Positions 1-32,189 of a DNA stretch of 32,189 nucleotides are shown here, one piece after another. Numbering within the stretch: the stretch's first letter is position 1; each line of letters begins with the position of its first letter. The notes beneath the pieces are model-generated. The model was not told where the DNA came from, ran no database searches, and was given only the letters and a program-made list of their open reading frames with translations. The position numbers were made by a program, and so were the translations under genes. This DNA is from Octopus sinensis (Eukaryota): NCBI RefSeq assembly GCF_006345805.1, contig NW_021832158.1, positions 1 to 32,189 of the forward strand, written 5' to 3'.

Positions 1-223
1 TCCCCACCTGGACGGGACGCCGGTCCGTAGCAGGTGAGCTGCAAGATGCAGGAGGAAAGAGTGAGAGAAAGTTGTGGCGAAAGAGTCAGCAGAAGTTCAT
101 TACTACCGCGTGGAGCTTAGGTGTTTCGCTCATAAACACACACATCACCCGATCTCAGATTCGAATCCGCGATCCCTCGACCGCGAGTCCGCTGCTCTAA
201 CCACTAAGCCAAGTGCCTCCACA
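1..223 (-). mobile_element. tRNA-derived SINE, family B (tRNA-Arg-like head); 3' end runs off the window
   Basis: Minus strand reads GGAGGCACTTGGCTTAGTGGTTAGAGC (A box)...GGATTCGAATC (B box). It shares the head and the ACTCTTTCGCCACAACTTTCTCTCACTCTTTC linker with 9040-9330. Confidence 0.85.
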
Positions 224-249
224 ATGCATACATGCGTAGCTACAAACAC

Positions 250-271
250 ATACATACATACATACATACAT

Positions 272-302
<31 letters not shown>

Positions 303-356
303 TATACATACATACGTACATACACACAAATACATACATGCATGCATACATACATA
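250..356. repeat. (TACA)n/(CA)n microsatellite
   Basis: Direct reading. Confidence 0.95.
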
Positions 357-579
357 CTGATATCAACTGGAAATCTCCACAGGAATAGTGATATCGACAG
401 GTTCTACCTACAAAAGAAGAGATAAATGAGGTAGAGGGTTGAGATCAGTGCAGTCAGCTTTCGAATGGCGAATAATCTCTCTCAGACAACACTTGTTAAA
501 CAAAAGCAGCAAAAATAATTGCATTAACTTAGTGTTGAAAAGTGTCGACAACGAGCACCTCAGGAATCGCTCTCTTCAT

Positions 580-1123
580 GTATAGCTTCACCGCGTATGT
601 ACTAGCATTTTTGCTGGTTATACATTAGCGTCGTATTTATTACGTTCGCTATTTTCCAGTAAATATCGGTACTTCGTTGTACCATATATTTACTTCTATG
701 TATAATTTTCCCTCACGAGCTATTCTTTACTGGAAAGCAATACTCTCGTATTGCATTACTATTTTTTTGAAAACTTCTTCACTGTTCTCGTTCTGTCAGC
801 GTTTGGCGTTTCAGTCGAGTGTATTGGCATTGATGCGGCAGCATTTGAAATGTTGTCGAGGTATATGTTGGCTGATGAAGATAAATCAAGTATATGTGTG
901 CAGACATATCTTGAAAAATCTGAAACCGGTACCACATTATCCCTTCTAGGTATTTCATCTTTCAGATTCTCCCTGGAGGTAAGACAATTTTTTTCAAGTT
1001 TGTTGCACACACGCATTTTTGCTAGTACATACGCGGTGAAGTTATACGTTAGCGTCGTATTTATTACGTTCGCTATTTTCCAGTAAATATCAGTACTTCG
1101 TTGTACCATATATTTACTTCTAT
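580..1123 (+). mobile_element. Hammerhead-containing non-autonomous element with duplicated 3' tail (Penelope pLTR/retrozyme-like)
   Basis: 83-bp direct repeat at 617-699 and 1041-1123 (2 mismatches). 580-607 is an inverted copy of 1020-1047. Hammerhead at 865-937. Ends at (TA)n. Confidence 0.7.
865..937 (+). ncRNA. Type I hammerhead ribozyme, intact core
   Basis: Stem I ATGTTGG/CCACAT (one bulge). CTGATGA at 872-878. Long stem II AGAT/ATCT plus TCAAG/CTTGA and ATATGT/ACATAT. GAAA at 922-925. Palindromic helix III ACCGGT. Cleavage triplet GTA at 929-931. Confidence 0.85.
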
Positions 1124-1142
1124 ATATATATATATATATATA

Positions 1143-1200
<58 letters not shown>

Positions 1201-1213
1201 GTGTGTGTGTGTG
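1121..1213. repeat. (TA)n-(TG)n compound microsatellite
   Basis: Direct reading. Confidence 0.95.
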
Positions 1214-1537
1214 TATAACAATAATGACGGGTTTAGCAACAAGTTCCTTCACCACATACCGAAAATTTAGAAATAGCAGCCACACGACCACTATTTCTTT
1301 TTCCTACAAAATATGTCTCCACAGATAACAATATTTGTAACTCACATAGGTAAAAAGAAGAAAAATAATGAAATCAAACAGTCTTCGATTGATTATGGAC
1401 GCGTTTCTGGATAAGAATTATAAAAATTAATTTCCTTTGTCAACATAATATTTCGAGAATTATAAATTTGGCTGCTATTTCTAAATTTTCGGTATGTGGT
1501 GACGCAACGTGTTGCTAAATCCTTAATTATTGTTATA
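1214..1537 (-). mobile_element. Foldback (MITE-like) element with 68-bp terminal inverted repeats and central hammerhead
   Basis: 1214-1281 (TATAACAATAAT...GAAAATTTAGAAATAGCAGCC) is the reverse complement of 1470-1537 with a few mismatches. Both ends are TA. Confidence 0.85.
1392..1449 (-). ncRNA. Type I hammerhead ribozyme, two core substitutions
   Basis: Minus strand: ATTATG-TTGACAA-A-GGA...TCC-A-GAAAC-GC-GTC-CATAAT. Perfect 6-bp stem I, ACGCGT helix III, GTC triplet. Core is TTGACAA versus CTGACGA. Confidence 0.7.
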
Positions 1538-1569
1538 ATTATATATAAAAAAAACCTTTTTATATGTTT

Positions 1570-1615
1570 TTTTACCGAATATGGTTCTTCTCCATACCGA
1601 AACTACTTGGTAAAA
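1570..1615 (+). ncRNA. Hammerhead relic (core partly deleted)
   Basis: TTTTACC/GGTAAAA stem I, TATGG/CCATA stem II, then GAAACTACTT (AACTAGTT with one change). CTGAT is missing. Confidence 0.45.
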
Positions 1616-1659
1616 TTTATTAATTTATTAAATTAATAATTCTTTACCCTTATCTGTTA

Positions 1660-1725
1660 TGATTATATATATATATATATATATGTATGGTATGTATGTA
1701 TGTATGTATGTATGTATGTATGTAG

Positions 1726-1766
<41 letters not shown>

Positions 1767-1962
1767 GTATATATATATATATATAATATATATAATATAA
1801 TATATATATGTATATATATATATATATATATATTATTATATATATATTTATCATTATGTACGTTTTACGTATGTGTGTATGTATGTGTACATCTATCTAT
1901 CTAACTATCTGTCTAGTAATCTATCTATCTATCTAACTATCTTAATAATATATATAATTATA

Positions 1963-1993
<31 letters not shown>

Positions 1994-2000
1994 ATATGTA
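1660..2000. repeat. Compound (TA)n/(TATG)n/(CTAT)n microsatellite
   Basis: Direct reading. Confidence 0.9.
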
Positions 2001-2512
2001 TAACATATTTAATTTATTAAACGAAAATATTTCAACGTTGTAAGTCATTATATTTTAATAAATTAAATATCCCCGATATAATTAAATATATAATTTGAAA
2101 TATATTTAAAATCATATATTTTAAAGAAAATATATTAGAAATTTGAAAGTAGTGTCAAAATATGAAATATATTGTAATATTATAGAGGCAATGCTGGAAC
2201 TCAAAATTTGGTGCCCCTTCTGTTGTAATACTATGTTTTGCATAGAGATTGCACGTCTTCTCACACGAGGGCAATTCTCTTCTGCATGGTCTTAATCATC
2301 ATGGCTATGTATTCATGAATGTATGTATGCATCATGCGTGCATGTATATTTGTATGTAACTACAGAGAGAGATATACACATACATGTTTGTGTGAGTGTA
2401 TAACACCGTAAAATACCACTTAAGTACTGGTGTTTGTGACAATGTAGGCAATATATGTATGCATTTATGAATGTATATAAATATGCGCGCGCGTATCTAT
2501 TGCTTATATATA

Positions 2513-2544
<32 letters not shown>

Positions 2545-2691
2545 TTGAGTAGTTGAATGATTATCTTATTAAGGATAATTCGAAAGATAACCGATACCTG
2601 GTAGCAAATTCACATCAGAAAGAACACGGTAGAGAATAAACGATATTTTTAACTAGTCCCTCAACTCCATTCTTTCATTATACTTATATAT

Positions 2692-2729
<38 letters not shown>

Positions 2730-2796
2730 TATATATATGTATATATATATATACATATATTAATTTGCCTGTACGGATGATAACTCGCTTGCCACA

Positions 2797-2861
2797 TGTG
2801 ATGGTATTTTAATAATACTATATCTTCTTATAAGAGATGGTATTATTAAAATACCATCACA
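2797..2861. repeat. Near-perfect palindrome/hairpin
   Basis: TGTGATGGTATTTTAATAATAC and GTATTATTAAAATACCATCACA form a perfect 22-bp inverted repeat, and the spacer is itself nearly palindromic. Confidence 0.9.
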
Positions 2862-2879
2862 CGTACACCTTTACTGAGC

Positions 2880-3250
2880 CCCATCTATGATATGTTCCTT
2901 GGCCTTTTAAGGTGTTAGTTTCGTGATGGAACTGATCATATGATTCCACGCAGAGTAGTGTTTCTTCTCTATCATTGGCTATTCGTGATCGGAAACATTA
3001 ACACTCACAAGTCCATTGCTGGTAAATCCTTCTACTTTAGCAGCATTCTGAGGCAGGTCTTGCACGCTGTTTAGAAAAATACTCTGTCAAATTTCTTCTT
3101 CAACTGTCGATGCACTCTCGTACGCTTACCAAGCCACGTTCGCCTTTACCCTTCTTCGTGTACAGTCTATGCACGTTTGCCATAGGGTGGAAGGCACCAT
3201 GCACTGTCATCGTCTTTTGGGTCAATCTCCTCTCGGGTCCATTTCAGTTG
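2880..3250 (-). mobile_element. Decayed R4/Dong-clade LINE fragment (post-RT thumb region)
   Basis: Minus translation TQKTMTVHGAFHPMANVHRLYTKKGKGERGLVSVRECIDS* parallels TRKILTGSRMHHPKSDIERLYIQRIEGGRGL at about 19875-19980. The left boundary is approximate. Confidence 0.8.
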
Positions 3251-4202
3251 AACACTGGGATCGATGCCAAAATTTGAAACCAATATTCTGTATTGATCAA
3301 TTTTCTTTGGTCAGATAAGTTAGTAAGAAATTATGAATATGCTTTATGTATTTGATATTTAATGAAATTTTCTTTTCTAGTAAGTCTTCTTCGAGTATAT
3401 GCTATGTCTATTATCTTTTATCAGTGAAGAATTCATAGTACAGCAACTAATTTAAATTTATCCATAAGCCGTGGTACCTTGCAATTATTAATTCTAGTTT
3501 GTTTTTCTCTCTCTCTTCTTTTAAGAATCCAATCCTAAATGAAATATTCAAAAATGACATTCACATAGTTGGGGTGTGGTCTTATCATAATATTTAAGAT
3601 TAATGGTTATTTTGTGGTGTAAGAGAACTGAATTAAAACTGGGTAGTAACACGAATCCAAGGATTTAGTTTCCAGCCTTAAAAAAAATGATTGAATAGGT
3701 TACTGATCACTGTACAATTTCTTGCAGAATGTGTAAGACATTTTAAATCCTGATAATTGATTTCAAATTTTAATGAGTTAGCGACGGTAACCTATACATG
3801 GTCTTCCGATGTATTAAAAATAGCAACCATCTCCACTCCGCAATTCCATCCGACCATGCTCGCAAAAACAGGAAACAAAAGCAAATGTCCTCAGTGATAG
3901 TCGAAAAGTGAGATGAGTCACGGACGGAATGTTTTTTTTAATCATAAAATGCTCAATTAGGATAACAAGAACACTTCAGAATAATTTTGCTATGAATATA
4001 TAGAACAGAAGTTTCTGTATTAAGAACAACTTTCGAGACAGTTTTATTTTAATATATCATTCTCGATAAAATGATTAACCTTAGGAATAGATTTTCGAGA
4101 AGCTACATCAAATTCTTGTCAGAGTCTTTGTTACGTTTACTTTGGAAACTCTTGCCAAATGTATGTGCGGGTGTGTTTATCATTGAGGCTTACTGCAAAA
4201 TT

Positions 4203-4653
4203 ATTCCTTTCTACAATATGCACAAGGCCTGGAATTTGTTTTGATGGGTGGAGCGGATTATAAGTACCAATTAAGCACTGGGGGAAGGGGCGATTACATC
4301 GCCATCAGTGCTTAACTGGTACTTATTTTATCGACACCGAAAGGATGAAAAGTAAAATCGATCTCGGTGGAATTTGAACATGGAACGTAAAGCCAGAAGA
4401 AATCCCGCAAAGCATTTTGTCTGGTGCGGTAACGATTCTGCTAGCTCGGAACCTGGTAACGATTTCAAATGTCGACACAGTTTTTAAGGGAGGAATAAGT
4501 CGATTACGTTGAGCCCAGTATTCAACTGGTAGTTATTTTATCGACCCCGAAAAGATGAAAGGCAAAGTCAGCCTCGGTGGAATTTGAACTCAAAACGTAA
4601 AAGACTGACGAAATGCTGCTAAGCATTTACCCGGCATGCCAGCTCGTCGCCTC
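4203..4653 (-). mobile_element. Two tandem diverged SINE family A copies
   Basis: Two units (about 4203-4448 and 4460-4653) carry ACTGGTACTTATTTTATCGAC-CCGAAAGGATGAAA...GGAATTTGAAC, as in the 6.1-7.6 kb cluster. Confidence 0.85.
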
Positions 4654-5229
4654 TTTATTAATACATAATATTTAAAAAAAAACAAGAGTCAAAGAAGCCG
4701 AATTAACATGTCAAGCTAAGTTTCTTATGGTAAAGTAACATTTATACGCATCAACTCATAACCATTCATTATTTCTCTTCTATGTATGAGTTTCCGCAGG
4801 CTTTTAAACTATTCTCTGTCACTAGTTTTCCGTCAAATGTTTTATGTACATTTTATTCTTACTTATTTTTAATTTAGTAACCGTTCTTTTTTCTTTAGAC
4901 GATAAAACATAAAAAGGTGATTTATGACACACACCCCTCTCCCAAATTTCCCAATCGTAAAGAAATATATATAAGCCTGTAAACCTTAACGATTTTCCTA
5001 AATCAGAGGTATTAGAAAGTTAAATGGATTCCGCCGAAAATTGAAACTGAATCGTAGACATGGCAAGCCAGAAACGTCTTTTGTACAGTGCTCTCTGCAT
5101 AACGTAGAAATTTATTAGTCAGAAACTTTCACATTCATGTCCATTCACACATATACACTCGCTAACTTGCAAACACATGTACACACACACATATGTATTA
5201 TATATATATATATATATATATTATAATAT

Positions 5230-5280
5230 ATAGAGAAGAGAGAGAGAGATGGATAGAGAAGAGAGAGAGAGAGATAGATA

Positions 5281-5346
<66 letters not shown>

Positions 5347-5404
5347 GGGTAGATAGATATAGATAGATAGATAGATAGATAGACAGAACAGACAGATAGA
5401 TAGC

Positions 5405-5435
<31 letters not shown>

Positions 5436-5462
5436 TAGATAGATAGATAGATAGATAGATAT
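5230..5462. repeat. (GA)n/(GATA)n microsatellite
   Basis: Direct reading. Confidence 0.95.
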
Positions 5463-6086
5463 CAGTGTGTGTGTGTTGCTGATCAGTCTGAGAAAAATGT
5501 TTACAGCCGATATTTTGTAGTGAGGTTTGCGCTAGAATATTAACCCTTAAATCAATCAGACCCCTATGGCTACCACGAGCGGCGTCTTCTAGGTTCCCAC
5601 TTGCTCACTGCAGTATGTCCGAATCAGATGAGAAGAGTAGCTCTCTTCCGACTGTTTAGTTTGCAGTCCCATAAATTATCAGAGACAGCATGTCTCCCGG
5701 ATGTCGTTCGGGTGTTACTGCAGTAAAAACAGTCGTCACTTTTGGCAAGGATACACAAAGAGCCGAACTTCGATCGGAAAGCGACTTCGAAAATAGCATC
5801 ACATGTCTGTTAGACAAAAAAGAAAATGCAGAATAGGAAAAAAAAAAAAAAAGATAAAAAAGATGAAATATTCTAAAACAGATTTTCTTTCATCCCTTTC
5901 GGCCCAATGAAAGGTAATCATTAAAAATATTTGAAACGAACGAATGTTTCTTTATAGTTAGGCCAAATAAAGGAAATGTATTTTTTATGACGTTAATTAA
6001 CAATTTAAAGAAAAAGTATTTACGAAGCTACAGTTAAAGTACAATTTCAAACGCAGCTTACAACAAAGGCCTCGTTTTAGTTAATA

Positions 6087-7575
6087 TTGATTTCAAATTT
6101 TGGCACAAGGCCAGCAGTTTTGAGGCGCAGTTGGTCGGTTACATCGACTCCAGTGCTCAACTGGTACTTATTTCGGCGGCGTTTGAACACAGAACGTAAA
6201 GAAGTGAAATACCTATTTCTTTATTACCCACAAGGGGCTAAATATAGAGGGGACAAACAAGGACAGACATACGTATTAAGTCGATTACATCGACCCTAGT
6301 GCGTAACTGGTACTTAATTTATCGACCCCGAAAGGATGAAAGGCAAAGTTGACCTCGGCGGAATTTGAACTCACAACGTAACGGCAGACGAAATACCGCA
6401 AAGCATTTCGCCCAGCGTGCTAACGTTTCTGCCAGCTCGCCGCCTTCGTTTTAGTAAATAAATTTTAGTAAAGAAGTGAAATACCGCTAGGCTGTTTGCC
6501 AAGCTTGCTAACGATTCTGGCAGCTTGCTGCCTTCATTTTAGTAAATATTCTTTTCTACTCCAGGCACAAGGCCCGAAATGTTGGGGGAGGAAGCCAGTT
6601 GACTATATCGACCCCAGTATGCAACTGGTATTTTATTTGTCGAGCCCGAATGGATGAAAGGCAAAGTTGACCTCGGCGGAATATGAACTCAGAACGTAGC
6701 GGCAGACGAAATATCGCTAAGCATTCGCCCGGTGTGCTAACGTTTCTTATTTTTTATTGCCCACAAGGGGCTACACATAGAGGGGACAAACAAGGACAGA
6801 CAAACGGATTAAGTCGATTACATCGACCCCAGTGCGTAAGTGGTACTTATTTAATCGACCTCGAAAGGATGAAAGACAAAGTCGACCTCGGCGGAATTTG
6901 AACTCAGAACATAAAGACAGACGAAATACCTATTTCTTTACTACCCACAAGGAGCTAAACACAGACAGGACAAACAAGGACAGACAAACGGATTAAGTTG
7001 ATTATATCGACCCCAGTGCGTAACTGGTACTTAATTTATCGAGCCCGAAAGAATGAAAGGCAAAGTCGACCTCGGCGGAATTTGAACTCAGAACGTAACG
7101 GCAGACGAAATACCGCTAAGCATTTCGCCCGGCATCCTAACGGTTCTGCCAGCTCGCCGCCTTCAATTTTAGTAAATATTCTTTTCTACTCAAGGCACAA
7201 GGCCCGAAATTTTGGGATAGGGAGCCAGTCGATTAGATCGACCCAGTACGCAACTGGTACTTTATTTATCGACCCGGAATGGATGAAAGGCAAAGTCGAC
7301 CTCGGCGGAATTTGAACTCAGAACGTAGCGACAGGCGAAATACCTGTTTCTTTATTACTCACAAGGAGCTACACACAGAGGGGACAAACAAGGACAGGCA
7401 AACGGATTAAGTCGATTACATCGACTCCAGAGCTTAACTGGTACTTAATTTATCGACCCCGAAAGGATGAAAAGCAAAGCCGACCTCGGCGGAATTTGAA
7501 CTCACAACGTAGCGGCAGATGAAATACCGCAAAGCATTTCGTCCGGCGTGCTAACATTTCTGCCAGCTCGCTGCT
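6087..7575 (-). mobile_element. Cluster of about 7 tandem/nested SINE family A units
   Basis: On + the units begin at about 6087, 6214, 6547, 6748, 6931, 7177 and 7345. Minus-strand head is AGGCGGCGAGCTGGCAGAA...GAGTTCAAATTCC (B box). Two classes of 3' tail. Confidence 0.92.
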
Positions 7576-7591
7576 TTTGTTTTAATAAATA

Positions 7592-7974
7592 CTAGCAGTA
7601 TCGCCCGGCGTTGCTCGGGTTTGTAAGGGAAATAACTATAAAGCATTTTTAGAGAGTTATAGCCCAAAAATAGCAAAAAAATGGGAAAAAAATGATGGTA
7701 AATTTTTTTGAGAGTTAAAAAGGTCAAGTTGCGTCCCCTAGACAGTCTGTGGTTTGTGTTTCTGATTCTCGACCCCATGTCGAATTTATCGATTTTTTTC
7801 AGAACTGGGGGAACTTTTCAAAATTTTCGCTGCGTTAGTTTTGAATTATGACATTGGGCTATGTGTGTGTCAAGTTTCATCAGAATCGGTTGAAAGCCGT
7901 GGTCAGGGTGAGGGTACAACCTAACAGACGCACAGACACACAGACAGACAAACTGCCGTTAATATATAGAGAGA
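7592..7974 (-). mobile_element. Non-autonomous Helitron
   Basis: Minus strand starts TC(TCTATATATTAA), has an internal (CTGT)n-like tract and ends with the CCCGAGCAACGCCGGG hairpin followed by CTAG. Inserted between A and T with no TSD. Confidence 0.85.
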
Positions 7975-7988
7975 TTAACACTTTAGTT

Positions 7989-8185
7989 AAGGCGGTGAGC
8001 CGGCAGAATCGTTAGCAAGCTTGGCAAAATGCTCAGCTGTATTTCGCTTGTCTTTACGTTCTGTGTTCAAACGCCATCGAGATCAGCTTTGTCTTTCATG
8101 AAATAAGTACCAGCTGGGGTTGATGTAATCGACTTACCCTTACCCCCATATTGCTGGCCTTGTGCCAAAATTTGGGACCAATATT
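7989..8185 (+). mobile_element. SINE family A copy (internally deleted)
   Basis: AAGGCGGTGAGCCGGCAGAATCGTTAGC...GTGTTCAAAC...GGCCTTGTGCCAAAATTTG. Confidence 0.85.
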
Positions 8186-8759
8186 AGCCCTTTTGTTTGA
8201 AGAACATAGATCAGTGGTAAAGATAGTGGTGCGTCGTACTAAAAATCTTTCCGTATTTATTATTGCCTATGTTCTGAGTTTGAATCAAGTGTAGGAAACC
8301 GTTTTGACTTCTGATAGGAAAGACACAGTCAACCGCGACAGAATTTGTACTGTCGGGAAAATGATGATATGTTGAGATTCATGGTTTTTAGTTTTTTTTG
8401 CGTTGTTTTTTGCTTTGTTTTTTTTTTTTTTTAGTTGTTTGTTTGTTTTTTTCCTTGTAAAAATTTATCGAGTCTGACCGAAAGTTAGAACTGAACTCTA
8501 ACTTGAATACCATTAAATATCAAATGGATCATCAACTGTCTCATCAGCCTTACTACTCATTAAACTAACCATCGTTGGACTTCAGACTGAACAGCGACTG
8601 TTTTACATTCGCCAAACTATCATCGAGTGAATGAAAGGCAAGAAGAGCTGCTGATATCAATTCTTTGGTCAGTGATTTTGTTTAGACTGTGATAAAGGCG
8701 CAATAGGTAAGCAACGAGAAGATGGTTTAGCAATGCTTTGTTGTGCAACATAAATCTAG

Positions 8760-8965
8760 GCTGGAGCACCGCCTTTAGTCGAACAGATCGACCCCAGGAC
8801 TTATTCTTTGTAAGCCTAGTACTTATTCTATCGGTCTCTTTTGCCGAACCGCAAAGTTACGGGGACGTAAACACACCAGCATCGGTTGTCAAGCGATGTT
8901 GGGGGGACAAACACAGACACACAAACATATGCACACATACATATATATGTGTGTGTGTGTATGTG

Positions 8966-9004
<39 letters not shown>

Positions 9005-9346
9005 GTGTGCGTATGTGTGTGCGTGTGTGTGTGTGTTTGTGTGGAGCCGCAATGGCCCAGTGGTTAGAGCAGCGGACTCGCGGTCGTAGGGTCGCGGTTT
9101 CGTTTCCTAGACCGGGCGTTGTGAGTGTTTATTGAGCGAAAACACCGAAAGCTCCACGAGACTCCGGGTGGTGACGATCCCTGCAGTACTCTTTCGCCAC
9201 AACTTTCTCTCACTCTTTCTTCTGTTGGCCTGCTCGCTTAGCCAGCGGGGTGGCGTCATTTGAAGGCTAAAACAATGCAAGGCGTATTGTGACCAGCGAT
9301 GTGTAGCAACATCTGATAGCCTGGTCGATAAAGGAAAAGGTAAAGG

Positions 9347-9383
<37 letters not shown>

Positions 9384-9547
9384 ACGACGGACTTTTTTCA
9401 GTTTCCGTCTACCAAATCCACTCACAAGGCTTTAGAAGGCCCGAGGCTATAGTAGAAGACACTTGCCCAAGGTGCCACGCAGTGGGACTGAACCCCGAAC
9501 CATGTGGTTGGTAAGCAAGCTGCTTACCACACAGCCACTTCTACGCC
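8760..9547 (-). mobile_element. tRNA-derived SINE family C with internal microsatellite, interrupted by a family B SINE
   Basis: Closely matches 16420-16777. Head is GTGGCTGTGTGGTAAG...GGTTCAGTCCC followed by CCTTGGGCAAGT (CORE-like). Confidence 0.88.
9040..9330 (+). mobile_element. SINE family B nested in the internal (TG)n of a family C copy
   Basis: GGAGCCGCAATGGCCCAGTGGTTAGAGCAGCGGACTCGCGGTCG, the same head as 1-223. Confidence 0.88.
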
Positions 9548-9629
9548 TATATATACATATATAGACTACATTACGCATGCTAGCCACTGGTATGAAAACT
9601 TTTCTAAATTTTCTACCCTTATTGTTTTC

Positions 9630-9666
9630 ACAGTATATGTATGTAGTATGTATGTATGTATGTATG

Positions 9667-9733
<67 letters not shown>

Positions 9734-9765
9734 TATATATATATTATATACATATATAATATATG

Positions 9766-9799
<34 letters not shown>

Positions 9800-9825
9800 C
9801 AATATATATATATATATATATATAT

Positions 9826-9858
<33 letters not shown>

Positions 9859-9860
9859 AT
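9630..9860. repeat. Compound (TATG)n/(TA)n/(TG)n microsatellite
   Basis: Direct reading. Confidence 0.95.
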
Positions 9861-10389
9861 GAAGGATAACTTACATGAATGTGTCCGCGTTTCTAGAGAA
9901 TTCGAGTTATAAAGAAATCAATGATTTCTAAACCAACACAATCACTGTTTGTTTTATAAATATTATGTGTTTTTATTATTATTATTTTTGCCATTTTTTT
10001 TTTTTTGCCATGAATTCGCTTTCTTTTAAGAATGAAGACTGATACACATCTGTATTTACATTTCGCTATGTCCATCGCTTCAACCCCTTGCCAAATTTTT
10101 TCATGGCCAATCATACAAAAATCTACCTTGTTTTATGGATAACGCATTCTTTTTTCGTTCTCTTTATTTCATTTAGAATATTTTAAAGATGAAGGCTATT
10201 TTTGTTTATGTCACTCAGTACCGCGTGTACACCATCCTCTTTGTATAAAAAGATATACGTTTAAATGTCTCCTATATATAATTCTTTAACGTTCGGTGAG
10301 CATAGACTCCTCCTATTGTGATATAGCTCGTATGATAAGCATGCTATGGATACGGAGAAAGCTTTTCTATCGCTCACTCCGAATTATTT

Positions 10390-10426
10390 TTGTCTCTTCC
10401 TCTTTCTCCCTCTCTCTATCTTGCTT

Positions 10427-10460
<34 letters not shown>

Positions 10461-10465
10461 ATATG

Positions 10466-10498
<33 letters not shown>

Positions 10499-10866
10499 CT
10501 GTGTGTGTATTATAAAATTATAGATATGTATATAAATATATATACATACACACATATATGTGTGCGTGTGTGCGTGTGCGCGTGTGTGTGTATATATGTG
10601 TGTGTATATATATAATGTATAATTGCATGCATGTAAATGTACTTATGTATGTGTGTATACGTGCATGCACGTTGTATGTTTAAATATGTTTATACATACA
10701 ATCGTACGTACATACATGCAGATACATACATACGCAAGACTCGTGCTAACAGTCATACATATATATATTACACACATATACACACACATATATTCATTTA
10801 TACACGAACATTCATATATATGTGTATGCATGTATGTATATTTGTATGCACATATATCTATATAAC

Positions 10867-10933
<67 letters not shown>

Positions 10934-11130
10934 CATATGTATGCATGTATATACATATACATGCATACATATATATGTTTTCATATTTACATACTTATAC
11001 ATGTGTGTGTATATGTGTATGTACGGCTTATACATACATACATTTAACCATACATGCATACGTACATATGTGTATGCATACATACATATATAGATACACA
11101 CATACATACATACATACATACATACATACA

Positions 11131-11160
<30 letters not shown>
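10390..11160. repeat. Degenerate compound microsatellite field
   Basis: (CT)n, (TG)n, (TA)n and (TACA)n tracts. Confidence 0.9.
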
Positions 11161-11161
<1 letters not shown>

Positions 11162-11864
11162 CTCTGTCGCTGAAGGTAGTTGTCCTTAACAAATAGTTTG
11201 GGGCTCAGTGGCGTGAAATAAGTTATCTATCTTTGATTAACGAAGTAACGTTCACGTGGTGCCTTGCAGAATGCTTTATGACTTTCTCGCTGAGACAAAA
11301 ACAATTGTCCTGGATGCCTAAATGGCAAGTGTTCCTACAATATTCTCTATTGAATACAGTTTCTGTCAGCAGTCATAATACAGTTTTATAGTTTAAGACC
11401 ATATTGGCGGCCTCGTTTAGCCATATTAATCTCCATAAATCCTTTAATCATATGTAATATTTTCGGAGGTGTTGGCTGCAAGAATTCATGGATACTTTAG
11501 TGTAGACATCTATTGTGATTTTATGAGGAAAAGCTAAATTTGCTACCCTCCCCATATACTACGTTCTCTTTTCTTTTACTCCTGTTCCCAAAACTCTGTA
11601 GAGAGATTCTTGTGTGAGTTTGCTTAAGGTTCGGTGTGGGGTAAGGAGTTAATTCCTACTTCTGTTGTTTTATATTAAGTTCACTTTATTTTTCATTTCG
11701 TTTCTTTTGTTCTTTTGATTATGCTTATTAAATTTTATTTATTGTATTGTTTTGCTTATAATTTTATTTTGTAATTATATTTAAATTTCCTAAACCGGAA
11801 TATGACAAATAATAAATGATAAATATGATAGATGGATAAATAGATGATTAGCCATATATACTCA

Positions 11865-11936
<72 letters not shown>

Positions 11937-12196
11937 CAGGCACACGCAAATGAGTGCGTGCGTGTGTATGTGTGTGTGTAATATGTAATGGTAAGATCCA
12001 AGGATCAAGGTGTAGGAAGTCAGTAAGCTTCAAGCAGTCCGTAGAAGATATAAAAACAACTTTCAGGAACAATATTTTTTTATCAACTTTGAAGTTCGAT
12101 AAACTGAAATAAGTTATTTTATAGTTTACGGTTAGCAGCAGGGGTTGTATGTATATACATATATAAATCCAAAATTAAGGAATGGAGTAGATAAAA

Positions 12197-12276
12197 TCCA
12201 GACTGCATATGTTTCATAGATAGCAGAACTAGTAATTGCCCAAACAAAGGGTAAACCACGAGCTACTCGTCGGGGC
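12197..12276 (-). ncRNA. Degenerate hammerhead candidate
   Basis: Minus strand: CCGACGA-GTAGC...GCTAT-CTAT-GAAAC-ATATGCA-GTC-TGGA. U4 is changed to C and stem I is weak. Confidence 0.4.
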
Positions 12277-12346
12277 AAAGATACCTTAATCAAATGAAGT
12301 TTACATAGTCGTCAAGGGATCCCTTGTTAACTGTCAGGAGTTTCGG

Positions 12347-12436
<90 letters not shown>

Positions 12437-12523
12437 ACTAATATAGGATAAAAAATTTTTCGGGAAAAAAATGTTATCAATGGCCAGCATATCAAAAAAT
12501 ATCTTTAAAGGTTAAATTTATAA

Positions 12524-12882
12524 ATAATTTACAAGATAAGGGCAAAAGAAAAATTCTAATCCCAAATATGCCGAAAAAAAGACAAAACTTTTCAATAACC
12601 ATTATAATTTATGCGTCCCGAAACAAAGGACTTGGTGTTTGCTTTTTCCATGGGTATGAGTAAGTATTTCACTTATATCTCGCGTATTTGCCGCTGAAGA
12701 GGAGAAAATTTCTTATTAATTAACCCCGAAATTTGGACCAATACGGTAATAACGAATTTTTTAGAATTTTCTATCGGTTTGTTTCGAGACGCATAAATTA
12801 TAATGGTTATTGAAAAGTTTTGTCTTTTTTTTCGGCATATTTGGCATTAGAATTTTTCTTTTGCCCTTATCTTGTAAATTAT
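12524..12882 (+). mobile_element. Foldback (MITE-like) element with about 104-bp terminal inverted repeats and central hammerhead
   Basis: 12524-12627 is the reverse complement of 12778-12882 with about 3 differences. The right end abuts (TA)n. Confidence 0.9.
12683..12754 (+). ncRNA. Type I hammerhead ribozyme, intact core
   Basis: Stem I TTGCCG/CGGTAA, extended by CGT/ACG. CTGAAGA at 12694-12700. Stem II GG/CC. GAAA at 12728-12731. Helix III ATT(TGGACC)AAT. Triplet ATA, with cleavage after 12743. Confidence 0.8.
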
Positions 12883-12894
12883 ATATATATATAT

Positions 12895-13092
12895 AGGGAG
12901 AGTTTACGAAAAAACAAAAGACGAAGATAGGTGGTGTAAAAAACAAACATGTATTAGTATAACGCTCAGGAATAGAAAGAGTCTTTTACGTTTCGAGCCT
13001 ACGCTCTTCTACAGAAAGGGACACAGAAAAAACAATGAGAGAAACAAGGAGAGAAAAAATGTGTCTAGTGGTTAACGATCTATCATGGCGTC
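12895..13092 (-). mobile_element. Short non-coding element between microsatellites carrying a minimal hammerhead
   Basis: About 200 bp of non-microsatellite sequence bounded by (TA)n and (TG)n. Hammerhead at 12983-13018. Confidence 0.65.
12983..13018 (-). ncRNA. Minimal type I hammerhead (Penelope-type), A6 changed to U
   Basis: Minus strand: CTTT-CTGTAGA-A-GAGC-GTAG-GCTC-GAAAC-GTA-AAAG. Confidence 0.65.
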
Positions 13093-13168
13093 TGTGTGTG
13101 TGTATATATATATATATATATAATATATATATATATATATTATATATATATATATACACACACACATG

Positions 13169-13201
<33 letters not shown>

Positions 13202-13232
13202 CACACACACACACACATATATATATATAATA

Positions 13233-13288
<56 letters not shown>

Positions 13289-13699
13289 GTATATATATTA
13301 TATATACATACATGCATGCGCGCGCACACACATATATATCCGTGTATGCATGTATGTATGTATTGTACAGATGTAGAAACAAACTGAGGTGGTTACGAAG
13401 TACTCAGTGTTAGAATAATAAACTAAATAATGAGTGACGCTGAAAAGTTCAGGTTCATCAATTTATCTGCCGTTCCGTTCTGGAATCTTCAAATTAGTAG
13501 CGAACATGATAAAATAATATATAAATATACAGGGATTAAGGAAGGGTTGTAGACAGCAGCGTAAGAGGGAAGAACAATGGGAGAGGATGGTTTAGGACAG
13601 TCAGTTCTGTAGTGAATATAACGGCTAAATGATTAAAACGTTTAAAATTTGTACCTCTTTAAAGGAAAGCAAAATTGCAGAATAATCAAAAAGTGAGGT

Positions 13700-14260
13700 T
13701 CGTAGTTTCAAATTTGTTTTAGATAATCCTGGTTTATGAAGGAGAAACATACTCTTTGCAAATGTTTACTTCGTCTTCTTTTGCTGTGTTGAAGAGAATT
13801 ACCTGTTCGTATGAAAAGAAATTACAATATGTGAAGTATTCATAAACTGTTTTGATAAAAACAAAAGTGTAGAAATGGATCCGTGTATCCACTTGATGGA
13901 TACTGTCTCAGTAAGAATGTTGTATATAAATGTTCCGTACATGAAATGTTAATGTATATATATTGGGGCTACCTCGAATAAGTTTTATTGCAGAAATTAT
14001 AACCACACCTGCAGCTTTGGGAATAGGAAGAAAGCCAATTTTATATCTTTGGCTAGTTTTCTATGGAAGTTTGCTGGTAAAGAGACTGCATATGAAAATT
14101 GCTTAGTTTATTATATGCAATTCACAACTATATAAAGTTAGTCGATATATGTAATTTGTGTATATCTAATACTTATGAAATAATCAAGTGTAAATCAAAT
14201 CTCATTAACCAACGAGATGAAGTAATAATATAATGTCCACACATGTACCGTACGTCTTCC
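13700..14260 (+). mobile_element. Decayed Penelope-like element, GIY-YIG endonuclease region
   Basis: With frameshifts: KCRNGSVYPLDGYCLSKNVVYKCSV...YIGATSNKFYCRNYNHTCSF...CNLCISNTYEIIKCKSNLINQRDEVII*CPH. This matches the PLE linker Cys motif, GIY-YIG and the C-terminal CxLC...LLNxRxE...CxH pattern. Confidence 0.85.
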
Positions 14261-14861
14261 TATACAATACTAAAGTTAACGTATTAGTTTTAATTTAAAT
14301 ACTTTTAATATTACTATTACTAGTCAGCCTTTGTAGATTTGACCCATCTAATTAATATAACTTCAATTTTCTATGTTTCTGTGCTTCTGGCTTGTTTAGT
14401 TTATCTAATTCTAGTCCAGACTGGGATACTTTTCATTGTAAATTAAGCATTACTACAGAGACAGTAATGGTAAATATGATTAGTATATATCTTTAATCTA
14501 TGAACTAATTATCTGTAAATTTTTTTTCATAAATTATGTGTGTGTGTGTTGTCCACAAATATACTTGTCCTCCTTATATTATACTGATAATTAAACCTTT
14601 TAGCGCAAACTCTAGTGCACTACTAGTTAACTCAAAAATGTAGCCTCCTTAATTTACTTCTAAATTTATGTTTCCCGTATTTTATTTGATTATATCTGAT
14701 TCCTCACTTTTAGCTTGTTCTTTCCATTTACACAATAAGTAACTTTAAATAACGCATATTATATCCTAACTCTTAGGGTTGATAGTGGGATAGCTTGATA
14801 GATTATTAGTTGTTGTATGTATGTAAATATCGTCTGTATGTGAATGTGTATAAATATTTAA

Positions 14862-14862
<1 letters not shown>

Positions 14863-14900
<38 letters not shown>

Positions 14901-14919
14901 TAGATAGATAGATATATAT

Positions 14920-15017
<98 letters not shown>

Positions 15018-15018
15018 T
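14863..15018. repeat. (TA)n-(GATA)n microsatellite
   Basis: Direct reading. Confidence 0.95.
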
Positions 15019-15996
15019 ACACGCAAATAATTATATAAACTGATTTGACCACTTAAATATAATGATAAACTTGTACTATTTTCTGAAATTACTGTTTTGT
15101 TATAGATATTTTGTGTAAGAACTGGTGTACTTGTGTGAGCGTGTGTATATGAATGTATGTGTATGAATGTGCCTGAATATATTCATGAGGTGTATATCTG
15201 TGTTTGCTGATGCCATCATCAGTGGTCTTAGAATGATATTTCAATCCTTCTGACTGAGCCGTGCATGAAATTCCAACAGTTTAGGCCACTTTGTAATGCA
15301 CCCGAGTACCATTACTAAAACATATACATTATCTGTAACATACCTGGTCTCCTATCCCCATCTTTAAACCCTTATTTATTTTGGTTTATTTTTCTTCATT
15401 TTCTCTATACTTTTCATTTTATTTATTTGTTTGTTTATTCATTTGTTTATCTTATTATCTATTTTTTTTATTATATGGTATATTCATTTAATTACTACGG
15501 GAAGGACAACCAAATTTTTTGAAAGCAAATCTTTATGATAACCTTATTCTTCCATATTTTATCTTTTAAGTTTTTGTATTTTATTGCATTTACTTTATTA
15601 TACTCTTTTTTTAAAATTAGTATTCACCCACAGTCTTTGCTTCGTTGACGCACTCTATATATGATAACTCTTATATTTGTTGAGAGTGAAATCAACCAAA
15701 TACACTTATTCTCTATAACTGTGTAATGAAAATATTTGCCATTTATAGCAGAATCTGATATTTTCACCTGCCATGAAATTTTCTGAAGTGTAGTCTGTTC
15801 GTTATGTTATAGTACAATTATATGGGTGTATATATTTATTCATATGTATATTCATTTAGATATGTGTCGCTTATGTAACTCACACAGATTGCGAAACAGC
15901 TGTAAACTAATGAAATAAACATCTTTTCTCACACGTCACTTCTTTTATCAAGTCAATTTATATATATGAGTACGTGTGTACGTTTGTATGTATGTA

Positions 15997-16060
15997 TGGA
16001 TGGATGGATGGATGGATGGATGGATGGATGGGATGGGATGGGATGGGATGGATGGATGGA
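15997..16060. repeat. (TGGA)n/(TGGGA)n microsatellite
   Basis: Direct reading. Confidence 0.9.
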
Positions 16061-16365
16061 GTGAAAGCTGGAGTGTAACATGAAAATGATTAAGGGTATG
16101 AACAGATAAGCATGGAACATCTCTCATCAGCCTCAGAAACCAGAATCAGGGCAGTTACGGCACGTTTAAAGTCGAAATACTTTTCGTGCGCGTGTACTTG
16201 TGTACTTGTGCACGTGTGTGTGTGTGTGATTATGTGCGTGTGTGTGATTATGTGCGTGTGTGTGTGCTTGTGTACGTGTGTGTGTATATTTGTGAGTATG
16301 TCTGTGTGTGCTTGTATGTTTATGCGTGTGTGTCTGTGTGTCTACGTGTATTTCTAACTGCCTGT

Positions 16366-16777
16366 ATACTCTTTACTCTTTTACTCTTTTAGTTGTTTCA
16401 GTCATTTGACTTTGGCCATGCTGGAGCACCGCCTTTAGTCGAGCAAATCGACCCCGGGACTTATTCTTTGTAAGCCCAGTACTTATTCTATCGGTCTGTT
16501 TAGCCGAACCACTAAGTAACGGGGACATAAACACACCAGCATCGGTTGTCAAGCAATGCTAGGGGACAAACACAGACACACAAACACACACACGCATATA
16601 TATATATAATATATATACGACGTGCTTCTTTCAGTTTCCGTCTACCAAATCCACTCACAAGGCTTTGGTCGGCCCAGGGCTATAGCAGAAGACACTTACC
16701 CAAGGTGCCATGCAGTGGGACTGAACCCGGAACCATGTGGCTGGTAGACAAGCTACTTACCACACAGCCACTCCTGC
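16366..16777 (-). mobile_element. Near full-length SINE family C
   Basis: tRNA-like head, internal (TA)/(TG) tract and (AAAGAGT)n-like tail. Matches 8760-9547. Confidence 0.9.
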
Positions 16778-17434
16778 ATTTTTGGGTGCGTATGTAATTT
16801 TGGCTAAATAAAGTGACAGTGATATCCATGAATACCTATATAAATATTGATAATGAGAGACAAGAAGATTGACAAAGTGATTGATTGTTAGTTAAAATTG
16901 TTAAAATTCTGTTACTCGCGATTTATTACTCCTTTGTTATCCCTCTTTCTATTCATCCCTTTTTCCCTGTCTATTCGAACGTTACGATTTCCTTAGCCCT
17001 TTTCCTACATTAGGCCTTTGCCCCCTTTTTCTCCGTGCTAAAATATTGATTCTCGTTTTACCAAAGTGATGCGAGACAGGAATCCTCTTTCTTCTCGTGA
17101 GAAGTGGCTTATTAACGAAATAAATAAAAAGAAATTATGAAAGGGGGAAAAAAAAAATATCATCTTCAGATATGCTTCTTTTCTTTCCCATTTTTTTTTT
17201 TTTTTACATTAAATGTTACAAGTCAAAAAGTAAATAAATAAATAAGCAAGATGGTGCGAATGTCTGTTACCGTGACGTTGTCACAAGACTTCCGTTACTG
17301 TCCGATCGACTTCTTAGCTTTCAAGGACGCTGAGAAAGGTCAGCAACGAGGTCGACAGTTGTCACAACTTTGATAACTTCAGCGAAAACATGCTGCTTTT
17401 TGGTGGGTTTGATCAAACTTTCTAGCCGTACAGA

Positions 17435-17636
17435 TTGTTGTTGTTGTTGTTGCTGCTGCTGCTGCTGCTGTTATTGCTGTTGTTGTTGCCGCTGCTGCTG
17501 TCGTTACTATTATTACTATTATTTATAGATTTATTTGTTTCTTCTATATCTATATTTATATCATGTCTATCTCTGTATCTATCTTTATATGTATGTATCT
17601 ATGTATCTATGTATGTGTGTGAATATATATATATAA

Positions 17637-17729
<93 letters not shown>

Positions 17730-17800
17730 CATATATATGTGCATATATACACATGCATACATACATACATACATACATACATACATACATACATACATAA
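17435..17800. repeat. (TTG/CTG)n, (TA)n and (TACA)n microsatellites
   Basis: Direct reading. Confidence 0.9.
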
Positions 17801-18498
17801 TTATTTTTTCTGTTTTTGTCTCATATTTTCGATTGTCTTCCAGAAAATTTTCTTCGCAAATCCGTCATGGCTTTTGTATTTTTGTAACATCCATCGGATG
17901 CATCTTCACTAACTTTAACATGTTAAAACATGCTCATAAAAGAAGTAAAATGTATTGAAAAGACAGAACATCTTCAACACTATAGAATCTAATTGGGTAA
18001 AAGACGTGGGGAAAGCAAAATTGGAATGAAACTATGAACCACAGATTTTTTTTTCTTTTCGCTCTTGTTTGTGTGATTTTATATTTTATTATATATTTTG
18101 TTATATTTTTGCTTACCTTCTTTTCTTTTCTTTTTTTTTTTAGTCGTTCTTTTTATATCTTCACTTCTATTTTTCCTGTTTCTACATTCTGTACATATAT
18201 AGCCTCTGAGAAAGCAAAGTATAAATATTTCATTGCGATCGTTACATGTATCGACGGGCAAAATGGCGGCGACAAACGTTTGTGCTTAGAAGTCAGTGGC
18301 GGCAGCAGCGGAGTGACGTCAACGAGGAAGACGAAGACGAAGACGAAAATGACGACCGACACAACGATGACAGCGGAGATGACAACAATGTTAACGACGA
18401 CGAATGAGGATGACATTGATGATGTTGATGATGGTGAGATGATGACGTCGACTAGGAGGAGGAGGAGAAATAAAGAAATTGAAGTAAAGGAGGAAAGA

Positions 18499-18500
<2 letters not shown>

Positions 18501-18546
<46 letters not shown>

Positions 18547-18645
18547 TCGTCATTTTTAACAAAAGCACAGGGCCAGAAATTCAGAAAGGAGGTTGGTCAA
18601 TTATTTTGATCCCACTCCTTCACTTCTACTTTATTTTATCAAACA

Positions 18646-18710
<65 letters not shown>
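18501..18710. repeat. Two (TAA)n tracts flanking a decayed SINE A 3' fragment
   Basis: (AAT)n at 18501-18543 and 18646-18710, with GCACAGGGCCAGAAATT...TACTTTATTTTATC between them. Confidence 0.85.
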
Positions 18711-18711
<1 letters not shown>

Positions 18712-19200
18712 TTCTTTTATTGGCCACAATAAACATGGAGGACAATATCGAAGGATGAGTTACAAAAAATTACAAAAACAAAAATATGTGGGGTTAACAT
18801 CATTCAAGGGAAGATACTACCACATTAAAGGATACAACAGTAGAGAAATAAATAAATAGATAAACAAATAAATAAACAAATAAATAGAATCTCCAGTAGT
18901 GGGTAAGTCCACTTACGGTAACTCGGGGTAACCCCCCACACACACAAAAATCCCGGATTACTCTGCCATCTCCAAGGCATACGAAAGTGCCCTCTTCCAG
19001 CATCTTTCCTCCTGCTTAGAAAAGCATATTCAGAGTAGATCCATTCAGTTTCACCAGTCTTGCCGTTGTTGACCACCTTTTGATAAATTCACTAGAAGGC
19101 AGCACCTCCATCTCCACCCTCACCTTCCTCTTCAAAAGATATTTGAAGAAATTAATGAGGGCTTGACCAGATAGGAATGTGCCTGTCTTCAAATAATAAT
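18711..19200 (-). mobile_element. 3' end (ORF2 C-terminus plus 3' UTR) of a Tx1/L1-like LINE
   Basis: Minus ORF ends LKTGTFLSGQALINFFKYLLKRKVRVEMEVLPSSEFIKRWSTTARLVKLNG..* (F..RW motif), followed by a T-rich UTR ending AATAAAAGAAA. The clade call is from recall. Confidence 0.65.
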
Positions 19201-19247
19201 AGACGAAACCATTGCCCATATCCCGAACGAATGCCCAAGACTTGTCC

Positions 19248-19795
19248 AAAACTATTACAAGTTGTGGTCACACGATAAGGTAGTGAAAGTGCTACATTGG
19301 AAACTGTGCGAAAACTGGAGGCTAGAGAGAGGCAAGACATGGTATGAGCACAAATTGCAGAGAGTGGCAGAATAGGAGACAAGCAAAATCCTTTGGGATT
19401 TCCCAATCCAAACAGATCAGGTGCTATATATATGCTATATAGTAGATGTTGCGTGCTCCTTTGACCCAGGAATAGTCAAGAAGGGAGGCGAGAAACTAGA
19501 TAAATACAACCCTCTTAAGTACGAAATAGCCCGGCTATGGAAAATGAAGAAGTGCCAATTATTGTTAAGTTCTTGGGAACAGTATCAGAAGGCATCGAGA
19601 GGAACATAAAAGAAATCGGAACCGAGTGCTCAGTAGAACTGTTACAAAGGGTTTGCCTTCTAGGCACGTCCTGAATAATAAGCAAAGTATTAGACAGTTG
19701 AAAAGAACAGATAGCTAGGCACCGTAGACTGCAGGCAGCAAGCCCGCTACGCATGCAAAACTCCAGGGGTTCCAACAAAAGCTGAAATAAAAAGA

Positions 19796-19797
<2 letters not shown>
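19248..19797 (+). mobile_element. R4/Dong-clade LINE 3' fragment (restriction-like endonuclease), internally deleted
   Basis: HDKVVKVLHWKLCE...WYEH...KILWDFPIQTD...IVDVAC...EKLDKYNPLKYEIARLW...LLQRVCLLGT. Ends in (TAA)n. Confidence 0.88.
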
Positions 19798-19845
<48 letters not shown>

Positions 19846-19849
<4 letters not shown>

Positions 19850-21116
19850 TGGACACGAAATGAACTGTCCAAAATAGATAGGAAAACAAGAAAAATACTG
19901 ACAGGATCAAGGATGCATCACCCAAAATCTGACATAGAAAGACTATATATACAACGTATAGAAGGTGGTAGAGGCCTTATACAGCTGGAAAACTACTATA
20001 AAATAACCACCATAGGACTGCAAAATACCTACTTCAGAAGGAAGGAAAACTGATCCAGATAGCAGCAAAACACGAGCAAAACAAAAAACTGTTCTCAGTA
20101 TTTAAGGAAGCTGACAAATACAAACAAGAAACCATACCACCTAATAAACACAAAGAAGAAGATGATGAAGAAACAACAAAAGCTATAAACAAATGAAATC
20201 CAAACTAAAATAGAACAGCAACGAGCCATGATAAAACAATGGCAAGAAAAGCCCCTTCATGGTAATACTGCACTAAACTAAACGCAAAAGAAATAGACAA
20301 AGAAAAATCCCAGCAATGGTTGAGAAGCTCAGGACTCAAAGCAGAAACAGAGGGATTTTTAATTGCAGCACAAGACCAAAGCCTCCCCACCAGAAATTAC
20401 CAAAAACATGTAATGAAAAGAAATATTACAAGTAACTGCAGAATATGTGGAGATGGACAAGAAGCAATAAATCATATTATCTCTAGCTGCCCAGTCCTGG
20501 CTAAGAAGGAATATATTCACAGACATGACAGAGTTGGAACCTACATACATTGGAAGCTATGCCAACATTATGGAATAACAACAGAAAAAAGATGGTATAG
20601 GCACACACCAGAAAAGGTCACAGAAAACGAGAAAGCAACCATACTCTGGGATATGCCGATACACACAGATAGAGAAATTAAGGCCAACAGACCAGATATA
20701 GTTGTCAGAGATCATGAAGAAAAAAAATGCTTTCTAATTGATGTATCAATACCGGCAGATGACAACGTGTCTCTAAAAGAAATGGAGAAACTCTCAAAAT
20801 ACAAAGACCTGGAAATAGAGGTAACCAGAATGTGAAATCTAAAAACAGAAACAATTCCTATCATAGTAGGTGCATTAGGCATGATAAAAAAATATTCAGA
20901 CAAATACATAACAAAAACACCAGGACTTACAAACACATATAACATACAGAAAATTGCACTACTAGGCACTGTACACATCCTACACAGAACACTTTCCATA
21001 CAATAACCATCAGAGCATCACAACAAATCACAACACATACCCAAGGCACACAGAGCTGCGCTCGGTAGTGAGGTGAAAGCACGCTATAAAAAATTTTAAA
21101 AAATGAAACTACTGAA
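19846..21116 (+). mobile_element. 5'-truncated R4/Dong-clade LINE (thumb, CCHC knuckle, RLE endonuclease, 3' UTR)
   Basis: HHPKSDIERLY..GGRGL; ETEGFLIAAQDQ; CRIC-x7-HIISSC; RHD; RPDIVV...IDVS...EKLSKY. A few stops and frameshifts. Flanked on both sides by (TAA)n. Confidence 0.95.
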
Positions 21117-21153
21117 TAATAATAATAATAATAATAACAATAACAACAACAAT

Positions 21154-21183
<30 letters not shown>

Positions 21184-21184
<1 letters not shown>

Positions 21185-21322
21185 TTCTTTCTACTATAGG
21201 CACAAGGCCAGCAATTGGGGGAGGGTCTAGTCGATTACATCAATCCTATAACTTGAACTTATTTTATCGACTCCAAAAGCATAAAAGGCGAAGTAGACCT
21301 CGGAGGAATTTGAACTCAGAAT
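21184..21322 (-). mobile_element. 5'-truncated SINE family A
   Basis: ATTCTTTCTACTATAGGCACAAGGCC...GACCTCGGAGGAATTTGAACTCAGAA. Confidence 0.85.
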
Positions 21323-21527
21323 TAATTTTACCACTTTTATTATTTCACACTGGAATTTGTAAGAGATATGTGATGTTTTCGAATATATAGGATTACCTTT
21401 TCCAGTGTGGTCCTTCTTTTTTTAAGACGTGTTTGTGATATCTGAAGGAGATTTAGCTGCTATTTCTACTAGGGCGAGGATACTACATATTAGCTATTTC
21501 ATTGGCTAGAATCGATATAGGTAGAAT

Positions 21528-21690
21528 GGGTGATGTATTAGTAGGATCGTTAGAGCGTAAAAAAAAGATAAAAAGATGCGACATTTTATTGCAGTCTACT
21601 ATGTTCCCAGTTGAAGCTCTATCATAATCTACTTCGCCTTTCATGCTTCTGGGGTCGATAAAATAATATACGAGTCAAGAAGCGGAGCGG
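21528..21690 (+). mobile_element. Old SINE family A copy
   Basis: CTTCGCCTTTCATGCTTCTGGGGTCGATAAAATAA core. Confidence 0.65.
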
Positions 21691-21792
21691 ATTCAATATT
21701 TCCATAAAGCATCCTCGATGCGAATGGAATTATAATAGAAGACTAACCCTAAGACCTCAGCACTTGACTGAGGTACCCCGGCAGGATGGTGT

Positions 21793-21867
21793 TGAAGAAG
21801 AAGAAGAAGAAGAAGAAGAAGAAGAAGAAGAAGAAGAAGAGAAGAAGAAGAAGAAGAAGAAAAAGAA

Positions 21868-21902
<35 letters not shown>

Positions 21903-22105
21903 AGAAGGAGGAGGAGGAGGAGGAGGAGAAGGAGGAGGAGAAGGAGGAGGAGAGGAGGAGGAGGAGGAGAAGAAGAAGAAGAAGGAGGAGGAGGAGGAGG
22001 AGGAGAAGGAGAAGAAGAAGAAGAAGAAGAAGAAGAAGTGGAGGATGAGGGGAAGGATGTAGAGGGGGAGAATGGGAGGGGAGGAGAAGAGAAGGAGAAG
22101 GGGGT
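21793..22105. repeat. (GAA)n/(GGA)n polypurine tract
   Basis: About 245 bp of uninterrupted purines followed by purine-rich sequence. Confidence 0.95.
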
Positions 22106-22990
22106 GAAGCAAACAAAACAAGAAAAGTCATAAAATATGCAGGAAAGAATGCGTTTCATTGTTATTTTGACAATGAAGTATAAAATCCGTGACATGTGGC
22201 AAGTGTCGGATTCATAAATTTTAAGTGAAGGCTTGAGAAATAAAGAGATTGTCTAGTTATTAGAAGTGTGGCTGTATGAGAAGTAACTGCGGTTGCATTA
22301 GCTACCATAAAAGTGTTGCTGGCCGTATCGAGTAAAATGACTTAAAAAGGGACAAAATAATGCAAATGAATAAATATGTTGTTAAATATCAATTTCTTTC
22401 CGAAGAATTAGACCCCAAATGTATAAGTAAAGAGTAAAAGGGAGTTTTGACTTTATGAGTGTCTGGTTTCAAGTTATGAAACTATATCAAGTTGTCAAAG
22501 ACTGTATCTCCAGTTTCGTGTACGATTAAGAGGTGTCACACCTCCTCAACCATATAAAAAAAATCCAAGAATAATGACCCAAGCCGGCAATTGAAACCCT
22601 GTTATAAATATAATTCGCCATAACTTTCAATAACTTTAGTATGGTAAAGAAAATGAAATATTTATATCTGAGAATTGAAATCGAAAACCTGGAAGATTAT
22701 TTCGGAGCCAGCTTCGTTGGTCTGATTCATCCCGGCATGTCAGACTGTACAACATCATCCACGGTTCGGCGGAGAAATGGTATACCCAAGAAGATAGATT
22801 TGTGGTTCGCACCTCGTTGTTCAGTTAATTACGCCACATGGCTGTTCCGTCAGCGCTAGCCTGAGGCTACCAACAAGTTGGAGTATTTCATGCTTTCAAG
22901 TTTTGTGTTGGAAGTATTTCTGCTATGATTGACACCAACTTTCTCCTTTGTGAACGCCATAAAAATAACTATCAAGTAATAACTGTGATA

Positions 22991-23142
22991 AAGCAGCGAG
23001 ATGGCAGAATCGTTATCACATCGTACATAGCATTTGTTCTGGCTCTTTACGTCCTAAGTTCAAATTCCGAGATAAACTTCCGCCGAGATAAACTTTACTT
23101 TTCATCCCTTCAGGATCGATGAAATAAAGTGCCAGTCAAGTG
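22991..23142 (+). mobile_element. Diverged SINE family A copy
   Basis: GCGAGATGGCAGAATCGTTA...AGTTCAAATTCCG...TTTCATCCCTTCAGGATCGATGAAATAAAG. Confidence 0.75.
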
Positions 23143-23242
23143 TACGCATTAAAAACGGTGTTCAGCCATACGTTGTTGGAAATTTGCATATGTACATAGA
23201 CACACACACACGCATACATACATACACACCTACATATATACA

Positions 23243-23779
23243 TCGAATAAACTTAGAAAATCCCTCTGTTGTGGAATACATTCATAAACACCAACTCAAG
23301 GAATACTGGAGGAATATTCCCATCAAAACTTCTGTCAAATGTAAGCATAACAGACCGGATATTGTTGTTTGGGACAGAGGAACAAAAGTATGTACAATCA
23401 TAGAGGTCAGCTGCCCTGCAGATATAAATATCTCTTTGAAAATCAAAGAAAAAGATGGGATTTCTATGGACAACTGCTTTGAAACCTCCAGCTTCTATAA
23501 CCAGACTATGAATTCATATTCATACCAGTAATAATTGAAGCACTGGTTTTGTTAGTAAATGCTTGAAGGAGGATTCTGGATAAACTGTGATTTTCAGAAA
23601 GAGAAATCGACCAGCTAATTCATACACTACAAGTGCAAATTGTGAGTAGAACAGTAAAAATATGCAATACTTTTCTCAAGTTCCAAATGTGAATTTGTCT
23701 GTGTTAACTACATCCCAAAGATGGAGCCTTGTATCTTTGTTGGAAACCACTCCCTCCTCAGTGGAAGATTTATAATAAT
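23243..23779 (+). mobile_element. R4/Dong-clade LINE 3' fragment (RLE endonuclease plus 3' UTR), third subfamily
   Basis: YWRNIPIKTSVKCKHNRPDIVVWDRGTKVCTIIEVSCPAD...KIKEK...FIPVII. Ends TATAATAAT. Confidence 0.88.
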
Positions 23780-23864
23780 TTTTAAAAAATAGAAGAGACA
23801 TGCATACACATAAATATATGTGTGTGCTTGTGTATACACACAGGTTCAGCAGGCTCTATTGCAA

Positions 23865-24670
23865 ACCAAGCAAAAAGTTGCCACTCGCCTATAGTGGTTA
23901 AAAACGTTTAAACGGTGTCAGTCGTAAGATATTGAACCTCTCCGCTAAATAAAGATGTCTTCAAAGCAGCGGCTCCTCTTATAATGTGACTCTGGCAGCT
24001 AGTGATTTTAACGACATCACTTCTATGCCCAGTCCTGACACCCCAAGTGAAGGTGCCGCCAAAAAGTTAACTGGCTGCTCTCTCGTCAACCTTCTCATAC
24101 ATTGTGAAAATCCGAGTGGGAGAGACCTTCCTTAGATTCGTAGATAAACAATAGGAAAATATTCAACAGACATATCTTAGAGGCTTCGTTCATCTGTGCA
24201 CTCAGTGTCTAAAAAATATTATTACCTCAAAGTCGCGCACAGAAGCAGGATATTTATAAAGAGTTTACAGTGACAGCCCAGTGAATGATCAATGTAATAC
24301 ATATGTCGTGGTCAACGGAGCAGAGATAGTGTCAACCAACACCAATAGAACGACATATACACAGAAATATGGCTAGACTGAATAATCACTGATCCTCTTT
24401 TAAAAGCAAAGAGAGTTAAAATTTTACAACTATAGCTAGCTAATATGGCGATTAAGAGAGTAAACTCACCGTACATCACCTGGAAACTGCAGAAAGATCC
24501 TGGGCCATATTTGAATGTGAGTAGAAGATGCAGGCTCTACTCGGTGGAGAGGAGAATCATTCTAAACAATTCACATGACCCAGGTACTTTCCTAAACTCA
24601 AACAGAGAAATTATCTTTATATTTTGCTAGAATAGTTTCCATTGTTATTCGAAATTCTTCATCCGAATCC
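23865..24670 (+). mobile_element. Decayed Penelope-like element (RT thumb, linker, GIY-YIG)
   Basis: HSPIVVKNV..GVSRKILNLS..KDVFKAAAP; TIGK; SPVNDQCNTYVVVNGAEI; ITWKLQKDPGPYLNVSRRCRLYSVERRIILN...FLNSNREI. Confidence 0.8.
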
Positions 24671-25135
24671 CGTATTTAATATACCGGTTTATATTTTTCA
24701 CTTTTTAAATATTCTAAAAGACTATATCTAAAGCCATACAAGACTAACTGGGTTGCTCAGAATCGAAGTATAATCCTTTTAAACTTAATCCACTTCAGTT
24801 TGAAGTTCCTTTCCTGTCACTTTGAAATCTATTTCCTCTTGATTTCCTACATCTTAAGTATTTGGTTAAGAAGAGAAAAAAGCAAATATTTGTGCGTTAG
24901 ACGGAGAAGGAAATCCCTCGGACGGCAACTTGGGAAGTTGGTGTTTGTGCGTGTTTAGCGTTAACTTTTAACTATTCCAAGATGTTTTACGTGAAATTCG
25001 TTTCCTTTCAAATTTATTCTCAAAAGTTTCACACACGCACATACACACATATATGCACTCACTTACTCCCACACACACTCACACACACATATACATACAT
25101 ACATACATACATACATACAAATATACATACATACA

Positions 25136-25388
25136 TAGGAGCACTCCGTCGGTTACGACGATGAGGGTCCCAGCTGATACGATCAACGGAACAGCTTGCT
25201 CGTGGAATTAACGTGCAAGTGGCTGAGCACTCCACAGTCACGTGTACCCTTAACGTAGTTCTCGAGGAGATTCAGCGTGACACAGAATGTGACGAGGCTG
25301 GCCCTTTGAAATACAGGTACAACAGAAACAGGAAGAAAGAGTGAGAGAAAGTTGTGGTGAAAGAGTACTGCAGGGATCACCACCACTC
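25136..25388 (-). mobile_element. Headless SINE family B variant within (TACA)n
   Basis: 25335-25385 matches the family B linker (GAAAGAGTGAGAGAAAGTTGTGG-GAAAGAGTACTGCAGGGATC). The remaining 200 bp is a different 3' module. Confidence 0.8.
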
Positions 25389-25499
25389 CATACATACATA
25401 CATACATACATACATACATACATACATACATACATACATACATACATACATACATACATACATGTGTGGGTGTATTCATTTTCTTGACATTTGAACGAA

Positions 25500-26340
25500 C
25501 ACCCTAAAGCAACGAACTCGGAGCGTATGTGATCATCTCCAATGGAAAAAAGTTTTCGATATCTCTCTTCATAGAGACTGCGAGTTCGTCGTGATTTAAG
25601 TTACATGTGTGACGCTTGGGTATGGAAGGTTATGGATAAATGGTCGGTTATTTGTTTAGTAGCAGATGCTGGAGTTGAGAGCAAGTAGGTTTTTGGTGTA
25701 AAATGAGATCGAGTGTGATCCTCATTATGCAAGACTCCTGGACTACACCTGAGTTGATAAACTGTGATTCTTTGAAGCCTCTATTAACACATACTTTGAT
25801 AGTGTGATATGACAGAAGCTACTGAGCAAAGGTGTGAGAAATGGAAAGAACCTATCGGAAGGCAGTTTTCCTGGGAAATTGATGTGATAAACACGGCTGA
25901 ATGCTTTGTTATTTTTTTCCTAAAATTTCTCGAGGTCGATGATCTACCACTGAGAGAGATAGAAAAGTAAGCTTTTTAGTAGATATGGATTTACGAAGGC
26001 TGTTCTGGTGTTCATTAAAGAGGAACGATTATGGTGAAGTAAAAGTTTGCTGCTAACAACTGTTTTCATCAACTTTGAAATATTGGAAGTGAGAGTTGTC
26101 GAACGATTACTAAGAGAGAGGGAGTCATATGTTTTGTCCCTAGGACATACTGTATGTCGAATGTTTTCAAAGACTAGTATAACTCTGAGAGGTGGGAAGA
26201 GATCGATAAGGCTGGCGGGGAAAAGGTACTCTGAGAAGGCTTGTGATCTTATTGATTTGAAGAGACTGGAAATGCTTTTGCAGTTGGCGTATATCCACGT
26301 AGCGGGGATCCTTGTAGACTAAATAGAAATAGTTTTGGGG
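25500..26340 (-). mobile_element. Highly decayed CR1/L2(Jockey)-type reverse transcriptase
   Basis: In the expected order on minus: NRSTTLTSNISKLMKTVV (cf. NYRPISLTS..SKLME), NEHQNSLRKS (cf. QYGFR), INSGVVQES (cf. SGVPQGS). Confidence 0.7.
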
Positions 26341-26945
26341 CATTTACTGTGTATATGGAGTTGGAGGCAAATTAGACAGCAAATGCGAAGGGGTTTCTCT
26401 GTGAAAGTACTCTTTGCAAAACCGTCATGTGACTCCGAAATATTAAGTTATTTCTGTACCAATTCCTTTCACAAATTTTCGGAAAAATTTGTATCTGTTC
26501 CTGTATACATATCTCTGCTCATAGAATACAATTATGCATGGGAGAAATCACGTAATCCCGTGGAGCCGATTTTTACTCCTTCAAATTAAAGACTTAACTT
26601 GAACTGTAACAAAAACCTTTTCAGTTCCAATGATTTTGACATTTTGCTAAATAGTTCCTGCAATTTCCCTGCTATAGATCAAATTCTAGAAATAAATCTT
26701 ATTTATAGTTAACAGAGTATTTATTTATTTCCTTTATCTGTAATTATAATTGATAAATAAATAAGTTATCAACCTCGTAACTCTTTGAATAATAAGATGC
26801 AGATATGCAACCCTCAATCCCATAAAAACATAAAAATATAAGTAAATATGTTCCTGTTGTTGATACTGTAGTTTAGCTACAGGTCAGCTCCTGCTGAACA
26901 GACATAACCCAAAGTAACCCTACTCTAGCTACCTTGTCATTTATT

Positions 26946-27215
26946 CTATTGTTGCCAACTTTCGTCGAGCTCTGTGCCAGACAAGTCACATATTTCGATC
27001 TTTTTACATTGTTCCATCATTGTATCTTTCAAAGTTGATAACACCAAAGGTTCCCTTCTCTTTACAGGAATACATTGGCTGTTGGTGTTTATTTCTTCAT
27101 CCACTCTTAAAGCATAATCAACATTAAAAAAAATTAATACAGTACTTCCAGTTGGATTTTCTTCATCGAAAAAAATTTGGATATCACCAGCATCAGTCAA
27201 AATAACTAAATTACT
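26946..27215 (-). other. Unassigned non-repetitive ORF (possible terminal exon or pseudogene fragment)
   Basis: About 90 open codons of normal complexity, with the stop directly followed by AATAAA. No recognised domain. Confidence 0.2.
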
Positions 27216-27231
27216 CCTGATACTTGAGAGT

Positions 27232-27320
27232 AACCTCGGTCATATTTGAGTTCAGAACATAACATGCAAAAAAAATTTGTTAAAGTATTTTGTCCCATGT
27301 CTTAAGAATTCTACCAATAC
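27232..27320 (-). mobile_element. Decayed SINE family A head fragment
   Basis: ACCTCGGT...TTTGAGTTCAGAACATAA...AAGTATTTTGTCC. Confidence 0.55.
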
Positions 27321-27959
27321 AACGTCTGAAAAATACATGATTATCACAAAATCCCTTTTAAAACACTTAGAATTCAAAACTACATTGAAAGTCACAGTTT
27401 TTTTCTTACTGCGTAATTTTGAACATATCTCAATGTTCCTACTTGATTGCTAACATTTAAATCTGCCATTATATTTCTTTAGGTTGACCTTCATTTCATT
27501 TCTCGATATCACTTCCCGGTTGTAGAGCGTACACATCCTCTTAAGCTCAATGAGGTTAAATTAAGCTTAACATCCACGTTCGTGTATGTGGTAGTCTGAT
27601 GGATTAAATAAGTTCATGTGTCTATGAATGCGTACGTTGCTGCATTCACTCTCTGACTGATTCTTCAACCAGTCCTCTCTTGACATGCATATCTTTCTCA
27701 AGAATTTCCTGTTCCGCTCACAGACCCTATTAAAATGCTTGTGTGAGTTTTCCCATATGTGTATGTGTGTGTCTGTATCTTAGTTTGCCTATCCATTTTA
27801 GATTATATTCATGTAAGTGGCTGTTTCGAAAGTTTTAAAGATTTTCCTTATTAAACAATACGGAAATGATTTTCAGGTTCATCTTAAAAAGGAGGGGATG
27901 TGAGATGGGTGTGTTGTCGACTATAGTATAAGTGGATCGAGGTCAGATCTACATGAATC

Positions 27960-28010
27960 CATTTATACATATACATTAATATCATGAGTGTGCATATACA
28001 TACATACATA

Positions 28011-28049
<39 letters not shown>

Positions 28050-28066
28050 GTATATATACTACATAA

Positions 28067-28105
<39 letters not shown>

Positions 28106-28408
28106 GATGTATGTATGTATGTATGTACGTATGTATGTATATAAACACACACATACACACATATATATGTGTACGTATGTATGTATATATATGTATATAT
28201 CTGCGTATGCATCTATGTGTTGTTTGCACACATGTATATGTATTTGTGTGTATGTATAATATATATATATATATATATACATGCGCACATAAATAAATGT
28301 GTGTGCATTTATGTATATATGTATACAGACAGACATACATGTACACACACACCCACGCGCACGCACGCACACACACAACATACATACATACATACATAAA
28401 TGTATGTA

Positions 28409-28462
<54 letters not shown>
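27960..28462. repeat. Compound microsatellite field
   Basis: Direct reading. Confidence 0.9.
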
Positions 28463-28467
<5 letters not shown>

Positions 28468-29084
28468 GATTTCAATATCGACAATATTAATATCATCAGT
28501 ACTACTACAATATATTGATATGTATACAACAGATTTTCTGGCCTCCTCTCTGACAAAAAATATCATCACGAAATGAACAATCAAGTGAATCACAAGATGA
28601 GAAATCCTTTCTAAGAGCCGCCACGAAAACAAATTCTAATTTACTAGCTTTTACAAGGTAAGCGTAAACATTCGAAAAACTGGAAGATCGCAGAATCATC
28701 ATCCTACACGCAAGACAAAACGAAACTCAACAGAGTGTTAGACTACCCTGATAAACAATGACAGATTAAGCATCATCATCGCCTTATATCTTAACCCTTG
28801 GTGGTTTCAGCTCGAGAGCTGCGACCATGTTGAGACTACTTTTTTTGTAGCATTATACCTAAAACTAGCCGTTACTTGAAAGTGAGTATAATTTAGTGAA
28901 ATGTACCAAACTCTCATTAATTGTTTTAGGCGCGTATGTCATCGCCAGCGTGCATAGAAACACCCTGTGTCTTCTGTCTCTTAATCCAGTGGCACAACTA
29001 GAACGTGGTAGCTAGAGTGTGAGAGAGGAAGAAGAAGAGAGAATGAAAGAAAGAGAGAGGGAGAAAGACAGAGGTGTATCAGCA

Positions 29085-29212
29085 CTGGCTGGTACTCATT
29101 TACTGCTGAGCATACAATTCCAGTAGAATGAAGTACTTTGCTCGAGGATACAAAGTATCTTCCAGTTCTAGAACTGAAGCCATAGCATTGTATTCACGAG
29201 CCGAAGGCCGTA
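29085..29212 (-). mobile_element. Old CORE-like SINE fragment
   Basis: CTGGTACTCATTTACTGCTGAG...ATGAAGTACTTTGCTCGAGGATACAA resembles antisense CORE-SINE sequence. Confidence 0.45.
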
Positions 29213-29286
29213 AGCTATGTATGTGTGCGCACGCGCGCGTGTATTCATGTATGTTTTGTACGTATGTATGTGTGTTTATGAGTATG

Positions 29287-29322
<36 letters not shown>

Positions 29323-30062
29323 ATATAAATAATATATAACTATATGCATATATCCATACATATATGTACATACCTACATATATATGTATATATACATGCA
29401 TATATGGTTACAGGTCATCAAAAAAAAAACGTTGAACACAATGAGAAACGAAAACATAAAATCAAAACATAGAAACGAACTCTTTTACATACAACGAAAA
29501 AAAAACAGAGTACAAGACATACAACACAAGGAATATTCCCCTTTTTCATTTGTCCCTGTTTTGTCTACTCCGCGGTTCAAAAGTAAGGACAAGACGTGAC
29601 TTCGTTGAAATAGTCCTTCCCGCAAAGCAAATTAAATTAAATTTGGGATCTTTTGCGGAGGGTATAAGTGGTAACAATAACAGGACACATGTACATATGC
29701 TGACACATACACACATTAACGCACACGTATTCAAGTACGTTAGTCTTGATAAGTTTCTTTACTTCCGTATTGTTATGTACATATAAATACATTTAGATCA
29801 CTAAAAACGTGGTCCATACATTTAATTGTGTTACATTCTGTGGGGGAAAAAACGCTTGTCAATCCAATTCAATTTTTATTTTATGTACGGTAGCCTCTAT
29901 AGGATTAAAAACATCTTGCTTTCTTATTGTTGCTTGATATGTTTTCTCGATTTCAGAACATATATGGACGCCGTCAAACTTTTCACTGAAAAAAAAACAT
30001 GAAAATACATGAGTATGTGTGCGTGCGTATAACTACGTGTATGAGTTGTGTGTATTGATATA

Positions 30063-30098
<36 letters not shown>

Positions 30099-30825
30099 TG
30101 CATGTATGTATGTATGTATGTATGTATGTATGTATGTATGTATGTATGAATGTATGTATGTATGTATGTATGTATTCACCTGTATGTGTGTGTGTAAGAC
30201 TGATATGACTATTTCATAAATTTCCCAAAATTTGTTCATATAAATATACTTATATTTAAATATACATACTTTTATAGATAGTGTATATATTTACAGACTA
30301 ACATGTATTTATTTCTATAAACCAACACATAAACATATGCATCGTATTTGTACAATATTGGCTATTTTCTTTGAAGTTTGGATTACAATATTAATCGATG
30401 CTCTACCATTTAGTGTCTTATTAATCTTATTTTATGTTACTTCGAAACTATAACATTTTATTTAAACATCATAGTCAAGCGCCTCGATAAAGATGTGGAT
30501 GTCTGGCCAATAAAGCCAAATCTTTTTATGAGATTGTATCTCCCTCGTAAGGTATGTTAATTTAAAATCGACGATCGTAGCACAAACTTTCATACGTTCC
30601 GATCCAAGCAGATGCGATACATTATATCCACGGAGAATAAAATATTGTATCGAATAAATGCATAAACTACATTTGATATATCATCTGCATGTTTACGATT
30701 ATGAATAGATCTAAAAGATCTAAAAGAACAAGCATAGAATAACTCATATCTTTATGTTATGAACTAGACATGAATAATAAATTACACTTTTGAAATATCA
30801 GAAACAATAGTCAGTAATTCTGATC

Positions 30826-30894
30826 GCACACACAGACACATAAAAACACATATTAATACACACACACACATACACAATTGCACACATACATATA

Positions 30895-30931
<37 letters not shown>

Positions 30932-31094
30932 TGTGTGTGTGTGTGTAGGTATGTATATATATGTGCGTATTTATGAATGTAGAAATGGATATATATATAT
31001 TAAAAAATATATACGTAGATAGCGTAGATATGTATACCATATATTCAGCCGCATGGCTGAATCGAATATAAAGATTTAAAAGAATATGTATATA

Positions 31095-31146
<52 letters not shown>

Positions 31147-31254
31147 GTACACATGACACACCCACATATACGTGGTGTATGTGTATATGTATTATATACG
31201 TCTGTGTATATATTGTAATATGAGCGCACACATAGATGCATACAAACACACACC

Positions 31255-31312
<58 letters not shown>

Positions 31313-31332
31313 CATACATGTGTATGTACATA

Positions 31333-31401
<69 letters not shown>

Positions 31402-31668
31402 TTATGTAAGTATAAATATATATATATATATCATGCCTCTGGCGGCTGAAGCCATATCTAACTTCATAAGACCGCCTGATTAATGTATATTCACATAATC
31501 TGTGAATGTCTATGATGTCTGTTCTGTGTGCGCGTGTATGTGTATTTATTGTAGGTGTGAGTTCTTCAGTGGCTGAGCGAGAAAGAGATAATCACCTGAC
31601 AAGTGGAAACTGTGGGCTGGTTTCGATCTTTGGTTGATTACACGTATACATACATGCATATATATATA

Positions 31669-31717
<49 letters not shown>

Positions 31718-31741
31718 CTACATACATATATGTATACATGC

Positions 31742-31828
<87 letters not shown>

Positions 31829-31860
31829 CATTATACTATATACATACATGCATACATACA
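30826..31860. repeat. Compound (TA)n/(CA)n/(TG)n microsatellite field with short unique islands
   Basis: Direct reading. Confidence 0.9.
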
Positions 31861-31861
31861 T

Positions 31862-32189
31862 CTTTTAACCATCAAGCATCGAAGTGCATCCCTTAACCAA
31901 CTTTGCATACATGAAGCTGATAACATCATAAGACTTGGAAGGCAGCTCCTTGAGCAACACTCTTTGTCTGATAACCTAGAATACATGCCCAAAGAAGTCG
32001 GACAACTCTACCACAACGTATCATCAGATGAAAGGATGAGCCTTTATGAGCAGAAGACTATGCATGGATATGTTAGTAGAAAACTCCGCAACATCGAGCA
32101 TCAAAGCAGTTTATCATGAATGAATAGCCGGATTATTACCTCCCGCTTTGAAGGGTATGCGTTTGCAATCCAGGAACAGAAATATCAAC
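31862..32189 (+). mobile_element. R4/Dong-clade LINE fragment running off the window
   Basis: YEQKTMHGYVSRKL...SSLS*MNSRIITSRFEGYAFAIQEQ parallels WQEKPLHG...ETEGFLIAAQDQ of the 19846 element. Confidence 0.85.

Follow-up and report, generated by a model that had tools for sequence, protein, structure and literature searches.

Minimal hammerhead ribozymes of Penelope-like elements (PLEs), non-LTR retrozymes and the proposed PLE origin of the latter have all been published, so that a system of the kind described here is not new as such. In vitro, an anole PLE inserted without need of its hammerhead, and none of the RNA reads stopped at the cleavage site (PMC11167929). Eight of nine Xenopus retrozyme dimers did not cleave, and the invertebrates in the available text of the same study by Li, Clavereau and Pollet 2026 are three insects and one anthozoan (bioRxiv 10.64898/2026.07.22.740005); the available text of a further study on animal retrozymes contains no occurrence of cephalopods (Cervera and de la Pena 2020, PMC7229834). 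With respect to the catalytic core, the U3-A8 variant is known from Schistosoma PLEs, and hammerheads assayed with a change at position 6 cleaved less well, including the natural A6C hammerhead of phage Bcep176, where activity in Mg2+ is lowered and Mn2+ is favoured (PMC3088659, PMC7151607). The unusual part of the locus described below is an element with U at core position 6, a feature absent from the account given in an earlier note on this DNA.

Four type I hammerhead folds in the window

A descriptor scan of the window, i.e., the whole 32,189-nt stretch analysed, found type I hammerhead folds in four mutually unrelated elements, A to D. The strict descriptor gave two matches (A and C) and none in each of 25 shuffles. 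The relaxed descriptor, which combines known Penelope-type features with a free core position 6 and was widened once B and D had been seen, matched exactly A to D, the four folds listed in the earlier note; 200 dinucleotide block shuffles yielded a mean of 0.15 matches and a maximum of 2, never four or more. Owing to the order in which the descriptor was widened, it is the family data rather than the shuffles that carry weight for B and D. In Rfam, which the earlier note proposed as a check, the hammerhead family is absent from the best 150 of 259 matches at E<=10, and only A folds better than its own shuffles (z = -2.74, compared to +0.77 for B, -0.65 for C and +0.20 for D). With one hammerhead per 8 kb, the window is as dense as the flanks of other copies, where matches to other families number 34 in 332,625 bp, and about tenfold denser than loci chosen by old fossils (1 match in 91,214 bp).

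The helix III sequences are ACCGGT, ACGCGT, ATT-TGGACC-AAT and ACGT, as previously noted. The CUGANGA core named in the earlier note is found only in A and C, which have the complete canonical set C3 U4 G5 A6 N7 G8 A9 / G12 A13 A14 A15.1 / U16.1 H17; B complies through the known U3-A8 covariant, and D has U6. Cleavage is predicted after 931 (+), 1398 (-), 12743 (+) and 12987 (-) for A, B, C and D, respectively. The tails from these sites to the microsatellites measure 192, 184, 139 and 92 nt, in good agreement with the 90-190 nt given before, except that A, B and C each have two end sites rather than one.

None of the elements is single-copy: the first-look candidates, of which 40 were scored per family, number 1573 for A, 1762 for B, 2291 for C and 3047 for D. 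In C and D, departures from consensus are fewer in the core than in the flanks (1.4 vs 5.6% and 3.0 vs 6.1%, respectively), and weakly so in A (2.0 vs 3.7%, p 0.09), whereas the B core is no better conserved than its flanks (5.0 vs 4.1%); copies share descent, and p values consequently overstate their independence. Stem covariation is clearest in C, where both partners have changed in five pairs (a number reached in 1 of 500 shuffles), and weaker in A, with two such pairs (20 of 500); B and D vary too little.

Element D and its U6 core

Element D (12895..13092, minus strand) comprises the last 198 nt of a 5'-truncated PLE. Its hammerhead (12981..13022, minus strand) has the core CUGUAGA at 13014-13008 with U6 at 13011, an extra A, a GAGC/GCUC helix II, GAAA and CG. 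All ten core bases besides position 6 are canonical. U6 is not a peculiarity of this copy. It is found in 55 of 57 aligned copies and in 16,186 of 16,928 exact genomic matches to the motif (core CUGUNGA), compared to 742 without it, while a reversed-pattern control for the motif gave no match. The 28-nt ribozyme differs between subfamilies at positions 7 and 17 only, even though the remaining 3' ends are just 73-81% identical; position 7 takes all four bases, position 17 avoids G, and helix II and its loop vary no more than the core. The literature, as far as our incomplete coverage of it extends, holds no earlier report of the U6 variant.

The earlier note considered all four elements non-autonomous, which is supported for A, B and C, all closed non-coding monomers, but not for D. 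The D sequence lies 0.6-1.0 kb downstream of an endonuclease (EN) C-terminus, in the same orientation, in 13 of 19 other loci and is present in all seven long-ORF copies of its parent PLE. All seven encode a C-x4-C-x2-C linker between reverse transcriptase (RT) and EN, and in five the RT motifs GVAMG and RYIDD and the EN motif YIGQ occur in one frame. By tblastn the parent ORF matches a 775-aa PLE frame (E 4e-40) and a 781-aa PLE frame (E 5e-37), the latter with Pfam matches to RVT_1 and GIY-YIG; the 177-aa EN piece of the parent on its own has no Pfam match. No tandem of D was found in 30 loci. Its continuity with the RT/EN ORF and the absence of tandems rule out D as a non-coding retrozyme monomer. 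Judged from its sequence, D forms the 3' terminus of an autonomous RT plus GIY-YIG PLE of Neptune-like type, a clade assignment drawn only from the linker motif and the order of domains.

The motif could be retained for reasons other than cleavage. The elements might be as described here while the hammerhead, above all its U6 form, serves the PLE protein as a signal for binding or for RNA folding and does not cleave. The A6 contacts are predicted to be important, A6C hammerheads are slow in Mg2+, the anole element inserts in vitro without cleavage (PMC11167929), and the invariance of helix II and loop in D exceeds what catalysis alone needs. On the other hand, the two positions that vary in D are precisely those left free by catalysis, one taking any base and the other avoiding only G, and A and C combine canonical cores with covarying helices. 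We therefore regard a purely non-cleaving signal as unlikely, albeit a reading to be taken seriously, and a slowed but functional ribozyme as the likeliest interpretation of the D hammerhead.

Elements A to C and their insertions

Element A consists of a direct arm (619..1123, plus strand), which contains 1.2 copies of a ~427-nt monomer (617-704 recurs at 1041-1128) and ends at site 1 (+192, counted like all end sites from the predicted hammerhead cut) in (TA)n, and a short inverted arm (580..607, minus strand; 96% inverted match to 1020-1047). The period was 422-428 in 13 of 14 measurements. Hammerhead A (863..937, plus strand) has CUGAUGA at 872-878, a long helix II at 879-921, GAAA at 922-925 and a palindromic CCGG. 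Helix III stays paired or palindromic even where its length changes, and in 40 copies G is absent from position 17, which is occupied by A or C. A 426-nt slice has a GC content of 0.38 and a longest ATG frame of 114 aa. This frame is intact in 12 of 22 copies but interrupted in an 83% relative. The TA/TG microsatellite at 1124..1213 houses the 3' ends of A and B, tail to tail.

The extents previously given for B and C proved too small: both are inverted, head-to-head insertions, at 1214-~1663 and 12434-12882. The hammerhead-bearing arm of B (1214..1466, minus strand) ends at site 1 (+184), and what had been listed as a relic at 1.5-1.7 kb is its second, inverted arm (1467..1663, plus strand), which ends at site 2 (about +325) in (TA)n. 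Hammerhead B (1391..1449, minus strand) has the U3-A8 core UUGACAA at 1443-1437, GAAA at 1407-1404, a palindromic CGCG and an unpaired A at either side of helix II; U3 is present in 27 and A8 in 25 of 29 copies. The ~555-nt monomer is defined by the period in one locus (554 nt) and a circular permutation in locus L070, and a slice of about 555-576 nt has a GC content of 0.31 and a longest ATG frame of 74 aa. Tandems of B are partial only, with a two-hammerhead direct dimer in none of 28 loci.

The direct arm of C (12627..12882, plus strand), part of a ~470-nt non-coding monomer (period 468-471 in eight measurements), ends at site 1 (+139). The inverted arm (12434..12626, minus strand), of which 12434-12523 lies beyond the earlier coordinates, ends at site 2 (+229) in a TG/TA tract. 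Hammerhead C (12688..12749, plus strand) comprises CUGAAGA at 12694-12700, helix II at 12701-12727, GAAA at 12728-12731 and a near-palindromic helix III. A 470-nt slice has a GC content of 0.32 and a longest ATG frame of 35 aa. Both A and C have loci in which two hammerheads lie on the same strand at a distance of one period. The (TA)n tract at 12883..12894 is common to the 3' ends of C and D, again tail to tail. A degenerate fifth element with a broken hammerhead, missed by the descriptor scan, lies nearby (11990..12310, minus strand; core at about 12273-12267, GAAA at 12215-12212) and shares 68.6% identity, along about 150 nt, with a hammerhead repeat of locus L078 that is better preserved.

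All three families have closed periods, no conserved ORF and two end sites, and partial tandems and inverted arms occur in 48 of 85 loci. Where both arms of a two-armed locus end on a site, one of each site is used in 35 of 37 cases (two exceptions), a sharply defined version of the 'tail' known from PLEs. Mapped 3' ends run into a microsatellite in 43 of 48 cases for A, 19 of 30 for B and 44 of 63 for C, where 11 of the 63 lie at the limit of the reference.

Elements A to C could instead be pseudo-LTR 3' ends of undiscovered autonomous PLEs, locally tandemised and with no life of their own. D, too, seemed non-coding until it was traced 0.9 kb upstream, retrozymes are homologous to pLTRs in the available text of Li et al. 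2026 (bioRxiv 10.64898/2026.07.22.740005), and the small sample in which we found no autonomous element with the terminal sequence of A, B or C covers only about eight PLE families among thousands of candidate loci. The comparison of tails with longer PLEs, which the earlier note suggested, joined D to an RT/EN ORF and yielded no partner for A to C among these families. Yet in tandem copies the 427- or 470-nt unit resumes past the 3' end, for up to 2.6 units with no intervening ORF, and the upstream extension common to copies stops within one period or at the inverted arm, which makes this origin improbable. The sole match for A to C in the sampled families is a reversed B-like piece of 46-66 nt inside one Hydra-like PLE 3' UTR.

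That B and C are MITEs with incidental hammerhead likeness is suggested by the 70-105 nt inverted ends of their window copies and their location in TA; this is very improbable and indeed contradicted, in that the arms vary in length between copies, have two different ends and are often absent, so that fixed terminal inverted repeats are not found on all copies, and the units also occur in direct tandem. Chance matches in AT-rich DNA, for which the widening of the descriptor to admit B and D and the Rfam result could be cited, have next to no probability given the shuffles, the status of the motifs as family consensus features and the hammerhead at the same position in coding PLEs; chance is refuted for A, C and D, and in B the argument is its agreement with the published U3-A8 type.

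Proposed mechanism and comparison with known systems

The earlier note named PLE fossils at 13.7 and 23.9 kb as the source of the mobilising machinery. The remnants in fact lie at 13,856-14,251 and 24,372-24,654, both on the plus strand. The first is an old, frameshifted GIY-YIG endonuclease of Hydra-like type (HMM iE 3e-11; tblastn E 6e-8 to 8e-4 against six open frames of other loci), with no Pfam match in a scan that covered only the minus strand there. The second is more decayed (HMM iE 1e-3 and 0.016 in two frames), with no tblastn match at E<0.01 and no Pfam match. The open-frame relatives L246-L248, whose EN type the fossils match, have a C-terminal EN with a CxCX5C linker and a DKT motif, which the fossils are too decayed to show. 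The closest genomic relatives of the fossils are 64-83% identical, save one 38-nt match at 92%, compared to ~95% among copies of A to C. Being old and Hydra-like, the fossils are unlikely to be the drivers. The genome also contains young autonomous PLEs, among them 781-aa RT plus GIY-YIG copies that are 98.6-100% identical, and these PLEs carry similar hammerheads, including one with a U3-A8 core.

We consider it probable that the window records four independent insertions by PLE proteins into TA-rich microsatellites, A to C being of non-LTR-retrozyme type and D the stub of an autonomous element, by the following mechanism. A PLE RT/GIY-YIG protein would bind tandem or read-through transcripts in trans, and its endonuclease would nick both strands of AT-rich DNA, as the anole PLE does in vitro. 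Reverse transcription would begin internally, at one or the other of two fixed RNA positions downstream of the hammerhead, as is also known in vitro for the anole element. The two-armed DNA products observed here would arise when extension at one nick starts from site 1 and at its partner from site 2, so that two 5'-truncated arms meet head to head and a single end of the insertion carries the 'tail'; more-than-unit copies would result from reading round tandem or circular RNA. Each insertion observed here ends in (TA)n and thereby renews the target, and later elements have entered the same tract in tail-to-tail orientation, which accounts for the clusters. Selection may keep the hammerhead for slow cutting of tandem transcripts, with dimers formed via the palindromic helix III and a protein probably assisting, the D lineage having retained the fold with U in place of A at core position 6.

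A further reading is more tentative, and we lean slightly against it: an autonomous PLE lineage may run on a U6 hammerhead that is selected across subfamilies differing by 20-25%, with the protein of the element itself, a dimer partner or another metal ion compensating for the missing contact, and on two-site priming, one site per strand, that is copied by its parasites. If so, non-coding parasites would need to copy just the two-site signal of the PLE, and U6 ribozymes, which descriptors demanding CUGANGA miss, may be widespread.

As far as the available texts of the retrozyme studies go (PMC7229834; bioRxiv 10.64898/2026.07.22.740005), elements A to C resemble animal non-LTR retrozymes in their non-coding monomers, GC content of 31-38%, single type I hammerhead per unit, dimers and partial multimers, and co-occurrence with PLEs. 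The published elements have canonical hammerheads, 150-450 bp tandems and abundant circular RNA; A to C, known here from DNA alone, differ in units of 427-555 nt, mostly 1-2.6 units, inverted arms, and minimal PLE-type hammerheads with a long helix II. Among the pseudo-LTR hammerheads of PLEs, the available text of Cervera and de la Pena 2014 (PMC4209133) describes the same extra base between 9 and 10.1 and palindromic helix III, a G10.1-C11.1 pair as in D, a U3-A8 covariant core as in B, and many families per genome, mostly as single truncated copies. In contrast to D, its consensus and the available rows of its supplementary Fig. S3 have A6.

The D parent shares with Neptune-clade PLEs (Craig et al. 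2021, PMC8557442) the RT, the CX4CxxC linker, the C-terminal GIY-YIG, a hammerhead near the 3' end, a (TA)n target and heavy 5' truncation, and differs by its U6 core. The Anolis Poseidon PLE (Frangieh et al. 2024, PMC11167929) likewise has two internal reverse-transcription starts bounding a 'tail', an AT-rich target, and both strands cut and extended. However, its tails are 30-40 nt, compared to about 67, 89 and 133 nt here, and in vitro the same start sites serve both strands, whereas in the two-armed insertions of this genome each arm takes a different one. These end sites resemble TA, and short pairing with the target may occur. Finally, the Bcep176 hammerhead shares with D a pyrimidine at core position 6, but it is a single phage example with C (PMC3088659, PMC7151607), whereas the U6 of D is fixed across several retrotransposon subfamilies and at least 16,186 copies.

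Hammerhead folds and the families that carry them

The earlier note claimed hammerhead folds in four short elements of the window, namely A (580–1123), B (from 1214), C (ending at 12882) and D (12895–13092). Cleavage is predicted after positions 931 (A, plus strand), 1398 (B, minus strand), 12743 (C, plus strand) and 12987 (D, minus strand). The window is one whole contig of 32,189 bases, rich in microsatellites, from a genome of 2.72 Gb. A strict type I descriptor detects two sites (A and C) in the window and none in each of 25 shuffles. The relaxed descriptor consists of the strict one plus the published features of hammerheads in Penelope-like elements (PLEs), with position 6 freed; it matches the window exactly four times, at A to D, compared with 0.15 on average and at most 2 in 200 dinucleotide block shuffles. 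Among the published features are one additional base between positions 9 and 10.1, pairing of G10.1 with C11.1, a palindromic helix III and a U3–A8 covariant core (Cervera and de la Pena 2014, PMC4209133). Since the descriptor was widened after inspection of B and D, the case for these two rests on family data. In the folding test A alone folds better than its own shuffles. An Rfam scan of the window showed no hammerhead among 150 listed of 259 matches, and the top matches were all microsatellite artefacts. A candidate second core in the upstream part of B is by eye a plain hairpin and is not reported by the descriptor. The observation made in the earlier note is mostly right.

The elements are multi-copy rather than single-copy, with 1,500–3,000 first-look genomic candidates each. 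For each family 40 candidates were scored and 30 loci taken, and after five duplicate loci were dropped 28 (A), 28 (B), 29 (C) and 30 (D) remained, including the window's own copies. The hammerhead motifs are consensus features of all four families. Departures from the commonest base in the 11 core bases, compared with elsewhere, amount to 1.4% versus 5.6% in C (40 copies), 3.0% versus 6.1% in D (57 copies), 2.0% versus 3.7% in A (40 copies) and 5.0% versus 4.1% in B (29 copies, one young subfamily only), and changes on both sides affect 5 of 15 helix pairs in C (29 distinct sequences; 1 of 500 shuffles as high) and 2 of 21 in A (16 sequences; 20 of 500 shuffles as high), all of which are indications and not exact probabilities because the copies are related by descent. 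The core is therefore more conserved than the flanks in C and D, marginally so in A, but not in B. Helix III of A varies in length between copies with pairing or palindrome kept, and its position 17 holds A or C and in no copy G.

A and B lie tail to tail in one microsatellite, and C and D in another. The flanks of other A–D copies contain hammerheads of other families at one per 9.8 kb (34 in 332,625 bp), a density that makes the window a typical TA-rich neighborhood; loci chosen by old PLE fossils contain one in 91,214 bp. The 236 genomic loci scanned (L001–L253) hold 180 descriptor sites, which a count by eye sorts into roughly 30 sequence types. The further types have a palindromic helix III of 4, 6, 8 or more nt, and in several the core is U3–A8 or helix II is flanked by unpaired bases on either side. 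None of the listed sequencing runs is on record as RNA. Contigs of four presumed-RNA runs cover C and D (12434–13092) and show no position at which molecules start or stop in numbers; molecule ends, strand and level lie beyond what such contigs convey, so they speak neither for nor against expression.

The window also contains other repeats. A SINE-like repeat of ~184 nt, with no hammerhead by descriptor, occurs in many direct and partial copies (4290–4640, 6070–8190, 21180–21320 and 23030–23140), with a two-copy tandem at 6748–7114. A repeat of ~360 nt is found twice, at 8760–9542 and 16420–16775 (89–90%), the former copy being interrupted by a microsatellite-rich insert at about 8950–9358.

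Closed monomers and their two end sites

A, B and C each form a closed monomer. The direct-tandem period is 422–428 nt in 13 of 14 measured cases of A (411 in the other) and 468–471 nt in all eight of C, while for B one locus gives a period of 554 and another shows a circular permutation. Their GC content is 31–38%, and no conserved reading frame was found in them; a 114-codon frame in A was rejected as coding, since it is interrupted in 10 of 22 copies as well as in an 83% relative. In the window, B and C each form an inverted, head-to-head pair, which extends to 1663 in B and to 12434 in C, so the limits first proposed for them were too short. A reading of B and C as MITEs was rejected. The proposal of non-autonomous hammerhead elements, a class already published, is valid for A, B and C as closed non-coding monomers but not for D, which terminates a coding element. 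We infer cleavage and circular RNA.

An A-like element at another locus (L214:805–1437), 83% identical to A, has a compensatory helix II and a longer palindromic helix III. At its 5' end it joins an inverted copy, 205 nt long and 98.5% identical, of a neighboring D-lineage 3' UTR, which could reflect a template switch, between RNAs or onto adjacent DNA. The junction was left uncounted as evidence, being one case in about 240 loci that copying of adjacent DNA could explain.

Measured from the cut, the 3' ends map to two sites per family, at about +195/+262 (A), +192/+325 (B) and +142/+231 (C), with an uncertainty of about 10 nt because alignments continue into TA; most of these ends continue into TA-type repeats. 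In nearly all 30 loci D has a single 3' end. Of 85 loci, 48 combine a direct with an inverted arm; among these, 35 have one of each site, 2 have the same site twice and 11 have one arm off-site, a bias with p of 1e-8 against even, independent choice, which is a rough null. This strict one-site-per-arm pattern is, as far as checked, new. In an anole, the PLE protein cleaves AT-rich DNA on both strands and begins reverse transcription within the RNA at two sites that delimit the tail; the protein is needed for cleavage by the hammerhead, which is dispensable for insertion (Frangieh et al. 2024, PMC11167929). Insertion of A–C may follow chemistry of this type, with each DNA strand taking a different site. 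If priming is indeed strand-specific, the rule, which current in vitro work leaves unexplained, would be a countable genomic signature of priming on two DNA strands.

The coding parent of D and its U6 core

Longer copies of D have 300–420 nt of common upstream sequence, and one of them continues into the C-terminus of an endonuclease. D lies 0.6–1.0 kb downstream, in the same orientation, in 14 of 20 loci found with the endonuclease C-terminal piece (13 of 19 with the query locus left out). Seven D-lineage copies were chosen for long open frames (746–975 codons); all have a C-x4-C-x2-C linker, and five have reverse transcriptase and YIG motifs within one frame. A CX2-5CxxC-type linker defines Neptune-type PLEs (PMC8557442). 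D in the window is the last part of a coding element, probably of Neptune type as judged by its linker.

D matches the published consensus CUGANGAH-G...C-GAAA-palindrome-UH (PMC4209133) base for base, bar a U at position 6 (U6). The exact genome-wide counts of the D pattern are 16,186 with T at this position and 742 with another base, and the reversed-pattern control gave 0 matches. Position 7 is T in 52, A in 23, C in 16 and G in 9 among the first 100 U6 matches listed. Position 6 is C in 66, A in 29 and G in 5 among the first 100 exceptions listed (by-eye count); most exceptions thus resemble later transitions, and the canonical A6 accounts for about 1% of all matches. U6 is present in all seven long-frame copies, which differ from the 28-nt ribozyme of the window only at positions 7 and/or 17, the remainder of the 198-nt D end being 73–81% identical. 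An alternative register with core UAGAAGA or UUGAAGA and a 2-bp helix II was rejected: helix I would not lie next to the core, and the freely varying base coincides with position 7 only in the CUGUNGA register.

A natural phage A6C hammerhead is slow in Mg2+ and works in Mn2+ (PMC3088659, PMC7151607), and "A6U" occurs 0 times in the accessible text of PMC7151607. The literature covered, which lies outside the PLE hammerhead variant catalogue of Lunse et al., yielded no CUGUNGA hammerhead and, as far as listings, titles or abstract starts show, no natural A6U hammerhead and nothing on cephalopod hammerheads. The work of Lunse, Weinberg and Breaker is said to be the main such catalogue and the likeliest place for further core variants. 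As far as checked, fixation of U6 in the core, seen in the D lineage, is new. With at least 16,000 copies in which it is fixed, the natural A6U core offers a ready test of the purpose of PLE hammerheads: cleavage that requires the PLE protein would explain the low in vitro activity of PLE hammerheads, and a complete lack of cleavage would mean another job for the fold.

Penelope-like elements as proposed mobilizing machinery

The PLE fossils that the earlier note took for the mobilizing machinery are real Hydra-like endonuclease remnants, at 13,856–14,251 (iE 3e-11) and, weakly, at 24,372–24,654 (iE 1e-3 and 0.016), but they are far older than the A–C copies: their closest relatives are 64–83% identical (one 38-nt piece at 92%), compared with a median identity of 94–95% between A–C copies and those of the window. 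The fossils are neighbors of A–C, not drivers. Pfam found 0 families in nine translations of the fossil regions, with the 13.9 kb fossil, which lies on the plus strand, translated on the minus strand only. When a 113-aa relative of that fossil was used to look for protein homologues, 15 candidates resulted, none significant. Separate from the fossil at 24.4 kb, a decayed frame (RPDIVV...IIEVSC) at 23301–23460 on the plus strand, with 0 Pfam matches, resembles a restriction-enzyme-like endonuclease of a non-LTR element, with a likeness to Dong/R4. Two GIY-YIG matches at other loci (L160, L161) resemble host SLX1-type nuclease exons more than PLEs.

The genome contains a young autonomous PLE family encoding 781 aa with reverse transcriptase and GIY-YIG domains (seven compared copies, 98.6–100% identical), which in two loci has a U3–A8 hammerhead about 600 nt past the stop. 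Further Neptune-like families are present, as are Hydra-like families, whose linkers read CxCX5C and whose long-helix-II hammerheads are shaped like that of A; Hydra-clade PLEs have been described from few molluscs (PMC8557442). Several young autonomous families, with open frames of 781, 775, 842 and 787 aa and some copies 99–100% identical, were observed at L181–L194 and L245–L251, and their sequences suggest that they are probably still active. A recent repeat annotation of Octopus vulgaris includes 31 recently active Penelope-like families, and "ribozyme" occurs 0 times in its accessible text (PMC13282606).

Mobilization of A–C would be in trans. The suggested comparison of A–C tails with PLE 3' ends revealed no terminal sequence common to A–C and autonomous PLEs in roughly eight families sampled. 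Most copies of a young Hydra-like PLE (L224–L241) have in the 3' UTR, 350–540 nt past the ORF stop, a reversed B-like piece of 46–66 nt, probably an old insertion carried along; its wrong orientation led us to reject it as evidence of a partner.

The overall system is published; finding it here chiefly adds another animal lineage to those with hammerhead-bearing PLE parasites and gives labels for repeats easily mistaken for MITEs or unknowns. The U6 core and the one-site-per-arm rule could matter more. Tandem hammerhead repeats have been argued to be non-autonomous PLE derivatives (Li, Clavereau and Pollet 2026, preprint). The layout of A–C agrees with the partial tandem plus inverted 5'-truncated copy of PLEs (PMC8557442), and A–C agree with non-LTR retrozymes (PMC7229834; Li, Clavereau and Pollet 2026).

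Follow-up and report, generated by a model that had tools for sequence, protein, structure and literature searches.

Positions 1214 to 1666 of the window, by which we mean the whole stretch of DNA analysed here (32,189 nucleotides, a complete, microsatellite-rich 32-kb contig of a 2.7-Gb genome), very probably consist of two 5'-truncated copies of an ORF-less, hammerhead-bearing unit of ~569 nt, which lie head to head in a TA microsatellite; a single insertion event, carried out by a borrowed enzyme of Penelope-like type (RT + GIY-YIG), is the likely source of both. In the repeat family to which these copies belong we observed the unit, also in tandem, with 5' ends that vary and 3' ends fixed at two sites ~120 nt apart, of which an inverted pair has one each; the U3:A8 core of the hammerhead is inherited. 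Judged from its sequence, the element is a non-autonomous, retrozyme-like unit inserted in the manner of Penelope, which carries a core variant that has been described before. The locus in the window is an old, ordinary insertion.

The element borders a (TA)n/(TG)n microsatellite on the left (1121-1213), its likely insertion target, and a (TA)n/(TATG)n microsatellite on the right (1667-1860); both ends thus lie in microsatellite sequence and no target duplication is visible beyond the TA runs. The minus-strand copy (1214-1470; unit positions 549-805, where position 1 is the start of stem I) ends at the short 3' site and is 3.7% divergent from the majority sequence of the U3-A8 subfamily to which it belongs. 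The plus-strand copy (1467-1666; unit 165-367) ends at the long 3' site, and the two copies share a 4-nt microhomology (1467-1470) at their 5'-to-5' junction. A minimal type I hammerhead is found on the minus strand at 1392-1449, with stem I formed by 1449-1444 and 1397-1392, the core TTGACAA (U3:A8) at 1443-1437, an interrupted stem II, GAAA at 1407-1404 and a palindromic 2-bp stem III. Read from 1449 to 1392 the order is ATTATG, TTGACAA, stem II, GAAACGCGTC (1407-1398) and CATAAT, and the predicted cleavage point falls between 1398 and 1397. One stem II pair of the window copy is broken by a base change at 1429. The minus-strand hammerhead, its perfect 6-bp stem I and GAAACGCGTC had all been recognized in the first-pass annotation, and the motif is not a chance occurrence: the corresponding pattern gives 46 matches in the genome and its reversed control none.

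The same annotation regarded the element as a foldback structure, in which 68-bp terminal inverted repeats (TIRs) enclose the hammerhead. The inverted match of 1214-1281 with 1470-1537 is indeed present (62 of 68 positions), but it is not terminal. The plus copy runs on to 1666, and the segment 1538-1666, which had been overlooked, is a one-sided "tail" of ~120 nt that separates the short from the long 3' end site. In a genome search with 1214-1537 most other long matches pass the junction of the window into more common family sequence; most of them also extend past the outer end, and 1538-1666 is that continuation. The repeats do not behave as termini: of 42 long matches, counting the window, only three cover both arms (best 40 of 1762 candidates scored), and minus copies elsewhere usually continue upstream into family sequence where the window has its right arm (1470-1537).

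The unit length of 569 nt was read from a tandem copy. The unit has no long ORF (the longest open frame in the doubled unit has 64 codons), and no match to a PLE ORF was found in the window. For a sample that is independent of the hammerhead motif, an exact 30-mer of the arm was used, which has 151 matches in the genome; the first 100 of these, from 94 loci, were analysed. At a divergence of 5-9%, the 151 exact matches suggest that the family probably numbers around a thousand copies. The 153 fragments in these loci have widely spread 5' ends, and no pile-up occurs at the cleavage site, with two of the 153 starting within unit positions 51-56. Their 3' ends are concentrated in two places, 67 in the bin 241-250 and 50 in the bins 351-370. 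A microsatellite follows 85 of these 117 ends, against 629 of 4700 random places. Copies longer than one unit occur seven times in the 94 loci, and tandems with two hammerheads were seen at L050, L061, L137/L187 and L175; no long tandem arrays were seen, only dimers and mostly dispersed truncated copies. The family thus displays the traits of PLE insertions: variable 5' truncation, partial tandems, a 5'-joined inverted copy, a one-ended tail and AT-rich or microsatellite targets. No RNA data set was listed as containing the family; contigs from four runs matched the tandem copy only in scattered pieces and are uninformative on transcript, circle and cleavage. A word resembling a splice donor, GTAAGT, abuts an acceptor-like word, TTTTCCTAG, ~45 nt upstream of stem I (for instance in L017 near 1480-1495); the pLTRs of PLEs can contain introns. 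None of the papers listed describes the family, which may already be catalogued in Repbase or Dfam.

Head-to-head inverted pairs number 49 in the 94 loci. In 33 of them one arm ends at the long and the other at the short site, four are short+short, none is long+long and 12 have another end; among the 37 pairs that can be classified, 33 are therefore long+short, with the second end ~120 nt beyond the short site (P about 4e-7 against independent ends). The arms overlap by 4-257 nt, and in four pairs not at all; 28 of the 33 long+short pairs overlap by at least 20 nt. A complete hammerhead is lacking in 36 of the 49 pairs, whereas 12 have one and a single pair has two. In 21 of the 33 long+short pairs the short-ended arm extends further 5' than the long one. 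Non-majority bases are common to both arms at 3.2% of sites within pairs and at 0.9% between pairs (32 pairs; none of 5000 permutations as high). Since the arms carry common variants and the short arm often reaches further 5', we infer two primings on RNA of the same source, one for each target strand and start site. The endonuclease would nick both strands of the target, reverse transcription would be primed twice, once per internal start site, on an RNA template that is uncleaved, tandem or circular, and the two cDNAs would be joined 5' to 5' through microhomology. The "TIR" would then merely be the region copied in both cDNAs, and a hammerhead would come to lie between the arms only if one of the cDNAs had been extended far enough.

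An inversion could also arise if one cDNA or antisense template folded back and primed itself, and the endonuclease then cut one arm back to the short site. Such self-priming was put forward for rotifer PLEs on the basis of junction palindromes (PMC3846280), and it agrees with the variants that the arms of a pair have in common. It fits at most 12 of the 33 long+short pairs, namely those in which the short arm is nested in the long arm or starts within 5 nt of its start, whereas 21 of the 33, and the window, have sequence unique to each arm, so that neither arm is a simple copy of its partner. We therefore consider this route unlikely. Far less credible still, to the point that we give it hardly any weight, is the earlier reading of a non-autonomous DNA foldback or MITE element with 68-bp TIRs, the hammerhead of which decayed after insertion. 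The 62/68 inverted match, a similar full-length match at two other loci and a second hairpin of similar layout in the window are in line with it. It does not account for ends that vary between copies and a right arm that extends for a further 129 nt, for the 36 pairs without a hammerhead, or for a core state that is inherited; both ends lie in microsatellite, and beyond the TA runs no target duplication can be made out. The description as a "TIR-hammerhead-TIR foldback element" fails in the same way, as arm length and hammerhead content differ between loci: a MITE or Foldback DNA transposon is refuted by the variable junctions and the inherited core, and constant inverted-repeat termini are not found.

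No autonomous partner was found among 29 GIY-YIG loci (20, plus nine longer stretches), a small part of the 5029 candidates, and mobilisation by a PLE is consequently deduced from the insertion pattern. At the DNA level the similarity of the unit to these loci was limited to one 46-nt stretch at E 0.003, which is not meaningful. The unit contains no ORF for RT and GIY-YIG, and none of the loci of the family or its sister family has an ORF that is continuous with the unit. PLE ORFs do occur beside family copies (L068, L042/L183, L169/L182, L272 and weaker ones), but they were rejected, as none runs on from the unit as an internal region common to the copies. At L182:3295-5215 (L169) a more-than-unit copy runs directly into a 5'-truncated PLE ORF of like orientation, past which the unit does not resume; this single case is a possible template switch. 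An unrelated autonomous RT + GIY-YIG family (L113:2232-4574 with its 3' region, L112, L116) has several open frames of 781 codons; one such frame passes the Pfam cut-off for GIY-YIG and narrowly misses it for RVT_1. It carries a hammerhead-like motif with a TTGATAA core (1218 pattern matches; U3:A8 in 99 of the 100 matches listed), of which stem I is weak or unclear.

The core of the window copy, TTGACAA, had been explained as two transitions, one of them at a CpG, acquired by decay after insertion. Positions 3 and 8 of the hammerhead, C and G in the canonical core, are Watson-Crick paired, and the two changes together restore such a pair (U3:A8), a state that is fixed in the subfamily of the window. 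TTGACAA is an inherited swap of the core pair and not damage. Among the 46 matches of the first motif pattern, which favours stem I of the window's subfamily, a count by eye gave TTGACAA in 19, and U3/A8 in 33, U3/G8 in nine, C3/G8 in two and C3/A8 in two. A second pattern yielded 32 canonical cores, 26 of which could be placed in the family by their stem II. CTGACGA, on which a CpG origin depends, occurs in none of these 32, and in the 116 collected copies CTGACGA was found once and TTGACGA never. The motif-independent sample, with 41 hammerheads in 37 loci, contains TTGANAA (10), canonical (9), TTGANG (7), CCGA (7) and other (8) cores. The CCGA copies form a U4C subfamily, with CC at core positions 3-4, which is spread over L061, L063, L082, L170, L178, L191, L216 and L227 and includes a tandem dimer; U4 is normally invariant in hammerheads. 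A9G was seen in three of the 116 collected copies.

A consensus of genomic copies was expected to restore CTGAYGA at 1437-1443. The subfamily of the window keeps TTGACAA, the outcome that had been named beforehand as refuting the earlier claim, whereas sister subfamilies have CTGANGA, and the column majority of the motif-independent sample, TTGATGA, is neither of the two proposed alternatives. The family is a mixture of subfamilies, and neither consensus statement therefore holds for the whole of it. Derivation of the motif from a canonical hammerhead, also part of the earlier claim, was borne out by the CTGANGA cores of the sister subfamilies and of an outgroup family. The latter, a sister family (L260-L284) that is ~72% identical, has the same unit order and tail, a canonical core and a much longer stem II. 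All ten cores visible in this outgroup are canonical, which makes C:G the ancestral state. In a FastTree phylogeny of 102 copies, from which the core columns were left out, copies group by core state. The majority sequences differ by 4.7% between the C3/G8 group (which here includes the CCGA copies) and U.G, by 3.2% between U.G and U:A, and by 7.1% between C3/G8 and U:A. A short tree rooted with the outgroup leaves the order of C:G, U.G and U:A unsettled, with five U.G copies nested among U:A copies. On balance we favour a swap in the source lineage that replaced C3:G8 by U3:A8 without loss of the pair, probably by way of U3.G8.

For the fold, 98 of 109 distinct copies were compared, the 11 with deletions or mis-cut ends being left out. 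Paired cells amount to 89.6% over the 98 rows; none of 500 shuffles was as high, and slid controls reached 26-39%. The features of a minimal type I hammerhead (stems I-III, GAAA, the UH site and the 3:8 pair) are present and supported by covariation. The 3:8 pair is C:G in 40 rows, U:A in 38, U.G in 14 and unpaired in six. Double changes between G-C and A-U occur at two pairs of stem I and one of stem II in 12-24 rows, numbers that count related copies and not events. The majorities of the canonical and U:A subfamilies differ in 11 columns, made up of three matched pairs, two changes from G.U to A-U and three unpaired columns; all eight differences at paired positions preserve pairing (P about 0.007 for the three matched pairs). 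The outgroup family has the pair G10.1-C11.1 next to G12; in the present family this position is open in 85 of the 98 rows. The minimum-energy monomer fold of the window motif is weak (-2.7 kcal/mol) and without stem III, which is expected of a dimer-type motif and makes this fold uninformative. An Rfam scan returned no hammerhead among the matches listed (150 of 186), mostly microsatellite miRNA artefacts.

Ribozyme activity is a separate matter. Against it speaks a full double-mutant scan of one type III hammerhead, in which the G:C swap alone rescued the pair (PMC9901934). We put slightly below even the chance that, in the source element, the ribozyme with U3:A8 could still cut, as a dimer or with the help of a protein. 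Hammerhead activity in the family would seem doubtful, since positions 10.1-11.1 are open family-wide, the U4C subfamily has spread and a stem II pair of the window copy is broken. It may also be that the insertion was equally of Penelope type and the ribozyme a passenger, the core of which changed by drift in the source lineage, selection being relaxed and mutation AT-biased, so that U3:A8 is partly luck. The U4C copies (7 of the 41 hammerheads in the motif-independent sample), the occurrence of A9G in 3 of 116 copies and the open 10.1-11.1 pair would agree with a passenger, as would the direction of the three matched pair changes from the canonical to the U:A majority, which all run from G/C to A/T. 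In vitro, insertion by an anole PLE was unaffected by hammerhead mutants (PMC11167929). Against drift speak the subfamily majorities, in which no difference breaks a pair and three double changes are matched, and the U3:A8 core that also dominates the unrelated, abundant PLE family of this genome. We regard the passenger reading as a real possibility, though the less probable one.

The first-pass annotation had argued from the recurrence of the layout in a different sequence family that a mechanism lies behind it, and in this it was right. The second hairpin of the window (12433-12893) consists of inverted copies with an 80-nt tail on one arm and a canonical CTGAAGA hammerhead, and has no significant similarity to the 569-nt unit, as had been stated for the two hairpins. 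Inverted pairs were found at 16 of the 19 top-match loci of this family, mostly long+short and three long+long, a sample biased by the query. As an unrelated family with a like layout, it shows the recurrence to be real and already explained: the mechanism behind the layout is the known Penelope-like inverted insertion and not a new architecture. Several other repeats were noticed in the window. A fragment of a third repeat (12891-13095), found too in four of the 29 GIY-YIG loci, adjoins the second hairpin and has, by eye, a minimal-hammerhead-like word on the minus strand. Positions 567-704 and 1041-1128, adjoining microsatellite, hold a direct repeat (88 nt, 97%) together with an inverted piece of 28 nt, perhaps another partial tandem retroelement. 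A SINE-like repeat has many nested copies (4290-4640, 6075-7590, 7990-8190 and 21180-21320), and the open frames at 20266-20835 and 23076-23531 look similar to the C-terminal zinc-knuckle/restriction-like endonuclease region of non-LTR retrotransposons.

For annotation these results remove a false lead, as the "TIR-hammerhead-TIR" hairpins of this genome are products of Penelope-type inversion, and TTGAYAA should not be taken for a dead core. The value that remains lies at the level of the family rather than of the window locus, in the core series and the end asymmetry, if confirmed. The natural series C:G, U.G and U:A can be used to test the tolerance of the hammerhead core, and the long/short asymmetry constrains models of integration by PLE enzymes and of the mobilisation of retrozyme-like RNAs. 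We tentatively suggest, as a combined reading that could well prove too strong, that the Penelope-type enzyme starts at a different RNA site for each of the two target strands and that the family records, like a fossil series, how the active site of a ribozyme crossed a fitness valley, transposition-competent subfamilies having carried C3:G8, U3.G8 and U3:A8 cores one after the other with their stems paired throughout. The basis of the start-site asymmetry is the 33 long+short among 37 pairs and the absence of long+long; the only in vitro study did not show it.

The following comparisons refer to the available parts of the papers cited. Insertions of PLEs have been described as 5'-truncated partial tandems with an inverted truncated copy at the 5' end and a one-ended tail (PMC8557442, PMC3846280). 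The anole PLE protein cuts and extends both strands of AT-rich DNA, and reverse transcription begins at two internal RNA sites that bound the tail (PMC11167929). The present family resembles such EN+ PLE pLTR insertions (PMC8557442, PMC3846280, PMC11167929) in its head-to-head 5'-truncated copies and partial tandems, its one-ended tail, its TA-rich targets, a hammerhead close to the 3' end and two fixed end sites. It differs from the published PLEs in that the unit has no ORF, the tail is ~120 nt instead of 30-40 nt, and no autonomous relative was found. With the metazoan non-LTR retrozymes and non-autonomous PLEs (PMC7229834, bioRxiv 10.64898/2026.07.22.740005, and the MRC1 type in PMC8557442) it shares a non-coding tandem unit with one type I hammerhead each, more-than-unit copies and a proposed mobilisation by PLEs. 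In contrast to the retrozymes the unit is 569 nt instead of ~300, only dimers were seen and the hammerhead is minimal, with a variant core. Natural U3-A8 hammerheads have been described, with in vitro activity cited (PMC3088659), and a search that set out from a PLE of S. mansoni recovered ~1300 of them (PMC4209133). The present hammerhead is most readily compared with the minimal ones of metazoan PLEs, including the U3-A8 variant of Cercyon from Schistosoma mansoni (PMC4209133, PMC3088659), in being of type I with a long stem II and a short palindromic stem III, which implies action as a dimer, and in the extra base after A9, the U3-A8 covariation and the pairs of motifs on opposite strands. 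Unlike these, it has an extra base also before G12, by which the conserved G10.1-C11.1 junction is displaced, and its C:G, U.G and U:A states coexist as subfamilies within a single family.

What the first reader, a model, noticed from the sequence alone, without database searches (positions are those of the whole stretch)
12524..12882. 'MITE' whose spacer is an intact hammerhead ribozyme
About 104-bp near-perfect terminal inverted repeats (hence young) enclose a 150-bp spacer, half of which is a complete hammerhead (CTGAAGA 12694, GAAA 12728, ATA cleavage after 12743). Repeat finders would call this a DNA-transposon MITE, but DNA transposons have no known use for a self-cleaving RNA. Inference: the left arm is an inverted copy of the 3' tail made during PLE-type integration (tail-to-tail inversion), or this is a fixed foldback retro-element whose transcript is a long hairpin cut in its loop.
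Basis: partly seen in the sequence, partly recalled or inferred. Interest (0 to 1): 0.85.

Follow-up and report, generated by a model that had tools for sequence, protein, structure and literature searches.

The report
Hammerhead retrozyme inserted head-to-head
What looks like a small DNA transposon is two overlapping, back-to-back fragments of a 469-base non-coding repeat with a hammerhead (self-cutting RNA) motif; it was likely pasted into a microsatellite by a Penelope-type retrotransposon, is a known kind of element, and this copy's hammerhead is predicted to be weakened.

Summary
The inverted repeat (104/105 bp, 102 of 105 identical) and hammerhead motif are at the stated coordinates, but this is not a MITE. 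The insertion runs 12435-12882: an inverted arm (12435-12627) joined head-to-head to a forward arm (12628-12882) of a 469-nt repeat with at least 620 copies. The 'TIR' is only the overlap of the arms; the left arm is about 89 bp longer. Junctions vary (48 distinct of 49). The outer ends fall at two fixed 3' sites, one of each in 37 of 39 classifiable insertions. An RT+GIY-YIG Penelope-like element in this genome shows the same pattern in 7 of 7. The family hammerhead has compensatory changes in all three stems. This copy has a stem II mismatch and an extra U in stem III, so 'intact' is overstated. Verdict: new member of the animal non-LTR retrozymes carrying the Penelope insertion footprint. 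The driving element, cleavage and circular RNA remain unshown. This scan noted such ~470-nt elements before, in this genome and others.

The parts
12435..12627 (-). Inverted arm: monomer positions 279-469, 5'-truncated, ending outward at 3' site B
   Evidence: BLAST to the L025 monomer, 91.8% over 194 nt
12435..12523 (-). 'Tail' between 3' sites A and B (about 75-89 nt; site A is blurred by TA-like sequence), present at this end only
12524..12627 (-). Left copy of the apparent TIR = overlap of the two arms (monomer 279-383)
12627..12628 (.). Head-to-head junction (monomer 279/130), one shared A
   Evidence: not seen in any other examined locus
12628..12882 (+). Forward arm: monomer positions 130-383, 5'-truncated, ending outward at 3' site A
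   Evidence: 93.3% to the L025 monomer; 93-97% to the best genomic copies over the spacer
12683..12754 (+). Type I hammerhead motif: stem I 12683-12693/12744-12754, CUGAAGA 12694-12700, stem II 12701-12704/12724-12727 (A12703.C12725 mismatch), GAAA 12728-12731, short palindromic stem III (extra U in 12732-12734), predicted cleavage after 12743
12778..12882 (+). Right copy of the apparent TIR
12880..12895 (.). (TA)n target remnant at the site A end
12347..12434 (.). (TA)n/(TG)n microsatellite flank at the site B end; no target-site duplication can be read

Best explanation
This is one insertion of a 469-nt, protein-free, hammerhead-bearing repeat that lies as two 5'-truncated arms joined head-to-head in a microsatellite, and it was likely made by a Penelope-type reverse transcriptase-endonuclease acting in trans. 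Shown: the arms come from one family, their junctions vary, their outer ends lie at two fixed sites (A and B) with one of each per insertion, and the apparent TIR is their overlap. Inferred: the enzyme nicks both strands of a TA-rich target, primes one cDNA at site A and the other at site B on an uncut tandem or circular RNA, both cDNAs stop early and are joined at their ends. The family hammerhead is inferred to process tandem transcripts into monomers or circles, possibly as a dimer through its palindromic stem III. This copy is probably a dead end: 256 nt of sense strand, one weakened hammerhead.
For: Monomer of 469 nt in partial tandems; 36 of 141 arms are longer than 480 nt, the longest 1217. 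At least 620 exact copies of a 17-nt core pattern, control 0. 49 of 94 insertions in 90 loci are head-to-head, with 48 distinct junctions. Outer ends are A+B in 31 of 33 classifiable by BLAST plus 6 of 6 with a short hidden arm, p about 1e-9 against independent 50:50 ends; single-orientation copies end at A 18 times and B 19 times of 39. The two arms of one insertion are more alike than the median other copy in 31 of 37. An autonomous 781-aa RT+GIY-YIG element of this genome has two 3' ends 36 nt apart and TA flanks, and A+B ends in 7 of 7 visible inversions. Compensatory pairs in all three stems. Circular fold of the monomer z -4.9. Literature: inverted 5' copy and tail at one end (PMC8557442), two RT start sites and extension of both strands in vitro (PMC11167929), type I hammerheads in tandem repeats (PMC7229834).
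Against: No autonomous partner with a homologous terminal repeat was found in 100 PLE loci; the only hits were separate neighbouring insertions. The tail (75-89 nt) is about twice the published 30-40 nt. 16 of 49 inversions had an unclassifiable end and were dropped; 2 were A+A, and 1 of 10 readable in the second subfamily was B+B (by eye). Only 72 of 128 outer ends meet a strict TA-flank criterion. 5' ends are not enriched at the cleavage site (3 of 130, about what a uniform spread gives), so the genome gives no trace of cleavage. The loci are the top hits of about 1,200-1,900 candidates per search and lean to young, long and (30 of them) inverted copies. Arm similarity could partly reflect later gene conversion.
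Confidence: 0.88

Rival explanations
1. A true MITE (DNA transposon) that happens to hold a hammerhead.
For: 97% inverted repeats around a 150-bp spacer, AT-rich, TA flank on the right.
Against: The repeats are not terminal and are internal parts of a tandem monomer; junctions and arm lengths vary (48 of 49 distinct); no second locus has this structure; ends are asymmetric.
Confidence: 0.02
2. A fixed foldback retroelement whose long-hairpin RNA is cut in its loop and which spreads as a unit.
For: A transcript of this locus would form a 104-bp hairpin. A few loci have nearby junctions (278/123 in L032; 280/136 in L033 and L056).
Against: Those loci were picked by a junction query, are 80-84% alike there, and L033/L056 have the opposite end arrangement; none matches 279/130.
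Confidence: 0.04
3. The monomer is the terminal repeat (pLTR) of an autonomous PLE not yet sampled, so the copies are truncated PLEs and not an independent retrozyme.
For: Same ends, targets and inversions as PLEs; retrozymes are homologous to pLTRs in Xenopus (10.64898/2026.07.22.740005). Only 147 of 5029 GIY-YIG candidates were returned.
Against: Wherever a copy reads through site B it continues into monomer position 1 and not into an ORF. The longest ATG frame in six monomers is 72 aa. Two subfamilies, 81% alike, both keep the circularly permuted unit.
Confidence: 0.08
4. The inversion arose after insertion (replication fold-back, repair) or is an assembly artefact.
For: No listed public contig bridged this junction (inconclusive, since contigs break in repeats).
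Against: Half the examined insertions are inverted, with a strict one-A-one-B pattern that also holds for the autonomous element; random rearrangement would not respect two fixed ends.
Confidence: 0.03

Closest known systems
Animal non-LTR retrozymes (Cervera and de la Pena 2020, PMC7229834: passages; Li, Clavereau and Pollet 2026, 10.64898/2026.07.22.740005: parts 1-3 of 5, supplements closed)
   Same: Non-coding, low-GC (32%) unit with one type I hammerhead, head-to-tail repeats, strongly self-paired circular fold, PLEs in the same genome.
   Different: 469 nt is above the 170-400 nt RNAs of the 2020 paper but inside the 51-972 bp range of the 2026 preprint. Copies are dispersed partial tandems of at most 2.6 units in the sample. 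The passages I read do not describe head-to-head inversions or two fixed 3' ends. RNA, cleavage and circles are not shown here.
Endonuclease-containing Penelope-like elements (Craig et al. 2021, PMC8557442: passages; Frangieh et al. 2024, PMC11167929: parts 1-2 of 4)
   Same: 5' truncation, partial tandems, inverted 5' copy giving flanking inverted repeats, tail at one end, two start sites downstream of the hammerhead, AT-rich targets.
   Different: No ORF; tail about twice as long; no homology found to the terminal repeat of any sampled PLE of this genome.
Non-autonomous Chlamys elements such as MRC1 (PMC8557442, passage)
   Same: Protein-free elements with PLE-type partial tandems.
   Different: Those resemble their autonomous family at the 3' end, which was not found here; the paper says N-terminal EN+ PLEs (Naiad, Chlamys) lack canonical hammerheads.
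MITEs (definition recalled)
   Same: Short, AT-rich, inverted repeats, non-coding.
   Different: No fixed symmetric termini, no uniform size, no readable TSD.

Membership tests
Animal non-LTR retrozyme | Type I hammerhead with conserved core and three stems | tested here: met
   Core, GAAA and UA intact in 61 of 78 copies; compensatory pairs in stems I-III. This copy has two defects.
Animal non-LTR retrozyme | Head-to-tail repeats of a few hundred bp, low GC | tested here: met
   469 nt, GC 0.32; 36 of 141 arms longer than one unit. The window copy itself is less than one unit.
Animal non-LTR retrozyme | No protein coding | tested here: met
   Longest ATG frame 29-72 aa in 6 of 51 full monomers examined.
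Animal non-LTR retrozyme | Expressed as linear and circular monomer RNA | tested here: inconclusive
   No holder on record as RNA; only contigs of guessed-RNA runs.
Animal non-LTR retrozyme | Self-cleavage | not testable with these tools
   Needs an assay; 8 of 9 predicted Xenopus elements did not cleave in vitro.
PLE-type insertion | 5' truncation, partial tandem, inverted 5' copy, tail at one end | tested here: met
   49 of 94 inverted, A+B in 37 of 39.
Autonomous PLE | ORF with RT and GIY-YIG endonuclease | tested here: not met
   No ORF in the unit; tblastn of the 781-aa PLE protein finds nothing in the window.
Non-autonomous derivative of a named PLE | Homology to the pLTR or 3' end of an autonomous family | tested here: inconclusive
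   None in 100 PLE loci by blastn and nhmmer; the sample is dominated by one family.
MITE | Fixed symmetric terminal inverted repeats and uniform size | tested here: not met
MITE | Target-site duplication | tested here: inconclusive
   Flanks are microsatellite, (TG)n left and (TA)n right.
MITE | DDE transposase with matching termini | not tested
   No transposase search was run.

The most novel reading that the evidence does not exclude
Head-to-head Penelope-type insertions follow a near-strict rule, one arm started at each of two fixed RNA sites, that holds for both a protein-free hammerhead repeat and an autonomous PLE of the same genome. That would mean one enzyme complex primes both DNA strands in a coordinated way, and that this retrozyme recruits a PLE enzyme with no terminal-repeat homology, by RNA structure around the two start sites.
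Probability: 0.5. Interest if true: 0.55.

Novelty: new member of a known kind. Interest (0 to 1): 0.3.

Why it matters
As a locus it is ordinary: one of hundreds of copies, probably inactive. It shows that Penelope-type inversions can pass for MITEs in repeat annotation. The family adds genomic support for the proposed mobilisation of animal retrozymes by PLEs, and the one-A-one-B count gives a testable prediction for how PLE tandem and inverted insertions form, which PMC8557442 names as an open question.

Tried and rejected
Rfam: no hammerhead model among the 150 listed of 186 window matches or in 12440-13095. Unconstrained fold of 12680-12760 is no better than shuffles. Constrained folding puts the hammerhead form 7.0 kcal/mol above the minimum for this copy against 0.8-1.0 for three typical copies, but 6.6 for a second-subfamily copy with perfect stems, so the measure is weak. 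A constant sum of junction coordinates (structure-guided switching) was considered by eye and rejected. Enrichment of 5' ends at the cleavage site: none (3 of 130). Partner search: monomer-like hits next to PLEs in L154/L171 and L167/L186 are separate insertions, absent from other full-length copies. No RNA holder listed. Laying contigs of guessed-RNA runs on L102 and of four runs on the window could not show expression, circles, editing, the junction or the extra U. In one search the 12 'unpaired' cells at columns 68-74 come largely from misaligned tetraloop variants. Paper searches: (0 papers; octopus + Penelope + hammerhead ribozyme: only PMC8557442; the organism word was my guess, not tested) gave listings only beyond the papers read. 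I found no count of A/B end pairing in the passages read; supplements were not read. Small-RNA and A-to-I mapping were not possible.

Full report
Observation. The arms 12524-12627 and 12778-12882 are 104 and 105 nt with two substitutions and one indel. Rfam lists no hammerhead here and the free fold is unremarkable, so the motif had to be tested on copies.

The family. The spacer has 1875 first-look candidates in G000, 2.72 Gb. A 17-nt core pattern occurs exactly 620 times, its reversed control 0 times. Four DNA searches gave 120 loci, 90 of them distinct; these are top hits and not a random sample. They define a 469-nt monomer that occurs in partial head-to-tail tandems: 36 of 141 arms are longer than 480 nt, the longest 1217. 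A second subfamily is 81% alike. No long ORF exists in the six monomers examined.

Anatomy of this copy. The insertion is 12435-12882. An inverted arm (monomer 279-469) at 12435-12627 is joined to a forward arm (monomer 130-383) at 12628-12882. The 5' ends meet and the 3' ends face outward. The 'TIR' is the part present in both arms. The remaining ~89 bp of the left arm is family sequence between two alternative 3' ends, site A (383, blurred to 394 by TA-like sequence) and site B (469).

MITE and foldback tests. Of 94 insertions of at least 100 nt, 49 are head-to-head and show 48 distinct junctions. A search with the window's junction found no other locus with it among 40 scored candidates. 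Fixed symmetric ends are therefore absent.

The end rule. Of the 49 inversions, 16 had an end that could not be typed and were dropped; of the other 33, 31 have one A and one B end and 2 are A+A. Six further copies carry a short hidden inverted arm, all A+B. Together that is 37 of 39, p about 1e-9 against independent ends; single-orientation copies end at A 18 times and at B 19 times of 39. In the second subfamily 9 of 10 readable inversions are A+B by eye. The two arms of an insertion are more alike than the median other copy in 31 of 37 cases, mean 0.950 against 0.929, which fits one source element, though conversion could add to it.

Autonomous elements. A GIY-YIG search returned 147 matches from 5029 candidates. 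Two ORFs of 781 and 775 aa carry RT and GIY-YIG, and sampled copies show paired cysteines before the nuclease, as described for Neptune and Nematis PLEs. The 781-aa family has its own hammerhead-like motif (by eye), two 3' ends 36 nt apart and TA flanks, and A+B ends in 7 of 7 inversions with both ends visible among 46 loci; two of these may be one duplicated segment. No sampled PLE has the monomer as its terminal repeat, so the driver is unnamed.

The hammerhead. On 78 copies (76 distinct) 96.2% of pair cells are standard against 26-42% for slid controls; stem II position 3 is G-C in 47 and A-U in 20. On a chosen set of 31 sequences from both subfamilies, five pairs change on both sides, in stems I, II and III, while the core varies essentially only at position 7. 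Related copies count events more than once; this is roughly five independent changes. The architecture (4-bp helix II, short palindromic helix III that favours a dimer) matches canonical metazoan type I motifs (PMC4209133, passages). The window copy has A.C in stem II (6 of 78) and an extra U in stem III (1 of 78). Its stem II has near-zero predicted probability against 0.86-1.0 in four other copies, so it is probably weakened; this is a prediction only.

Mechanism. Shown: structure, copy number, variable junctions, two fixed ends used once each, conserved hammerhead. From the literature: PLE copies are 5'-truncated partial tandems, often with an inverted 5' copy that forms flanking inverted repeats and a tail at one end (PMC8557442). 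A purified PLE protein cuts and extends both strands at AT-rich DNA and starts at two internal RNA sites that bound the tail, using mostly uncut RNA (PMC11167929). Inferred: a PLE enzyme primed one strand at A and the other at B on an uncut or circular RNA; 112 of 141 arms cross the cleavage site (biased by the queries) and 5' ends are not enriched there.

Comparison and novelty. The element fits animal non-LTR retrozymes (PMC7229834; 10.64898/2026.07.22.740005), with expression and cleavage untested. It works like a non-autonomous PLE; it is not an autonomous PLE and not a MITE. Earlier notes of this scan describe ~470-nt hammerhead repeats with the same footprint in this genome and others, including the two-end rule; I saw them after my own tests. 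A look-up by sequence returned nothing. Verdict: new member of a known kind, interest 0.3.

Noticed in passing
window 12896-13090, minus strand: A copy of a second high-copy family (3029 first-look candidates, best hits 92-95%) abuts the TA run. It has a fixed 3' end into TA repeats and a hammerhead-like motif with an unusual core (CUGUAGA, hairpin, GAAA, two-base palindrome, UA); probably another PLE-type element.
   Followed up: partly
L172:4072-6414, L175, L173, L154 (G000 C3, C19, C6, C1): A young autonomous PLE family with intact 781-aa RT+GIY-YIG frame, an overlapping upstream frame of about 480 codons in L154 and L175, and 40 of 40 scored copies identical over 145 terminal bases: likely recently active.
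   Followed up: partly
L175 tail versus monomer site B: Both tails end with a small hairpin followed by ATCCT and an AT-rich run; a possible shared recognition signal, seen by eye only.
   Followed up: no
L185, L157, L169: A second PLE family (775 aa) has a hammerhead-like motif with core CCGAAGA or CUGAAGA and a palindromic stem III in its 3' region.
   Followed up: no
L025:659-1836 and L171: Tandem duplications of a whole inverted insertion (589 bp) and of a 5.9-kb block holding a retrozyme copy and a PLE.
   Followed up: no
window 19715-20835 and 23076-23531: Reading-frame fragments that look like the 3' part of RTE-type LINE proteins (resemblance recalled, not tested).
   Followed up: no
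window 6748-7114: Two tandem copies of a 184-bp SINE-like repeat (label recalled).
   Followed up: no
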